A stretch of DNA of 64,000 bases, from positions 1 to 64,000 of the forward strand of contig JBBQQR010000010.1 of the NCBI GenBank assembly GCA_038215615.1, read 5' to 3'. The position numbers were made by a program, and so were the translations under genes. Positions 1 through 64,000 of this stretch are shown here, piece by piece. The stretch's first letter is position 1. Each line of letters opens with the position of its first letter. The DNA comes from Vulcanimicrobiales bacterium (GTDB taxonomy: Bacteria > Vulcanimicrobiota > Vulcanimicrobiia > Vulcanimicrobiales > Vulcanimicrobiaceae). The notes beneath the pieces are model-generated. The model saw only the letters and a program-made list of their open reading frames with translations. It did no database searches and was not told the origin of the DNA.

Positions 1-56
1 AAAGTCTGGCCGAAGGTCAGCGTTGGCGGCCACGCCGAGGACGTGTTGCAATCAAT

Positions 57-2687
57 CTAAGGCTTTAGAGGCGAGAGGCCTTGCAATAAAGTGCCGCGTT
101 CGTGCGCGGAGGCGAGTACATCCGGCCGAATCGGCTCGGCGAGAAAGTATCCCTGCACGAGCCGGCATCCGGCTTGTTCCAGCCAACGCAGCTGCTCGGC
201 ATTTTCAACACCTTCGGCGACGACTTCAAAATTTAGTGCTTGGGCGAGTTCCAAAATGGCGTGGACGATCGCAACGTCGGCCGCGCCATCCGGAATGCTG
301 CGGATGAAGCTCTTGTCGATTTTTATCGTGTCAATGGGCAGATCTTTCAGGCGCGAGAGCGACGAGTAGTCCGTGCCGAAATCATCTAAGCTGATGCGAA
401 TACCGGCGGCCTGACAGCTCGCTAGACTGTTTCGTGTTTGAACGGCCTGGCTAAGCGCTGTCGATTCCGTGATTTCCAACGCGAGGTCGTTCGGAGAAGC
501 GCCCGTGGTTTCAAGATACTTTGAGAGGCGAGTAAAAAAGAGTTCGTCTTGAAATTCTCTGATTGAAATGTTCACCGCCACTTTGACGTGCAGACCGGCT
601 TTTTTCCAGCGCACGCTTTGAGCGAGCGCCTCTTCCAGAACCCAGGCGCCAATCGGAATGATCAGCCCGGTCTGTTCCGCGAATCGGATGAAATGTTCGG
701 GCAGGACGGTCCCTTTCTCCGGATGATCCCAGCGTAAAAGGGCTTCGACCGAGTCTAGTTTGCGGGAACGCACATTCACGATGGGCTGATAGAGCAAGTG
801 GAAATATCCGTCGGAAAGCGCCATGCGCAAATCGCGTTCCAGCGCGGCTTGATCCATGGCATCGTGATGCATATGCGGCTTGAAAAACTCGAACCGGTCT
901 CCTCCTTGGGCCTTGGCTTTATACATGGCCGTGTCGGCGTTCCGAACGAGATCGTCGGCCGTGAGCCCATCGCCGGGATACAGGCAGATTCCTACGCTGG
1001 CGCTGCTGGTAAACGATTGCCCCTTTAACATGTGAGGAGTCCGCAGGCTGGTCAGGATGTTTTCTACGATCGGAAGCACGCCGTCGGCGCCGCCGACGCC
1101 CTCGAGCAGAACGATAAATTCGTCGCCCCCAATGCGCGAGACCGTGTCGCCGTTGCGTACACAAGCGGTCAAACGGTCAGCCGTCGTGCGAAGAACCTGA
1201 TCGCCTAGACCGTGCCCCACGGAGTCGTTAACAAATTTGAAGCGATCCAAATCGAGGAAAAGCAGGGCTAGCCGCCCGCCTTGATGATGAGCGGTAATCA
1301 TGGTGCGGCGCAAGCGATCCTGTAGGAGGTAGCGATTGGGAAGGTCCGTGAGGGAATCGTGCCGCGCTAAGTGGTGAAGGCTTTCTTCGGCTTCGCGACG
1401 TTCGGTGATGTCGAGGCCCGTTCCGTAAAGTTTGATCGGGGCTCCGTCATTACCGTAGATAAACTGGCCGCGCGCCTGCACCCAGCGTATGGCTCCTTGG
1501 GGTTGCACGATGCGATGTTCGTGTAGGTAAGGGACCTTCGTTTTTAGAGCCTCGCCGATGGCTTCTTGGAACGACACCAAATCGTCGGGATGCACGAGCT
1601 CGTAGTAACTCTGTTCTTTTAGGGCAGTCTCCCTCGGAACTCCGAACATGTTGTAGAGATTGTCGGACCAAAGGAGTTCACTTGTAGCCAAGTCGACTTC
1701 CCAAAACCCCAGCCGGCCCACTTCTTGTGAGAGATTTAGCCGTTCTACCGTCTCCCGGAGAGCCTCTTCGGCGAATTCTTGATCAGCGCGCCGTAAGGTA
1801 GACAATTCCTCGTGCGACGATGCCAGAGAGCGATACAATTGCGTGATTTGACCAAAAAATACGACTACCATGATCCCGGATGAAGAGAGGCTAAAAACCT
1901 TGCCGGCGTACCAGCCCGTTGTAAAGCGATTGCAAGCGCCGCCCAGTATTGCGTCGAGCATCGACGCCAATACAGCGATACTCATCCACAGGTAAACGCT
2001 CTGCACGTGCCGGGAGCGCAGAACGAGCCCCGCGATCGCCAGTATATCCGTTACAACGATGATCGGCAGCACGCTCAGGAGCATCGTTCGCGAAAATGCG
2101 AAGTGACGGATCAACACGGGAAGGTGGGCGGAATAGTGGATCGTGGCTGCCGTGGCCGACACCGCAACGAATCCGCACGTTAGGCATAAAGCCGCCACGA
2201 TAATGCGGCAGCGCTCCCGAGTCGCAACCAGCCCGGAACTTCGGCGGAGGCAAAGACCCGCAATGACGGCCACCGGAAATGACAGGTGCCACAGAGTCCA
2301 CATGACGACCGACGTTTGTTGGCCGCCACCGAACAAGCCGGCCGGTGAAAGAACTCCGGGGAACGATACCAAGTAGGCGGCAACGAAGAATGCAGAGGCT
2401 GTAAATCCGGTGCCGAATGCAGCTAAAAACGACTCTCTGCTCTCGATAAACTGACGGAAGAGCAGGTATGCGGAGAGTGACGCGGTGGCCAGGACGGCGC
2501 CCATCAGAATAGTAAGGGCGCCCGGCAATACTGCCGCCGGGTTGCGGAAAAAGAAGATGCCGGTCGTTGCTGCGGCGATCATCCCGCAAGCTATCCAGAA
2601 AGCCAGGCGCCGCTCGTGTTGTGCCGACAGAGCCCGAGCGAAATGTATTATGGGGGGATTCTGAGCTTCGGCGGTCTCGTTCACCAA
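57..2687 (-). CDS. Membrane sensor (MASE4-like)-PAS-GGDEF-EAL c-di-GMP cyclase/phosphodiesterase
   Basis: Multiple N-terminal hydrophobic helices with GG.Q...W..WH..FP pattern; PAS/PAC segment (VHPDD, IRWV); GGDEF motif with upstream RxxD; EALLRW and DDFGTDYSSL. Confidence 0.92.
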   Translation of the reverse strand: MVNETAEAQNPPIIHFARALSAQHERRLAFWIACGMIAAATTGIFFFRNPAAVLPGALTILMGAVLATASLSAYLLFRQFIESRESFLAAFGTGFTASAFFVAAYLVSFPGVLSPAGLFGGGQQTSVVMWTLWHLSFPVAVIAGLCLRRSSGLVATRERCRIIVAALCLTCGFVAVSATAATIHYSAHLPVLIRHFAFSRTMLLSVLPIIVVTDILAIAGLVLRSRHVQSVYLWMSIAVLASMLDAILGGACNRFTTGWYAGKVFSLSSSGIMVVVFFGQITQLYRSLASSHEELSTLRRADQEFAEEALRETVERLNLSQEVGRLGFWEVDLATSELLWSDNLYNMFGVPRETALKEQSYYELVHPDDLVSFQEAIGEALKTKVPYLHEHRIVQPQGAIRWVQARGQFIYGNDGAPIKLYGTGLDITERREAEESLHHLARHDSLTDLPNRYLLQDRLRRTMITAHHQGGRLALLFLDLDRFKFVNDSVGHGLGDQVLRTTADRLTACVRNGDTVSRIGGDEFIVLLEGVGGADGVLPIVENILTSLRTPHMLKGQSFTSSASVGICLYPGDGLTADDLVRNADTAMYKAKAQGGDRFEFFKPHMHHDAMDQAALERDLRMALSDGYFHLLYQPIVNVRSRKLDSVEALLRWDHPEKGTVLPEHFIRFAEQTGLIIPIGAWVLEEALAQSVRWKKAGLHVKVAVNISIREFQDELFFTRLSKYLETTGASPNDLALEITESTALSQAVQTRNSLASCQAAGIRISLDDFGTDYSSLSRLKDLPIDTIKIDKSFIRSIPDGAADVAIVHAILELAQALNFEVVAEGVENAEQLRWLEQAGCRLVQGYFLAEPIRPDVLASAHERGTLLQGLSPLKP

Positions 2688-2745
2688 TATCTATTACTGC
2701 GGCAGGCGGCGGGAACCGCTTGGCAAGACGAAACCTTAACGCAAA

Positions 2746-3297
2746 TCAATTTTCGGTTTTAGCTTCGCCGCGCGGTAGCGAGAACTGGAGAAGCGAGCGT
2801 ACCGGCGCAAGACCGCGGCTGACGACGGCGCAGCACGTGACGCGTAATTTGAGTTCTTCGAGCCGATCTTTGGCCGCGAGCAGTTCGCGCGCAGTCGTGA
2901 CGACGTCCTCGAGGAGCAGGACGCGCTGCCCGGCTTCGTACGCCCCTTCGACGTACTCACCGGCGAACGCGCCGTAGCCTTTGGGTTTTTTGCGCACGGC
3001 GATCATGGGCAGGTTCGCGAGCTGTGAAACCGCAGTGGCGATCACGACGCCGCCGAGCTCCGTGCCGCCGATGAGATCCGGATTCACCTCGGAGATAACC
3101 GGAACGAAGAGCCGCGCGATCCGCCGCAAGACGTGCGGATCAGAAAACAGCCGGAACTTGTCGATGTAATAATCGCTTCGCGTGCCGCCCGCGAGCATGT
3201 AGTCGCCGCGGGTCAGCGCGCGTTCAACGATGATCTTGCGCAGCCAGTTGATATCGGGCAGGCGCGCGAGCGATTCGTTGGAGCCTAAATACTCCAC
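2746..3297 (-). CDS. pyrE: Orotate phosphoribosyltransferase-like type I PRTase
   Basis: LAGGTRSDYYID, VRKKPKGYG loop, LLLEDVVTT PRPP-binding loop; exact start uncertain. Confidence 0.75.
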   Translation of the reverse strand: MEYLGSNESLARLPDINWLRKIIVERALTRGDYMLAGGTRSDYYIDKFRLFSDPHVLRRIARLFVPVISEVNPDLIGGTELGGVVIATAVSQLANLPMIAVRKKPKGYGAFAGEYVEGAYEAGQRVLLLEDVVTTARELLAAKDRLEELKLRVTCCAVVSRGLAPVRSLLQFSLPRGEAKTEN

Positions 3298-4952
3298 TGC
3301 CAGGCGTTCCAGGACTCGGTCACCGGATTGGGTGCAAAGCCCTTAAACTTGATGCTGATCGGATGCATCGCGCGCTGATCGTAGATAAAGATCTCGGGGA
3401 GGTCGCGCGCGAGGTAGGTTTGGATCAGGTCATAGGCTTTTTTGCGCGTCGGCCGGTCGTAATTGTTAAGCGCAATTTTTTGCGCCGCTTCCATATCCGG
3501 GTTGCAGTAACGCGAGTAGTTGTATCCTTTTGGCGCCATGTTCGCGCAAGCGTATTGTGAAGCGTCATCGGGATCGATGCCCGCATACCACCCGGCTAAG
3601 CTCAGGTCGAACTTGCCGCTTTGCAAGATGCCCCCCTCGCCGGCCGGCGCGAAGAGCACATCGCCCGGGTAGTATTTGATATCGGCGACGATGCCGACTT
3701 GGTGCAGCATCTGCTGCATCTCGATGCTGTTCTTGCGACGCGTTACGTTGCTGTTGTTGCTGACCAGCGTCAACGAGAGCGGCTGGCCGTCCTTCATCAT
3801 GATGCCGTCGACAGCGCGCGGCTTATAGCCAGCGTCTGTAAGCTCTTTACGAGCCGCCTGAATGTTCGGCGGATACTGCTGGACGTTCGGGTAGTACGAC
3901 CACATCCAGAACGGCTGATCTTCGACCGCGATGCGAGTCTGCCCAAAGGTCAGCGTGTCCACGATGCGCTTCTTGTCGATCGCAAATGCGACGGCGCGCC
4001 GCACGTGCATATCGTTTAGCGTTCGGCCCTTCTCGACGTTGAGTTGGACGTCTTCATACCCGTTCACGTCCACCCACGCCAGGCAGACACCGGGAATATG
4101 TTTGACCTGCGGATAGTTGCTGAGCGACGCCTCGAACATCCAGTCAAGCGCATGCGTCTGCAGCATCGAGCGCATCGTGTTTTCGTCGGGCACGACCTTT
4201 ATGATAATTTTCGCCAGGCCCGGTTTCCCCATCACGAAGTTGTCATTGGCAACGTAGGTGAGGTGATCGCCGTGGGCCCATTCCTGGAATTTGAACGGGC
4301 CGTCGCTGACGGTCGGTGCCGAATTGAATGCGATCTGGTTGATGTTCGGATACTTGGCGAGCACGTGCGCCGGCACGACCGGATACGGCTGGTCGCTGTC
4401 CGCGAAGAACGTATTGATGATCGGCGCGAATTTGCGCGTCAGGTGCACGACGACCGTGTAGGGGTCGGGCGTGTCTACACTCTTAACGAAGTCGTAGCCG
4501 TGGCGCGAAATAATGTTGTTACTGTCGCTCATGATCGCTTGCCACGACCACTTGACATCCTTGCTGGTCACCGGGACTCCGTCGGTCCATTTGACGTTCT
4601 TGCGCAGATGGTAGGTGATCGTCAAGCCATCTTTGCTGATCCCGCCGTTTTCGAGCGTGGGCACTTCGCTTGCCAGCGAAGGAACCGGATCGCCCTTCGG
4701 ATCGGCATGCAGGAGCGGAAGAAAAGCCAGGAATTGGATCATTCCGTCGGTCGTGTTCGAACTCAGCAGCGGGTTGAGGTTCTTAATGTCTTGCTGAATG
4801 GAGATGCGCAGCGTTCCGCGCGTCGCATTTGCGGCGGGCGGATCGGCGGGTGCGCCGCACGATAGCGAATTGACGGCGGTCGCTCCGCCGCCGGTCTTAG
4901 TGCAGCCGGCGAGCATCGAGACGATCAGAACGGCAACGACGAAATGTTTCAT
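3285..4952 (-). CDS. Peptide ABC transporter substrate-binding lipoprotein (family 5)
   Basis: Lipobox LAGC; TITYHLRKNVKWTDGVPVTSKDV family-5 signature; GPFKF. Confidence 0.92.
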   Translation of the reverse strand: MKHFVVAVLIVSMLAGCTKTGGGATAVNSLSCGAPADPPAANATRGTLRISIQQDIKNLNPLLSSNTTDGMIQFLAFLPLLHADPKGDPVPSLASEVPTLENGGISKDGLTITYHLRKNVKWTDGVPVTSKDVKWSWQAIMSDSNNIISRHGYDFVKSVDTPDPYTVVVHLTRKFAPIINTFFADSDQPYPVVPAHVLAKYPNINQIAFNSAPTVSDGPFKFQEWAHGDHLTYVANDNFVMGKPGLAKIIIKVVPDENTMRSMLQTHALDWMFEASLSNYPQVKHIPGVCLAWVDVNGYEDVQLNVEKGRTLNDMHVRRAVAFAIDKKRIVDTLTFGQTRIAVEDQPFWMWSYYPNVQQYPPNIQAARKELTDAGYKPRAVDGIMMKDGQPLSLTLVSNNSNVTRRKNSIEMQQMLHQVGIVADIKYYPGDVLFAPAGEGGILQSGKFDLSLAGWYAGIDPDDASQYACANMAPKGYNYSRYCNPDMEAAQKIALNNYDRPTRKKAYDLIQTYLARDLPEIFIYDQRAMHPISIKFKGFAPNPVTESWNAWQWSI

Positions 4953-4959
4953 GTTTTCC

Positions 4960-6999
4960 TTAAACCGCAGCTTTCGGAGCAGACCATTTGCCTGGTACGG
5001 GATCGAAGCGCTCGTGCCGCCAGGAATACGTGCCGAGCCCTTGTGTAGCAGTTCGTAGTTCGGTGATGTAGCGCGCCAGCTCCACTTGCGGCACGTACGC
5101 TTCGATCGTGTCGCAGCCGGGCTTGTCGGCCGGGTTCATACCCAGAATCTGCCCGCGTTTGCCGGTGAGCTGCTGTATAACGGAAGAGGTATGGTTCGAA
5201 GGCACGGTGACCGCCACATGCACGATCGGTTCGAGCACGACCGGATTACACTTGGGCATTGCATCGCGCACGCCCATGCCAGCGGCTGTCTTGAACGCTT
5301 GTTCGCTCGAGTCCACATCGTGGTAAGCGCCGTCGAAGAGCACGACGTGCACGTCCGTCACCGGATATCCGCCGACGCTGCCGTGCATGAGCGCTTCGCG
5401 CACACCCTTTTCGACCGCGCCGAAAAATTGACGCGGAACGACACCGCCGACGACTTTCACTTCGAACGTGACGCCGTGACCGCGATCTTGGGGCGCGAAG
5501 CGCAGCCAAACATCGGCGAATTGCCCGTGGCCGCCCGTTTGGTGTTTGTAGCGCGAATGCACTTCGGTGCCGGCCGTGAGCGTCTCTTGATAAGGGATCA
5601 TGGGAGGCGCGGTCATCACCTCGACTTTGAATTTTCGAGTCAGGCGTTCGACGGCAATCGCCACGTGCTGTTCGCCGTTGCCGAGCAGCAAAAGTTCGTT
5701 GGTGATCGGGGCGCGCTCCAAGCGCAGTGACGGGTCTTCGTCGATGATGCGCGCGAGCATCTGCGAAATTTTCGCCTCGTCCATCCGCTCTTTTGGTCGA
5801 ATCGCGACGGCGAAAACCGGCGCGTTGGCCGGAACGCGCGGTAAGAGGACCTTGAAATTATTCTCCGTCAGAGTGTCGCCGGTGGCGACACTTTCCATAC
5901 GCGCGATTGCCACGATACTTCCCGGCCCTGCCTCAGGGACCGCTTCCTGTTTCTTCCCTTGCAAACGGTAGAGTCCACCGGATCGGACTTTTTCGCCGCC
6001 CTTGGTGATGTTGGTCAACGTGGCGTCAGATTTTAGCGTGCCCGAGATCACGCGCACGATCGAGAGTTTTCCGGATTGCGGATGAATCGACGTTTTAATC
6101 ACTTGTGCGATCGCGGGACCATCGGCTTTCGATTCGATCGGGCAGCCTTCGGCATCGAGCACCGGCGCATCGGCCGGCGAAGGGAACCATTTTTCCATCG
6201 CGCGGACAAGCGCGTCGACGCCGTAACCGGGAAGACCCGCGGCGACCAGCACCGGTACGATCTGGTCGTGCGCGCACTCCAGGCAGAGATCTTTCTCGAC
6301 CTCGTCCAGCGGCGGCTCGACGCCTTCGAGCAGCTCTTCCATAAGGTGGTCGTCGAAATCGGCCATCGCTTCGAGCAGCTCCGCATGTGCTTTAGCAACG
6401 CGATCTTGCATCTCGGGCGGCACGCCGGTCTCCTTTTCACCCGTGCCGTCGTACTGGTGCGCTTTGCCGGCGGCTAAATCCACGTAGCCGCTAAAACTTT
6501 CGGCCGAGCCGATCGGGAGCTGTTCGGCCACCACGTGGCGTCCGTATGCGCTTTGCAGCGCTTCGAGCGTGCGCGTGAAGTCCGAACCCGGACGGTCGAG
6601 TTTGTTGATCACAAACAGGTGCGGCATCTTGCGCGATTCCATGAAATCGATCAGCGCTTGTGTCTGCGGAACGCGCGCCGGCTCCCCGTCGAGCACCACG
6701 ATCGCCGCATCGCAGCCGGAAACGGCGATTTTTGCTTCCTCGAAAAAATCGATGAAACCCGGGCAGTCTACGAGCGTCATGTCAACACCGTCCGCCGTAC
6801 AGTGGGCAAAGCCGACCGTGGTGGACTGGGCGTGCCCGATGCATTCCGGTTCGTAATCCGTCATGCTGGTGCCGTCGGTGACCGCGCCCCTGCGGCTGGT
6901 GGCGCCGCAATGCGAGAGAATCGCTTCCACCAGCGTCGTCTTGCCGGCATGGTGAGTTCCGACGATGGCGATATTACGAACGCGCGAGATGTCCGTCAT
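4960..6999 (-). CDS. Elongation factor G-like protein (EF-G2 type)
   Basis: RNIAIVG.HAGKTTL, DCPG, NKLD, HQTGGHGQF, YHDVDSSE, ELRTATQG; 679 aa. Confidence 0.93.
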   Translation of the reverse strand: MTDISRVRNIAIVGTHHAGKTTLVEAILSHCGATSRRGAVTDGTSMTDYEPECIGHAQSTTVGFAHCTADGVDMTLVDCPGFIDFFEEAKIAVSGCDAAIVVLDGEPARVPQTQALIDFMESRKMPHLFVINKLDRPGSDFTRTLEALQSAYGRHVVAEQLPIGSAESFSGYVDLAAGKAHQYDGTGEKETGVPPEMQDRVAKAHAELLEAMADFDDHLMEELLEGVEPPLDEVEKDLCLECAHDQIVPVLVAAGLPGYGVDALVRAMEKWFPSPADAPVLDAEGCPIESKADGPAIAQVIKTSIHPQSGKLSIVRVISGTLKSDATLTNITKGGEKVRSGGLYRLQGKKQEAVPEAGPGSIVAIARMESVATGDTLTENNFKVLLPRVPANAPVFAVAIRPKERMDEAKISQMLARIIDEDPSLRLERAPITNELLLLGNGEQHVAIAVERLTRKFKVEVMTAPPMIPYQETLTAGTEVHSRYKHQTGGHGQFADVWLRFAPQDRGHGVTFEVKVVGGVVPRQFFGAVEKGVREALMHGSVGGYPVTDVHVVLFDGAYHDVDSSEQAFKTAAGMGVRDAMPKCNPVVLEPIVHVAVTVPSNHTSSVIQQLTGKRGQILGMNPADKPGCDTIEAYVPQVELARYITELRTATQGLGTYSWRHERFDPVPGKWSAPKAAV

Positions 7000-7020
7000 G
7001 GCAAGCTCTCCTTGGAGCAG

Positions 7021-8454
7021 TTAACGTTTTTTGCGGACCGGGGCTTTCTTTTTGGCAGCCTTGGGTGCGGGTTTCTTGACCGCAGCTTTTTTGGGCGCGA
7101 CTTTTTTCGGCGCAACTTTTTTCTTAGGCGCCTGCGCGGCTTTTTTCACCGCAAGTTTTTTGGGCGCGGGTTTCTTCGCCGCCGGTTTGGTCTTTTTGAC
7201 CGCGGGGCGGGCCGTTTTCTTCACGGCGACGGGTTTCTTTTTCACTGCCGCCGCTTTAACGGGTTTAGCCGGCTTAACGGCTTTGACTGCCTTCGCCGCG
7301 ACTTTGCGCGCGGGCGGTCTGAGCAGCCGTTTCGAGAGGCGCGCGGGGGCTGCGGTTTTCTTTTTCTTGCGGCCGCGCAGCGCGCGTTCCTCGGCTTCGT
7401 CGCGCTCGGGTAAGCCGAGCTCGGCGCGCCCGTAACCGCTGATGCTGCTGCCGGCCTGAACCGCCGGCTCCTGCGCCATTACTTTCTGCATATGCTCTTT
7501 GGTCGCGCGCAGCGCAACGCGCGCCAGCCGCCCGGCGACCGGGAAAACTAACTCGTTGATCTTCGCTTCGTCGAGCAGTTTGAGAACGATCTCGAAGGCG
7601 CTGCCTTGATCCTTCGGGCTGTGGGCGTCGGAACCGACGGCAATCCCCACGCCTTTATTCTTGGCTTTCTTCATCAGGCGCAGCAGCGCGTCACGATATT
7701 TCTGTTTTTGCTCGGCCGGATTGTCGCGGTAAATGAAACGCGTGTTGATTTCGATAGCGAAACCTCGCGCGGCACACGCGTCCAGCACGCGGTTTTCATA
7801 CTGCTCGAGCCGTTTCATGTCGGGCCAGTTGCCGAAGACGGCCGGCGCATAGATATGCGCGACGATTTGCCCAGGCAGCTTCTCGATGTCGTCGATCAAT
7901 TTTGCGACGTACATCTCCCACGCTTTTTGCGTGCCGACGACGGCGAAGAGATCCTTAAACTCGGGATTGTCAAAAGGCCACGGCCAGTCCGCGCCTTTCT
8001 CCGGATGTTCGATCGTGAGAAAATGTACGGAACGGATCATGCCGTCGGGCTTCATCGCGTCGACAATGTTCTGAGCGTCGGGACGCGCGCGGGGATCGTC
8101 GTCGATCTCAGCGCCGATCGAAAAACGCATGCCTTTGCGTAGCCCTTCGGAAACGACCGCCGCGTGCGCGACGTCGACGCCGGCGGTTTCAGCCGCGCCG
8201 TATAAGTCGCCGGCCTCGGCCAACTTCAGCGCGCGCCGCACCGTGTTGACCGCGCCCGGATCTTCGAACGTCAGATAGTTGATATGGTCGGAAACCATGA
8301 GGAAGCGCGGCGACCCCCGCTGGCATGCATGGAAAAACCACAAAAAAAGCATACGCGCGGAGTATGCGATGGGGCGTTCCTCGGCAAACGGTTTGTGTTC
8401 GCCCTTGGCGTGGCCGTGAACGTCGGGGATGGCGGCGGTGCGGGGGTCGCTCAG
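7021..8454 (-). CDS. PHP-family (histidinol-phosphatase-like) phosphoesterase with Lys/Ala/Pro-rich histone-H1-like C-terminal tail; proposed CTG start
   Basis: The reading frame continues upstream of the ORF-track start (8352) and encodes DVHGH; VSDH, EIN and GSDAH motifs follow; AAGGAG lies 6 nt before CTG at 8454; the C-terminus is AKK/PAKK-rich. Confidence 0.8.
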   Translation of the reverse strand: MSDPRTAAIPDVHGHAKGEHKPFAEERPIAYSARMLFLWFFHACQRGSPRFLMVSDHINYLTFEDPGAVNTVRRALKLAEAGDLYGAAETAGVDVAHAAVVSEGLRKGMRFSIGAEIDDDPRARPDAQNIVDAMKPDGMIRSVHFLTIEHPEKGADWPWPFDNPEFKDLFAVVGTQKAWEMYVAKLIDDIEKLPGQIVAHIYAPAVFGNWPDMKRLEQYENRVLDACAARGFAIEINTRFIYRDNPAEQKQKYRDALLRLMKKAKNKGVGIAVGSDAHSPKDQGSAFEIVLKLLDEAKINELVFPVAGRLARVALRATKEHMQKVMAQEPAVQAGSSISGYGRAELGLPERDEAEERALRGRKKKKTAAPARLSKRLLRPPARKVAAKAVKAVKPAKPVKAAAVKKKPVAVKKTARPAVKKTKPAAKKPAPKKLAVKKAAQAPKKKVAPKKVAPKKAAVKKPAPKAAKKKAPVRKKR

Positions 8455-8464
8455 ATCATTCTCC

Positions 8465-9130
8465 TTAGACTCCGGCCGCCGCAGCTTGCCTGCCGGCGTT
8501 GCGCCTTTCGATCGAAGGGATGGTGGCGGCTATGGCCAGTTCGATCGCGCGATTCATTAATTCCAGAGACATTGAGGGACTGTTTCCCGCTCCGGCTGCA
8601 ATGGCTTGCTCGGGGAGGTAGGGCAGATGGATGAATCCGGCCGTCACCGGAGGCGAGACCGACTCAGCGATGCCCAAGACCTCATACAAAATTTGATTGC
8701 AGAGATAGGTTCCGGCCGAATTTGAGACGTAGCCGGGCACGCCTTCGCGCTGCCAGGCCTCGACGATGTCGGCAATAGGCATGGGGGAGAGCCGCGCATC
8801 GGGGCCGCCCCGCAGAATCGGCTCGTTCGTGCGTTCCTCGCCCGCGTTGTCGGGCTGCTCGAAGTCGAGCATATTCACGGCCACGCGTTCCAGCGAGACC
8901 GCGGTGCGGCCGGCGGCGAGACCCGTGCAAACGACCAACTCAGGCTGCTCCTCTTCAAATGCTTGGCGCAGGCGATCGCCTACGCCCGATGTCTCCACCG
9001 GAAAAACCCGTGCGACGACACGGCGCCCCGCGATGAGGCGCCCTTCCAGACTGCGCGCGACCAATTCGCTGGGGTTGACGCTGCTGCCGCCAAACGGCTC
9101 GAACCCCGTCACGAGAACCGAACTTGACAC
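8465..9130 (-). CDS. pcp: Pyroglutamyl-peptidase I (C15)
   Basis: VLVTGFEPFGG, LERVAVN, SAGTYLCN, GFIHLP catalytic motifs. Confidence 0.95.
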   Translation of the reverse strand: MSSSVLVTGFEPFGGSSVNPSELVARSLEGRLIAGRRVVARVFPVETSGVGDRLRQAFEEEQPELVVCTGLAAGRTAVSLERVAVNMLDFEQPDNAGEERTNEPILRGGPDARLSPMPIADIVEAWQREGVPGYVSNSAGTYLCNQILYEVLGIAESVSPPVTAGFIHLPYLPEQAIAAGAGNSPSMSLELMNRAIELAIAATIPSIERRNAGRQAAAAGV

Positions 9131-9148
9131 CGGTAAAAAGGTTAGGTG

Positions 9149-9176
9149 AAAAAAAGCCGGCTCCTACGAGCCGGCT
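9149..9176 (-). terminator. Intrinsic terminator
   Basis: Minus strand AGCCGGCTC-GTAG-GAGCCGGCT followed by a T run. Confidence 0.8.
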
Positions 9177-9198
9177 GGACTTGTGGTACCGCTGCCGC

Positions 9199-9270
9199 CT
9201 ACGAGGCGGCACCTCTTTTCATCGTAATGGTGTAAAAACGCTTATGACTATCGATACTTACGATGACCAC
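9199..9270 (-). other. Candidate micro-ORF/leader peptide (about 20-23 aa, ...SIDSHKRFYTITMKRGAAS)
   Basis: Strong SD-like GGAGGAGGTG; open frame ending at a TAG within a hairpin; terminator follows; start codon ambiguous. Confidence 0.35.
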
Positions 9271-9342
9271 CTCCTCCGTCCGGCTGTTTGCCCTCTTTCG
9301 TATATTTCTGAGGGAACCGCGGACTAATTTGAAAGCCGACGT

Positions 9343-10080
9343 TCAGCGCTCCGGGCGATAGCCCTCCATCTTTAGCAAACGTGCCTTCATCTCGATTCCG
9401 TAACCGTAATTGTGCAGCTCGCCGTGGGAGTCGACGACGCGATGGCACGGGAAGAAGAGCGGCAGCGGATTGCGCGCCATCGCCTGTCCAACGGCACGCG
9501 CCGCCTTGGGCCGGCCGATCGTTTGCGCGACCCACGCATACGAGCGCACTTGGCCCGGTGGAATGCTGGCGGCAGCTTTGAGCGCGTCCTGTTCGAACTG
9601 CGTCAGATCGGTGATGTCGACTTTATTTTGGTCGACGCGCCACGTTTTAAAGTAGTCGTCGAAGATTTTTTGAAGCCACACGGGCGTTTGTCCCTTGTCG
9701 ACGGGCCGGTGCAAGCGGCGCTCGATCTGCTCGCGGACTTTGTCGAGCCCTTCACCGCGATCCAAGCCGATGAACGCGATACGGTCGCCCTTGTAGCCGA
9801 CATAGACGCGTCCGATTTGCGTGCGCAGCCATGTCAAGACGATCGGCGTGCTGCGGTGTTTACTTTGCAGGGTCGCGATGTGTTCGATCACGCGTTTGGC
9901 GAGATCGCACGAGGGTTCGGGCTGCGGGAGGCACGAGAGGCAGTAGGCGACGCCTTCGTACTGTTCGTAGAGATCCTGGCAGTTTTGGCACGCGCGCAGA
10001 TGGGTGTGGACGGCGGCGCGGAGTGGGGGCATTCCTTCGCGGATATCATCCCACAGCGCTTCGACTTCACGACATCGCAT
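9343..10080 (-). CDS. ZAS/zf-HC2 anti-sigma domain fused to methylated-DNA-protein-cysteine methyltransferase (Ogt/MGMT)
   Basis: N-terminal MRC...HLRACQNC (C...HxxxCxxC); C-terminal SYAWVA...ARAVGQAMARNP...PCHRVV; ATG at 10080 overlaps the sigma gene end. Confidence 0.88.
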   Translation of the reverse strand: MRCREVEALWDDIREGMPPLRAAVHTHLRACQNCQDLYEQYEGVAYCLSCLPQPEPSCDLAKRVIEHIATLQSKHRSTPIVLTWLRTQIGRVYVGYKGDRIAFIGLDRGEGLDKVREQIERRLHRPVDKGQTPVWLQKIFDDYFKTWRVDQNKVDITDLTQFEQDALKAAASIPPGQVRSYAWVAQTIGRPKAARAVGQAMARNPLPLFFPCHRVVDSHGELHNYGYGIEMKARLLKMEGYRPER

Positions 10081-10723
10081 GGAGAGGGGCTCCTTCCGGC
10101 ACGACTTTGCCGATTTGCGGTCCGAGGATACGGCGCAGAATACGCACCGCGCGATGCACGTGCGATTTGACCGTTCCGATCGGTTGGTTGAGAATTTCAG
10201 CAATTTCGGGGTGGCTGCGGCCTTCGATAAACCGCAGCGTGGCTGCGGCGCGCAGATGCATGGGGAGTTGGAGGAGCGCTCGCTCCACCAGCGCCATATC
10301 GGCGTTTCGTTCGAGGATCTTTTCGGGCTGCGCGGGGCCATCGTGGCGCGAGCTGCGCAGCAGGGCATCGGGATCGGCCAGCGCATCGAGCGCGACGTTG
10401 GTCGGCCGCTTTCCACGCAAGCGGTTTCGCGTAACATTTAAAGTGATGGTGTAGAGCCACGGCTGCAGGCGCAACTCGCCGCGCTGCTCCGGGGACATTT
10501 TGGCCAGGGCGCGATACGCGCGGACGAACGCGTCTTGCACGATCTCTTCGGCGTCTTCGCGGTTGCCGGTCATGCGCAAGGCGAAGCCGTAGAGCCGGCG
10601 CTCGTATTCATCGACGATACTGTCGAAGCGGTCGGCTTCAGGAGCGCCGACACGCTTCACCGCTTTCTTCTGTGCCGGAGCCGGCACCCAATACTCCCTC
10701 AAGGACGGTGCGAGAGCGGTCAT
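10067..10723 (-). CDS. ECF-family RNA polymerase sigma factor
   Basis: Region 2 (DAEEIVQDAFVRAY, WLYTITLN) and region 4 (EIAEILNQPIGTVKSHVHRA); 218 aa. Confidence 0.95.
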   Translation of the reverse strand: MTALAPSLREYWVPAPAQKKAVKRVGAPEADRFDSIVDEYERRLYGFALRMTGNREDAEEIVQDAFVRAYRALAKMSPEQRGELRLQPWLYTITLNVTRNRLRGKRPTNVALDALADPDALLRSSRHDGPAQPEKILERNADMALVERALLQLPMHLRAAATLRFIEGRSHPEIAEILNQPIGTVKSHVHRAVRILRRILGPQIGKVVPEGAPLHAMS

Positions 10724-10869
10724 ATACGCTTTCGAAACACCGCTGCCTGGGGCGAAGGTTTCACATTAGGCTGGGCGAACCCGTCCGCCATGACGCCCCA
10801 AGCGTTCATAAAAATCCCTAACCGTTCAGGCGCGCTGCGCCGAGCGGTTTTTGCTTTCTGGGGGTACTG

Positions 10870-11259
10870 ATGGAAGCGATCGAGCCGAAGGAAGTTATTT
10901 TCGATGCCTACACGATGTGCAGTTTTCTTCCGGCGCTCGATTCCTCACGAGCTATACCCTTGGTCCTGATCGGTTACCGAAACGGCGAAGATCCGTGGTT
11001 CGTTTGGCTCGTGCCCAAAGAAGGCATTTCAGCCGAAGGCCTGACCGACGATCCGTACTATGCGAAAGTGCTGCGCGATCCGCCCGCGTATTTCGTGAAA
11101 AAACTCAACAAATACATCGAGGAAACGGGTTCGTGCAAACGCGGCGTTGAGATGCTTATCGATTGCCACCAAAATCATCTCGCGTTCACGCCGCTCGTCC
11201 ACTTGCGCGAACGGCCCTTCACGCACCCAATGACGGTGGAGTTGCTGGCCGCCGTATAG
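10870..11259 (+). CDS. Hypothetical protein
   Basis: 129-aa ATG ORF filling the gap between the sigma gene and a convergent gene; no recognised motif. Confidence 0.65.
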   Translation: MEAIEPKEVIFDAYTMCSFLPALDSSRAIPLVLIGYRNGEDPWFVWLVPKEGISAEGLTDDPYYAKVLRDPPAYFVKKLNKYIEETGSCKRGVEMLIDCHQNHLAFTPLVHLRERPFTHPMTVELLAAV

Positions 11260-11278
11260 CTTCGTTTCGCTGCAGACG

Positions 11279-12007
11279 CTAGTGCGAGCTCGCCTCGGAA
11301 CGCGACGGTAGTGCTGACGGCTGCGCCTTGATCGATCGCTCGTAGACGATCGTCACCGGCGAGTGGCGCGAGCCGTTTTGCAGCGTGCCCGAAATCGTGA
11401 GCGTTTCGTTCAGCGCGAGCAGAAGCGGATCGCCGCTCATCGCATAATATGCGGTTCCGCGCATGCGCATCGTTCCGCGCATCGTCATCGACGCACGGTC
11501 CGGGAGTGGACCCGCCATCGGTCCGGCCGCGTCGAAGTTGACGGCTAAGGCGTTCTGCGAGGCAACGCGTTCGTTTGCGCCCCGCCGTAGGTAGCCGCGC
11601 AGCGTGCCGCCCATAACCGGCGCGGGGAACTCGAACGGAACGTCGCTCTTTAACCGAAGCAAATCGTGGAGCGTTTGCTGGTCGAGCTCGATCGCAAAGG
11701 GCTGGTTGAGGACGGTCAGATAATCGGGGTCGCCGTCGGTACGGTCTTGCAGCTCGCCTTGCGACGTCAAAATCTGAACGAAGGCGGCGTGGGTCGGAAC
11801 CCGCCCGCTTTCATCGATGCGCAGGTACTTCGCATCGGCCCGGAACTGTGTCTGCTTCCCTACACTGCGAATCGTCAGCTGCTGGGTGCCGCTGTACGAG
11901 ATGTTGGTTTGCAGGTCAGAGGAACCGATCCGGTACCGGTCGCTTCCGCTGACGGCGTATCGCTGATCGGCGCGGGCGGGCAGCGCAATCACCAGTACCG
12001 CTACCAT
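11279..12007 (-). CDS. Secreted hypothetical protein
   Basis: Hydrophobic N-terminus with ARA cleavage site; beta-rich body; the true start may lie slightly upstream. Confidence 0.75.
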   Translation of the reverse strand: MVAVLVIALPARADQRYAVSGSDRYRIGSSDLQTNISYSGTQQLTIRSVGKQTQFRADAKYLRIDESGRVPTHAAFVQILTSQGELQDRTDGDPDYLTVLNQPFAIELDQQTLHDLLRLKSDVPFEFPAPVMGGTLRGYLRRGANERVASQNALAVNFDAAGPMAGPLPDRASMTMRGTMRMRGTAYYAMSGDPLLLALNETLTISGTLQNGSRHSPVTIVYERSIKAQPSALPSRSEASSH

Positions 12008-12161
12008 GCCGAGGCCGACGATGCTGCGGTGACGAGTGATGGCTTGGACTCTCTTTCTTGGTCGTTCTAGGTGGATAGGCCCAATTTGCTGAACCTATTA
12101 TCCCAATAAAGACGCTTAGTTCAAACGTCTGAAGGTGGGAAGTTTGGGTACGCTCCGGTGC

Positions 12162-13448
12162 GTGAAGGCCGCCAGCATTGCCTTATCCTTTTTGCTGATC
12201 CTTGGGCCTCTGCTCACGGTTATCCCCGCAATTGCGTCTCCTACTGCTGAAATCCCCAACGCTCCGACGGCGGTTGCAGTGACGCTGCAGCGCATTTACC
12301 AGCGCGCCTACGACGAGGCCTACAGCCGGCACGCCAAGGTCGAGCGCGACGGAACGACCTTCGTTTCCACCGGGGACATCGACGCGGAATGGCTGCGGGA
12401 TTCGAGCGCGGTGTTGATGCCGTACATCGGGCTGGCTTCTACGGATTCATATGTGCGGAATATGCTTCGTGGAGCAATCGCGCGCCAAGCCAAGTACATC
12501 CTCATCGATCCCTACGCCAACGCGTTTACCGACGATTACCAAGTCGCGGAACGCAAGTTCGAAATGGATTCGCTGCTCTATCCGATCCGGTTGGCGTACG
12601 TGTACTGGAAGGCCACGGGCGACCGTTCGATCTTCACGCCGACCCTCCAACGGGCCATGACGACGGCGGTGCGAACGCTTCGTCTCGAGCAGCACCACGC
12701 GACCCGCTCGCATTACCGGCATGCCGAACTCGCCAACAACGGCATCGGCACGCGCGTGGCCTACACGGGTCTGGTTTGGACCGCATTCCGGCCGTCTGAC
12801 GATGCCGCGCGTTATCAGTACAACATTCCCGACAATATGTTTGCGGCGGTGGTGCTGCAGCAGCTGACCGAGATCGAACGAAAAGTTTACCGCGACAATG
12901 CGATGGCGCTCGAAACTTGGGGGCTAGCCGTCCAGATCCGTCATGGCATCGAACACAACGCACTGGTCAACGTGCCGGGACTCGGCCGTATCTACGCCTA
13001 CGAAATCGACGGTTTCGGAAACCTCACTTTGATGGACGACGCCAATGTTCCGTCGCTGCTCGCGGCGCCGTACTTCGGGTACGTCAACGCGCGCGATTCG
13101 GTCTACAAGGCGACTCGCGCGTTCGTTCTCTCGCAGCGTAACCCGTACTATTTTGCCGGAAAATACGCGTCGGGCGTCGGCAGTCCGCATACGCCGCACG
13201 GCTACATTTGGCCGCTTTCGCTGGTGATGGAAGCGATTACGTCGACCGATGCGAGCGAGGTAGACAAGGTGATGGGCTACATCGCCGCGTCAGATACGGG
13301 CGATCACCGCTTGCACGAATCGTTTAATTCGGATTGGCCGGAGTCATATACGCGCGACGATTTCGCGTGGCCCAATGCGCTCTTCGCGCAGTTAATGCTC
13401 GCGCGCCAGGGCCGTCTGCCGGCCGTGCTGGAATCGCTCGCGCGCTAG
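12162..13448 (+). CDS. Secreted glycoside hydrolase family 125 (exo-alpha-1,6-mannosidase-like)
   Basis: TGDIDAEWLRDS, RKFEMDSL, FRPSDD, MDDANVPSLL, GSPHT, FAWPN motifs; signal peptide; alternative start at 12135. Confidence 0.92.
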   Translation: MKAASIALSFLLILGPLLTVIPAIASPTAEIPNAPTAVAVTLQRIYQRAYDEAYSRHAKVERDGTTFVSTGDIDAEWLRDSSAVLMPYIGLASTDSYVRNMLRGAIARQAKYILIDPYANAFTDDYQVAERKFEMDSLLYPIRLAYVYWKATGDRSIFTPTLQRAMTTAVRTLRLEQHHATRSHYRHAELANNGIGTRVAYTGLVWTAFRPSDDAARYQYNIPDNMFAAVVLQQLTEIERKVYRDNAMALETWGLAVQIRHGIEHNALVNVPGLGRIYAYEIDGFGNLTLMDDANVPSLLAAPYFGYVNARDSVYKATRAFVLSQRNPYYFAGKYASGVGSPHTPHGYIWPLSLVMEAITSTDASEVDKVMGYIAASDTGDHRLHESFNSDWPESYTRDDFAWPNALFAQLMLARQGRLPAVLESLAR

Positions 13449-13745
13449 AAAAAATCTGACCCGCACGGTTTCGCCGCCGCAGACCACGACTTCGTCGGGA
13501 TGCGCGAAGGTGCGGCCGTTCACGTCAACGGTGAAACGCCCGGCGCGCAGACCCGCGATGGTCGCGCGTAAGTTTCGCATGAAATGTTCTTGGGATGCCC
13601 GCGCGCCGATAACTTCGCGAACGGCCAGCGAGAGCAGATGATACAAACGCAGCGGTGTAGCCGACGCAAACGCGCTGCAGCCGCTTTCCGCGACTGCGTG
13701 GAGATCGACGGGCACGCGCACCGTAATCACGCCCGTAGTCTTCAC
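13392..13745 (-). CDS. Hypothetical protein
   Basis: 117-aa ORF filling the intergenic gap; 3' overlap with GH125. Confidence 0.55.
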   Translation of the reverse strand: MKTTGVITVRVPVDLHAVAESGCSAFASATPLRLYHLLSLAVREVIGARASQEHFMRNLRATIAGLRAGRFTVDVNGRTFAHPDEVVVCGGETVRVRFFLARERFQHGRQTALAREH

Positions 13746-13789
13746 GCAGTTCCGAGGACCTGCCTGCTGTTTGGGCTAATCAATTTAGC

Positions 13790-14572
13790 GTGGACGACGA
13801 CGATCTCAGACGGCGGCGCCGGCTAACGCCATCGGGGCCGCGGCGTTCATCCGGCGGTGGAAACGGCTGGGCTATTACCATTGCTGCCGCCGTGGTCGTT
13901 GTGATCGCCGGGTGGTTCTTGGGCATGGCGTTGGCGCGCTTTGCGAACGCGCCGAAAAAACAAAATACGGTTGCGAACATTACGCCTTCACCGACCGCGT
14001 CACCGGCGCAAGCTCCAACGCCGGCCGCATCGCCTTCCGTAACGCCGTCACCCGCGAAGTCATCGAAGCCTTCGCCGAAACCCAAGCCGAGCGCAACTAC
14101 GGCAGCCTCCGCGACACCATCGCCTGCGCCGACGCTGTCCGCGGGCCCAACCGCCGCGCCGACAGCTCCGCCCACGGCAAAGCCTACTCCAAAACCCACA
14201 CCGGTACGCACCGCCGCGCCGCGCCGCACGTTACCGGTGGGCCGCCGGCCCGAGCCGACGCCTGCGCGCGCCGTGCCCGCTGCCCCGGTGCCTTCAAACG
14301 CGGCCGAAGTAACCGTACGATCCTATATCGAGGCGCTGCGCAGCGGCGATCCGCAGACCGCGGCATCATATCTGGGGAACGGCTCACCCGACGAAAGTTT
14401 CATCAACTCGAGCGCGCACATCGTCAGCATGCATACGGCGCGTGAGGCCGACGGCAGCTTCGTCGTGGCGGTGACGCTCTCTACGCCATCGGGAAGTTAT
14501 TTGGAAACGTTCGACGTGTCGTCGGCCGCGGACGGCAGTAAGATCTTACAGAAGAGCGTTTCGAAGCTGTAG
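13790..14572 (+). CDS. Single-pass membrane protein with Pro/Thr/Ser-rich linker and small C-terminal domain
   Basis: Basic N-terminus, one TM helix, long PT/PS-rich region. Confidence 0.8.
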   Translation: MDDDDLRRRRRLTPSGPRRSSGGGNGWAITIAAAVVVVIAGWFLGMALARFANAPKKQNTVANITPSPTASPAQAPTPAASPSVTPSPAKSSKPSPKPKPSATTAASATPSPAPTLSAGPTAAPTAPPTAKPTPKPTPVRTAAPRRTLPVGRRPEPTPARAVPAAPVPSNAAEVTVRSYIEALRSGDPQTAASYLGNGSPDESFINSSAHIVSMHTAREADGSFVVAVTLSTPSGSYLETFDVSSAADGSKILQKSVSKL

Positions 14573-14573
14573 C

Positions 14574-14966
14574 TTAAGCTTCGTCGGGCCACGCGGCGAG
14601 CTCGCCGATCGCAGCACTTTTCAAGACTTTGAGTCCGAGCATCGCGCACTTCATGCGGGTCGGACTGATCCCGATGCCGACGTTTTCCAGCACCGCTTCT
14701 TTCGGTAACGTTGCGATCTCGGAGAGCGACTTGCCCTTAATGCTTTCGGTCAGCATCGACGCGGAAGCTTGACTGATCGCGCAACCCTTGCCGGAAAATC
14801 TCACGTCCTGCACCAAACCGCTCTTGTCCACTTTCAATTCCATGCGGATCTGATCGCCGCAGAGCGGGTTGAGATCTTCCGCGGATGCGTCGGCGCTCTC
14901 GAACCGGCCGAAGTTGCGCGGATTGCGGTAGTGATCCAGGATGTAGTCGCGGTAGAAGTCGTCCAC
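14574..14966 (-). CDS. sufU: SUF Fe-S assembly sulfur-transfer protein SufU
   Basis: ILDHYRNPRNFG, NPLCGD, GCAISQASASM, RMKCA; directly after sufS. Confidence 0.92.
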   Translation of the reverse strand: MDDFYRDYILDHYRNPRNFGRFESADASAEDLNPLCGDQIRMELKVDKSGLVQDVRFSGKGCAISQASASMLTESIKGKSLSEIATLPKEAVLENVGIGISPTRMKCAMLGLKVLKSAAIGELAAWPDEA

Positions 14967-14968
14967 GG

Positions 14969-16216
14969 CTAGAGTTTGAAGACGCGGGCGGCTTTTTCAA
15001 TACCCGTAACCAGCGCGTCGATATCTTCCTCGGTATTGTAAATATAGAACGAGGCGCGCGCGGTGGCGGGCCAGCCCATCTTTTCCATCAATGGCATGGT
15101 GCAGTGGTGGCCGGCGCGCACGCAGACGCCGTCGGTGTCGAGAATCGAGGCGAGATCGTGTGGATGCACGTCGCCGAAATTAAACGAGATGACGTCGGCG
15201 ATACGTTGGGGATCGCGCGGACCGTAAATCGCCAGGCCGCGGCTTTCAAGTGTTGCCAGACGTTCGAGCGCATAGGTGACGAGCCGCCGCTCGTGGTCGC
15301 GCACCCACTCCATGCCGACGCCGCCTAGGTAGTCTACGGCGACCGCAAACGCAATCGCGTCGGCCACGTTGCTCGTGCCGGCTTCAAATTTCCAGGGCAA
15401 TTCGTTGAACGTCGATTTCGCGTACTCCACTTTGCGGATCATGTCGCCGCCGGTCAAGAAGGGCGGCATCGCTTCGAGCAGCGCACGTTTTCCGTAGAGC
15501 ACGCCGATGCCGGTCGGGCCTAACATCTTGTGTGCGCTGAACGCGTAGAAGTCGGCGTCGAGCGCCTTGAGGTCGACGGGCATGTTCGGCGCAGCCTGCG
15601 CGCCGTCAACCATGACCAGCGCTCCGGCGGCGTGCGCACGCGGAATGATGACATCGAGCGGTGCGATCGTGCCGAGCGAATTGCTGACGTGCGAGAGCGC
15701 GACGAGTTTGCAACCGTCGAGCAGCGCGTCGAGATCGTCGAGCACGTGCAGCCCACGGTCGTCTACCGGAATGAAGCGCAGCTCCGCGCTGGTTTTTTCC
15801 GCCAGCAGCTGCCACGGCACGAGATTAGAGTGGTGCTCGAGCTGCGTCACCAGGATCGCATCACCGCGCCGCACGTTCTGCAGGCCCCATGAATAGGCGA
15901 CGAGGTTGATCGACTCGGTCGTGTTGCGCGTCCAGATAATCTCTTGGGTCTGGGCGTTAAAGAACGATGCTACCGTTTCGCGCGCCTTCTCGAATTCGGC
16001 GGTGGCGCGCTCGGCGATCTCGTAAACGCCCCGGTGAATGTTGGCGTTGTACTGCGAGTAGTAGTGGACAAGCGCGTCGATCACGGCTTGCGGCTTCTGC
16101 GAAGTTGCCGCCGAATCAAGATAGACGAGGCGCTTGCCGCGTGAAGTCGGGCGCTGCAATATCGGAAAGTCGGTTATGATGCGCCGGACTTTGGCTTCGG
16201 CGATCGCGACGCTCAC
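14969..16216 (-). CDS. sufS: Cysteine desulfurase SufS
   Basis: YLDSAATSQKP, EHHSN, SAHKMLGP, RAGHHC. Confidence 0.96.
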   Translation of the reverse strand: MSVAIAEAKVRRIITDFPILQRPTSRGKRLVYLDSAATSQKPQAVIDALVHYYSQYNANIHRGVYEIAERATAEFEKARETVASFFNAQTQEIIWTRNTTESINLVAYSWGLQNVRRGDAILVTQLEHHSNLVPWQLLAEKTSAELRFIPVDDRGLHVLDDLDALLDGCKLVALSHVSNSLGTIAPLDVIIPRAHAAGALVMVDGAQAAPNMPVDLKALDADFYAFSAHKMLGPTGIGVLYGKRALLEAMPPFLTGGDMIRKVEYAKSTFNELPWKFEAGTSNVADAIAFAVAVDYLGGVGMEWVRDHERRLVTYALERLATLESRGLAIYGPRDPQRIADVISFNFGDVHPHDLASILDTDGVCVRAGHHCTMPLMEKMGWPATARASFYIYNTEEDIDALVTGIEKAARVFKL

Positions 16217-17322
16217 GCGATTTTCGCTTCCAGGGCGGCCCGCAGTCTGTCGCGCATGGCGGCGGTCGGAAAACGCTCGACGACGGGCTCAAAAAAGCCG
16301 AGCGCGATCATCTTTTCGGCGGATTCGCGTTCGATGCCGCGGCTTTCCATATAGAAAATCAGGTTTTCGTCGAGTGCGCCGATGGTGGCGCCGTGAAACG
16401 CTTTGACGTCGTTGGCGCCGATTTCGAGCGCCGGCACGGAATCGATGTGCGCGCGCGGCGAGAGCAGCAGCGCGTCGTCGCGCAGCGATGCTTCGGTGCC
16501 TTGCGCGTGCGGTGCAATGCGAATATTTCCAAGGTAGCGCGCCTGGCCGCGGCCGGTCGCCGCGGACTTGATCAGCGTTTGCGATTGCGATTCGCCCACG
16601 TTATGGCGGATCGTCGAAACCATGTCGACGTGTTGATCCTGGCGCGGGAAGAAGAAGCCGTTGAGGTGCGCGTCCACGCCGGGATGGTCGACGAGCACAT
16701 CGATGCGCGAGACCGATAGCGCGGCACCGACTTCCGCGACGCACCACGTTACGGAGGCATCTTTGCCGGGAGAGGCTGCGCGCGTGAAAAACGCTTGCGA
16801 CTCCAGTGGCAGATTTTGTTCGGCGGCATAGGTGACGGAAGCGCTTTCGGCAGCGACGATCTCAGCGATGCCGCAGACGACATCAGCGGACTCACCTTCG
16901 ATGCGCTCGATGACCGTGCAACGTGCACCGCGATCGACCACTACCAGTGTATGCGGAAAGAGCGCGCCGTTTTTCGCGGTGTACGTAATTTCGATCGGGT
17001 CATCGATCGATTGATCGGGCGGAACGTAGACGAAAGCACCGGTATTACAGAGCGCGGCTGAGAGTGCTGCAAATTTATCGTTGAGCGTTCCCGTGACGCT
17101 GCCGAAGGCGCGATTGAAAAGTTCGGCGTGATCGCGCCTGGCGGTCTCAAGTCCGCAGGCGATCAGTCCGGGCTTGGACGGCGCAGCGATCTGCGGATCC
17201 GATGCCGGAGCTGCCTTCAAAGAAGAGAAGTCGATCGCGTCGAGATCGATCTTCCAAAATTGTCCGGGACGTTCGCGGCCCGAACGCAATTCGAGCGCCC
17301 GCTCGAGGGTCGCGCTAGGCAA
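16213..17322 (-). CDS. sufD: SufD-family Fe-S assembly protein
   Basis: SVPALEIGANDVKAFHGATIG, FYMESRGI; TTG start at 17322 after GAGGAG preferred over 17361. Confidence 0.88.
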   Translation of the reverse strand: MPSATLERALELRSGRERPGQFWKIDLDAIDFSSLKAAPASDPQIAAPSKPGLIACGLETARRDHAELFNRAFGSVTGTLNDKFAALSAALCNTGAFVYVPPDQSIDDPIEITYTAKNGALFPHTLVVVDRGARCTVIERIEGESADVVCGIAEIVAAESASVTYAAEQNLPLESQAFFTRAASPGKDASVTWCVAEVGAALSVSRIDVLVDHPGVDAHLNGFFFPRQDQHVDMVSTIRHNVGESQSQTLIKSAATGRGQARYLGNIRIAPHAQGTEASLRDDALLLSPRAHIDSVPALEIGANDVKAFHGATIGALDENLIFYMESRGIERESAEKMIALGFFEPVVERFPTAAMRDRLRAALEAKIA

Positions 17323-18085
17323 TCTGCGCCGTCTCCTCGCGGATCTTGTCGTAGCCTTCACGTTCGATGCGCTGCGCGAGTTCGGCGTCGCCTTCTTTGA
17401 CGATACGTCCGTCGATCATGATGTGCACGACATCGGGCTGAACGTACTGCAAGATGCGCGGATAGTGCGTGATGATCAGGAAACCCGTATTTTTTCCGGT
17501 TTCGCTCGCGCGCATCGCGTTGACCGATTCGCCGACGGCTCGCAGTGCGTCAACGTCGAGTCCGGAGTCGGTTTCGTCGAGGATCGCATATTTCGGCGCG
17601 AGCATCGCGAGCTGCAGCATTTCGAGCCGTTTTTTCTCGCCCCCGGAAAAACCGTCGTTGAGATAGCGGCCCATGAAACTCGGATCCATGTCGAGCAGAT
17701 CCATTTTCTCTAGGAGCAGCGCGCGGAATTTCGCCGGCGGAAGATCGCCGGGGTGCAGCGCTTGCCGCGCGGCAAACAAAAAGTTCGCAACTTTCACGCC
17801 TGGGATAGCGGCGGGGTATTGAAAGGAGAGGAAGAGTCCGGCCTTCGCGCGTTTGTCGGGCGGCATGGCGAGCACGTCGGCGCCGTCGAGCGTGACCGAA
17901 CCGCTCTCTACCTTAAAGCCGGGGTGGCCGGTGAGTGAAAACGCGAGCGTCGATTTGCCGCTGCCGTTGGGTCCCATCAAGGCGTGAACGCGCCCGGCTT
18001 CGACCGAAAGGTCGATGCCCTTGAGAATCTGGGTTCCGCCAGCGCTGGCGCGCAGCTGGTGAATATGTAGGCCCCGTTCGGACAC
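17315..18085 (-). CDS. sufC: Fe-S assembly ATPase SufC
   Basis: GPNGSGKST, FSGGEKKR, LDETDSGLDVDA, ITHYPRIL; GTG start at 18085 after AAGGAG. Confidence 0.96.
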   Translation of the reverse strand: MSERGLHIHQLRASAGGTQILKGIDLSVEAGRVHALMGPNGSGKSTLAFSLTGHPGFKVESGSVTLDGADVLAMPPDKRAKAGLFLSFQYPAAIPGVKVANFLFAARQALHPGDLPPAKFRALLLEKMDLLDMDPSFMGRYLNDGFSGGEKKRLEMLQLAMLAPKYAILDETDSGLDVDALRAVGESVNAMRASETGKNTGFLIITHYPRILQYVQPDVVHIMIDGRIVKEGDAELAQRIEREGYDKIREETAQIA

Positions 18086-18132
18086 GCTTGGCTCCTTCGG
18101 CGATACGGAAAGCGGCCTAAGCCGCCTCTCCA

Positions 18133-18161
18133 ATCCTACGGACCGGGGTAGAGAAAGTCAA
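18133..18161 (-). promoter_or_regulatory. Sigma70-type promoter for sufCDSU
   Basis: TTGACT-N17-TAGGAT on the minus strand. Confidence 0.7.
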
Positions 18162-18178
18162 GGAAAACCTGGACTATC
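18153..18178. promoter_or_regulatory. Candidate SufR operator (imperfect palindrome)
   Basis: GAAAGTCAAGG-AAAA-CCTGGACTATC, 9/11 inverted match, covering both -35 boxes. Confidence 0.55.
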
Positions 18179-18198
18179 TGCGTATTTCGTGCTAGCAT
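18170..18198 (+). promoter_or_regulatory. Sigma70-type promoter for the sufR-like gene
   Basis: TGGACT-N17-TAGCAT with TGn extended -10. Confidence 0.6.
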
Positions 18199-18209
18199 TC
18201 GAGCAGATT

Positions 18210-18836
18210 ATGCAGGCCGATCGCTTCTTTCAAACGCCTCGCGGACGCATCGTTGAAGAGCTCCGCCGGCGCAAATCCGCCTCGGCCGTGGACCTGGCCA
18301 AGGTCTTCGGACTCTCGCCCAATGCCATCCGCCAGCAGCTGGTTGTGCTGGAACGGGACGGACTGGTCGTCGAGCAGTCGGTGCGCCGCGGCCCTACCAA
18401 ACCTACCCACGAGTTTTCGCTCACCAAAGACGGCGAGAAGCTGTTTCCGCAGCATTACGATAAGATGCTGGGCGCGGTGTTGCGCGAGGTGCGGGCGCAG
18501 CACGGCGAAACGGGCATCGCCGCACTCTTCGAAGGCATTTCCAAGCGCACCGTCGCCAAAGCGCGCGCGCGGGTCACGGCTACGGATACCGCCGGCCGGC
18601 TCGGGCAGCTCACCGAGGTGCTGCGTGAAGGCGGCGTCGTCGCCGACTACAATTTAATCGAGGGCGGCTTCGAGCTGCACGAGCACAACTGCCCGTACTC
18701 GGCCGTTGCCAAGGATAACCCGGAGGTCTGCTCGGTGATTCACCAAGTCCTGGAAGAGACGATTGGCGGCACCCACGTGCAAAAGGAGTCCCTTGCAACC
18801 GGCGGCACCGAATGCAAGTTTGAGCTGAAGGCATGA
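18210..18836 (+). CDS. sufR: SufR-like ArsR/HTH Fe-S regulator
   Basis: N-terminal wHTH, FPQHY, HNCP...C...C cysteine pattern; divergent from sufC. Confidence 0.8.
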   Translation: MQADRFFQTPRGRIVEELRRRKSASAVDLAKVFGLSPNAIRQQLVVLERDGLVVEQSVRRGPTKPTHEFSLTKDGEKLFPQHYDKMLGAVLREVRAQHGETGIAALFEGISKRTVAKARARVTATDTAGRLGQLTEVLREGGVVADYNLIEGGFELHEHNCPYSAVAKDNPEVCSVIHQVLEETIGGTHVQKESLATGGTECKFELKA

Positions 18837-19327
18837 ATTTTCCAAAATTTCAAAAGCTGGTCGAGGACCGCACCGGGTTTCGCACGATGGAAAACCCCAC
18901 CGCCAGCGGGGAGTATTTCAGCGACTCGTGCGGCGACATGTACAACTTTTTCCTGAAGGTCGGTCCGGGCGCCGTCATCGAGGATATGTCGTACTTCACG
19001 ACCGGATGCGGATTCGGCACGGCCACGTGCAGCATCGTGGTCGATCTCGCCAAGGGCAAGACGATCGCGCAAGCCGCTGCATTGAAAGAAGCCGAGGTCG
19101 AGAACGCGCTCGACGGCTACCCTGAGAAGAAGAAAGATTATCCGCAGCGAGCTCTTGAGGCGCTGCACGTTGCGATCGACGACTACACGCAAAAAGTAGA
19201 ATCGGGTGCGATTCCCGATTACGGCGCGATGCCCGCGCCCGAGCGGCCGGTCCAACCGGTTGCGGAGACGGTTCCCGAACCGCCGCCTCCGTCGGATAAC
19301 GGCAAGCTTCTCATCAAACTGCACTAG
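18833..19327 (+). CDS. IscU/NifU-N-like scaffold protein (atypical cysteine pattern)
   Basis: SCGDM and TGCG present; KGKT motif; the region of the third Cys reads KKDYP. Confidence 0.8.
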   Translation: MNFPKFQKLVEDRTGFRTMENPTASGEYFSDSCGDMYNFFLKVGPGAVIEDMSYFTTGCGFGTATCSIVVDLAKGKTIAQAAALKEAEVENALDGYPEKKKDYPQRALEALHVAIDDYTQKVESGAIPDYGAMPAPERPVQPVAETVPEPPPPSDNGKLLIKLH

Positions 19328-19331
19328 TTCC

Positions 19332-19703
19332 GTGAGCGCCGGCAAATACGAGATCCATCTCGACGACAAGTTCGGCTACTCCACGCTCATCGACGCCGAT
19401 GCCGAAGCGAATGCATGCACGGTTCCCTGGTTCAATCAGACGCTCACGACGGTCAACGATGCGCTCGTGCGGCTCGGCGTTTTTCACGGCGAGTTCCATT
19501 GGCATAAGCACGACGAGCAAGACGAGTTTTTTTTCGTGCTCGAGGGTGAGCTGCTCTTAGATATCGACCACAAGGAAACGCACGCGCTCAAGCAACATCA
19601 AGGTTACACCGTCCCGAAAGGCGTTATGCATCGCACACGCGCCCCGGAACGCACCGTCGTTCTCATGATCGAGCAGCGCGGAGTTATACCGACGGGCGAC
19701 TAG
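19332..19703 (+). CDS. Cupin domain protein
   Basis: FHWHKHDEQDEFF and VPKGVMHR cupin motifs. Confidence 0.88.
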   Translation: MSAGKYEIHLDDKFGYSTLIDADAEANACTVPWFNQTLTTVNDALVRLGVFHGEFHWHKHDEQDEFFFVLEGELLLDIDHKETHALKQHQGYTVPKGVMHRTRAPERTVVLMIEQRGVIPTGD

Positions 19704-19827
19704 TCCCCCAAGTCTCCTGGCTCGCCCTAATATTGGATCGTGGCCGGTTGGTTCGATCTCGGCTTTCGCCTGCGTCGTGCAGAAGGCGATGAACAGGCCG
19801 AGAAGGGCCACGCCAAGGCCGCTCGAT

Positions 19828-20379
19828 TCATTCTCGCGGCTTCAGCGTGTACTGGGCTCGGGCCTCGTAACGTGTGGTGCGCTCGGCCGGAATCGATTCG
19901 AAGAGCGTAAGTTCGCCTGCGGTGAGTTTTATCGGCGTCATATTCAGCAACGGCAGATGCGCGCCGCCGCCCTTCACGCGGGCGATCGTAACGTGGGCGA
20001 CGTTTTCTTTTTCGAAATGAAAGCCGAGCTCTTCATAAGCGTCGCGCACGGTTCGCGACAGCTCGCGGAATGCCGCACCCTCTTCGTTCGCCCCGATCCA
20101 GATGACGCGCGGGTTCCGTTCATGCGGGAAGGCGTCAAGTTTGTCGAGTGTGAGATCGAACGCGTTCACGTTTTGCGCCGCGCGCGCGAGTGCATCGCGC
20201 ACCGGTTCCACCGCGTCTGGTTCGACCCAGCCAAGGAAGGCAACGGTGATGTGCAGTTTCTCCGGCGCTTCAAAACGTGCGTCCATTCCCGAGTCGCGCA
20301 AGCGTTCTATCACGTCGCCGCATTTCGCGCGCACGTTCGGAGCGAGAGCGATCCCGGCGAAGAGTTTAAGCTTATTCAG
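19828..20379 (-). CDS. thpR: RNA 2',3'-cyclic phosphodiesterase (2H family); proposed CTG start
   Basis: Two HxT motifs (LHITVAFLG, AHVTIAR); the upstream frame gives KLFAGI; CTG overlaps the upstream TGA. Confidence 0.88.
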   Translation of the reverse strand: MNKLKLFAGIALAPNVRAKCGDVIERLRDSGMDARFEAPEKLHITVAFLGWVEPDAVEPVRDALARAAQNVNAFDLTLDKLDAFPHERNPRVIWIGANEEGAAFRELSRTVRDAYEELGFHFEKENVAHVTIARVKGGGAHLPLLNMTPIKLTAGELTLFESIPAERTTRYEARAQYTLKPRE

Positions 20380-21017
20380 GATGACTGTAAGTACGGATTC
20401 GTGTTGCGCTCCTTACCAATTGTCGTGAACGGACCGTGCCCCGGGATGACGCGGGTCTCGTCATCGAACGGCAACAGTTTTCGTGCAATGCTCTCCACGA
20501 TGTCTTCCATCGACGTTCCGCCTAAATCCCAGCGGCCGATCGCGCCGGCGAAGAGCGTGTCGCCGGAAAGAATCGAGTGTCCGCCGTCCTCGACAAAGGC
20601 AAAACAGACGCTGCCCGGTGTGTGGCCGGGCGTATGCAGCACGCCGATTTCCACGGCGCCCGCGCGAATGCGGTCGCCGTCTTGCAACTCGCCGTCGAGA
20701 TCGACGATTCGCGGTGCGTCATACTCGCCAATCCAGCGTGCCTGCATGCCGAGGCTATGGTAGAGCGGCAGATCGGCCGGATGCAGCAGACCTTGCGCGC
20801 CCGTGCGTTCGCGCAACGTGCCGAGATCGCCGATATGATCGATATGCGCGTGCGTATGCACGAGATACTTCGCGCGAGCGTCCAAGCGTTCGAGGCGCCT
20901 CATAACCTCAGGTACGCCGTCTCCGCCGTCGACGACGATCGCTTCCTTCGTTTCATCGTCGCAAAGGATCGTACAGTTGCATGCAAGCGGGCCGACGGGA
21001 AAAATCTCGACAGTCAA
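20376..21017 (-). CDS. MBL-fold metallo-hydrolase (glyoxalase II-like)
   Basis: HTHAHIDH, TPGHTPG, GDTLF, PGHG; TTGA overlap start. Confidence 0.92.
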   Translation of the reverse strand: MTVEIFPVGPLACNCTILCDDETKEAIVVDGGDGVPEVMRRLERLDARAKYLVHTHAHIDHIGDLGTLRERTGAQGLLHPADLPLYHSLGMQARWIGEYDAPRIVDLDGELQDGDRIRAGAVEIGVLHTPGHTPGSVCFAFVEDGGHSILSGDTLFAGAIGRWDLGGTSMEDIVESIARKLLPFDDETRVIPGHGPFTTIGKERNTNPYLQSS

Positions 21018-21508
21018 TCGATGCGAATTCCAAAATCGTGAAAGGCGCCGTTGTAATATCCCAGCGGAGAGCCCGAACGCGATGCACACGAGACCACGCG
21101 TCCGATGAAGACGCTGTGCGTCCCGGCGTGGTGTTCCTCGGCGACTTCGCACTCCAAATGGGCGACGACGCCCGAAAGAATTGCCGCGCCGGTCTGCCCC
21201 GTTTCGAAGTTCACTCCGTCAAATTGATTCTCTCGCATCTTGCTGGCGAACCGTTTGGCGAGTTCCCCTTGGTCGCCGGCCAAAATATTGACGCAGAAAA
21301 TCTTCGATTCTGAAATGTAGAGATAGCTGCGCGCTTCGCGATTTATGCAGATCAACACCAGCGGCGGATCGACCGAGACGCTCGCAAACGAGCTCACCGT
21401 AAGCCCGCGGGGCTGCCCATCGCGCACGCTGGTGACGACCGTTACGCCGGTGGGAAAGTGCCGCATGGCGGTCTTGAACGAATCGGACCCGACGGTTGAA
21501 TTGCTCAC
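21014..21508 (-). CDS. Flavin reductase family protein
   Basis: GVTVVT, SVSVDPPLVL, GTHSVFIG; GTGA overlap start. Confidence 0.92.
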   Translation of the reverse strand: MSNSTVGSDSFKTAMRHFPTGVTVVTSVRDGQPRGLTVSSFASVSVDPPLVLICINREARSYLYISESKIFCVNILAGDQGELAKRFASKMRENQFDGVNFETGQTGAAILSGVVAHLECEVAEEHHAGTHSVFIGRVVSCASRSGSPLGYYNGAFHDFGIRID

Positions 21509-22050
21509 GCCTTGCGCGCGCCGATGCCTATCCCGCCGCCAAGCGGCAATATCGTCGCTTCGAGCTGCGGATGTTTGAGGAAGGCGCGGTTGAAGGCATC
21601 CGTTTCGTCGTCGGCGGTCAATCCGTTGAGGATGACCAGCCCTGAGAGCTTCAGCACGTGCAGGCACTGTTTGAGATACTCCGCGTAATCGGTGCGCGGC
21701 GCGTCCACGAACGCGATGTCGAGATTTCGTTGCGGGAAAATGTGCAGCACCTCGAGTGCCGGCTGATTGACGATTTCAATACGGTCGCCGACCCCGGCCC
21801 GGTCGAAAAATTGCCGCGCGACTTCCGTGCGTTCGATAAACGGATCGAACGTCCAAATCTTTCCGGCGGGCGGCTGCGCGAGCGCCATTTGCACCGTCGC
21901 GTATCCGTAACCCGTGCCGATTTCGAGAATCCGGTTGGCCTGCATCGCGGTTGCTAAAACCGAAAGCAGACGCCCGACGACATCTGGTACCGTTGCAATT
22001 CCGTCTTGCTTGGCTTTCTGTTCGATTTCCAGGAGCAGCTCGCGGTCCAT
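21505..22050 (-). CDS. SAM-dependent O-methyltransferase (family 3)
   Basis: ILEIGTGYGYA, FVDA. Confidence 0.88.
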   Translation of the reverse strand: MDRELLLEIEQKAKQDGIATVPDVVGRLLSVLATAMQANRILEIGTGYGYATVQMALAQPPAGKIWTFDPFIERTEVARQFFDRAGVGDRIEIVNQPALEVLHIFPQRNLDIAFVDAPRTDYAEYLKQCLHVLKLSGLVILNGLTADDETDAFNRAFLKHPQLEATILPLGGGIGIGARKA

Positions 22051-22059
22051 AGTGGACGC

Positions 22060-22929
22060 TTAGTCGCGCGGCTGAACCTTCCCCGCGCGGGAGGCCGCTT
22101 GAATGACGTTTCGCAGCAGCGTAACGTTGGTTACGGGCCCGACTCCGCCGGGCACCGGCGTAATCGCGCCGGCCACTTCGAGCGCGGAGTCGAAGTCGAC
22201 GTCGCCTCTGAGCTGGCCGTCGATCAGCGTCGTGCCGACGTCTATGACGGTTGCGCCCGGTTTGATGTCGGAACCGCGAATGAGATTGGGAACGCCGGTA
22301 GCTACAATCAGCACGTCCGCCATCCGCGCGTAGGGCTGCAGTCCCGAAGACTCTTTGTGCAAGATCGTTACGGTCGCGTTCTGTGCGAGCATTAACATTG
22401 CCACGGGGGCGCCGACGACGACCGAACGTCCGATCATCACCGCATGCAAACCGGTCAGCGGCCAGTGCGGGCTGCGTTCGAGCAGCAGCATCACTGCGGC
22501 GGGCGTTGCGGGCACGAATTCGGCGCCGCTTCCGAACGCCAGGTGTCCTTGATTCGTAGGATGCGTGCCGTCGACGTCTTTATGGATCGGAATTGAGTCG
22601 GCGATTGCCCGGATCGAAAGATGTGCGGGCAGCGGCTGCTGCAGCATGACGCCATGGACGCTTGAATCGCCCGCCCACGTTTCGAGCCGTCCGCGGACCG
22701 CGGACGCAGTGGCATTTTCCGGCAGCTCGTCGACGCGCACCGAAACGCCGACGCGTTCGCCCAGTTTTTCGAGATTGCGCACATACGCAACCGAAGATTC
22801 GTTTTCGCCGACCAGCACGATAACCAGGCGCGGCGCAATGCCGCCGGACTGCAACCGGTTGCTCTCGGCGATCAATTCTTGGCGTAGCTCGTTGGCGATC
22901 GATCGCCCGTCTAATATGCGTGCCGGCAC
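22060..22929 (-). CDS. folD: Methylenetetrahydrofolate dehydrogenase/cyclohydrolase
   Basis: ILDG, KDVDG, PATP, GRS.VVG.P, TPVPGGVGPVT. Confidence 0.93.
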   Translation of the reverse strand: MPARILDGRSIANELRQELIAESNRLQSGGIAPRLVIVLVGENESSVAYVRNLEKLGERVGVSVRVDELPENATASAVRGRLETWAGDSSVHGVMLQQPLPAHLSIRAIADSIPIHKDVDGTHPTNQGHLAFGSGAEFVPATPAAVMLLLERSPHWPLTGLHAVMIGRSVVVGAPVAMLMLAQNATVTILHKESSGLQPYARMADVLIVATGVPNLIRGSDIKPGATVIDVGTTLIDGQLRGDVDFDSALEVAGAITPVPGGVGPVTNVTLLRNVIQAASRAGKVQPRD

Positions 22930-22963
22930 GGCTCGCGTTTTCGTTTGCGGAAGGAAGCTCACC

Positions 22964-23512
22964 TTGGATAGTAGCACGAAGCCAAACGTGAAATGGCTCC
23001 TGGCCGTGGGCGGCGCCCTCATTGTCGCTGTGGTCCTCAAACAATACTTTCCAAGCGCTGCGGCCGGCACTTCGCAAATTGCGGTGGCCGGAAAAACTGC
23101 GCCCAGCTTTCCGGTACCGTCGACTGAAGGAAGAACTCAGACGCTTGCGTCCTACCGCGGCAAAGTCATCGTGATGAATCTTTGGGCGACGTGGTGTCCG
23201 CCGTGCCGCTCGGAAATGCCGGACTTTGAGAAACTCTACGAAACCTATCGCAGCCGCGGTTTGGTTGTGATCGGCATCAATCAGGGTGAGTCACGTCTGC
23301 GCGCCGCATCGTTCGCGCAATCGCTGCACATCAAGTATCCGATCTGGCTCGACTCGCAACAGCAGTATGGGCGAACCTATATCGCGCTCGGGCTTCCGAC
23401 CACCGTCATCATCGATCGTTCGGGCGTGGCGGTACCGCCGGGCTTCGACGGTCCGTTGACCTACGCGCAAATGAAAGCCGCCGTCGCGCCGCTGTTTCGC
23501 GCGCCACATTGA
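22964..23512 (+). CDS. TlpA/ResA-family thiol-disulfide oxidoreductase
   Basis: N-terminal anchor, NLWATWCPPC, GLPTT. Confidence 0.92.
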   Translation: MDSSTKPNVKWLLAVGGALIVAVVLKQYFPSAAAGTSQIAVAGKTAPSFPVPSTEGRTQTLASYRGKVIVMNLWATWCPPCRSEMPDFEKLYETYRSRGLVVIGINQGESRLRAASFAQSLHIKYPIWLDSQQQYGRTYIALGLPTTVIIDRSGVAVPPGFDGPLTYAQMKAAVAPLFRAPH

Positions 23513-24390
23513 TCGTCTTCTGGCTCTTGGTTGCGGCCGCCGCCGGCATGACGGCTGCGCAAGACGTCTTTCCGGGCAACGCCGTCTTTCATTCCGGGTG
23601 GTACAACGCGTTGAACGTTGTGGCGCTCGCCGCAGCTGTATTTCAACGCCGGAAAAACTCGATCGCCCTTTTCGGCGCAGCCGTCGTCGTGCTCTCGGGA
23701 GTCGCCGCCGGCCTTATGGGGCCGGACACGCATACCGTCGTAGGATCGCCTGGTGCTACCGTGACCGACGATCAAATAGGATCTGCATTTGTCTTTCCGC
23801 TCGCGCAGCCGAACGTCGATCCGCAATCGGTCACGGTTTGGCTACGCAGCGGAACGTCGCTCGTCGCGATTGGCGCGCACCGGCGCTACTGGGGCAGCCT
23901 CATCATGTGGCAGACACCGCGCGTGTCGGTTTGGATCACGGCCGAGGACGCCGGGGGAAGTCGTTTGACGATCACGCAGCCGACGAACGGAACATTCTTG
24001 TCGCCGGTGCTTGCGATGCAGCAAGCGACGGTTATCGGCGGCATGAACGTTCAATTCGACACGTTTGCCGTGCCGGCCGAGCGCCGAACGGTCAAGGCCG
24101 TGCTTTTTGATGCGCAACAGGCATCGCACCTGGGGCCGCAGTCGCCGGCGAACGGAGGGCCGGCGGTTTTATTCGCCGTCGCCGATCGCAGCGATCGTCC
24201 GGTGCCCGGCGGAATCGGTATCGTCCCGTCGGGATCGCAAAGGAAGATCGGCGGATTGATTCTCGGCGCGCAGGCCGGAAGTTATCCGGCGGTAGTCGTG
24301 GCTTCGGCGCCTTATCTGCCGGCGCTTATTGCGGGCTTACTGATAGTGCTTGCGGGCGCCGCTAGAACTGCGTTCCGCTCGAAAACGTAA
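23509..24390 (+). CDS. Membrane protein, possibly a divergent ResB/Ccs1-like protein
   Basis: Three N-terminal hydrophobic segments, VFHSGWY, beta-rich middle, C-terminal TM; coupled to the resA-like gene. Confidence 0.6.
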   Translation: MIVFWLLVAAAAGMTAAQDVFPGNAVFHSGWYNALNVVALAAAVFQRRKNSIALFGAAVVVLSGVAAGLMGPDTHTVVGSPGATVTDDQIGSAFVFPLAQPNVDPQSVTVWLRSGTSLVAIGAHRRYWGSLIMWQTPRVSVWITAEDAGGSRLTITQPTNGTFLSPVLAMQQATVIGGMNVQFDTFAVPAERRTVKAVLFDAQQASHLGPQSPANGGPAVLFAVADRSDRPVPGGIGIVPSGSQRKIGGLILGAQAGSYPAVVVASAPYLPALIAGLLIVLAGAARTAFRSKT

Positions 24391-25693
24391 AGCCTTCGAT
24401 TTTTGCGGCCGGCACGACGAGCGAAAACCAATAGTCACCTGTGCGCTGCGGCGCGTTGGAAAATTCGCATGTTCCTAGCGCCGCGATAATACTTTGGTTG
24501 AAGCGCATGTTGCGTACGCCGCCGGCGACTTTCCCGTTTTCGATCAGGAACGTGCCGTCGCGGGTCATGCCGGTAACGATCGCCTTTTTTTGGTCGACCG
24601 TTCGTATGTACCAGAAGCGGCTGATCAACAGCCCCCGCTTGGTCTCGGAGATCAGCTGCTCCGTCGATTTGATTCCCGGCTTCACAATGAGATCGATAGC
24701 CTGCGGACCGTACGCGTTCGGCGCAGGTAAAGCGTGTCCCGTGTTTTCGCGATCGAGCTTTTTTGCCCAATAGCTGTCCGTGACGAACGCTTTTGCAACG
24801 CCGGCTTCGATGAGCGCGAGCCGTTTTTTGGGCTGGCCTTCGAAATCGAAGGGCATAGACGGTGCGAGCGGGTTCGCGTAATCATCCGTCACGGTCAGAT
24901 TTTCACCGAAGTACGGCTTGTCGAGCCCGTCGCTCAAGAACGAAGAACCTTCGTCGACGGCCTGCGCCGAAAAATGTTGGCCCAAATATGCGAAAAACTC
25001 TCCGAACGCGGCCGGCTCCATGATGACGGTCCACTCGCCCGGTTCGACGCCTTGCGGCTGAGCGGAGTTTTTGGCTTTTCCCGCCGCGGTCTCGGCAACG
25101 CTACGCGCGTTCAAAGTGGTCGCATCGGGCGAATAGGCTTGACCGTATCCGGTCGAGTCGGCGGCACTCATTTTTACGTTGATGCCGCTGTCCGTGCCGT
25201 CGAACGAAGCGCGGGCCCCATTCGAATTCGCAATCGTAAAGCCGGCGCTCTGTGTGCGCGCGAAGCCGGCGCACCAGAATTGGTTCGATTCGGCAATTTT
25301 GAAAATCGCGTCGGCCATATCGGCGCGCAATTGCGGCGATGCATCGGCCGTCGCTTCTACGTATGAGCCTTCCGGCGCGCGAGTCGGGCCACCCGATGGT
25401 AGCGGGGCGAGTTCGGGATCCTCGGGCGCCAAGTGTGCGATAGCGAGCGCGCGATCGACCGTTGCACGTAGCGATTGCTCGTCGAGTAGATTTGTAGCGG
25501 CGGTGCCGGTCCGCAGCCCGACAATCGCGCGCACGCTGACGCCTGTATCCGCGCGCGCGACGTTTTGATGAACCTCTTGGTGCGTGAAGCGCGTGAGGCC
25601 GGCGGACTCGGTGCTAATCGTGACTTCAGTTTGGTCGGCCGCCGACAAGCCCAGTACGCGTTCGGCCAGCGTTTCGCGCTGTCTGCTATCCAC
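24362..25693 (-). CDS. pmbA: TldE/PmbA-family protein
   Basis: LTRF, PFDFEG, TGHA, TGMTRDG; follows tldD. Confidence 0.88.
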   Translation of the reverse strand: MDSRQRETLAERVLGLSAADQTEVTISTESAGLTRFTHQEVHQNVARADTGVSVRAIVGLRTGTAATNLLDEQSLRATVDRALAIAHLAPEDPELAPLPSGGPTRAPEGSYVEATADASPQLRADMADAIFKIAESNQFWCAGFARTQSAGFTIANSNGARASFDGTDSGINVKMSAADSTGYGQAYSPDATTLNARSVAETAAGKAKNSAQPQGVEPGEWTVIMEPAAFGEFFAYLGQHFSAQAVDEGSSFLSDGLDKPYFGENLTVTDDYANPLAPSMPFDFEGQPKKRLALIEAGVAKAFVTDSYWAKKLDRENTGHALPAPNAYGPQAIDLIVKPGIKSTEQLISETKRGLLISRFWYIRTVDQKKAIVTGMTRDGTFLIENGKVAGGVRNMRFNQSIIAALGTCEFSNAPQRTGDYWFSLVVPAAKIEGFTFSSGTQF

Positions 25694-27137
25694 CGTAACC
25701 TACGCCTACCTGGACGTTGCGAAAGCGCGCCGGCGAAGCGCATTGCGCCGTTCGTCCAGTCTGCATGGGTTCGCCTTTTCCGCAATTTGGCGTTCCCCAT
25801 GCGACCCAGGACTTTTCGTCGGCGATTGCGTCACACGAGTTCCAGAACTGCGGCGTCATGCCGGCGTACGTCGGATTCTTCAATAACTTGCCGCGCTTGC
25901 CGTTCTTGACTTCCCACGCGATCTCGCAGCCGAACTGAAAGTTCAGGCGGTGGTCGTCGATCGACCAGGAGCGGTTGCTTTCCATATAAATACCGTCTTT
26001 GACGTCTTCAAAAAGGCCGTCGAAAGGAACGTCGCCGGGCAGCAGATTCAGATTGCACATCCGGATCATCGGAACGAATTCCCAACTTTGCGCGCGCACG
26101 CAAGCGTTGCTTTCGCGGCCGATGGTGCGCGCGGTATCATTGCTCATTTCGTATCCCACGAGCAGGCCGTCCCGGATGATGTCGGACGTTCCGCTTTTGG
26201 TGCCTTCATCGTCATATCCCACGGTCGCCATGCCATGTGGCAGTGTGTTGTCGATCCGGATCGTCACGATCTCCGATCCGTAGCGAAGCTTATCGAGCTG
26301 CGCGATTTCGAGGAAGCTGACGCCGGAGAAGTTTGCTTCCCAGCCCATGACGCGATCGAGTTCGGCCGGGTGTCCGCACGATTCGTGAATCTGCAGAGAA
26401 ACTTGTGAGCCGCCCAGGATGATGTCGCGTGTGCCGCTGGGACATTGCTCGGCGGTCAGCAGCGATTGCGCTTCCTCGCCGATGCGCTGTGCGTTTTGCC
26501 CGAGCTGCGCTTCCTCGACGATCTCCCAGCCGCCCGACTTGTAGAGCCCGATGTCGCCGGGAAAGGTGCGCGACTGTACCTCGCCGTCGCCGACGGCCAG
26601 CGCTTCCAGCCCGCTGCCCGTTTGGCGAATGGATTGCTCGATGCGCGATCCCAGGGTGCTGTAAAACGTTTTGTCCGTCCGCCAGAGATCGATCCAGGCG
26701 CGTCCGACGCTGATCTTCGTCGAAACGTGCAGTGCCTTTTCGGCCGCGAGCAACAGCGCAACGCGATCGCCGAGCGGAACGTCGGCCGGATCGCGTAACA
26801 CCGGCGTTGAGAACGAGTCGACGTACGCCCGCGTCGGCGGGGCTCCGAAAGGGTGCCGCGCGATCGCGGCTCCGGCTTTTGCGATTTCGACCGCGCGTGC
26901 GGCCGTGGCGTCAATGCCGGCGGTCGTGAGATCGGAGGAGGCTGCGAAGCCCCAGGCCCCGCCGACGAGCGCGCGCATGCCGTATCCGCGGCTGGTGGCG
27001 TCCGATAGGGTCGCCACGATACCGTTTCGCGTTTCGATCCGTTCGGCGCGAACGACCTCGAACCGCAGGTCCGCGTACTCGGCGCCCCGCTTGGAGGCGG
27101 TATCGAGCGCGCGCGCGGCCAGATCGTCAAAGCTCAT
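25686..27137 (-). CDS. tldD: TldD-family metalloprotease
   Basis: HESCGH zinc motif, YDDEG, PMIRM.N, CGKG. Confidence 0.92.
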   Translation of the reverse strand: MSFDDLAARALDTASKRGAEYADLRFEVVRAERIETRNGIVATLSDATSRGYGMRALVGGAWGFAASSDLTTAGIDATAARAVEIAKAGAAIARHPFGAPPTRAYVDSFSTPVLRDPADVPLGDRVALLLAAEKALHVSTKISVGRAWIDLWRTDKTFYSTLGSRIEQSIRQTGSGLEALAVGDGEVQSRTFPGDIGLYKSGGWEIVEEAQLGQNAQRIGEEAQSLLTAEQCPSGTRDIILGGSQVSLQIHESCGHPAELDRVMGWEANFSGVSFLEIAQLDKLRYGSEIVTIRIDNTLPHGMATVGYDDEGTKSGTSDIIRDGLLVGYEMSNDTARTIGRESNACVRAQSWEFVPMIRMCNLNLLPGDVPFDGLFEDVKDGIYMESNRSWSIDDHRLNFQFGCEIAWEVKNGKRGKLLKNPTYAGMTPQFWNSCDAIADEKSWVAWGTPNCGKGEPMQTGRTAQCASPARFRNVQVGVGYGG

Positions 27138-27146
27138 GCGTTCGCG

Positions 27147-29255
27147 CTATTTGGGAGGATGTCCGGCGCCGCCTGCCACCGTCAGCCGCACGCTGCGAAT
27201 GCCGACGGAGCCCGCGGCCGTTACAGGATTCTCCGAACCCGTGCGATTGATCGCGTAGATCGCTTTGAGTGTAAGCGGCTGAGTCAATGCGGCCGGAAAC
27301 CGGAATTGCACGCGCCGCCATCCCTGCCAGTCGATATGTGCGATCGTGTACATAAAGCGCTCGTTGATTGCGTTGTTCACGGCGATGCGCAGCGGTTCTC
27401 CGTTTCCGTCACCGTTAATCTCCGCGCTGATCCCGAGCACTCGCTGCGGCATGGGGATCGAAGTATTTGCGTACGCGGCGCGTTCGGTTGCGGTGAAATC
27501 GTAACTCAGTATCAGGCAATCTTTGCACGTTGGATCCGGATCGGGAACGAGCTGCCCCGGGCCGCCGCGCGGCGCGCTTGCGAAAACCGCCGATGCAAGT
27601 GAGAGCGATTCTTCATGCTCGCCGACCATGATGCGCTGCGCCGCGACGTAACGTCCGAGCTGTAAGGTTACCGTCGCGTCGGTTTTTCCCGCACGGAAAC
27701 TTCCGGAGCTGTCGACCGTCCCGTTTTGCGCGCGCCAAGGCAATACAGCCGGCAACGCGATCGCGAAACCTTCGCGATCGAAGGCGGCGATCGAAAGGCG
27801 CACCCTTCCGCCGGCCGTCAACACCGGATCGCGCGGAGCGATGCGTGTGCGCGCAACCGCTGTCGTGACGGCGACGGGCACGTCCAGATGAATGTCTCCG
27901 CGGCGCACTTGCAAGACGCCGGCGCCGGTCCGGTTTCCGGCGATGAATTGGCCGCCGGCGAAACTCCCTAAACTTCCCGGCTCGACGGTGACGCGAGTCG
28001 CACTCGCATCGGAAGCAGGATGGTCGGCGCGGTCAACGGTTGCGAAGCGGATCGCGACCCTCGCGCCGGGGAATGCGCGAACGGCTTGCGGCCACGCCAC
28101 GACGCGCGACGGCGGACCGGCGGGTGCGTCGCTGTAGACGAACAAGCCGTCGGCGACGCTGCGCTCGGTACCGTCCGAGGGTGAGTTCACAACGCCGGCA
28201 TTTTGGTTTCCCGGCAGGCGAGCGACGATCGTCGAGCTGCCGCCGCCGTCGAATTCCATTCCCGTGCCGGCGCCAAACGCGATCATCAGCGCGGCAAGTT
28301 GCGTTTGCAGTACGCCGATGGAGAGATCGGGCTGGCGGCCATCGATTTGGAAGAAGAGCAAACGTCCGTCGTCGGTGGTCGCAACTCCCGACGCGGGCAC
28401 GTGCGTTGCGAATTCACCGCCCGCCGGACCATCCGGATCGGCATACCAGCGTCCGCTCTTCACCAGCAGCGGGCCGCCGCCGATGGCGGTTTGCACGCCC
28501 GCGAGCGTCGCGTCAGCGTTTGACGTTATCGAGATCGCATCGCCGGGGTTGGGAAGCGGAAACGTGCCGTAGGCGATGGGGCCGATTGCCAAGTAATAAC
28601 CAGCCGGCTGCGTGGCGGAGTTATCCGCGATTCCCGTCACGCGGTAGGTCGCGAACGGCGGATCGCCGCTGACGGGCTGCAATTGCAGCTCCGTGACATT
28701 GGGTGCGGGCTGCAGAACGCCGAACTCGGGGGTTATCAGCACGACGCGGCCGGGAGGCCATTCGTTGATGGTGCGAAGCGGAACGTTTGCCGTTCCGATT
28801 TGGGCCGCGGCGGCGATCGAAAATTCTGCGAAACGTGGAATTTTCTTGGTATCCACGGCAATCGCCCAACGCTGCGAAGGCATGCGTTCCAGGCGGCCGT
28901 TCTGCACGAGAATGTTCAGCGGCGCGTTGGTTTGGTTGATGTCGAAATAATCGCCGTTGACGCCTGCGACTGCGCCGCTGCGCCGAGCCATCGACGAAAC
29001 CGGCTCGCCTTGCGAGACCAGGTGGTCTTGCGCGAGCATCGCTCCGACGCGAACCGTCGGTTCGGTGAGATCGATAGCGACGACGTGCACGGCGAGCGGA
29101 CCATCGGCCGTCAGCATTTCATAATCGCCGTAAGCGACGCCGGGCGCAACCTCGGTGATCGTTGCCGCATCCGTGAAGATGTGCGGGAAAGGCGCGGCGG
29201 GGCGAGGCGCGTGCGGTAGCAGCGCGGCTAGCGCGATTGCAGCGATCAGTGCCAC
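27147..29255 (-). CDS. Secreted phosphodiester glycosidase (NAGPA-like) with Ig-like and carbohydrate-binding-like C-terminal regions
   Basis: GVNGDYF, AIGGGPLLV, IDGRQ, FDGGGSST, NSPSDG.ERSV; signal peptide. Confidence 0.88.
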   Translation of the reverse strand: MALIAAIALAALLPHAPRPAAPFPHIFTDAATITEVAPGVAYGDYEMLTADGPLAVHVVAIDLTEPTVRVGAMLAQDHLVSQGEPVSSMARRSGAVAGVNGDYFDINQTNAPLNILVQNGRLERMPSQRWAIAVDTKKIPRFAEFSIAAAAQIGTANVPLRTINEWPPGRVVLITPEFGVLQPAPNVTELQLQPVSGDPPFATYRVTGIADNSATQPAGYYLAIGPIAYGTFPLPNPGDAISITSNADATLAGVQTAIGGGPLLVKSGRWYADPDGPAGGEFATHVPASGVATTDDGRLLFFQIDGRQPDLSIGVLQTQLAALMIAFGAGTGMEFDGGGSSTIVARLPGNQNAGVVNSPSDGTERSVADGLFVYSDAPAGPPSRVVAWPQAVRAFPGARVAIRFATVDRADHPASDASATRVTVEPGSLGSFAGGQFIAGNRTGAGVLQVRRGDIHLDVPVAVTTAVARTRIAPRDPVLTAGGRVRLSIAAFDREGFAIALPAVLPWRAQNGTVDSSGSFRAGKTDATVTLQLGRYVAAQRIMVGEHEESLSLASAVFASAPRGGPGQLVPDPDPTCKDCLILSYDFTATERAAYANTSIPMPQRVLGISAEINGDGNGEPLRIAVNNAINERFMYTIAHIDWQGWRRVQFRFPAALTQPLTLKAIYAINRTGSENPVTAAGSVGIRSVRLTVAGGAGHPPK

Positions 29256-30457
29256 GTTGCGACGCTCAGGGGATAGCCGCTCGTCGGAAAAGGTGCGCCG
29301 GGCACGCGCTTCAGCGTGGCGAGCGAAAACACATCGACCCGATCTTCGCGCGCGCACGGAACGTATAGGCGCCCGCCGGAAACGCGCGGGCGCCACGGCG
29401 TGCTGCACGTTTGCAGCGGAGCGCGTACGGGGCGCAGCGTCGCTGCATTCAGTACGTACACGACGCTGTCGGCTTCGTCGGTAACGAAGACGCGTTTTGA
29501 TTGCGGATCGAACGCCGCGCCGAGCGGAAATTTCAAATGAAGGCTCCGCGTGACGACATGCGGCGAAGCTTCATTTAATGCGATGGCGGCGACGAACCCG
29601 CCGCCGGGCGTCATCGACGGGCTCACGTTCGAGACGACGAAGAGCCGGCGGCCGCGCTCATCGAGGGCGACGCCAAATGGCCGCTCGGGCGCGGGAATGT
29701 GCTGCAACACACGCATGGCTTGCGTATCTACGGCGGCGATCGAATTGTCGTTGACGTTGCTGACATAAGCGATATGCCGGGATGAATCCAGTACGATGCC
29801 CTCGGCGGTGACGCCCGTTATGACGCGGGTCACTGACCCGTCGGGCGTTATGCGCGTCAGCGCGCCCTGCCCTTGGACGTCGCGGTCGCTCACGAAAACG
29901 TTGCCGGCGGGGTCGACGGCGACTTCGTTGCCAACGTTGACTCCGGAAATGTTTGTGATTCGCCATGGATTGCGGCCGATGCGCGTGAGCGTATCTCCGT
30001 CGGTATCCGCCGTCACGATCGAACCATCCGGAAGGAAGGCAACGTCAGCCGGCGCTCCGGCGATCGCGAAGTTTCCGAGCGGCGCGAAGGTGCGCTCGTC
30101 GTGAAGTGCGATCCCTCCGCGGTAGGTTGCGACCGCGATCACGTGCGCTGAAGTAGGCGGCGGAACCGTACGGATTGCGGCATAGGCAACAGCGCCCGAG
30201 GAAGCACCGACAATCGTCGTCCACATGGGGCGGGTCACTTGCGGCGCGACGAACGTATCGCGTTCGATCTTTCCCGGCCCCAAAATCGAAAGCGTGTACG
30301 CGCCGCTGGCGCCTTCGGCGGAAACGTGCACGCGGCTGCCGGCGAAATACGATCCCGCGGGCACGTGTAGACGAAACGTGCCAAGGCTTGGCGGCGCGCG
30401 GTGCGGCACCGTCCCCAGCAGAAAGAGAAAGGCGAGCGCGCTAACGCGCGTGAGCAT
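29246..30457 (-). CDS. Secreted YncE/YVTN-like beta-propeller protein
   Basis: Repeated P.GV/EGI...YV/FV blades; signal peptide. Confidence 0.8.
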   Translation of the reverse strand: MLTRVSALAFLFLLGTVPHRAPPSLGTFRLHVPAGSYFAGSRVHVSAEGASGAYTLSILGPGKIERDTFVAPQVTRPMWTTIVGASSGAVAYAAIRTVPPPTSAHVIAVATYRGGIALHDERTFAPLGNFAIAGAPADVAFLPDGSIVTADTDGDTLTRIGRNPWRITNISGVNVGNEVAVDPAGNVFVSDRDVQGQGALTRITPDGSVTRVITGVTAEGIVLDSSRHIAYVSNVNDNSIAAVDTQAMRVLQHIPAPERPFGVALDERGRRLFVVSNVSPSMTPGGGFVAAIALNEASPHVVTRSLHLKFPLGAAFDPQSKRVFVTDEADSVVYVLNAATLRPVRAPLQTCSTPWRPRVSGGRLYVPCAREDRVDVFSLATLKRVPGAPFPTSGYPLSVATWH

Positions 30458-31700
30458 GCGCGCGTTCGAGTCCGGCGAGGATGTCGGTGCCGGGGGCGAC
30501 AAGCGTTTGCCGCGTGCGCGCGGGGTCGAAAGTGAAACTTGCGACCTTGTAATTATCAAACGTGCCGCAAACGATCTGACCGTCGGGATCGACGGCGTAC
30601 GCCCGTCCGCTCCGATCGAACACAACGACGTACATGCGCAATTCTATCGCTCTTGCTCGCGCAAAGCGTATTTGCCAGCCGTCGTCGCTGTGTGTAATCC
30701 ACGCGGCCAAGTCTACGCCGGCCAGCCTGTATGCTGCAAGCCCGCCCGGATCGAAGACGGTCTCGTCTGAGACGCAGGCGACTCGCTCGGCGGCCGTGGC
30801 CGGAGTGAGGATCGCGTCGGCTTCCAAAATATTCAGCAGGTCGCTATCGCCCGCATACGATTCGTCCATCGAAACCGCGAGCCGCGTGGAGCGCTCGATT
30901 CGTGCCGCGCTCGAAGCCGCACGCAGGTCGCTCGCTCGCCGCGGCTGCATGGCGCCAACTTCGATTTCGGCCGAAACGATCTCGGGATTCGTTTCGGACG
31001 CCAGGCCGGCAATCGCACCATCGGCGGAAACGATCTGGCTCTTGCCGCAGTACGCGACGCACTCCAGCTCGACGCCGCACTTGTTCGCGGCTACGAACGG
31101 CACACCGTTCTCGCGCGCGCGCACGCGCGCCAGCAGATCGGCTTGGATGTTCTCCAAATTGCCAGGATCGCGGCCGCTGGTCACCCAGGCGGTAGGCATT
31201 ACCAATATCTCGGCTCCGCGATCGACGAGCGCTCGGGCAATCGTCGGAATCCGGCCGTCGGCGCAAATCAGGACACCCAAGGTACCGAGCGACGTGCTAA
31301 GCGGCTTCAGCTCTTCGGCCGGCGCGAACCACTGCCGGTCGAAGTGCCAGAGGAAGTGCTTGTCGGCGCTCCCGGCAATCTCTCCGCCCGTATCGAATAC
31401 GATCGCGCTGTTGTAAACGCGGCCTTCGTGCGCGCGGGCCGCGCCCATAACGAGTACGATCTGGAGTTCGCGCGCCAGGTTGCCGCACTCGGTGAGAGCG
31501 GCTGCGATTTCGGCTTGTTCGAACGGCCGGCGCCCGAGCACGTACGCCGGCAGCGTTCCCTCCGGCAGCACGACCAGCTGCGCGCCCGACTCCGCCGAAG
31601 CGCGAATTCGCCCTGCGATTTCCGGCCACGCCCGCGCCAGCGAAGCACGATCGTGAGCTAAGAGTTGGATCGCGCAGACCTTCACGTGGCGGCGGTTCAT
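30441..31700 (-). CDS. Carbon-nitrogen hydrolase (nitrilase family) with C-terminal extension
   Basis: LPE, K and ICAD catalytic-triad motifs; RAREN; GKSQI. Confidence 0.88.
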   Translation of the reverse strand: MNRRHVKVCAIQLLAHDRASLARAWPEIAGRIRASAESGAQLVVLPEGTLPAYVLGRRPFEQAEIAAALTECGNLARELQIVLVMGAARAHEGRVYNSAIVFDTGGEIAGSADKHFLWHFDRQWFAPAEELKPLSTSLGTLGVLICADGRIPTIARALVDRGAEILVMPTAWVTSGRDPGNLENIQADLLARVRARENGVPFVAANKCGVELECVAYCGKSQIVSADGAIAGLASETNPEIVSAEIEVGAMQPRRASDLRAASSAARIERSTRLAVSMDESYAGDSDLLNILEADAILTPATAAERVACVSDETVFDPGGLAAYRLAGVDLAAWITHSDDGWQIRFARARAIELRMYVVVFDRSGRAYAVDPDGQIVCGTFDNYKVASFTFDPARTRQTLVAPGTDILAGLERAHAHAR

Positions 31701-31822
31701 GGTGCTGCAAGGGTGTTTGCAGCCGTGGCTACCCTTCCTGTTTGCTTGGAGAGGAACGTAAGCGACTAAAAGCCGGGCAAACCGCGGCCGAAGCCTTGTG
31801 TGGGGAGAAAAGGAGCGGCGCT

Positions 31823-32284
31823 ATGCGCTTACATCGCTTTCTGTTTATCCTAACAGCTTTATCTCTGTTGGCGTTTACCACGCCGCAGCCGGCATTTTCG
31901 GCGACGCATGTAGCGATGGCCAGGTTCACGTCGCGCGTCGCGCCGGCCGATGAGTACTTCGGCCGTTTGAAAATGAGCATTCTCGGAATCCGAAACGAAC
32001 TGCGCGACCTTGACCAACGCTTGACCTACTCGCCCGACGCCGGCGCCAGTTCCCTGGGAACCGCGCTCTTCGTTGAAAACGCGATCCGCGACTGGGAAGC
32101 CAAGTACCCGGCCGACCCGTGGCTTGCACGCAGCGTCTATCAGCTGACGCACGTGTACGCGAAGATCCATACCGCCGGCGGCCGCGAAAAAGCCGTGAAC
32201 GCGCTGCACTGGCTGGTCAGCCGCTATCACGGCTCGGCATTCTGTACTGTCGCGCAAACTGAGGTGGGAAGCGCTCTGAAGTAA
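31823..32284 (+). CDS. Secreted helical protein with APADEYFGRLKMS motif
   Basis: AGGAG RBS, signal peptide, paralogous to the next gene. Confidence 0.8.
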   Translation: MRLHRFLFILTALSLLAFTTPQPAFSATHVAMARFTSRVAPADEYFGRLKMSILGIRNELRDLDQRLTYSPDAGASSLGTALFVENAIRDWEAKYPADPWLARSVYQLTHVYAKIHTAGGREKAVNALHWLVSRYHGSAFCTVAQTEVGSALK

Positions 32285-32299
32285 GCGAACTGGACGCGG

Positions 32300-33172
32300 G
32301 TGATGAAGAGCCGCTCTACCGCCATATCTCTTTTAGCTGCCGCCGCGGCAGCTTGCGTTCTGGGTTCCGTAGCAGCGGCGCCGACCTCGAAACCGCCGGC
32401 GAAACCGGCCCCCAAAGGGCCTAAGCAACCGGCGGTTTCGAAATTCAGGCAGCACCAGCTCGACATGATGAAAGTCTCCGCCCCGGGTGACGAATATTTC
32501 GGACGGCTCAAACTGAGCTACCTCGGGATCAACAACACGTTCCGCGACGAATCCATCCGCGCCGGCGCCTACACGACCGATTCACACATTATTTCACAGG
32601 TCGATTTCGCGGAAGACGCGTTGCGTGGCTGGGCCAACCATTATCCGAAGGATCCTCAGCTCGCCCGTTCCTATTTTCTGGCTTACGCGATGTACCGCAA
32701 AGTCTGGACGCAGCCCGGCCAGACCAAGGCGTGGCAGTATTTGCACATTATCGAACAGCGCTTTCCTTCGAGCTACTACGGAAAGCTCATCAAAAAAGAT
32801 CTCGTCGGATTCACCGAGCATTACTTCATGGAGCCGCAGCCGTGCCCGTCGCCCGAGCCGACGCTCTCGCCCGGTGCCCGCCGCCCGCCGCCGACACCAA
32901 GCCCTACGCCTTCCCCGGTTCCCACGCCGACTGCAAGTCCGGCTCCCGGACAGCCGATAGTAGAAGTGCTCCCGGTTCCGTGTTACACGCCGACTCCGCC
33001 GACGCCGTCGCCAACGCCGGTACCGACAATCAGTCCGAGCGCAGCGCCGACCGCGCTACCGAGCCCATTGCCGACGGGATTGCTGACACCGACGCCATTG
33101 CCATCGGCACATCCGTCGTTAACGCCATCGCCGTCTCCAACGCGTACGCCGTTAGTGAAGCGAAGGCGTTAG
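32300..33172 (+). CDS. Secreted helical protein with APGDEYFGRLKLS motif and Pro/Thr-rich tail
   Basis: Signal peptide, motifs shared with the upstream gene, PTPSP repeats. Confidence 0.8.
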   Translation: MMKSRSTAISLLAAAAAACVLGSVAAAPTSKPPAKPAPKGPKQPAVSKFRQHQLDMMKVSAPGDEYFGRLKLSYLGINNTFRDESIRAGAYTTDSHIISQVDFAEDALRGWANHYPKDPQLARSYFLAYAMYRKVWTQPGQTKAWQYLHIIEQRFPSSYYGKLIKKDLVGFTEHYFMEPQPCPSPEPTLSPGARRPPPTPSPTPSPVPTPTASPAPGQPIVEVLPVPCYTPTPPTPSPTPVPTISPSAAPTALPSPLPTGLLTPTPLPSAHPSLTPSPSPTRTPLVKRRR

Positions 33173-33180
33173 TCTTCAGA

Positions 33181-33338
33181 AACCGGTAGGCGGGAGCAAG
33201 GCCGCGGAATCTCTGACATTTTCGCCCTGCCATGGATGGCAGCTTCAAAACTTGTTTTGCGAAAATGCGGCGAAGCCGCAAAATTACATGGACGTCATTT
33301 TGCGAGCGGTTTCGCGGCCTTGCTCCCGCCTACCGGTT
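33181..33338. repeat. 158-bp structured element with perfect 26-bp terminal inverted repeats (MITE/REP-like or ncRNA)
   Basis: AACCGGTAGGCGGGAGCAAGGCCGCG at 33181-33206 with its exact reverse complement at 33313-33338; several internal hairpins. Confidence 0.8.
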
Positions 33339-33350
33339 GCCAAGGCTAAC

Positions 33351-33381
33351 AAAAGAGCCCCGGCTTTCGCCGGGGCTCTTT
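33351..33381. terminator. Intrinsic, probably bidirectional, terminator
   Basis: AAAAGAGCCCCGGC-TTTC-GCCGGGGCTCTTT between convergent genes. Confidence 0.85.
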
Positions 33382-33403
33382 CTTATCTAAGTCTCTTACG
33401 AGA

Positions 33404-34777
33404 TTAGAACTTCAGACCTAACCCACCGTATGCACCCGTGTAGCTGTAATCTGCCGGTGCATTCTGCTTATTCCGCCCGTTGCTTCCGAGGAAGCCGAAC
33501 TCGATAAACACTGGAACGTTGGGGCCGAACGTAAACGCTCCGCCGATATCCCAGCGATAGACGTTGTACGCAAGCGTGTAAGGTCCGGGTGAAGCGCACC
33601 CAAGCGCGAGGCACCCAGTGCCGTTCCCTTGCACGTTAGGATAGTAGTAAAAGCTTCCGTACCACGTGAAGCCTTGGTCGAGGTCAGGCAGTTTCTCTAC
33701 GCCGACGCCAAAGTTACCAAGTTTGGGATATCCGTAGTTACTGGATTTCCATAGGTAACCTACGCCGATGTAGATACGCGGATCCAGAACCTTGAGCCCG
33801 ATGCGTGCATCGCCCGTGTATTCGCGCGCGATAAACGCTGGAACGAAGGTCATGAAGTTTCCGCCGATCGCGGTCACGCATCCGGTGTCTCCCGGGGCTG
33901 CGCGCCCGGCCGTGCTGTTACAGATCTGGCCGGCATTCGCAGGCGTCGTATTGACGCCTTGATTGTGTGGATAGTTGAATTGCCGGTAGTCGCCTTCGAT
34001 CATCCAGGGCAGGTTGATGAGATTGAACTCCCACGCGCCATGAATGCGATATGAGAAACCACCTTGCGTGTTCGTACCGGTGTTGCCCGGGCTGAACTCG
34101 TTGTACACCTTCGGCGAAATGATGTAGTCGCCGGCGATGAAGTGGTCCATGTACGGCGGCGGCACGGGTGACGGCGTTACCACCGGCACGGGTGACGGAG
34201 CCATTGTTGCGGGCGGCGGAGGCGGCGTCGGCGGTAGGTAGCGGACTACAACAAGACGTTTGTCCGGAACCCATTGGACGTACGCGCCCATGCCCTCAGA
34301 GATGACACGGACCGGAACGACGACATGCCCTTGGTAGATCTCGGGCGGTACGTCCAGGGGACGCGTTTCGCCGTTGATCACGACCTCGGGTTTGCCGACG
34401 GTCACTTTTACGTCCGAGCCGGGCTTGGTGACGTCGACCGTCTTGGACGCAGGGTCGTACGCGACCGTTGCACCCATTTGCTCGAACATCGAACGTAACG
34501 GAATGAGAATGGTACCACCACGCACGAGCGCTGCCAGTACGCGGCCCTGTTTGAGCTCGTCCGGTTTTGCGTAGACGTGATGATCGTTATAGAGAATCGG
34601 AATTTGGCCGGACGGCGGGGAACCGAAGTTCATCGGCGGCGGAGCCGGGCTAGCCTGTGCGACCACGTTTGTTCCTAAGTTTCCATGCGATCCAGGCTGC
34701 GACGGAGCTGCCACCGCGCTAAGTCCCAAGCCGGCCGTTAACAACGCGGCGAGGACTCCGGTGCTCAGTCGTTTCAA
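33404..34777 (-). CDS. Copper-amine-oxidase N-terminal-like domain fused to a putative outer-membrane beta-barrel
   Basis: Signal peptide; LIPLRSMFEQMGATV and VPVRVISEGMGAYV repeats; Pro linker; aromatic-rich amphipathic strands ending GLGLKF; GGAGG RBS. Confidence 0.8.
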   Translation of the reverse strand: MKRLSTGVLAALLTAGLGLSAVAAPSQPGSHGNLGTNVVAQASPAPPPMNFGSPPSGQIPILYNDHHVYAKPDELKQGRVLAALVRGGTILIPLRSMFEQMGATVAYDPASKTVDVTKPGSDVKVTVGKPEVVINGETRPLDVPPEIYQGHVVVPVRVISEGMGAYVQWVPDKRLVVVRYLPPTPPPPPATMAPSPVPVVTPSPVPPPYMDHFIAGDYIISPKVYNEFSPGNTGTNTQGGFSYRIHGAWEFNLINLPWMIEGDYRQFNYPHNQGVNTTPANAGQICNSTAGRAAPGDTGCVTAIGGNFMTFVPAFIAREYTGDARIGLKVLDPRIYIGVGYLWKSSNYGYPKLGNFGVGVEKLPDLDQGFTWYGSFYYYPNVQGNGTGCLALGCASPGPYTLAYNVYRWDIGGAFTFGPNVPVFIEFGFLGSNGRNKQNAPADYSYTGAYGGLGLKF

Positions 34778-35017
34778 GATTTCCTCCTAGCTAGAATGAG
34801 GAGCTCGGTTTGCCTGGGCTGGCGCGGTTTTATCCGTACCTCCTGCCGCGAACCAAGCGTGGGTTTCGTCGCAGGGTTACCCAAGTGCAAGCAAAGCTAA
34901 TCGTTTCAGGGGGCCGGGTTGCCCCCCCTTCAGTATAAGCGAGTACGGGCTTGCTGGTCGGCTACCTTTAACGCCGACCCCGCCCGGGGCCCGGTCCCTT
35001 TGTTTATAAAGGTAGCG

Positions 35018-35413
35018 TTAAGTGAGCTTCTCTTCAAGCTTTGAGCGAAATTTTGTTCGATCCATGACGTACCGCTCGTGGGTTCCCTCGGCCACAGCCT
35101 CCTGTTCGTCGAAGACCCGGACCGAAAAACTGACCCGGGGGCCGTCGACCAGCACCACCTCCACCTCGGTCCTTAAGATGAACCCGACCGGGACGGGGGA
35201 CTTGTGCTCGAGGTCAATATGGGTGGCCAGGCTTACCTGGTTCTCTCCCAGCGTGGGAGCCAGGCAGGCCATGGCGGCGTCTTCGACCAGCTGAACCATG
35301 GTTGGGGTCGAAAGGGCGTCGACGCCCTTATTGCCGGCCTTTTCTGCGGTCATCCACTCTTCGACACGGCTCTGCCTGCTGTACGTGCGGCCGATCTCGA
35401 GTTTGGCGCCCAT
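35018..35413 (-). CDS. Hot-dog thioesterase (FlK-like)
   Basis: LSTP.M...E.AA, EH..PVPVG, EGTHER. Confidence 0.85.
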   Translation of the reverse strand: MGAKLEIGRTYSRQSRVEEWMTAEKAGNKGVDALSTPTMVQLVEDAAMACLAPTLGENQVSLATHIDLEHKSPVPVGFILRTEVEVVLVDGPRVSFSVRVFDEQEAVAEGTHERYVMDRTKFRSKLEEKLT

Positions 35414-35541
35414 GGCTAGGATGTTGTACCACGCAAAGCCTCCGGCTCCCCGGTCCCGGCAACGGGAGGAAGGGCAGACGGTTTTAAGGTGCGATACGTA
35501 CTCTTTGAATCAAACCACTACGATCTCCGTATAAAAGAAGA

Positions 35542-36840
35542 ATGAAAGCAAAAAGCCTCACGATATTCGCTATGGCCTTCACGCTGGCCGCATGCGGCGG
35601 CGGCGGTCAGCAGAAACGCGGACCGACCGCTTTGGACGTCGACGTCTCGCAAGCGCAGCGCCGTACGATTGCGACCTACATCACTTTGGACGGTCAAGTC
35701 TCGCCGTTGGAAGACTCGACGCTCTCGTTCCAGCAATCCGGGCCCGTTTCGGCGGTCTACGTGAATCAGGGCGATCGGGTAAGCGCCGGCGAGCTGCTAG
35801 CGCGGATCGATGATTCCACGCTGCGCGCACAGCTCGCGCAAGACGAAGCGCTGATCTCGCAAGCGTCGGCGCGCGCGCAATCTTCAGCGATGAACGTGCC
35901 GATCGTTTCGTCGCAGACATCGGACGCAGCGCGTTCGGCAAAAGCCGCGCTCGACAACGCGCAGTTGACCTACAACCAAGATCAGCAGCTCTTTAAGCAG
36001 GGTTACGTTTCGCAGTCGCAACTCGTGCAGGCGCGTTCATCCTATATTTCCGCGCAGACGCAATATCAGTCGGCCGTCGCGAACCGGCAATCGACCGGCG
36101 TGTCGAGTTCCAACGCCGCGGCCGATCGCGCGGCGGTGCAATCGGCGCAGGCGCAAGCCAACACGCTGCAAACGATGATTGGCCAGACCGCGCTTTACGC
36201 GCCGTTCGACGGCGTCGTCACGGCTCGCATGCTCGATCCGGGCGCGATGGCGAGTCCGGGAACTCCGGCACTGCGCGTGAGCAAGATCGATACGGTGTGG
36301 ATTAACGTCAACGTTCCCGATGAAGATTTACCGTACGTCCATGCAGGCACGCCGGTAACGTTCACGACCGGTGCGGGCGGCCCGCGCTTTACCGCGCGCG
36401 TCAATGCGGTCAACGCCGTGCCGACACAAGGCACGCTGTCATATCAGGCTCGTATCCGCCAAGTGAATCCGGGTAACGCACTGCGCGGCGGAATGCTCGT
36501 CAGCGTGACCGTGCAGCAGGCGCGTCACAACAATGCGATCGTCGTGCCGCGCCAAGCGGTGGCGCAATCGGATCGTGGAACTGCGGTGTTTGTGGTGGGC
36601 GCCGACAAGAAAGCAAAAGAAGTGCCCGTGCAAGTCGGCTTACAAACCGACACGCTGAGTGAAGTGCGCAGTCCGCTGGTTACGGCGGGAACGACGGTCG
36701 TTACGACGCGTCCCGACGCGCTGCAAGACGGCAGCTTGGTGGCGTACGGTTCGACGGGTGCGGCCGGTCCGCAGCCGGGCGCCGCCGGAGGCGCAAAGCC
36801 GCCGGCAGGCGGACAGACTCACCGCAAGCGGACGCAGTAG
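35542..36840 (+). CDS. Efflux membrane-fusion (periplasmic adaptor) lipoprotein
   Basis: Lipobox LAAC; VNQGDRVSAGELLA; coiled hairpin; APFDGVV. Confidence 0.92.
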   Translation: MKAKSLTIFAMAFTLAACGGGGQQKRGPTALDVDVSQAQRRTIATYITLDGQVSPLEDSTLSFQQSGPVSAVYVNQGDRVSAGELLARIDDSTLRAQLAQDEALISQASARAQSSAMNVPIVSSQTSDAARSAKAALDNAQLTYNQDQQLFKQGYVSQSQLVQARSSYISAQTQYQSAVANRQSTGVSSSNAAADRAAVQSAQAQANTLQTMIGQTALYAPFDGVVTARMLDPGAMASPGTPALRVSKIDTVWINVNVPDEDLPYVHAGTPVTFTTGAGGPRFTARVNAVNAVPTQGTLSYQARIRQVNPGNALRGGMLVSVTVQQARHNNAIVVPRQAVAQSDRGTAVFVVGADKKAKEVPVQVGLQTDTLSEVRSPLVTAGTTVVTTRPDALQDGSLVAYGSTGAAGPQPGAAGGAKPPAGGQTHRKRTQ

Positions 36841-36843
36841 CCG

Positions 36844-38235
36844 ATGCACGCGGTTATTTTAGCGGCCGTCGTTCTGGCGACGCCGACGCCCATTCCCGCG
36901 GCCACATCGCAGGCGTTACCGTATCCCGCGTACGGCACGCCCGCTCCGGGCGCAGCCGTGCAACGGGCCCAGCCGGGCGTTCCGGTTTCGGTTACGCTCG
37001 CGCAGTCGATTGCCATCGCGGCCGCGCGTTCGCCGATCCTTGCGATCGCGCGATCCGATTACCGTTTGACACAGCTCTCCGTTGATCTGGCGCGCACCGG
37101 ACTCTACCCGAATCTGGCCGGCACCGCTAGCGTCACGCGATCGTTCGGAGCGCGCGGCGGCAATTCGGGAGCGGTGGGCGGCGGATTCACGAGCGAAGGT
37201 CTCAACGCGACGCTTAAACAGTTTATTTTGGACGGCGGAAAAGTCATCAGCGAAATACGCCAAGCGCAATCCGGGCAATTGGCCGGCGCGGGGACCTATC
37301 AGCGTTCGCTGCAGACGCTCGCGTTCAACGTTGCGCAGGCGTACTATAACGCACTGCAAGCGGAATCCACGACAACTCTCGCCGTGCAAGTCGTGCGCCA
37401 AAACCAAGTGCAAGAAAATCTCGTGACGGCGCAAGTGCGGGCGGGAACCGCGTCACGCGTCGATCTTGCTACGGCGCAGCTTCCGACAGCTCAGGCGCGC
37501 GTCGCACTCGTGCGCGCGCAAGGCAACCAGCTTTCCGCTTTGGCCGCGTTCGCGAATCAGCTCGGTCTGGACGCCAGCGCGCTGGTCCTGCCGGTCAACG
37601 ATACGCCCGCAAATCCGGCCGCTTCGCTCCTGATGCAACAAAAGGGCGATTACGATCAAGCGGTCGCGCGCGCATTCCTGGAGCGGCCCGATTATTTGGC
37701 TGCACAATACACCGTGCAGGCGGCGGCATATAATCTGCGCGCGCAGCGTGCGGGCCTGTTGCCGACGCTGACCGGCAATGCTGCGTACGGAACGAACTCG
37801 ACGACTGCTACCGGAACGGATTTTCGCACCGGCGGAAGCGCGGGCGTCACGCTGAGCATTCCTGTCTTCGATCAAGGCGTGACGCGCGTCCAAATCGCTC
37901 AGGCCCAAACACAGGCCGACATCGCCAACAGCCAGCTGGACGAAAGCAAGCTCACCGTCGAGCTGAACGTGCGTCAAGCGCTCGTGGGACTCATCTCGGC
38001 AGAAGCCGCGGTCGGTCAGGCGCAGGCGGAGCTTTCAAAAGCAAGCGAAATCTTGCGCGCCACACAGGCGCAGTACCGCGCCGGCGTGACCACGTTGCCG
38101 CTTCTGTTAAATGCGCAGGTCGGGCTGACGCAGGCCGAAACCGACGAACTCAACGCCGTCTACGCGTTGCGCCAGGCCGAACAGACGTATCTGTTCGCGC
38201 TGGGCGAGAATGACTTGGGCGCTTCGACCTTGTAG
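36844..38235 (+). CDS. TolC-family outer-membrane efflux protein
   Basis: Two OEP repeats (NVAQAYYN; LSIPVFDQG; QYRAG). Confidence 0.9.
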   Translation: MHAVILAAVVLATPTPIPAATSQALPYPAYGTPAPGAAVQRAQPGVPVSVTLAQSIAIAAARSPILAIARSDYRLTQLSVDLARTGLYPNLAGTASVTRSFGARGGNSGAVGGGFTSEGLNATLKQFILDGGKVISEIRQAQSGQLAGAGTYQRSLQTLAFNVAQAYYNALQAESTTTLAVQVVRQNQVQENLVTAQVRAGTASRVDLATAQLPTAQARVALVRAQGNQLSALAAFANQLGLDASALVLPVNDTPANPAASLLMQQKGDYDQAVARAFLERPDYLAAQYTVQAAAYNLRAQRAGLLPTLTGNAAYGTNSTTATGTDFRTGGSAGVTLSIPVFDQGVTRVQIAQAQTQADIANSQLDESKLTVELNVRQALVGLISAEAAVGQAQAELSKASEILRATQAQYRAGVTTLPLLLNAQVGLTQAETDELNAVYALRQAEQTYLFALGENDLGASTL

Positions 38236-38244
38236 CTCGGGCGA

Positions 38245-39381
38245 ATGCCCCAAACGATCCCCGCAGCGGTTAGCGATCCGGTCAATGCCCAGGTTCTCGC
38301 TATCTCCGAAGATCGGCTCACCGGTTTTCAGGAAGATCCCTTTGGTGAGGTAGCCGCGCGCAGTGGCGTTCCCGTCGAAACGGTAATCGAGCGCGTTGGC
38401 GCCATGTTGCGCGCTGGAACGATCCGGCGCGTGCGGCAGACGCTGCTCGCGACGAGTCTGGCGCGAGGGGCACTCGTGGCTTGGCGTGTCGCTCCGGAAA
38501 AGCTCGACGCGGCTTTCGACTACATGTTTGTGAACGATCCGTTCTCCGGACACGTCGTCATCCGCACGGCAGATCCGGCGACTCCGGGGGCGTCGTATCG
38601 TTTGTGGACCACGCTCAAAGTTCCACAAGGGTATTCGCTGCGAAAGCATGCTGAGTTCTTGCAGCAAGAAGTCGGAGCCGATCACTTCCGGCTGATGCCC
38701 GCGAAGAAACTTTTTGCGCTGGGCGTCGGACATGTGCGCCGGCGCGGCATCGAGATCGGCAGCCGCGCGGGAGTTCCGGCCGAACCGATCGATACAACGA
38801 TCGTCGAGCTGAGCGATCGCGAATGGCACGTGCTGACGGCAATAAAGCGGGAATTTGCATCCGAGGAAATCGTCCGCGATCTCTGGCGCGCCCGGGCGTC
38901 GGAAGCGGGCTTGGATTTGGAAGAGTTTTACGAAGCCGGTCGCGCCTTGAACGCGCGCGGCGTCATCGGAAGGTTCTCAACTTTCCTGGAACACGTGAAG
39001 AAAACGGCCGGTGACGAACGCGTGACGCGTTATAACGCGCTTTTTCATTGGACCGTCCCAAAGGGGTGCGAACTCGACGCGGGCCGCGAAGTGGGGCGGC
39101 ATCACATCGTCACGCACGCCTATTGGCGCGAAGGTGGCCGGGAGTTTCACGATGTCAACGTCATGGCGGTTGCGCATGGCTTGGACAAGGACGTCGTGCT
39201 TGCTCACAAGGCGGCCATCGATGCCCACCTGCGGGAGGCCGGCATCGACTTCGGGTATACCAACGTCTTCTGGGGAGGACGAAGCGAAATCAAGCCGTCC
39301 GAGATATCGCCGCTTGCGTACCGCGAGTTCTGCAAAAAGCACGGACTCGATCCCGACACGATGAGAGAGGAGCCTGGATGA
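38245..39381 (+). CDS. Fused siroheme decarboxylase-like (AhbA/AhbB, NirDL type; Lrp/AsnC fold)
   Basis: Two HTH-Lrp halves; GTIRR/GVIGRF; NALFHW, VTHAYWR, VMAVAHG. Confidence 0.7.
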   Translation: MPQTIPAAVSDPVNAQVLAISEDRLTGFQEDPFGEVAARSGVPVETVIERVGAMLRAGTIRRVRQTLLATSLARGALVAWRVAPEKLDAAFDYMFVNDPFSGHVVIRTADPATPGASYRLWTTLKVPQGYSLRKHAEFLQQEVGADHFRLMPAKKLFALGVGHVRRRGIEIGSRAGVPAEPIDTTIVELSDREWHVLTAIKREFASEEIVRDLWRARASEAGLDLEEFYEAGRALNARGVIGRFSTFLEHVKKTAGDERVTRYNALFHWTVPKGCELDAGREVGRHHIVTHAYWREGGREFHDVNVMAVAHGLDKDVVLAHKAAIDAHLREAGIDFGYTNVFWGGRSEIKPSEISPLAYREFCKKHGLDPDTMREEPG

Positions 39382-41066
39382 AACGCATTCTCGCAGCCAC
39401 GATTGCCGCGGTCTTTGTTCTCGCCGGATGCAGCAAGACGGAGACGACCGGCAGCGGAACGGCGACGTCGTTTCCAAGTAACGGGGTCGCGCAAACGGTG
39501 AGCGGACCGGTGACGGGCCGAATCAACACGTTTACGGTCCCGCACGTTCTGCGTTACACGACTGCCTCGGACATCTCATCGCTCAATCCTCATCTGGCGC
39601 AGCAGACCGAGGTCGGGCTGCTTTCGTCGCTGACGATGGCGTGGCTCGTTAAATGGGACGTCAACAACAATGCGGTTCCGGAACTCGCAACGGAAGTGCC
39701 GACGCCAGAGAACGGGGGCGTTAGCAAGAACGGATTGACGATCACGTATCACCTGCGCAAAGGCGTGAAATGGTCCGACGGCGTGCCGTTCAATGCGGAC
39801 GATGTCGTTTTCTCAACCCAAGCCGTGCTGAACAAGGCAAACAACGAAGTCGGCCGCCTGGGCTGGGATCGGATAGTCAAGGTCGACGAACCCGATAAGT
39901 ACACAGTCGTCTACCACCTAAGTAAACCTTACTCGCCGTTTGTCGAAACGTTTTTCTCGAGCGCCGGCGCCAACCCGTGCGTGCTTCCCAAGCATATTCT
40001 TGGTGGTCTTCCCAATATCAACACGGCTCCGTACAACTCGCTGCCGGTCGGCATCGGCCCCTTCAAATATCAGCGTTGGGACCGCGCATCTCGCGTCGTC
40101 ATGGTTGCCAATCCGCTGTACTTCCGCGGAATGCCGAAATTACAAAAGATCGAGTTCGTGATCATTCCGGACCGTAACACCGCGTTGACGCAGATCCAAG
40201 CCAAGAGTATCGACATGTGGTATCCGGTGCCCGGAAATTATTTCGCGCGTGCGAAAGGCGCGGCCGGTTACACAATCGTTAGGCTGCCCGCTTATTATTT
40301 CAACCACCTTGATTTCAATACGTCGAGGCCGGGGCTGAGCGATCCCGTGGTCAGGCAAGCGCTCCGGTTCGCGATCGACCGTCAGACGCTGTACCACAAG
40401 GTCGCTCACAACATCGGGTATCTGCAGGAAGAACCCGCCTCGCACACGGCGCCGTACTGGGATCCGTCCATCCAACTGACGCCCTTCGACATTGCGCAGG
40501 CAAACGCGGTTCTCGACAAGGGCGGCTGGACGCGCGGCTCTGACGGTATTCGCGCCAAGAACGGGACGAAACTGGCGCTGCAAGTCGTGAGCTCGTCGGG
40601 AACGCCCGATACAAATCTGCAGATCGAATTGATCCGCAGTTGGTGGAAAGAGATCGGCGTTTCGCTGTCACTAAAAGTCTATCCGGCGGAATTGCTCTTC
40701 GCTCCGATACAGAATGGCGGTATCGTCTACGGAGGCAAGTGGGACGTGATCTTTTTCGCATGGGGTCTCGATCCGCTTGGCGACTTTTCAAGCATTTACG
40801 GGTGTGGTTCGATTCCGCCTAACGGTCAAAACGATCTCCGCTGGTGCAATAAAAAGGCCAATCAGGCCATGCTGTCACTCTACGGGCACTACGAGCAAGC
40901 GGATCGAAATAAAGACGACGCTAACGTCCAGGAAGCCCTCGCAGCAGACGTTCCGACCGTGGTTTTAACCGGCCGCGAAGACATCTTCGTCGTCAACAAA
41001 GACCTGCACAACTTCCAGCCCAACGCGGTCGCACCGTTCGATAACTTCATGAACGTCGACATTTAG
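39378..41066 (+). CDS. Peptide ABC transporter substrate-binding lipoprotein (family 5)
   Basis: Lipobox LAGC; HLRKGVKWSDG; GIGPFK; ATGA overlap start. Confidence 0.92.
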   Translation: MKRILAATIAAVFVLAGCSKTETTGSGTATSFPSNGVAQTVSGPVTGRINTFTVPHVLRYTTASDISSLNPHLAQQTEVGLLSSLTMAWLVKWDVNNNAVPELATEVPTPENGGVSKNGLTITYHLRKGVKWSDGVPFNADDVVFSTQAVLNKANNEVGRLGWDRIVKVDEPDKYTVVYHLSKPYSPFVETFFSSAGANPCVLPKHILGGLPNINTAPYNSLPVGIGPFKYQRWDRASRVVMVANPLYFRGMPKLQKIEFVIIPDRNTALTQIQAKSIDMWYPVPGNYFARAKGAAGYTIVRLPAYYFNHLDFNTSRPGLSDPVVRQALRFAIDRQTLYHKVAHNIGYLQEEPASHTAPYWDPSIQLTPFDIAQANAVLDKGGWTRGSDGIRAKNGTKLALQVVSSSGTPDTNLQIELIRSWWKEIGVSLSLKVYPAELLFAPIQNGGIVYGGKWDVIFFAWGLDPLGDFSSIYGCGSIPPNGQNDLRWCNKKANQAMLSLYGHYEQADRNKDDANVQEALAADVPTVVLTGREDIFVVNKDLHNFQPNAVAPFDNFMNVDI

Positions 41067-41067
41067 C

Positions 41068-42702
41068 GTGAACGCGGTCCGGGTTTGCGCGGCGCTCGTT
41101 TTGGGCGCCGCGCTCGCATCATGCGGCGGAAATACGGCCGGCAAAAACGCGAGCGGGCACCAGCGGCACGCCTGGACCATCCCCGGCACGTTCCGCTGGG
41201 CGGACGGCGAAGATATCGACAACCTCAATCCGCTGCTTTCCACGGAGACGCTCGTCAACGACCTATCGTCTTTTACGATGGGCTATTTCTTTTTGTTCGA
41301 CGACAAGGGCAACACGATACCGTCGCTCTGTTTGAAGGTTCCCACCAAAGCCAACGGGTTGATTTCTTCCGATGGAAAGTCGTTGACGTTTAATCTGCGT
41401 CACGGCGTGCTGTGGCACGACGGAAAACCGTTCACCTCGGCCGATGTCGCGTTTACGGTCAAGACGATCCTCGATCCCCACACGAACGTACTGACGCGCG
41501 AAGGCTGGGATCTGATTACGCGCGTCGATACGCCGGACGCCTACACGGCGATTTTCCGTTTGAAAAAACCGTACGCGGCGTTTATTAACCATTACTTCAC
41601 GCCGGTCGGCAATCCGGCCATTCTTCCCAAGCACCTACTCGAGGGCGTAGATATCAACCGCAATCCGTATAACTCGCTGCCCGTCGGCCTGGGGCCGTTC
41701 CGGTATGTGCGGTGGGCTCGCGGAAACGACGTGGTGATGGAAGCGTTTCCAAAGTGGTGGGGCGGTGCACCGAAACTCAAGCGCGTCATCTTCAAAATTA
41801 TTCCGGATGCGAACTCGGTCTTCGTCGCGCTGCAGTCGCACGCGATCGACGCCTACATACGCGTGCCCAACTCCCAGTATCAATCCGTCGCCCGGACGGC
41901 CGCGACCCGAACCATCGCGCACGACGTCACGACCTACGGGCACATCGACTTCAACCTGAAGAACCCCATGCTGGCGGATCCGCAAGTTCGCCAAGCGCTC
42001 GCGCGAGCGATTGACGTGCATCTGTTGTGGCAGAAGGTCGATCACCAAGCCGGCTACCTGGCGTGCACGCCGATTTCGCACATGAGTTGGGCCTACGATT
42101 CGAATGCGCCCTGCTATTCGTTCGATCTAAAAGCGGCCGCCTCGCAATTGGATCGCGACGGCTGGAGACTCGGATCGGATGGACTGCGTCACAAGAACGG
42201 CGCGACGCTGAACTTTGACTTTGCCGGAAACACCGGGAACCCGGGGCTCGACGCGCGCGTGCTTCTCATTCAGCAGTGGTTTAAAGCGGTCGGCGTGGGT
42301 CTCGATTACACGCGATACCCGACCAACCGTCTTTTCGCGTCGTATGCTGCGGGCGGAGTCGCTGCCACAAGGCATTACGATCTTGCTTCGTTCGCATGGA
42401 CGGTCGCGCCCGATCCGGATCTCACAAATCTCGTTGCATGCTCGCGCATCTCGCCGCTCGGACAAAACTACATGGCCTATTGCAACCGCGACGTCGACCG
42501 CGCATTACAAGACGCGCTGCTTCACTACGAGCCGGGCCGCAGGCGTGCCGATTACATTTTGATGCAAGAGCTTATGGCGCGTGACGTTCCGTTCATCGTT
42601 CTGAGCCAGCGGACCGATCACGTAACGTTCAACGACGATTTTTCAGGCATCAACCCTGGACCGCAGCTGATGTTCTGGAATCCGCAGGAAATTTCGAACT
42701 GA
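41068..42702 (+). CDS. Peptide ABC transporter substrate-binding lipoprotein (family 5)
   Basis: Lipobox LASC; LRHGVLWHDGKPFTSADV; GLGPFR. Confidence 0.92.
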   Translation: MNAVRVCAALVLGAALASCGGNTAGKNASGHQRHAWTIPGTFRWADGEDIDNLNPLLSTETLVNDLSSFTMGYFFLFDDKGNTIPSLCLKVPTKANGLISSDGKSLTFNLRHGVLWHDGKPFTSADVAFTVKTILDPHTNVLTREGWDLITRVDTPDAYTAIFRLKKPYAAFINHYFTPVGNPAILPKHLLEGVDINRNPYNSLPVGLGPFRYVRWARGNDVVMEAFPKWWGGAPKLKRVIFKIIPDANSVFVALQSHAIDAYIRVPNSQYQSVARTAATRTIAHDVTTYGHIDFNLKNPMLADPQVRQALARAIDVHLLWQKVDHQAGYLACTPISHMSWAYDSNAPCYSFDLKAAASQLDRDGWRLGSDGLRHKNGATLNFDFAGNTGNPGLDARVLLIQQWFKAVGVGLDYTRYPTNRLFASYAAGGVAATRHYDLASFAWTVAPDPDLTNLVACSRISPLGQNYMAYCNRDVDRALQDALLHYEPGRRRADYILMQELMARDVPFIVLSQRTDHVTFNDDFSGINPGPQLMFWNPQEISN

Positions 42703-44056
42703 TCCACGCCGCGTAGGCGAGCAGCGCGCAGCCCGCAAGCGATGCGCAGCGCAGCAGCGACCAGAAGGCGTTGCGTGCGAAGAGACCCGTTGCAATTTGC
42801 TCCGCGTGCCAGACTGCTGCAGCGCCCAGCCCGGAAGCCTGCAGCGGTCCCATTGCGTCGGGCCACACGGGCATGACGTTGCCACGCGCAATGAAGCCGG
42901 CGGCAATGATAAGCAGGCACGCGATAGCCGGAGCGGCCAGCGCGCGGAAACCGAAGTCGCCGCGCAGCGCGAGCAGCGCCAGCGCAAATGCGATTGTCAG
43001 CAAGAACGTTTGAATCGTTGCTTGCGGGCTTTGCGCGAGCCCGACCCAGTTTACCGCGCAGAGCAGCGCGCCGGCCATAACGAGCGGAAGCGCAAAAGGC
43101 GGCACGCGCAAAATTAGTGCAACGGCCGGTACGAACATGATGACTAAATCATGCTGGTGAAAAAAAGCGGAGCCGAACGGCACGATCGAACACGTGATGA
43201 CGAACAGCGTGAAACGGTCATCACATTTTACCATTGCGCGCAGCCAAAACAGCGTCGCTGCAATGGCGGTGAAGCCTCCGATTGCAATCGCCGTACCGGC
43301 CGAGGCGCCGAAGCCGTACGCGACGGCTGCGGGCGTGAGTTGTATCGCCGAGAATTGTTCGGCTGTTCCATGTGCGAGCAGCACCAGAGCGTACGCGAAG
43401 ATGCCGTTCGCGCTGACACCCGCGCATAACAGTCCGAACAGCGCGACGGCCGCGACTAGCGCGAGCGCCGCTTTCTTCCGGCGCATTTCTCCTGCGAGCG
43501 TCAATGCCAGGTTCGGCTGAGCGAAGGCGGCCGTTGCCGCCAGTACTTTCCCGCCGAAGTGGGTGGCAGCATAGGCGATAGCCACGGCAGCCGCGACGGG
43601 CAGCGCTATTTGTCCGAGCGCCAGAGCGTTGGTTAACGCTCCGAACCCAATCGCGGTAAGCGCGAGCGCCGTCACATTGAAGGCAGACCGCCGCATTCCA
43701 CCCAGAGGTAATGCGATCCACAGCAGCGCGAAAATCGAGAGCGCGAGGACCGCGCGCCATACGTTTGCAGCCGTGGCGTAAGGAAGGCGGGCAAATGCGG
43801 ACCAGAACGGCAACGTCGCCGGCGGTCCGACGAACGGCAGAAACTCGTATTGTTTGGTTGTGACGCCGGGGAGGGTTCGTTCGGTTTCCCAGATTCCCGT
43901 GCCGTATGGATCGCCGCCGCGCGTCCACGCCGCACCCGCGGAATAGTATGCTTCGAAATCGCGCAACGACGGCCCGGCTGCGCGATGCGGGCGCGCAATC
44001 GTGAGCGCCCCGATCACCGCCAGCCCCGCAATTACCAGTGCGGCGCAGCGCGTTAT
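42650..44056 (-). CDS. GT-C fold glycosyltransferase (GT87/DUF2029-like)
   Basis: RDFEAYY...G.DPY, PFVGPP, GQ motifs; many TM helices; start uncertain (44056-44134). Confidence 0.75.
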   Translation of the reverse strand: MTRCAALVIAGLAVIGALTIARPHRAAGPSLRDFEAYYSAGAAWTRGGDPYGTGIWETERTLPGVTTKQYEFLPFVGPPATLPFWSAFARLPYATAANVWRAVLALSIFALLWIALPLGGMRRSAFNVTALALTAIGFGALTNALALGQIALPVAAAVAIAYAATHFGGKVLAATAAFAQPNLALTLAGEMRRKKAALALVAAVALFGLLCAGVSANGIFAYALVLLAHGTAEQFSAIQLTPAAVAYGFGASAGTAIAIGGFTAIAATLFWLRAMVKCDDRFTLFVITCSIVPFGSAFFHQHDLVIMFVPAVALILRVPPFALPLVMAGALLCAVNWVGLAQSPQATIQTFLLTIAFALALLALRGDFGFRALAAPAIACLLIIAAGFIARGNVMPVWPDAMGPLQASGLGAAAVWHAEQIATGLFARNAFWSLLRCASLAGCALLAYAAWISSKFPADSRTSAAVQG

Positions 44057-44949
44057 GCGTGGGTCGATGGCATTCCCGCGCCGTGTGTGACCGTCATGAG
44101 ATAGAAAAGCGCAAACAGTGTAGCGAGATACCACGCTCCGACGCGAATTCTGCCCGCCGTCGTCATCGTCGCGAAACGCGGATCTTTATGGCCGCGCCAG
44201 CCCGCGATTGCGCTCGGCAGAGCGAGTGCGGCAAACAGGATGACGAAGAAGAGAGAAATATGAAGGGTGAGCGCGAGGCCCAGGAAGACCACGAACCCGA
44301 CCACCCAAAGCACCGGAGAGAGCGCGCCCGCGATACGTCCGCCGTCGAACGGCATAACCGGAATCATGTTAAAAAGATTGAGGAACGCTCCGACGTAGGC
44401 GGCCATAAACCAAAACGGTTGATGGGTTTCCAAAGCAAACACGTAACACACGACTGCTACGCCTAAACCTGTGAGCGGCCCGGCGAGCGCGATATAAGCG
44501 TCGTGTTCGAGCGATTCGGGAACACCGCCCACGGTGTAGGCACCGATGAAGGGAATGAACATCGGCAAGCGCGCGGGCAATCCATAATTTCGGATCGTGA
44601 AGTAGTGCCCCAGCTCGTGCGCGAGAATCATCAGCACGAAGACCAGCGCGAACTTCCAACCCCAGAAAATCCCGTAGAGCCAGATCGAGAGGAACATCGA
44701 TCCGCCGAACTTCAAAATCAAAAACAGCGCTTTGAAATTAAACAGGACCAGCAGCAGCGATTTGAATTTCAGCAGGATAGCGCCGATGCCGAGGCCGGCG
44801 GCGCCGATGCCCTCGGCGGTTTTCTTGGCGCGCTCTTTCTTGGCGTCGGGCGGAACGTAATCCACGTCGTACGCGCGGTTTTCCGGCCGCTCCGCGCTAA
44901 ATCCCGAGGCCCACGGATTTTTCGGCGGCTTTTTCCCTTCGTCGTCCAC
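44053..44949 (-). CDS. Site-2 protease (M50)
   Basis: HELGH, ALAGP, NMIPVMPFDGG. Confidence 0.92.
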   Translation of the reverse strand: MDDEGKKPPKNPWASGFSAERPENRAYDVDYVPPDAKKERAKKTAEGIGAAGLGIGAILLKFKSLLLVLFNFKALFLILKFGGSMFLSIWLYGIFWGWKFALVFVLMILAHELGHYFTIRNYGLPARLPMFIPFIGAYTVGGVPESLEHDAYIALAGPLTGLGVAVVCYVFALETHQPFWFMAAYVGAFLNLFNMIPVMPFDGGRIAGALSPVLWVVGFVVFLGLALTLHISLFFVILFAALALPSAIAGWRGHKDPRFATMTTAGRIRVGAWYLATLFALFYLMTVTHGAGMPSTHA

Positions 44950-44999
44950 GGAGGCTCCTTCTACGATGACAACGCCGGTTCTTAGCGGAAGAGAACGGC

Positions 45000-46313
45000 G
45001 TGATCCGCATCGTTATTTTGGGTGGCGGTTTTGCGGCGATCGGCGCGGCCCAGCGGCTAGAGCGCATCTTGCGGCCCGAGCATGCCGAATTAACGCTGAT
45101 CAGCCGGGAGAATTTCTCGCTCTTTACGCCGATGCTGCCCGAAGTGAGCTCGGGCGCGCTCGGCACGCGCGACATCGTGACGCCGATTCGAGCGCAACTG
45201 CGGCGCACGCATTTCGTTTTGGCCGACGTCACGGGCGTCGATGTTTCGAAACGCGAAGTGTCTTACGCGCATACGTTGACCGGCGTGACGGAACGGATTG
45301 GTTACGATCAACTCGTGATAACGACCGGCGCCTCGACTTCAACCTTCGGGTTGCCGGGCATCGCGGAGCGCGTCTTCGCGCTCAAGACGTTGGAAGATGC
45401 CGCCATCTTACGGAACCGCTTCATTTGGCTGCTCGAACTTGCCGACGACGCCGGCGAGGTCGAACGTAAGAAGTTACTGACGCTGGTGGTCGTCGGCGGC
45501 GGTTTCACGGGCGTCGAGACGACGGGCGAGATGGCCGAGCTCTTTCGCAACGTCGAGCGCTTTTATCCGCACGTGCGGGCGGGCGACGTGCGCATCGTCT
45601 TGATCGAAGGCGGTGCGACGCTGCTGCCCGGGCTTCCGGCGCGCATGGGATCGTATGCCGAGAAATTTCTGCGCAAACGCGGCGTCGAGGTCGTAACGGG
45701 CGACGGCGTGCGCCGCGCCGACGACGAAGGGATCGAATTGATAAGCGGCCGGCGGATCGAAACGCGCACAATCGTGTGGAGCGCCGGCATAAAACCGCGC
45801 GTGCTCGCCGGCGCCGAGGCGCTACCTCGCGCGAAAAATGGCGCGATTCTCGTAAATGCCGACATGAGCGTTCCGGGTTTTACCGGTATTTGGGCGTGCG
45901 GCGACTGCGCTGCGGTACCGGATGGAACGGGCAAGTTTTATCCCCCCACCGCGCAGCATGCGATCCGCGAAGCCCCGCTGCTCGCCCAGAATGTGGTTGC
46001 GGCGATGCGGGGAGAAGCGACGCGGCCATTCCAGTACACGTCGCTCGGCATGATGGCTTCGCTGGGTGCGCGCAAAGCGGTCGCGCAGCTGCCCGGCGAC
46101 CGGGTGCTGACCGGTTTTCTTGCGTGGTTCCTCTGGCGGACGTACTACTTGGCCCGTCTGCCGGGGTTGGATCGCAAGCTGCGCGTCGCATTCGACTGGA
46201 CGCTCGAACTGCTCTTCCCGCGCGACATCTCCGAACTTCGTGTCTACACGCGGCGCGCGCAGTCCAGCGCGGCAGCGGACGCGGGGCTTCTCCCGCGCGA
46301 CGAGAATCCGTAA
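45000..46313 (+). CDS. ndh: Type II NADH dehydrogenase-like FAD oxidoreductase
   Basis: GGGFAA, FTPMLPEV, GGGFTGVE, WSAG, GD, PPTAQHA. Confidence 0.88.
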   Translation: MIRIVILGGGFAAIGAAQRLERILRPEHAELTLISRENFSLFTPMLPEVSSGALGTRDIVTPIRAQLRRTHFVLADVTGVDVSKREVSYAHTLTGVTERIGYDQLVITTGASTSTFGLPGIAERVFALKTLEDAAILRNRFIWLLELADDAGEVERKKLLTLVVVGGGFTGVETTGEMAELFRNVERFYPHVRAGDVRIVLIEGGATLLPGLPARMGSYAEKFLRKRGVEVVTGDGVRRADDEGIELISGRRIETRTIVWSAGIKPRVLAGAEALPRAKNGAILVNADMSVPGFTGIWACGDCAAVPDGTGKFYPPTAQHAIREAPLLAQNVVAAMRGEATRPFQYTSLGMMASLGARKAVAQLPGDRVLTGFLAWFLWRTYYLARLPGLDRKLRVAFDWTLELLFPRDISELRVYTRRAQSSAAADAGLLPRDENP

Positions 46314-46316
46314 AAC

Positions 46317-47714
46317 GTGGAATTGAAAGAGCCGATCGGGCAGCTCATCCGCGACCCGCGCGAATTCACGAAAGATCTGAAGTTCCCCGATCCGGCCGAA
46401 ATTCGTATTTACGACGAAACGCTGCGCGACGGCGAGCAGATGCCGGGCGTCTGTTATACGCCCGAGCAGAAACGCGACATCGCCAAGCAGTTGGCGGAGA
46501 TCGGCGTGCATGTCATGAGCGTCGGCTTCCCCGCCGCGTCGGCCGGCGATCGGAAGACGCTTCAGCTGGTGATGGAATCGAAGCGCCGCGGCGAGCTGGG
46601 CAACGTGGAAATTGTCGTCATGTGCCGCAGCAACCCCAAAGACATCGACGTTACGGCGAAAACGTTGGAAGAGGTGGGCATCTCACCCTCGGAGGTAACC
46701 TTCTTCATCTTTACGAGCGGAAGCGACTTGCATCTGAAGTATAAGATCGGCAAGACGCTGTTGAAGTTGGAGGGCCGCGACGAACGCGAGTGGCTCGAAC
46801 TGCCGCTTGAGTTTTACCGCGAAGCGAACATCAAGTTGCAATGCGATGCGATCCGGTACGCGCGCAGCCGCGGTGTGACGAGCATCGAATTCGGCGCGGA
46901 GGACGGCAGCCGAGGCGACGTCGATTATTTCATTCGCTATTTCAAGCGCAGCTTGGAAGCCGGCGGGGACCGTCCGGCATGGCCGGATACCGTCGGCTGT
47001 TTAACCCCGGAGGCGGCGCGCTGGTACTGCTCGCGCATCGTGGATGCGATGCCGCCGGGCTTGCCGATGGTCTGTCACTTTCACAACGACTACGGTTTGG
47101 GCACGATCAACGCAATCACGGCGGTATCGTGCGGTTTCAAGGTCGTGTCTGTGACCGCCAACGGGTACGGCGAGCGCGCGGGCAATGTAAAGCTGCACGA
47201 GTTCGTGACGGCCCTCAACGTCTTGTACGGCATCGAAATTCCCGGGTTCAAATACGATAAACTGCGCGCCCTCGCGCGTTTCATGGAACGCATGAGCGGC
47301 GTCCCGATGCAGCCGCACGAGCCGATCGTCGGTTCGAAAGTCTTCGCGCACGAATCGGGTATCCACACACAAGCGATGCTGATCGACCGGCGCATGTACG
47401 AGGCCGTTCCGGCCGGATTGGTCGGCGGCGAGATTTCTTGGATCTTCGGCAAACATTCGGGCGTAGCGCTCGTCAAGGATACGCTGCGCAAACATGCGGC
47501 GGAGCTCACCGCACGAGACGTCGAACCTTCCGACGAGCTCGCGCAGCGCGTGACCGACGAAATCAAACGTTTGCGCGAAGAACGTGCGGCGAGCAGCAAG
47601 AGCGAAGAGACCATCGAGACGTACGAGCGGGCAATGGGGAAGCTGTCGCTGGATGAAGCTGACGTCGTCGAGATCGCGGCCGCGATAGGAGCGCCGAGGA
47701 CCGCTACGCGCTAA
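46317..47714 (+). CDS. DRE-TIM metallolyase (LeuA/homocitrate synthase/AksA-like)
   Basis: DETLRDGEQ, HFHND, GERAGN, HESGIH, GKHSG; lacks the LeuA regulatory domain. Confidence 0.88.
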   Translation: MELKEPIGQLIRDPREFTKDLKFPDPAEIRIYDETLRDGEQMPGVCYTPEQKRDIAKQLAEIGVHVMSVGFPAASAGDRKTLQLVMESKRRGELGNVEIVVMCRSNPKDIDVTAKTLEEVGISPSEVTFFIFTSGSDLHLKYKIGKTLLKLEGRDEREWLELPLEFYREANIKLQCDAIRYARSRGVTSIEFGAEDGSRGDVDYFIRYFKRSLEAGGDRPAWPDTVGCLTPEAARWYCSRIVDAMPPGLPMVCHFHNDYGLGTINAITAVSCGFKVVSVTANGYGERAGNVKLHEFVTALNVLYGIEIPGFKYDKLRALARFMERMSGVPMQPHEPIVGSKVFAHESGIHTQAMLIDRRMYEAVPAGLVGGEISWIFGKHSGVALVKDTLRKHAAELTARDVEPSDELAQRVTDEIKRLREERAASSKSEETIETYERAMGKLSLDEADVVEIAAAIGAPRTATR

Positions 47715-47752
47715 GCCCTTGTCAAAATGCGAATTCGTCGTGATAGCGATGC

Positions 47753-47917
47753 GTGCAGTTCAGCAAGTACGCGATCGAACAGATGCGCCGGCGTCGCATC
47801 CCTGAATCGGATGCTGCGGTGGTCGCCGCTTGGCCATCCGTGGTGATTGAAGGGCGTAATGGTACAAAAACCTGTTACGGGCAAGGACCCGCATGCGGCT
47901 ATCGCAGACTGGCGTAA
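47753..47917 (+). pseudogene. Truncated DUF4258-like toxin remnant
   Basis: Frame reads VQFSKYAIEQMRRRRIPE...; 54 aa; immediately upstream of a DUF2283-like gene. Confidence 0.55.
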
Positions 47918-47927
47918 ATAGGGGAAT

Positions 47928-48179
47928 GTGATGACGCATCCGATCGATGTCCGGATTGACGACGAAGCCGGCGCTGCTTACATCACGTACGTGAAAGGCG
48001 AGGTCGCCGAAACAGTCGAGGTTTGGGAGGAAGGGTCGGTCGCCGCTGACGTTGACTCGAGCGGGAGCATCTTGGGTATCGAAGTGCTCGGTTTCGATGA
48101 AGAGATTCTTTCGCGTGCGCGTGCTTTTGCGAGCGAAAACGACCTCGTTTTCCCGGCGCGGCTGGGTTCCCACGATTAA
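47928..48179 (+). CDS. DUF2283-like putative antitoxin
   Basis: D.EA.AAYI...V..T......D.D..G.ILGIEVL pattern; acidic, 83 aa. Confidence 0.8.
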   Translation: MMTHPIDVRIDDEAGAAYITYVKGEVAETVEVWEEGSVAADVDSSGSILGIEVLGFDEEILSRARAFASENDLVFPARLGSHD

Positions 48180-48182
48180 ATC

Positions 48183-49019
48183 TTAGGCTTTTGCATCGGC
48201 GACGGCGCCCATTCGAAACGCGGCTACAAAGGCTTTAAACACCGTCGGATAATCGTCGCTCGTGAAGCGCACGGTGCGCGGCGCCGTTCGTTCGAACTGC
48301 GGAATCAGTGCGACCCAATCGGCTTGCTCTACTCGCGCAAGATCGATTTCGAGCACGATCGGCGGCTCGACCACGAAGGGACGTGCATTTTTTATCGAGC
48401 GCATCGCTTTAGCGGCGCCCTCGCGGATGGCGTCTTGCGCGGCTACGGGCGAGAGCGAGTCGACGGCGTAGTTTCCGATGCTCTCTTTAACAATAACGCC
48501 TGTAATCCAAGGCATTTGCGCCTTTGCCGTTTCGATCGTCGCGCGATCCCCCGTTATGAGGAGGACCGGAACCCCGCAATGTCCGGCAAGCGCCGCGTTC
48601 AGCGTAGCTTCGCTGCAGCGCATACCGTTGAGGCGCACGTCGTACACGACCGACGGCGTGTAGGTGTGGCAAAGCGTCGCGTTTGGTTCGCCGGCCGCAC
48701 CATGGTAGCCGGTGAAGAAAACGCCGTCGAATTCAGCGTTCAAGCCTTCGTTCATCGAAAACGGCTTCCGGTTGCCGAAAATGACGCGGGCATTCTCCGG
48801 CAACTCATCGAGCAGGAGATTTCGCATGGGCCCGTGCGAATCGTTGATCGTGAAATCGAGCGCGCCGCCTTTGCGCGCCCCTTCGATTGCGGCGCATACT
48901 TCGGCGGTCATAACCTTTTGGTAGATAAAATAATCGGGCGTGTAATTTCGCGCATCGACCTGATCCCACGAGCAGACGCCGGCCGTGCCCTCCATGTCCG
49001 CGGAAATATAGATTTTCAT
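48183..49019 (-). CDS. dppA: D-aminopeptidase DppA (M55)
   Basis: YISADMEG, NDSH, GYH, HT, TGD. Confidence 0.93.
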   Translation of the reverse strand: MKIYISADMEGTAGVCSWDQVDARNYTPDYFIYQKVMTAEVCAAIEGARKGGALDFTINDSHGPMRNLLLDELPENARVIFGNRKPFSMNEGLNAEFDGVFFTGYHGAAGEPNATLCHTYTPSVVYDVRLNGMRCSEATLNAALAGHCGVPVLLITGDRATIETAKAQMPWITGVIVKESIGNYAVDSLSPVAAQDAIREGAAKAMRSIKNARPFVVEPPIVLEIDLARVEQADWVALIPQFERTAPRTVRFTSDDYPTVFKAFVAAFRMGAVADAKA

Positions 49020-49849
49020 GCGAGCACGTTCGCGGCGCCGCCGAGCCGGAAGGCCGCGGTAAAGGCGCGGAAGATGTCGGGATAATTATCGGCTTCGAAC
49101 CGGACCGTGCGCCCGTTTATGCGCTGATAGCCCGGCATCAGTTCGATGAAATCGGCTTGCTCCGCGCGCGCCGTGTCGATTTCCAGCGTCAATGGCGCTT
49201 CGAACGTGAACGGCTTGGCCTTGGATGCGTCTTTTACCGCCTGCGCGGCTGCATCGCGGATCGCGGCGCATGCGGCTTGGGGTGTCATCGAGTCGGCGGC
49301 GTAATGGCCGATGCCTTCCTTGACGATCGTGCCGGTCACCCACGGCATGTGCCCCGTTACGTGTTCGACGACGACGCGGTCCCCGGTGACGAGCAACAGC
49401 GGAATGCCGTGGTAGCCGGCCATCGCGGCGTTCAGGAGTGCTTCGCTGCATTCGACACCGTTAACGCGCACGTTATAGATCGTTTCTCCGGTATACGTGT
49501 GCGCCAGAACGCCGTCGCGGTCGCCTACTTTGGCATGGTAGCCCGTGAACATGGCGCCGGCGAAGCCCGCTCCGAGGCCTTGCGTCATCGAGAGTGGTTT
49601 ACGGCCGCCGGAAATAACGCGCACGCCGGCGGGCATTTCGTCCCAGAGCACGTTGCGCATATCCCAATGCGAGTCGTTCACAACGATCTCCGACGCGCCG
49701 CCTTTACGCGCGCCGTCGATTGCGGCGCGCACTTCCCGCGACATGTAGCGGCGGTAGATCGGGTACTCGTGCGTATTGGACGGATCGCATTGCATCCAAC
49801 TACAGACGGCGGCCGTGCCTTCCATGTCGCACGAGATGTAGATTCGCAT
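49016..49849 (-). CDS. dppA: D-aminopeptidase DppA (M55), second paralog
   Basis: YISCDMEG, NDSH, GYH, HT, TGD. Confidence 0.93.
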   Translation of the reverse strand: MRIYISCDMEGTAAVCSWMQCDPSNTHEYPIYRRYMSREVRAAIDGARKGGASEIVVNDSHWDMRNVLWDEMPAGVRVISGGRKPLSMTQGLGAGFAGAMFTGYHAKVGDRDGVLAHTYTGETIYNVRVNGVECSEALLNAAMAGYHGIPLLLVTGDRVVVEHVTGHMPWVTGTIVKEGIGHYAADSMTPQAACAAIRDAAAQAVKDASKAKPFTFEAPLTLEIDTARAEQADFIELMPGYQRINGRTVRFEADNYPDIFRAFTAAFRLGGAANVLA

Positions 49850-50290
49850 TTACTGCGTTTCTTTCAGCCCGGCGCGCGCCTCGCTGAGACCCTCGCGCGC
49901 GGCGACGTTCTGCGGATTCGCCGCGAGCGCGCGAACGTAGTAGGGAATCGCGTCGCTATATTTTTCAACCGCGAGATAGAGATCGCCCAATTGCGTGAGC
50001 GCAACGTCGTCTTTGGGCGAACGCGCGATACGGGCGCGCAATTCTTGCAGTTGGACGCGCACCGTCGCGGGCGGGCCACCCTGGACGTTCACGGAGGGCG
50101 GTCCGGCAGTCTCATTCGGTGCCGGAGCCTGCGCGGCGACTCCCGTTCCGGTGCCGAAAACGGAGCCGCCGGTAGCAAAGCCCTGCTTGAGCAGCCATCC
50201 GATGGCTCCTAAGAAAAGCACCGCGATAACGACGACGATGGGAAGATAGATGCGCGGCGGCAGTCCGCGCTTGGGAGCGGCAATCACCAA
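49850..50290 (-). CDS. Membrane-anchored TPR protein
   Basis: One TM helix; TPR (ALTQLGDLY...DAIPYYVRALAANP). Confidence 0.8.
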   Translation of the reverse strand: MVIAAPKRGLPPRIYLPIVVVIAVLFLGAIGWLLKQGFATGGSVFGTGTGVAAQAPAPNETAGPPSVNVQGGPPATVRVQLQELRARIARSPKDDVALTQLGDLYLAVEKYSDAIPYYVRALAANPQNVAAREGLSEARAGLKETQ

Positions 50291-50323
50291 GAAACGGTTG
50301 GACGAACGGCGAACAAACTCTTC

Positions 50324-50866
50324 GTGCCGACGGAAACCGAGCTCCAGCTGCTCTTTGCCGAATTAAACAATTATTATTTCAACGGCGAAACGCCCGTTTG
50401 CCGCATTCGCTATAACTCGCGCTTTTCGAACTCCGCCGGACGCATTACGTACAGCACCAGACCGGTGCTGATCGAACTTTCGGTCAAACATTTTCGCGAG
50501 CACCCCGAAGCGCTGCGCGAAACTCTGCTGCACGAAATGATCCACGCCTGGCTCTACGACCGCACGGGCGATACCGGACACGGCGCGGAGTTTCGAAAGA
50601 AGATGGCCGAGTGCGGGCTGACCTCGATCTATCACGATCTTGGCAACATGAAACCGTTCAACGAGTCGGCCAAGCGTTACATACTGCGCTGCGAACAGTG
50701 TGCGCTCGAAATCCTCCGGCGCCGCTTACCTCGCGCGGCCATGAGCTGCGGCCGCTGCAGCAAGCAAGGATACGATCCGCGTTTTCCGCTTACGCTGCTC
50801 GAAGTCACAGAGACACGCGAGCTGGGCATGACCGTTCCGCGTGCGGCGTTTAAGTCGCAGCCTTAG
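50324..50866 (+). CDS. SprT-like zinc metalloprotease
   Basis: LLHEMIH, GHG.EF, two C-terminal CxxC pairs. Confidence 0.9.
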   Translation: MPTETELQLLFAELNNYYFNGETPVCRIRYNSRFSNSAGRITYSTRPVLIELSVKHFREHPEALRETLLHEMIHAWLYDRTGDTGHGAEFRKKMAECGLTSIYHDLGNMKPFNESAKRYILRCEQCALEILRRRLPRAAMSCGRCSKQGYDPRFPLTLLEVTETRELGMTVPRAAFKSQP

Positions 50867-50905
50867 ACCCTAGCGACAAGCCGCTGAGCGCGTGATAGAG
50901 TAAGT

Positions 50906-51169
50906 ATGAGGAAAGACGTGACGGCACAACCCATGGAAATACGCATGGCCCGCCTGGAAGGCGCCTACGAGCAGATCCGGGACTGTCTTAACGGTATCGA
51001 TCTGCGCTTGATTTCCATCGAGCAAAGACTCGATGCTACTTGCGATATGCTGCTTACCCGAATAGATTCGCCGCAGGCGAGCATGGACCGCAAGTTTCTC
51101 TGGCTTATGGGTCTGGTGATGGTGTCCATCATTTTGCCGCTCGTTGGGCGGTTCGTCCCTCGCCCCTAG
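50906..51169 (+). CDS. Small coiled-coil protein with C-terminal TM (XhlA/DUF1640-like architecture)
   Basis: RMARLEG, heptad pattern, hydrophobic C-terminus. Confidence 0.65.
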   Translation: MRKDVTAQPMEIRMARLEGAYEQIRDCLNGIDLRLISIEQRLDATCDMLLTRIDSPQASMDRKFLWLMGLVMVSIILPLVGRFVPRP

Positions 51170-51227
51170 TATCGCGCTCCGACCTTTATAGAGGCAGAAC
51201 CCTAGCCTCAAGCGAGAAGATAGGGGC

Positions 51228-52628
51228 GTGAAGACACGCACCGAGTCCGACTCCATGGGCCAAATCGCGGTTCCCAGCGACAAATATTACGGCGCCCAGT
51301 CCGCCCGCTCGCTCGTCCATTTCGATATCGGCGACGGCGAATCGCCGCGCGACGTTATGCCGCGCCAGGTTATCCGGGCGATGGCGACGCTGAAAAAGGC
51401 TGCCGCGATGGTTAACCGCGACCTCGGCAAATTGGCGGACGAAAAGGCCAAACTGATCGTGGAAGCGGCCGACGAGGTTATCGCCGGCAAGCTCGAGGGG
51501 CATTTCCCGCTGCGCGTTTGGCAAACCGGATCCGGCACGCAGACCAACATGAACGTCAACGAAGTGATCTCCAACCGGGCGATTGAGATCGCCGGCGGCG
51601 AGATGGGCAGCAAGAAACCCGTTCATCCCAACGACGACGTCAACATGTCGCAATCTTCCAACGACACGTTTCCGACCGCCATGCACATGGCTGCTGCGCA
51701 AGCCATGTCCGGTATGCTGCCTGCCGTTAAAAAACTGCGCGATGCGCTCGACGCTAAATCCAAAGAATGGATGGGGATTGTCAAAGTGGGGCGTACGCAT
51801 CTGCAAGATGCGACGCCGATAACGCTTGGCCAAGAATTCTCCGGCTACGTGACACAGCTCGATCGCGCGATGGCGGCGTGCAAAGCTGCGCTCGATCCGC
51901 TATTCGATCTAGCGATTGGAGGTACGGCTGTCGGCACGGGTCTCAATGCGCACCCCGAGTTTGGCGAACGCGTTGCCAAGAGGATCGCGGAACTCACGAG
52001 CTTACCGTTCCGCTCGCATCCGAACAAGTTCACCGCCCTGGCATCGCACGACGACTTCGTCTTCGCCTCGGGAGCGCTCAAGACGCTGGGTGCAGCTTTA
52101 ATGAAGATCGCCAACGATATCCGCTGGCTGGCGTCGGGACCGCGCGCCGGGATCGGCGAGCTGACGCTTCCCGAGAACGAACCAGGCTCTTCGATCATGC
52201 CGGGAAAGGTCAATCCGACGCAATCCGAGGCGATGACCATGGTCGTCGTCCAAGTCTACGGCAACGATCTCGCGATCAGCTTCGGCGCCTCGCAGGGCAA
52301 CTTCGAACTCAACGTGTTCAACCCGGTGATGATCTACAATTTCTTGCACTCATGCACGCTGCTGCGCGATACGTGCACGATGTTCCGCGAACACGCCGTG
52401 GAGGGCTTGACCGCGAACGAGGACACGATCGCGAAGTATCTCCAGGAGTCGCTCATGACCGTTACCGCGCTGGCGCCAAGAATCGGCTACGATAAAGCCG
52501 CCGAGATAGCCAAGCACGCGCACCATCACAAGACGACGCTCAAAGAAGCGGCGGTAGGTTTAGGGCATGTGAGCGCGGAGGATTTCGATAAATACGTCGT
52601 GCCGCACGAGATGACGAAACCGAAGTAA
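51228..52628 (+). CDS. fumC: Class II fumarate hydratase
   Basis: [28 protein letters not shown]. Confidence 0.97.
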
Positions 52629-52639
52629 TCTAGTTATTG

Positions 52640-53818
52640 CTAATCAGAACGATCATGCAAGCGTCGCGCGTCGCGTGCGTCCGACAGCTTGCCTCCCGGT
52701 TCGATGTTGAAGCGCCGGTCGCGCCAGGCAATCTCCTTGGCGAAGAAGGCCCCCAGCCAGGTCGCAAACACGAACGCATCTGCGGCGGGAATGAGCCAAG
52801 GCGACAATCTGGTTTCGGGCGCAAATGTTTTTCTTGACTCTCGTTGGACCATGACCCGCACCGTGACGGCGGCTGCCAACATCGCTCCGGCGATCGGGGT
52901 CCGCGTAAGCAGTGTCGAGATCGCGGCCAGCGGCAAGACGTAGGTGACAAGCGAGCCCGCAAAGCCGCGCGGCCGTGCGGCGAGGACCGTCCGCTGCCAG
53001 CGGAGGTGATGCAGCCAAAGCGTTTTGAAATCAGCGTCGGCAACCGTCATTCGAGCGATGTACGGGCAGAGTGCAACCCTGAAGCCCGCCTTGGTAACGA
53101 GCTGACCGAGCATGAAATCGTCGGCCAGATGTTGGCCCAGCGCAGCCAGGCCACCGATGTCATCGAGGACGTCGCGGCGCACGGCCATCGTGGCGCCGAA
53201 ACAATATTCAAGCGGCTCGATCATCAGCGCTACCAGTACCGACGGCATGAAATGCTCGTTCACGACCGCGGCGCCGAGCTCGGTGACCGTGCCGCCGGAG
53301 GGAACGCCGGCATATAAGCAGGTTGCCGCGCCCACCTTGGAATCGGCGAACGCCCCCGCGACGGCGCTCAGGTAGTCTGCGCCGACCTGAATGTCGCTGT
53401 CGACAACGACGAGCAGATCGTGTTTGGCTTGGCCGATCATACCTTGCAGGTTTTCGACTTTTGGGTTAGCCGAGTGCGGCGCGGGGCCGGCCGCGACGAC
53501 GCAAAGGTCGACGTCGGGAAACTCACGCACCAGCCGGCGCGCGACGTCGAGGGCCGGATCGCGCTCGTCGCGCGAGCCGAAGACCACTTGATAACGCGGG
53601 TATGACTGCGTGCAGAAAGAGCGCAAGTTTTCATACAACTGCGGTTCGTCGCCGTGCAGCGGTTTCATGATCGTTACGGGCGGCTGCGATTGCACGGGTC
53701 GCGCGGCGCGGTTGCGAAAGCGGCGCATCCCGACGACCTCAGCCGCGGTGTATGCCAGGCCCGCCGCCGTTAGCGCGTATCCGGCCAGCGCCGCGACGTT
53801 GCGCAGTTTACATGTCAC
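52640..53818 (-). CDS. hpnI: Hopanoid glycosyltransferase HpnI
   Basis: KPLHG, NPKV.NL, DSD, LADDF; hopanoid gene context. Confidence 0.9.
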   Translation of the reverse strand: MTCKLRNVAALAGYALTAAGLAYTAAEVVGMRRFRNRAARPVQSQPPVTIMKPLHGDEPQLYENLRSFCTQSYPRYQVVFGSRDERDPALDVARRLVREFPDVDLCVVAAGPAPHSANPKVENLQGMIGQAKHDLLVVVDSDIQVGADYLSAVAGAFADSKVGAATCLYAGVPSGGTVTELGAAVVNEHFMPSVLVALMIEPLEYCFGATMAVRRDVLDDIGGLAALGQHLADDFMLGQLVTKAGFRVALCPYIARMTVADADFKTLWLHHLRWQRTVLAARPRGFAGSLVTYVLPLAAISTLLTRTPIAGAMLAAAVTVRVMVQRESRKTFAPETRLSPWLIPAADAFVFATWLGAFFAKEIAWRDRRFNIEPGGKLSDARDARRLHDRSD

Positions 53819-54686
53819 GACGTGCCAACTCCGAAAATGTCACCGGCTCTACATCTGAGCCGCGCAACCGCTCCAGCACGTGCGGATCCGTAAGCGCTGC
53901 GAATTCGCCGGCGTAGTCGGCATCCGGCGGATCTGCGGAATCGAATCGAGCGGTCGCGGGATGCGAATAGATCTCAGAAACTCCCGGCGGGAGCGCCGCA
54001 ATGTATTGCTCCACGAGTGCCGCATTCATGTGGCCGGTGTCTATCATGCCGAACACATAGTCGTTGGCGTCAAAGCCCGCGGCGCGTACGCGCCGTTTCA
54101 TCAGCGCCATCCAGGGCGCCAGCGAAGCGCTTTGCATGAAACGCGCGCGCAAATGCGTGCGCGTCGCGCGCCAGGCCGGCCCGAACGGCTCGTAAGGAAC
54201 GCGGATCGCCCTCAATCCGAACTCGTGCCCCACTTTCATCAGAAGCGAAAGAATCGTGGGATGCACGTGCATGTGATTCTGCGCGTTTGCATGATCGAGC
54301 GCGAGCCCGGTCTGGGCAAAGAGACGGAATTGCTCGCGGATCTCCGCCTCGAGCTGTGTCCGGATCCCGGGTTTAAAAAAATACCGCACACCCGTCGCCA
54401 AGAGATCGCTGGAAAAACGTCCATTCGTGCCAACGAGGCCGGGAACGCGCGACGGCGGGAGCGCCGGCCGCCCATTGACGAGCACGACATGTAAGCCGAC
54501 GCGCAAGTTGGGCAGGCGGCGAGCGCGCGCAACCGCGTCGGCGGTCTGCGGGGCCGCAACCATCAGGCTGGCCGTCGAGAGGATCCCGCGCACGTGCGCC
54601 TGTTCGACGGCTTCATTCACGGGAATGGCCAATCCGAAATCGTCCGCGGTCACAATCAGCCGGCGCACCGCCGCTTCATTCACCAA
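53808..54686 (-). CDS. hpnK: Hopanoid-associated deacetylase HpnK (YdjC/ChbG family)
   Basis: TADDFG, GLH, HMHVHP, SEIYSHP. Confidence 0.9.
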   Translation of the reverse strand: MVNEAAVRRLIVTADDFGLAIPVNEAVEQAHVRGILSTASLMVAAPQTADAVARARRLPNLRVGLHVVLVNGRPALPPSRVPGLVGTNGRFSSDLLATGVRYFFKPGIRTQLEAEIREQFRLFAQTGLALDHANAQNHMHVHPTILSLLMKVGHEFGLRAIRVPYEPFGPAWRATRTHLRARFMQSASLAPWMALMKRRVRAAGFDANDYVFGMIDTGHMNAALVEQYIAALPPGVSEIYSHPATARFDSADPPDADYAGEFAALTDPHVLERLRGSDVEPVTFSELARRDM

Positions 54687-54721
54687 GGAACTCTCGCGAC
54701 CATCGAAGGAAGGCTGAAACG

Positions 54722-55771
54722 ATGGCGGAGACGGTGGCCGGGAGTACGGTTGCGCGCAAAGCGGATCACGTGCGCATAAATCTCGAGCATGACGTTGCGG
54801 GCAAAGGCCCCTGCAACGGCTTTGACGAGTATCGCTTCGTTAACCGCGCGCTTCCCGAAATCGATCTTGCCGAAGTGGATACATCCGCGGATCTTTTCGG
54901 CCGCAAAGTCTCCGCGCCGTTTCTCATTTCATGCATGACGGGCGGCACGGAAGAGGCGCGGCAAATCAATCAGACGCTGGCTGCGGTTGCGCAAGAATAC
55001 CGTTTTGCGATGGGCCTGGGATCGGCGCGAGCGCTGCTCGAAGAGCCAGGGCTGCTCGATACGTTCGCCGTGCGCGCGGAGGCGCCCGACGTTTTGCTGC
55101 TCGCGAATCTGGGCGCGGTTCAATTGAACAAAGGCTACGGCGTCGACGATTGCCGCAGACTACTCGACATGCTTCAGGCGGATGCACTGGTACTGCATCT
55201 CAATGCGATCCAAGAAGCCGTGCAGCCCGACGGCGATACGAACTTCCGCGGATTGCTTGAGAAAATCGAAACGGTTTGCAAGCGGCTGAACGCGCCGGTC
55301 ATCGTGAAAGAGGTTGGCTGGGGGATCGCAGCCGATACCGTACGCGACCTTTTCGACGCCGGCGTCTCGGCGGTCGATCTTGCCGGCGCGGGCGGAACGT
55401 CGTGGAGCGAAGTGGAGAAGTACCGCATCGGGGAGCCGTGGCGTGCGCGCGTCGCCGGATCGTTTGCGCAGTGGGGAATTCCCACCGCCGACTGTTTGCG
55501 CGAGGCTCGCGCGGCCGAACCCGACGGTGTGCTGATCGCAAGCGGCGGCATTCGCAACGGCATCGATGCGGTCAAAGCGCTCGCGCTGGGCGCCGACGCG
55601 GTCGGCATAGCCGGCCCGTTTTTACGCGCGGCCGCGGCCGGAGCCGAAAGTGCGAACGAATTGGCGCGCGAGTTGCGCGAAGTCTTGCGCATCGCCATGT
55701 TCGCATTGGGCGAGCGCACCATAGCGGACCTGCGCGAAACCAAACGTCTCGTAAGGGCGCAGCGCTCATGA
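54722..55771 (+). CDS. fni: Type 2 isopentenyl-diphosphate isomerase
   Basis: RKADH, MTGG, HLNAIQE, VKEVGWG, GAGGTSW. Confidence 0.95.
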   Translation: MAETVAGSTVARKADHVRINLEHDVAGKGPCNGFDEYRFVNRALPEIDLAEVDTSADLFGRKVSAPFLISCMTGGTEEARQINQTLAAVAQEYRFAMGLGSARALLEEPGLLDTFAVRAEAPDVLLLANLGAVQLNKGYGVDDCRRLLDMLQADALVLHLNAIQEAVQPDGDTNFRGLLEKIETVCKRLNAPVIVKEVGWGIAADTVRDLFDAGVSAVDLAGAGGTSWSEVEKYRIGEPWRARVAGSFAQWGIPTADCLREARAAEPDGVLIASGGIRNGIDAVKALALGADAVGIAGPFLRAAAAGAESANELARELREVLRIAMFALGERTIADLRETKRLVRAQRS

Positions 55772-56592
55772 TTCAAGCCGACGCGCACTGCCGTGAGTTG
55801 GCGACCCGCCATTATGAGAATTTTTCGGTCGCGTCACGGCTCGTGCCGGGTTCACTGCGAGCCGACCTCATGCGATTTTACGCATTCTGCCGGACGACCG
55901 ACGACTTCGGCGACGAGAGTCTGTCGCGCGAAGCGGCACTCGCACACTTGCGGAGCTGGCGTGTCGAAACGGAAGAGATGTTCGCCGGAATGCAGCCCGT
56001 TCATCCGGTGTTAATCGCGTTGCGCGAAACGGTGCGCGAGCACGGTTTGGACGCTCAGCCCTTCCTCGACCTCATCGCCGCCAACGTACAAGACCAAACG
56101 GTCACGTCGTACGCGACGTGGCCGGAGCTGCAAGGGTACTGCATGCTTTCGGCCGCGCCGGTGGGGCGGGTCGTGCTGAAGATCTTCGGGATTGACGGAG
56201 CGGACGCGCGCAAGCTCTCCGATGACGTTTGCATTGGCCTGCAGCTGGCCAATCACGCGCAAGATGTCAGTCGCGATGCGGAAATCGGCCGGTCCTATCT
56301 CTTGCGCGAAGAGATCGAGACCCGCGGCATCCACGGCGCAATTCAGGCGCTGGTCGAGCGTGCCCGTTCGCTGCTCGCGTCGGGCGAAACGCTCGAGCAC
56401 ATGACGCGCGGGGCGCTGCGGCTGCAGCTTTCGCTGTACCGTTTGGGCGGACTGGCCATCTGCGATCGTATCGAGCAGAGCGGTTTTCGCACGGATGTAA
56501 CGCGGCCGTCGGTCTCGAAGGGCATGAAAGTGGCGCTATTGATACGGGCGGCTTTTGCTTTGGCCCACGGCAACGGGAAAAGGGGATGCTGA
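55768..56592 (+). CDS. hpnC: Squalene synthase-like HpnC
   Basis: HYENF.VAS, DD.GDE, SA.PVGR, LQLAN.AQD. Confidence 0.9.
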   Translation: MIQADAHCRELATRHYENFSVASRLVPGSLRADLMRFYAFCRTTDDFGDESLSREAALAHLRSWRVETEEMFAGMQPVHPVLIALRETVREHGLDAQPFLDLIAANVQDQTVTSYATWPELQGYCMLSAAPVGRVVLKIFGIDGADARKLSDDVCIGLQLANHAQDVSRDAEIGRSYLLREEIETRGIHGAIQALVERARSLLASGETLEHMTRGALRLQLSLYRLGGLAICDRIEQSGFRTDVTRPSVSKGMKVALLIRAAFALAHGNGKRGC

Positions 56593-57446
56593 GCCCGCTC
56601 TGGGTCGACCAAGAAGCCGAACGTTTCTGCCGTGAGATGGCGCGCCGCGAGGCGAAGAATTTTTACTGGGGATTCATTTCGCTGCCGCACGAGCAGCGGA
56701 TAGCGATCTACGCACTGTACGATTTCGCACGCCAAGTCGACGACGAAGTCGATAGCGCGCCGCGCCCGGAGTTGATTCCGGCGAAGTTGTCGGCGCAGCG
56801 CGATCGGATCAGGAGCACCGAACATTCGCCTGAGGGCGATCCGGTCATGCACGTGCTTTCGCGCGCGGTTGAACGGTACAACATTCCCGAAGCGGAACTG
56901 CTCGCGCTCGTCGACGGCGTCGAGATGGATTGCACGAAGACGCGCTACGCGACGTGGACCGATCTTCGTGAGTACTGCGCGCTCGTCGCTTCGATCGTCG
57001 GACGGATGTGCGTGCGCATCTTCGGTTTCGACGACCCGAAGGCGCTGGATCGCGCCGACGATCTCGGTTTGGCCCTGCAATTGACCAACATCATGCGCGA
57101 CGTGCGCGAGGATGCCGCAATGGGCCGTGTTTATCTTCCGCAAGAAGATTTGGCGCGGTTCGGCATCTCTGAGGAGGGTTTGCTCGACGGCAATCCGGGC
57201 GAGGGCTGGGAGCAGCTCGTCGCGTTCGAGACGCAGCGGACGCGCGCGTTTTTTGAGAGCGGTTATCAGGTGCTCGGATACATTCCGCGCCGCCCTGCAG
57301 CCTGCGTGCAGACGATGGCCGGCATCTACGAGCGCATCTTGGAAAAGATCGAACGCGATCCGCAGCTGCCGCTGCGCGAACGCGCGGCGCTCTCGAACGG
57401 AGAGAAACTGCGCGTCATGGTCGCCTCGTGGCTGCGCCCCGGGTAG
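56586..57446 (+). CDS. hpnD: Presqualene diphosphate synthase HpnD
   Basis: NFYW, DDEVD, ALQLTNIMRDVREDA..GRVYLP. Confidence 0.9.
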   Translation: MLSPLWVDQEAERFCREMARREAKNFYWGFISLPHEQRIAIYALYDFARQVDDEVDSAPRPELIPAKLSAQRDRIRSTEHSPEGDPVMHVLSRAVERYNIPEAELLALVDGVEMDCTKTRYATWTDLREYCALVASIVGRMCVRIFGFDDPKALDRADDLGLALQLTNIMRDVREDAAMGRVYLPQEDLARFGISEEGLLDGNPGEGWEQLVAFETQRTRAFFESGYQVLGYIPRRPAACVQTMAGIYERILEKIERDPQLPLRERAALSNGEKLRVMVASWLRPG

Positions 57447-58708
57447 GGGTTGCGGGCGGCGGTCTCGCCGGACTGGCCGCAGCGCTCGATTTAACGCGCG
57501 CCGGATGCGAAGTGCACCTCTTCGAACGAAGCCGCTTGTTGGGCGGGCGCGCCACGTCATTCGAGATCGACGGGTACACGGTCGACAACGGTCAGCACGT
57601 CTACCTGGCATGTTGTACGGAATTCACCGGCTTCGTCGAGCGCGCAGGTATGGCCGACGCGCTCTATATCCAAGATCGATTCGACGTCACCGTGTATTCG
57701 CACGGCGTTCGCAGCGAGCTCAGAGCTGCAAATCTGCCGGCTCCTTGGCATCTGATCGCATCCATGGCTGCATACCGCCATCTGGGTATTCGCGGAAAAT
57801 TGCAACTGGCGCGCGCGCTGTTGGCGCTCTCACGTGAGAGCGCTCCGCAAGGAAGCTTTGCGGAGTGGCTGCGGCTGCACGGCCAAAGTGCCCAAACGGT
57901 TCGCGCGTTCTGGGATCCGTTTATGGTGCCGGCGCTAAACGCGCCGCTGGAGGCCATGAGCGCCGCGGAAGCGGCGTTTGTGATCAGGACGGCGTTCCTG
58001 GGCGAGCGCGGTGCCGCGCGATTCGGATATACGAAAGTGCCGCTCGCGCACATCATGGAAGCGGCCGCGCGCGACCTCGCTTCGGTGCGCCGGGCGACGG
58101 CCGTTTTGGAGCTGGAGACGTATGACGGCGGCGTGCGGATACGAACTGCAGACGCGCAGGACGACATTTTTGACGCGGTGGTTCTTGCGCTGCCGCCGCG
58201 CGCGCTGCACCGCCTTCTCGGAGAAGAGCCGCGTTTCGGCGTCACGGACCTTGATAAGTACGAAGCGAGCGCGATCATGGACGTGCATCTGTGGCATGAC
58301 TGCGGCCGGCTAGATTTCGACTTTTGCGCGCTGCTCGATTCGCCCGTGCAATGGATCTTTCAAAAAGGCGACGGCTATCTCTGCTGCAGTTTGAGCGCGG
58401 CCGGCGCGCTCGTGTCGACTCCGACCGATGAAGTCGTCGGCGCGATGTGGCACGAAGTGTCGGCGGCGCTGCCCGAGCTGCGCGGCGCGCGACTCGTGCG
58501 CGGCGCGGCCACGCGCAACCCTGAAGGAACGTACCACGCGCGGCCGGGCACCGTGCGACCCGCGGCGCGCACCCTCGATCCGCGTGTAACGATAGCGGGA
58601 TCGTGGACGGCCACGGGCTGGCCCGATACTATGGAGTCGGCGGTGCGCAGCGGCCGCGAGGCCGCGCGCGTTCTGCTCGAACAAAAAGCATGGACGACAG
58701 GGCCTTAA
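57428..58708 (+). CDS. hpnE: Hydroxysqualene dehydroxylase HpnE
   Basis: GGGLAGL, LGGRATS, DNGQH, WP.TMESAVRSG. Confidence 0.92.
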   Translation: MAAPRVGVAGGGLAGLAAALDLTRAGCEVHLFERSRLLGGRATSFEIDGYTVDNGQHVYLACCTEFTGFVERAGMADALYIQDRFDVTVYSHGVRSELRAANLPAPWHLIASMAAYRHLGIRGKLQLARALLALSRESAPQGSFAEWLRLHGQSAQTVRAFWDPFMVPALNAPLEAMSAAEAAFVIRTAFLGERGAARFGYTKVPLAHIMEAAARDLASVRRATAVLELETYDGGVRIRTADAQDDIFDAVVLALPPRALHRLLGEEPRFGVTDLDKYEASAIMDVHLWHDCGRLDFDFCALLDSPVQWIFQKGDGYLCCSLSAAGALVSTPTDEVVGAMWHEVSAALPELRGARLVRGAATRNPEGTYHARPGTVRPAARTLDPRVTIAGSWTATGWPDTMESAVRSGREAARVLLEQKAWTTGP

Positions 58709-60576
58709 CCGCGTCGGTCAACTGGCTGCTGGAGCGTCAAGCTCCCGCCGGCTGGTGGACCGGCGAACTCGAAACAAACGTGACGATGACCGCGGAGCAC
58801 GTATTGTTGCTGCGTTTCCTGGGCGTTCCCATCGATGCGATTCGCGATGGTGCGATCCGCCATATTCTGCACCATCAGCGCGAAGACGGATCGTGGGCGC
58901 TCTACTATGAAGGTCCCGCCGATCTCAGCACGACGATCGAAGCCTACGTCGCGCTCAAAGTGCTCGGCCTCGATGCCGGCCGCGGCGAAATGCGACGCGC
59001 GCTTGGAGTGATCCGCACTCTGGGCGGATTGACGCAAGCTCGCGTCTTCACGAAAATTTGGATGGCGCTCTTCGGTAAATATCCGTGGGACGGAATACCG
59101 ACCATGCCGCCGGAGATTATCTACTTCCCGTCGTCGATGCCGTTCAATCTCTACGACTTTTCGTGCTGGGCGCGCGGAACGGTCGGGCCGCTGTGCGTGG
59201 TCATCGCGCGCCGCCCGCGCCGCGAGCTCGGCGTCGCGGTGAGCGAGATCGTCAATACGGGGACGCAGGCGCTCATGCATCGCGTTCCGGGTTCCGGCTC
59301 GCTGTGGTGGGTCGACCAGCTGTTGAAGCTGTACGAGCGCCTTCCTTACAAGCCGGGCCGCAATGCGGCATGCGCCAAGATGATCGACTGGGTCGTGCAG
59401 CGTCAGGAAGCCGACGGAAGCTGGGGCGGAATTCAGCCGCCGTGGGTCTATTCATTAATCGCGCTGGACCTTGAAGGTTACGGTCTCGACCATTCGGTGA
59501 TGCGCAAAGGCTTGCACGGCATGGAGCGCTTTGCATGCGATGATGAAACGGGATGGCGTTTTCAGGCGTGCATGTCGCCCGTGTGGGATACCGCGTGGGC
59601 GATCCGCGCGCTCTATCAAGCCGGACTGCGCGCGGACCATCCGGCGATGCGGCGCGCCGTCGACTGGATGCTTTCCGAGCAGATACCGCCCGATGCGCCC
59701 GGCGATTGGCAAGTACGCTGCAAAGGCGAACCGTGCGGCGGCTGGGCGTTTGAATTCGATAACGACGTCTATCCCGACATCGACGATACGGCCGTGATCG
59801 TCTGCTCGTTGCTCGAAGGCGGAAAGGGCGCTGCGGTGAGCGCTTCGATTGAGCGCGCCGTGCGGTGGACGCTGGCGATGCGATCCAGCAACGGGGCATG
59901 GGCTGCATTCGATCGCGACAACACGAGCGAAATTCTCTACCGCATGCCGTTTTCCGATTTCGGTGCCATGATCGATCCGCCGACCGAAGATGTCACGGCA
60001 CACGTACTGGAGATGCTCGCGATGCTCGGGCGCGGCGAACGCGATCCGTATGTGGCGGCCGGGCTGAAATACGTGCGTGAAACGCAGAAAGCGGGCGGAC
60101 ATTGGTTCGGCCGCTGGGGCGTCAACCATATCTACGGAACGTGGTGCGTCGTGTCGGCGCTCGCGCAACTGCGCGCGGGCCGCGACATGGTCGAGCGTGC
60201 AGCCCGGTGGACGATCGCCATGCAAAACAGCGACGGCGGCTGGGGCGAAAGCTGTCATTCGTACGGGGATGAGTCGTTTGCCGGCGTCGGCACGAGCACG
60301 CCTTCGCAGACGGCTTGGGCCATCATGACGCTGCAGTGGGCCGGCTTGCGCGAACATCCGGGCGCGCAGCGGGGCCTGCGCTTCCTCCGCGAACGCCAGC
60401 GTTCCGACGGAACCTGGGACGAGCCTCATTTCACCGGTACCGGATTTCCGCGCGACTTTTATCTGAACTATCACATGTACCGCCATCTCTTTCCGGCCAT
60501 GGCGTTGGCGATGGACCGTCCTGAGCGCAACGAGGGGGGAATATCGCCCGAAACCCAGCACATAACCGTTTCATGA
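58690..60576 (+). CDS. shc: Squalene-hopene cyclase
   Basis: DIDDTA catalytic motif, QW repeats, SPVWDT, TGTGFP. Confidence 0.97.
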   Translation: MDDRALTASVNWLLERQAPAGWWTGELETNVTMTAEHVLLLRFLGVPIDAIRDGAIRHILHHQREDGSWALYYEGPADLSTTIEAYVALKVLGLDAGRGEMRRALGVIRTLGGLTQARVFTKIWMALFGKYPWDGIPTMPPEIIYFPSSMPFNLYDFSCWARGTVGPLCVVIARRPRRELGVAVSEIVNTGTQALMHRVPGSGSLWWVDQLLKLYERLPYKPGRNAACAKMIDWVVQRQEADGSWGGIQPPWVYSLIALDLEGYGLDHSVMRKGLHGMERFACDDETGWRFQACMSPVWDTAWAIRALYQAGLRADHPAMRRAVDWMLSEQIPPDAPGDWQVRCKGEPCGGWAFEFDNDVYPDIDDTAVIVCSLLEGGKGAAVSASIERAVRWTLAMRSSNGAWAAFDRDNTSEILYRMPFSDFGAMIDPPTEDVTAHVLEMLAMLGRGERDPYVAAGLKYVRETQKAGGHWFGRWGVNHIYGTWCVVSALAQLRAGRDMVERAARWTIAMQNSDGGWGESCHSYGDESFAGVGTSTPSQTAWAIMTLQWAGLREHPGAQRGLRFLRERQRSDGTWDEPHFTGTGFPRDFYLNYHMYRHLFPAMALAMDRPERNEGGISPETQHITVS

Positions 60577-61580
60577 GCACGCCATTCGCACAGAAAGTCG
60601 CTATCGCCAAATACGTCCTCGGCAAGAAGATGGCCGGCGTAGAGAAGTACGCGCTCGTGATGGAGTTGGAGCCGCTGTATCAGTGCAATCTCGCGTGCGC
60701 GGGTTGCGGAAAGATCCAGCATCCCGCCGAGACGTTGCGCAAACGCCTGAGCGTCGAGCAATGTTTGACCGCGATTGAAGAGTGCGGCGCTCCGGTGATT
60801 TCGATCGCCGGAGGCGAACCGCTGGTGTACGAGCACCTCCCGCAACTGGTTGACGAGCTCGTGCGCCGCAAGAAAGTCGTTATCGTCTGCACGAATGCGC
60901 TGCTGCTCGAGAAGAAAATCGATCAATTCACGCCTTCGCCGTACTTTACGTGGATGATCCACCTGGACGGCATGCGCGAACGGCACGATGAAGTCGTCTG
61001 CCGTGACGGAACCTTCGACAAAGCTGTCGCGGCGATCAAAGTTGCGCAGCAAAAGGGCTTCCGTGTCGGCACCAACACGACATTTTTCGACCCGGATGAC
61101 GCGACGGCGATCCGCGGCGTGCTCGATTACCTCAACGACGAGCTCAAGGTGGACGCGATGCAGATTTCCCCGGGTTATGCCTACGAAAAGGCGCCCGACC
61201 AAGAGCATTTTCTCGGAGTGGATCGTACGCGCGCGATCTTCAGAGAAGCCTTCGCGGGCGGTAAACGGAAAAAGTGGCGCCTCAACCATAGCCCGTTGTA
61301 TTTGGATTTTCTCGAAGGCAAGTTCGACATGGAATGCACGCCGTGGGGGATTCCGTCGTACTCGATCCTGGGATGGCAGCGGCCGTGCTATCTGATGTCG
61401 GATGCGCCGTACGCGCAAACGTACAAAGAGTTGATCGAAGAGACGGATTGGTCGCTCTACGGGCGCGGAAAAAATCCGAAGTGCGCGAACTGCATGGCGC
61501 ACTGCGGGTACGAACCGACCGCCGTGGTACGGACCACCGGCTCGGTCAAGGAGAGCATCCGCGCGGCACTTGCGCACTGA
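60573..61580 (+). CDS. hpnH: Adenosylhopane synthase radical SAM HpnH
   Basis: CNLACAGCGKI, CTPWG, CANCMAHCGYE. Confidence 0.95.
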   Translation: MSTPFAQKVAIAKYVLGKKMAGVEKYALVMELEPLYQCNLACAGCGKIQHPAETLRKRLSVEQCLTAIEECGAPVISIAGGEPLVYEHLPQLVDELVRRKKVVIVCTNALLLEKKIDQFTPSPYFTWMIHLDGMRERHDEVVCRDGTFDKAVAAIKVAQQKGFRVGTNTTFFDPDDATAIRGVLDYLNDELKVDAMQISPGYAYEKAPDQEHFLGVDRTRAIFREAFAGGKRKKWRLNHSPLYLDFLEGKFDMECTPWGIPSYSILGWQRPCYLMSDAPYAQTYKELIEETDWSLYGRGKNPKCANCMAHCGYEPTAVVRTTGSVKESIRAALAH

Positions 61581-62541
61581 CCGCGTTTTCCTAACCGGTG
61601 CGAGCGGATTCGTCGGCTCTCACATTTTACGCGAACTCCTGAGTGCGGGTTACAGCGTGCGTGCATTAGCGCGCGGGAAGCTGAATACGAATGGCGGCTT
61701 AGAGATCGTCCAAGGTGATCTTCGTCGCGCCGGCGACTTCGCGCGCGCTTTGGAGGGCTGCCGGTATCTCGTGCACTGTGCCGCGCTGTACTCGTTCGCT
61801 CCAGGCGCCCGGCGCACTCTGCACGATGTCAACGTCCGCGGAACCGAGGGCTTATTCGAAGCGGCGCGTGTCGCCGGCGTGCAGCGCGCGGTTCTCACAT
61901 CCAGTTCGGCAACCCTTGGGCCCGCGCGCGACGGAGAGCCCCGCACCGAAGACGATTACGCTCCGGGCGGCGGTTGGGGCTATCATCATTCGAAGGTAGA
62001 GCAAGAACGTGTTGCGTTTGCCGCGCGCGTTCCGGTGGTTGCGCTGTTGCCGACGGCCCCGGTCGGTCCGGGCGACGCCAAGCCGACCCCCACGGGCCAG
62101 CTGGTTCTGGAGTTCGCAAAAGGAAAGATCTTCGCGAAACCGCCGCGCGGCGGCGGAATGAATTTGGTTCCGGTCGAGGACGTGGCGCGCGCGCACGTGA
62201 CTGCGCTCCAACGCGGGAGAACCGGAGAGCGTTACATTTTAGGTGGCGACAATCTTACACTGGACGAGGTGTGGACGTTGCTCGCGGCGGCGACGGCGCG
62301 AAAAATGCCCGCGTGGCGCGCGCCGGCTTGGCTCGCGCTCGCAATCGCGCACGTGGATGAAGCGCGCGCGCGTGTGACCGGCACCCGGCCGTTCGTGCCG
62401 GTGGAAGGCGTAAAGCTTTCGCGTGAGCTGATGTTTGCCGATAGCGCTAAAGCCCGGCGCGAATTGGACTTTCATCCAGGCTCCGTTGCGGGCGCGCTCG
62501 AGCGCGCGGTGAACTGGTATCGCGCGCATGGCTACTGCTGA
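61570..62541 (+). CDS. hpnA: Hopanoid-associated NAD-dependent epimerase/dehydratase HpnA
   Basis: TGASGFVG, YxxxK, KPTPTG. Confidence 0.85.
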   Translation: MRTDRVFLTGASGFVGSHILRELLSAGYSVRALARGKLNTNGGLEIVQGDLRRAGDFARALEGCRYLVHCAALYSFAPGARRTLHDVNVRGTEGLFEAARVAGVQRAVLTSSSATLGPARDGEPRTEDDYAPGGGWGYHHSKVEQERVAFAARVPVVALLPTAPVGPGDAKPTPTGQLVLEFAKGKIFAKPPRGGGMNLVPVEDVARAHVTALQRGRTGERYILGGDNLTLDEVWTLLAAATARKMPAWRAPAWLALAIAHVDEARARVTGTRPFVPVEGVKLSRELMFADSAKARRELDFHPGSVAGALERAVNWYRAHGYC

Positions 62542-63124
62542 TCGTATCACAGTCGTTGCGGCGACCGGCCTCGAGGCGCGCGCGGCCAAGGCCGCCATCG
62601 GAAATCGCGCGCGGGTCATTCAGTCGGGAATCGCGCTGCGCGGCTTGCGGGGAGATCCGGGTTCGACTGTGATTAGCTGCGGGTTAGCCGGCGGTTTGCG
62701 CGATGATTTACCGACCGGTACGGTATTAATTCCAAGCGAGGTGCGCCGCCCCGACGGAACCACGCTGACGTGCGATCCGGAACTCACCGCATCGCTCGTG
62801 CGCGCGGCGCGCGCCGCCGGATGCGAGCCGGTCGAAGCCCCGCTGCTAACGGCCGCGCGGATCGTGCGCGGTCCGGAGCGGATGCGCTGGGCGCGACAAG
62901 GTTACGCCGGCGCCGACATGGAGTCCGGACTACTGCAGGCGCCGCGCATCGCATGCGTGCGTGTGATCCTTGATACGCCGGTACACGAGTTTTCGGCGGC
63001 GTGGGGAAATCCGGCCTTGGTTATTTTCCGGCCCGACGCGTGGTTCGACATTCCATTTCTTGCTCGTGTTGCACCGCGTTGCGCGGCGCTGGCCGCTCGC
63101 ATTGTCGCCGGGGCGCTACCTTAG
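62528..63124 (+). CDS. hpnG: Hopanoid-associated nucleoside phosphorylase-like HpnG
   Basis: SCGLAGGL, DMES, VRVILD; last gene of the hpn operon. Confidence 0.8.
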   Translation: MATADRITVVAATGLEARAAKAAIGNRARVIQSGIALRGLRGDPGSTVISCGLAGGLRDDLPTGTVLIPSEVRRPDGTTLTCDPELTASLVRAARAAGCEPVEAPLLTAARIVRGPERMRWARQGYAGADMESGLLQAPRIACVRVILDTPVHEFSAAWGNPALVIFRPDAWFDIPFLARVAPRCAALAARIVAGALP

Positions 63125-63206
63125 GTTCGCTCGACGCTCCGGGAGTCAGTCGCGGCGTGCCCCGGGCAGCAGAAGACGGTGCCGTACTCGACGGTGGCGC
63201 GGCTTT

Positions 63207-64000
63207 TTATCGAAGCAGCGCGGAAATGTCTTGCGCGGGGACCGGGGCGTGAAAATAGATGCCCTGTCCCGATTTGCATCCAAGCGAGAGCAGCGTTTCT
63301 GCCTGCGCTTTCGTTTCGATGCCTTCGGCAGTGACGCGCAAACCGCAAGCTTCGCCCAATCCCACCAATAGCCGCACGATTTGTTCGCCCTTCGGATCGT
63401 CGAGGGCGGCGATGAAACTTTGATCGATCTTGAACGAGTCGATCGGGAGCGACGTGATGTACTGCAGCGACGAATAGCCCGTGCCGAAATCGTCGATGCA
63501 CAGATCGACCCCCGCGGCTTTGAGCGTTTCCAAAATTCCGGCCGCGCGGTGTTCGCTTTGCAGAAGCGACGTCTCCGTAATCTCCAGCGAGAGCATCTTC
63601 GGGTCGACGCAATACGTGCGGATAAGCTTCCGCAAGAAGTCCGGAAGATTCGGCTGCAAGACTTCTTGCACGGAGAGATTGACGTTCAGCCCAAGATTCG
63701 AATAGCCGGCCTGGTGCCAGCGCGCGAGATCTCGGCAAGCGGTGTCGAGCACGAAACGGCCAACCGGTTCCATCAGCCCCATCTCTTCGGCGAGCGGCAG
63801 AAATGCCGCCGGCGCGAGGTAGCCCTGTTTGGGATGATTCCACCGCAGTAGCGCTTCGACGCATTCGACGCGCTGCGTATCCAGCATGACGATTGGCTGA
63901 TACATGACGACCAGCTGCCGCTCTTCGATCGCCGCCCGCAGATCGAGACGTAACGAGAGGCGCTGAAGCGCCTCTTCGTGCATCGTCGGCGTGAAGATCG
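63207..64000 (-). CDS. EAL-domain c-di-GMP phosphodiesterase (5' part outside the window)
   Basis: YQPIV, EALLRW, DDFGTGYSSL, AEGIET; frame open at the window edge. Confidence 0.92.
   Translation of the reverse strand, partial: IFTPTMHEEALQRLSLRLDLRAAIEERQLVVMYQPIVMLDTQRVECVEALLRWNHPKQGYLAPAAFLPLAEEMGLMEPVGRFVLDTACRDLARWHQAGYSNLGLNVNLSVQEVLQPNLPDFLRKLIRTYCVDPKMLSLEITETSLLQSEHRAAGILETLKAAGVDLCIDDFGTGYSSLQYITSLPIDSFKIDQSFIAALDDPKGEQIVRLLVGLGEACGLRVTAEGIETKAQAETLLSLGCKSGQGIYFHAPVPAQDISALLR

Follow-up and report, generated by a model that had tools for sequence, protein, structure and literature searches.

An ECF sigma factor gene overlapping an anti-sigma-MGMT fusion gene in Vulcanimicrobiales: a candidate self-regulated operon for alkylation repair

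Can a suicide DNA-repair enzyme also serve as the anti-sigma factor that governs its own replacement? The question is raised by a two-gene locus of a Vulcanimicrobiales bacterium, where the gene of an ECF sigma factor runs into that of a protein combining an anti-sigma-like N-terminus with an O6-alkylguanine-DNA alkyltransferase (MGMT). The first-pass annotation had read this locus as a candidate alkylation-sensing switch independent of Ada. Here, we describe the gene products, the distribution of the gene pair, its promoter and the candidate regulatory mechanism.

Organization of the two-gene locus

The locus lies on the minus strand of the window, that is, the whole stretch of 64,000 nucleotides analysed, and includes the following features:

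10067..10723, minus strand: ECF (group IV) sigma factor gene encoding 218 aa, of which ~30 form a conserved N-terminal extension
10090..10097, minus strand: Shine-Dalgarno-like GGAAGGAG, read from the sequence, 9 nt 5' of the fusion ATG and within the 3' end of the sigma gene
9343..10080, minus strand: anti-sigma-MGMT fusion gene (ATG at 10080, stop ending at 9343), 245 aa, soluble product
9145..9176, minus strand: terminator-like hairpin after the fusion gene, with a 9-bp stem (7 GC pairs) followed by TTTTTTT

The sigma and fusion genes share 14 nt (10067-10080), and the hairpin closes the two-gene operon. The sigma factor matches the Pfam families Sigma70_r2 (2.8e-16, residues 37-106) and Sigma70_r4_2 (8.1e-14, residues 145-194) and has no region 1 or region 3 match, so that its 218 aa hold regions 2 and 4 only, the arrangement that defines ECF (group IV) sigma factors. 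Its score against the NCBIfam sigma70-ECF superfamily model TIGR02937 is 91.5 bits (4.3e-26; cut-off 42.9), and the top equivalog model in the same collection is SigW, with a score under the cut-off of that model. The highest 19-residue Kyte-Doolittle mean in the fusion protein equals 0.48, which speaks for a soluble protein with no membrane helix. Coordinates and hydropathy thus agree with the initial description of an ECF sigma gene that overlaps by 14 nt the gene of a soluble protein of 245 aa. The motifs quoted in that description were also found, namely MRC (C3), HLRACQNC (H27, C31, C34), SYAWVA...ARAVG (residues 180-198) and PCHRV (residues 211-215), and the ECF sigma factor is indeed followed by a protein in which a ZAS-type anti-sigma domain is joined to a complete MGMT.

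The fusion is the sole cysteine-bearing alkyltransferase found in the genome; with PWHRV in place of PCHRV, the only other protein with a DNA_binding_1 domain lacks the acceptor cysteine and is classed as alkyltransferase-like. Neither Ada_Zn_binding nor AlkB was found in this genome, which is rated 100% complete, and to this extent the proposed independence from Ada holds for the organism. The neighbouring genes in the window are unrelated (they encode a pyroglutamyl peptidase and a GH125 enzyme), and no TetR gene is adjacent. No Rfam family was matched in positions 9000-11400 at E<=1. A search of sequencing runs for this DNA listed no RNA run that contains it, and one DNA run with 0.96 of the sampled words.

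The alkyltransferase part of the fusion

The fusion protein is divided into three domains, encoded as follows:

9853..10080, minus strand: anti-sigma domain, residues 1-76, with candidate zinc ligands C3, H27, C31 and C34 (H27-C34 at nt 9979-10002)
9616..9849, minus strand: MGMT N-terminal ribonuclease-like domain, ~residues 78-155 (model strands 80-106, helix 112-123)
9361..9600, minus strand: MGMT C-terminal DNA-binding and catalytic domain, residues 161-240

The catalytic PCHR is encoded at nt 9439-9450, with Cys212 as the acceptor, and the protein scores 95.2 bits against TIGR00589 (cut-off 46.4). Methyltransf_1N was found in the fusion homologues P0124, P0154 and P0223. In the AlphaFold2 model (mean pLDDT 82.6), ~residues 78-245 superpose on two-domain alkyltransferases, with 1sfe at the top (E 1e-11, 168 columns, target-normalised TM-score 0.81); all 42 Foldseek matches obtained with the fusion model at E<=0.001 are alkyltransferases or ATLs. 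Across 35 sequences, the motif P211-C212-H213-R214 and the residues Y181, R195, N204, C212, H213, Y225 and E239 show no variation. These seven residues lie at a constant offset of 67 from their counterparts in human AGT, Y114, R128, N137, C145, H146, Y158 and E172. H146, E172 and Y114 of the human enzyme are named in PMC10779285. Judged by its sequence, the C-terminal part is a fully equipped O6-alkylguanine-DNA alkyltransferase, for which alkyl transfer is predicted.

The N-terminal domain and its predicted complex with the sigma factor

The N-terminus of the fusion carries the zinc-ligand motif of ZAS domains, C/H...H-x3-C-x2-C, from which zinc binding is predicted; in many zinc anti-sigma domains the role of the metal is structural only. 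No substitution of the four candidate ligands C3, H27, C31 and C34 is seen among 20 clade members, among 35 sequences from different phyla or among 24 aligned N-terminal domains, and their joint invariance with PCHR in 35 aligned fusions from several phyla is more than chance would give. An extra set, C47, C50, C58 and H67, is clade-specific: all seven cysteines of the fusion are invariant in the 20 clade members, and C47, C50 and C58 are missing from the fusions of other phyla. The AlphaFold2 model predicts a four-helix bundle (helices 3-15, 18-30, 32-49 and 60-74), with a pLDDT of just 59-71 at residues 1-20 and 51-80.

Two Pfam families had been suggested as a check of the fusion. DNA_binding_1 was recovered at residues 161-240 (2.2e-29); zf-HC2 gave no match to the fusion's own sequence at E<=1, while it matches 18 of 24 aligned homologues (E<=0.01). 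NCBIfam anti-sigma models match the fusion weakly (6e-4 and 9e-4, under their cut-offs). When a profile of the aligned N-terminal domains was used, the matches were to the solved anti-sigma factors RsiW (5wuq_C, 5.1e-6) and RslA (3hug_B, 3e-5), and RsrA appeared only weakly in the same search (0.073).

Models of the sigma factor with the anti-sigma domain gave ipSAE values of 0.78, 0.76 and 0.75 (median 0.76), while the best of three controls reached 0.00; the mark applied to this score is attained by 116 of 157 solved pairs and by 2 of 215 mismatched pairs. At least 69% of contacts recur between the runs, and the pLDDT of the partner does not fall below 81. Anti-sigma residues 7-15, 39-57 and 60-71 are placed against sigma regions 2 and 4, where they contact sigma residues 33-71 and 142-208. 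The segments 39-57 and 60-71, which touch region 4, contain C47, C50, C58 and His67 in the model. The modelling supports an N-terminal domain that binds the sigma factor, sandwiched between regions 2 and 4. The binding foreseen by the first-pass annotation thus gains the support of a model, one whose pass may reflect mere likeness to the ECF/anti-sigma complexes already solved.

Conservation and linkage across lineages

The gene pair is a stable feature of its own order. Full-length orthologues of the fusion occur in 291 of 296 sampled genomes of the same family and in 5/5 of a second family of the order, tallies that take in up to 15 unpublished genomes. In all 30 loci examined within the order, the sigma gene (76-100% identical at the protein level) stands directly upstream of the fusion gene and overlaps it. 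By their source names, the clade members belong to Eremiobacterota (Baltobacteraceae, Rubrimentiphilum, Vulcanimicrobiaceae).

Related fusions linked to ECF sigma genes were detected in Acidobacteriota, Chloroflexota, Actinomycetota and other phyla. A scan with an eight-sequence alignment as the query found an ECF sigma gene upstream in 75 of 76 testable loci among the best 80 of at least 600 stretches, which form a sample and no census. Within these bounds, the survey of fusion-ECF linkage that had been proposed as a check came out near universal, in the same order as well as elsewhere. In a phylogenetic tree the sigma factor groups with MGMT-linked sigma factors of Chloroflexota and Actinomycetota (SH-aLRT 90). 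Among distant relatives, 12 of 25 carry an additional C-terminal Ada_Zn_binding domain, the methyl-phosphotriester acceptor and sensor of Ada, which ties the module to alkylation.

Gene content around the related loci was also recorded. As to repair functions, a single one (L036) of 29 neighbouring ORFs carries HhH-GPD. In Thermoanaerobaculia a PP2C phosphatase gene is added to the locus and hints at other inputs.

Promoter, autoregulation and candidate regulon

One further feature precedes the sigma gene:

10736..10763, minus strand: ECF-type promoter TGAAAC-N17-GTGTT (-35 at 10758-10763, -10 core at 10736-10740)

The promoter ends 12 nt 5' of the sigma ATG, so that the mRNA would be near-leaderless. 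The same motif stands at a fixed spacing from the ATG in all 30 orthologous loci, and a related form, TG[AC]AAC...G[GT]GTT, lies 5' of the sigma gene in 35 of 47 loci of the Chloroflexota/Actinomycetota type (reversed control, 0). Such a conserved promoter ahead of the sigma gene points to autoregulation. A small ORF considered in the conserved upstream element was rejected, because its fourth codon is an in-frame TGA in several orthologues.

Beyond the operon itself the candidate regulon is small. The exact motif has one single match in the 2.21-Mb genome, which is the sigma gene's own promoter. In 41 family genomes, 2 of them unpublished, ~56 exact matches were counted versus ~24 in the reversed control, and at least 11 of these are again the promoter of the sigma gene; a relaxed motif gave 30 matches genome-wide versus 22, barely higher than its control. 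Near-matches that keep the geometry of the motif were located ahead of a DUF5069 gene, a DUF4097 'toastrack' lipoprotein gene and a 111-aa ORF. None of 110 sigma-MGMT loci searched by tblastn has a DUF5069 copy beside it. No alkylation-repair gene, neither a glycosylase nor AlkB, was seen among the promoter candidates, and no DNA-repair regulon was found. The term 'adaptive response' used in the first-pass annotation is therefore supported only if narrowed to a sigma-MGMT operon under its own control.

Proposed mechanism and alternative explanations

We consider it somewhat probable that the sigma factor is set free once its enzyme partner becomes alkylated, and that the operon then replaces the spent enzyme. 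The two genes would form a self-regulated operon in which the co-translated partner, through its zinc anti-sigma domain, binds the sigma factor and keeps it silent. Repair of an O6-alkylguanine would move the alkyl group onto Cys212, and the alkylated fusion would be destabilised at the junction of the two alkyltransferase domains, as in other alkyltransferases, and either be degraded or lose its hold on the sigma factor. The freed sigma factor would transcribe from its own TGAAAC-N17-GTGTT promoter, yielding more sigma factor together with fresh enzyme; the latter would re-capture the sigma factor, so that the pool of unspent enzyme would be refilled in proportion to its use. Both the alkylation-triggered release and degradation as a route to it are inferred. 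In human, yeast and archaeal cells, alkylated alkyltransferases lose stability through the connection between their domains and undergo degradation (PMC4605297, PMC10779285). Such degradation is not an established pathway in bacteria; its extent in other organisms is described as unknown in PMC10779285.

A wider reading, which we advance tentatively, is that each alkylation of Cys212 inactivates one anti-sigma factor and frees one sigma factor, transcription thus counting lesions, and that the ZAS-MGMT fusion is the ancestral, multi-phylum form from which the ECF122- and ECF203-like partners of Chloroflexota and Actinomycetota descend by trimming. Such trimmed partners would keep only the sigma-contacting helices and would still be regulated by MGMT. 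A bolder extension would see C47, C50, C58 and H67 as a second zinc site, an extra methyl acceptor that replaces the missing Ada zinc domain.

The sensing step might also reside elsewhere. RsrA responds to thiol-reactive compounds, and the zinc-thiolate domain here could behave likewise, with the MGMT part as a co-delivered output only; oxidants or electrophiles, including SN2 methylating agents, would hit the zinc-ligand cysteines or C47, C50 and C58 and so free the sigma factor. The invariant ZAS ligands, the three further invariant cysteines with His67 at the modelled contact to region 4, and the weak RsrA profile match would all fit. However, RsiW and RslA rather than RsrA are the best matches, the extra cysteines do not extend beyond the clade, and the presence of an intact MGMT in the same polypeptide in many lineages, elsewhere along with an Ada zinc domain, would be left unexplained; we therefore regard sensing by the zinc domain as unlikely. 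We find it still more doubtful that the N-terminal domain is a constitutive anti-sigma factor, whose sigma partner is freed by some other cue and controls non-repair genes while the MGMT domain carries no signal. The fusion may in that case match the amount of enzyme to sigma output, or park the complex on DNA. The additional candidate targets are indeed non-repair genes, the TGAAAC -35 element and the top NCBIfam and PDB matches resemble the envelope-stress pair SigW/RsiW, and the PP2C phosphatase gene of Thermoanaerobaculia would be in keeping with other inputs. Yet the strict co-conservation of the MGMT catalytic residues with the anti-sigma ligands is hard to explain on such terms, as is the repeated gain of a second methyl-acceptor domain if alkylation plays no part, and an envelope signal would find no membrane or extracytoplasmic segment in the protein to act on.

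A further alternative is that residues 1-76 form a generic zinc ribbon, or a module for dimerisation, in a variant of Ogt, and that the two genes overlap for mere operon economy. It can draw on the failure of zf-HC2 to match the fusion itself and on the low pLDDT of the two N-terminal segments (59-71), and it conflicts with the profile matches to solved anti-sigma factors, the predicted four-helix layout, the complex model (0.76 vs 0.00) and the linkage to ECF genes in 30/30 and 75/76 testable loci (the latter from the best 80 of at least 600 stretches). We judge it very improbable.

If the release of the sigma factor by alkylation of its partner is correct, the locus would add a third wiring of the alkylation response to those of Ada-type activators and constitutive Ogt: a suicide enzyme that is at the same time an anti-sigma factor, with transcription as the direct readout of its consumption. 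As the sole cysteine-bearing alkyltransferase found in the 2.2 Mb genome, the fusion would place all O6-alkylguanine repair capacity under this circuit. The same principle would offer a mechanism for ECF122 and ECF203, which are classified as having no regulator. With two genes and one promoter, the system is compact; it could be transferred to a laboratory host for tests, or serve as a damage-dosimeter circuit.

Comparison with known systems

The pairing of ECF and MGMT genes is already known. In ECF122 and ECF203 an MGMT gene is conserved at position +1 of the ECF gene (Casas-Pastor et al. 2021, NAR, PMC7826278; review PMC8999054), so that the novelty claimed for the locus in the first-pass annotation was too strong. 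For both groups these two sources suggest a role in DNA damage repair and give no anti-sigma factor; the mechanism of ECF122 is stated there as unknown, and a TetR repressor is proposed for ECF203. The part that appears to be new is the reading of the partner as an anti-sigma fusion, which was not found in the literature searched, the original description of ECF122 (Huang et al. 2015) aside.

Both groups consist of 100% Actinobacteria according to PMC7826278. ECF122 resembles the present system in having the MGMT gene at +1 of the sigma gene, and its published description sets it apart from a pair found in Eremiobacterota, with an anti-sigma domain and a TGAAAC-N17-GTGTT promoter. The ECF122 promoter is given as CTCAC (-35) and CGTCTAC (-10) (PMC7826278), and none of 72 related sigma genes has a CTCAC...CGTC motif upstream. 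ECF203 likewise has MGMT at +1. It is described with an Ada_Zn_binding domain, a TetR neighbour and no conserved promoter (PMC7826278); in contrast, the present system has a conserved promoter, no Ada_Zn_binding in either the protein or the genome, and no TetR neighbour, and is thus distinct from ECF203 as published. Alkyltransferases joined to a second functional module are also known from AGT-EndoV, ATL-EndoV and C. elegans AGT-2 (PMC10779285). None of the fusions listed in that 2023 family review is regulatory, and the word 'sigma' occurs 0 times in its main text.

The anti-sigma side of the fusion is closest to the class I pairs SigW/RsiW (5wuq), RslA/SigL (3hug), RsrA/SigR and ChrR/RpoE, with which it shares the C/H-x(23-26)-H-x3-C-x2-C domain and a gene that follows and overlaps the sigma gene; the position of the domain between sigma regions 2 and 4, as in the class I complexes, is predicted by the model. 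Within this class the likeness is greatest to RsiW, the best profile match of the N-terminal domain (5.1e-6), and on the sigma side SigW is the NCBIfam equivalog with the highest score. The SigW consensus -35 element is TGAAAC, as in the promoter found here. RsiW of Bacillus subtilis is a membrane protein, and its release by regulated proteolysis starts from outside the cell; the fusion, in contrast, has no membrane segment, and a suicide DNA-repair enzyme of the cytoplasm takes the place of the sensor part.

The enzyme side recalls Ada of Escherichia coli, in which irreversible self-alkylation is coupled to transcription of its own gene, a coupling proposed here as well. In the fold comparison, the C-terminal half aligns with Ada-C (1sfe), and relatives in other phyla bear the N-terminal Cys4 zinc domain of Ada. 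The activating signal of Ada is methylation of this zinc domain, not of the O6 acceptor cysteine. The present fusion lacks both the Cys4 zinc acceptor and the AraC-type helix-turn-helix, and so differs from Ada as a regulator; its output would be achieved through sequestration of a sigma factor rather than by direct binding to a promoter.

Operon layout and domain composition

The first-pass annotation proposed an Ada-independent alkylation switch, in which an ECF sigma factor is held by a fusion of a zinc anti-sigma (ZAS) domain to an O6-alkylguanine-DNA alkyltransferase (MGMT) and freed on alkylation. Both open reading frames of this proposal and their 14-nt overlap (10067-10080) were found at 9343-10723 on the minus strand; a terminator-like hairpin follows the fusion gene, and the two genes thus constitute an operon.

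Features of the sigma/fusion operon
10736-10763, minus strand: predicted sigma promoter, conserved motif
10067..10723, minus strand: sigma gene, 218 aa, with Pfam Sigma70_r2 (2.8e-16) and Sigma70_r4_2 (8.1e-14)
9 nt 5' of the fusion ATG, minus strand: Shine-Dalgarno-like GGAAGGAG, read from the sequence
ATG 10080 to stop ending 9343, minus strand: fusion gene, 245 aa
9176-9155, minus strand: terminator-like hairpin, 3' of the fusion gene

Since regions 2 and 4 are its sole Pfam matches, the sigma protein is of the ECF type. The NCBIfam sigma70-ECF superfamily model scored above its cut-off, and the top equivalog-type model, SigW, under its own. Ahead of region 2 the protein is extended N-terminally by about 30 residues (residues 1-30; window 10634-10723, minus strand), and the start of this extension is kept across the order (M-S/T-x-L-A-(A)-P-L-L-x-R-E-Y-x-V-P).

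The fusion carries all of the motifs previously quoted for it, namely MRC at the start, HLRACQNC at residues 27-34, SYAWVA...ARAVG at 180-198 and PCHRV at 211-215, and Pfam DNA_binding_1 matches residues 161-240 (2.2e-29), as had been anticipated. Its description as a soluble protein also holds, there being no hydrophobic segment (highest 19-residue Kyte-Doolittle mean, 0.48). In one relative (locus L028; G366:C30, 1477-2898, minus strand) the sigma and ZAS-MGMT genes read as one 474-aa frame, and the 425-aa database protein P0148 shows sigma region 4 ahead of the fusion; both may be genuine single-chain sigma/anti-sigma/MGMT proteins, or else frameshift errors.

The anti-sigma domain

AlphaFold2 predicts four helices in the N-terminal third of the fusion (residues 3-15, 18-30, 32-49 and 60-74). 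The candidate zinc ligands C3, H27, C31 and C34 show no variation among 20 own-clade members, 35 cross-phylum sequences or 24 isolated N-terminal domains. A profile built from these 24 domains was used to search the structure database.

Structure-database matches of the N-terminal domain profile
RsiW, 5wuq_C: E 5.1e-6, aligned over 1-68 of 80 profile positions
RslA, 3hug_B: E 3e-5
DdvA, 8rlz_A: E 5.7e-3
RsrA, 5frf_A: E 0.073
ChrR, 2q1z_B: E 0.11

At E<=0.01, Pfam zf-HC2 is found in 18 of these 24 domains. The same family, suggested earlier as a check on the window's own protein, matched neither its N-terminal domain at E<=0.01 nor the whole fusion at E<=1.

Modelling of the sigma factor with fusion residues 1-78, also put forward in the first-pass annotation, gave ipSAE values of 0.78, 0.76 and 0.75 in three runs (median 0.76), versus a highest value of 0.00 among three controls; among 157 solved pairs 116 attain the ipSAE mark, and among 215 mismatched pairs two do. 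Because such complexes have already been solved, this pass indicates likeness to them and not binding by this copy. At least 69% of contacts recur between runs, with partner pLDDT of at least 81. In the models, helix 4 (residues 60-71) lies on sigma region 2, and the end of helix 3 with the next loop (residues 39-57) on region 4, so that the modelled arrangement is of class I. Own-clade members have further invariant residues, C47, C50, C58 and H67, inside the modelled interface, a set missing from the aligned fusions of other phyla.

The alkyltransferase part

The AlphaFold2 model of the fusion was built from 35 aligned sequences (mean pLDDT 82.6, pTM 0.64). Its residues 78-245 superpose on two-domain alkyltransferases, with E. 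coli Ada-C (1sfe) as the top match (E 1e-11; TM-score 0.81, normalised to target), ahead of M. tuberculosis OGT, human AGT and archaeal OGTs. Nothing but alkyltransferases and alkyltransferase-like proteins is among the 42 structure matches at E<=0.001. Y181, R195, N204, P211, C212, H213, R214, Y225 and E239 are invariant in the 35-sequence alignment; with a uniform offset of 67 from the human numbering, they correspond to the human AGT residues for catalysis and DNA flipping. Human H146, E172 and Y114 are named in PMC10779285. From its sequence and model, this part looks like a working enzyme more than a degenerate domain.

Distribution and linkage to ECF sigma genes

The ZAS-MGMT/ECF pair is a real, conserved feature. 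Metagenomes contain many close full-length homologues of the fusion: among 5236 matches, the best 120 are all 242-253 aa long and 66-91% identical, and their sources, where named, are Eremiobacterota (Baltobacteraceae, Rubrimentiphilum, Vulcanimicrobiaceae). In a phylum sample of 401 genomes (up to 15 unpublished, counted in these tallies only), full-length orthologues occurred in 291 of 296 own-family genomes and 5/5 of a second family in the same order, and the other families gave matches at the MGMT-domain level only (E 1e-9 to 1e-21). The proposed survey of ECF adjacency bore out the linkage. In 30/30 loci of the order, unpublished genomes excluded, a sigma orthologue (76-100% identical) lies directly 5' of the fusion gene and overlaps it.

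A library-wide search recovered distant full-length relatives at 32-47% identity. Among 25 of these, Pfam found DNA_binding_1 in 22, C-terminal Ada_Zn_binding in 12 and zf-HC2 in eight, and Ada-type Cys ligands were seen in their alignment. Scanning species-representative genomes with eight distant-relative proteins yielded a sample of at least 80 loci. The 28 full-length loci listed come from Acidobacteriota/Thermoanaerobaculia, Longimicrobiales, Chloroflexia, Latescibacterota and Zixiibacteriota among others, and 23 of them have HxxxCxxC. The 52 short matches listed (L061-L112) begin only at residues ~24-59, come from Chloroflexota, Limnocylindrales, Actinomycetota, Dormiibacterota and Thermogemmatispora, and have HxxxCxxC in no case. 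These MGMT-AdaZn partners retain a ~40-50-aa N-terminal stretch aligned to the end of helix 3 and helix 4, the sigma-contacting end. Among the matches listed, 76 loci were testable, the other four of 80 being at contig ends. The longest ORF lying upstream on the same strand contains sigma-70 region 4 in 75 of the 76 and region 2 in 73; at L046, the single upstream ORF tested had no sigma match.

In Thermoanaerobaculia (L046-L051, L056, L058 and L060), a SpoIIE/PP2C-type phosphatase gene (E 8e-20 to 8.5e-43) directly follows, and often overlaps, the gene for the triple fusion (ZAS-MGMT plus C-terminal Ada_Zn_binding) in 9/9 loci tested, suggesting a third component of the system there.

Promoter and sigma phylogeny

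TGAAAC(C/T)-N16/17-(G)GTGTT occurs in 30/30 own-order loci, ending ~11-12 nt before the sigma ATG, and the exact motif has a single site in the 2.21-Mb genome, at 10736-10763. Given this conservation, autoregulation of the operon is well supported. TG[AC]AAC-N-G[GT]GTT, including a TGCAACC form, lies 5' of the sigma gene at 35 of 47 ZAS-less loci, versus 0 in the reversed control, and at 0/25 triple-fusion loci. None of 72 related loci showed the published ECF122 motif CTCAC...CGTC.

A quick maximum-likelihood tree was built from 62 sigma factors, four of them ECF paralogues encoded in the organism's own genome. In it, Eremiobacterota sigmas come out as monophyletic (SH-aLRT 100) and group with the MGMT-linked sigmas of Chloroflexota and Actinomycetota (SH-aLRT 90). 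Acidobacteriota-type sigmas form their own clade, and the deeper order, including the four paralogues, lacks resolution. Promoter conservation and the tree together suggest that the ZAS-less partners derived from ZAS-bearing ancestors, a direction that we infer.

An imperfect palindrome lies 5' of the sigma promoter (window 10790-10809; minus-strand reading ATGAACGC-TTGG-GGCGTCAT). It has the arms TGA(A)CGC and GCGTCA and reappears in the majority of orthologous loci L003-L025, its distance from the ATG varying between about -75 and -150. In-frame TGA codons in several copies rule out a coding ORF, and no Rfam match to it was found; it may be a regulator binding site.

Genome context and candidate targets

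The organism's genome (54 contigs, rated 100% complete) gives 12 matches to sigma-70 region 2 and encodes two DNA_binding_1 proteins, the fusion and a PWHRV protein; neither Ada_Zn_binding nor an AlkB-type dioxygenase was found in it. By its sequence, the PWHRV protein is alkyltransferase-like (ATL), lacking the acceptor Cys. Three other sites have a relaxed TG[AC]AAC-N-GG(G)TT ending 9-12 nt before an ATG, outside long ORFs.

Other genes of the genome (contigs C7, C4 and C3)
C7:78054-78248 (L002 1258-1791), plus strand: PWHRV protein, DNA_binding_1
C4:118420-118884, minus strand: DUF5069 gene, relaxed motif
C4:103546-104310, plus strand: DUF4097 'toastrack' lipoprotein gene, relaxed motif
C3:61026-61400, minus strand: 111-aa ORF without family, relaxed motif

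Of 28 regions 5' of DUF5069 orthologues, 12 contain the motif (10/26 without two unpublished genomes), versus 0/28 in each of two controls. None of the three genes is a repair gene; they are additional candidate targets, whether for this sigma or for a paralogue, and the sites could equally belong to a paralogous ECF instead.

Next to the operon lie genes for a pyroglutamyl peptidase and a GH125 mannosidase, along with others whose products have no Pfam family. A 443-aa protein without Pfam match (7021-8352, minus strand) ends in ~110 residues that are nearly all Lys, Ala, Pro and Val, resembling histone H1.

Proposed mechanism

On the most economical reading, the fusion serves as anti-sigma factor to the ECF sigma encoded with it, and the alkyltransferase sets its state. 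Alkylated alkyltransferases are permanently inactivated. As described in PMC4605297 and PMC10779285, they are destabilised via the connection of N- and C-domains and degraded in human, yeast and archaeal cells, with bacteria left open there. In the fusion the anti-sigma domain is joined straight onto the alkyltransferase N-domain, so that unfolding or proteolysis of the spent protein would remove the anti-sigma factor with it. The sigma thus freed would drive the operon's own promoter until fresh fusion captured it again. That alkylation leads to sigma release is what we infer, and this mechanism is attractive.

The zinc site might instead be a direct, thiol-based sensor that frees the sigma, or the fusion might be blind to any signal; that Ada's methyl-sensing zinc domain has repeatedly been added in other phyla argues for alkylation as the relevant signal.

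Comparison with known systems

The novelty implied earlier stands in part. Linkage of ECF sigma and MGMT genes is already in print for ECF122 and ECF203 (PMC7826278), both described from Actinobacteria only. Our literature search found no paper on an anti-sigma/alkyltransferase fusion, on which the paper that first described ECF122 (Huang et al. 2015) may bear, and the word 'sigma' is absent from the main text of a 2023 alkyltransferase family review (PMC10779285). The supplement of PMC7826278 gives 'no putative AS factors' for ECF122, and for ECF203 an MGMT at +1, Ada_Zn_binding, TetR and 'no putative AS factor'; in a 2022 review (PMC8999054), ECF122 is classed as of 'unknown mechanism', while ECF203 is listed as possibly controlled by TetR. 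Judged by these published descriptions, the window system differs from both groups in phylum and promoter, and in a partner that has a complete ZAS domain and no Ada domain.
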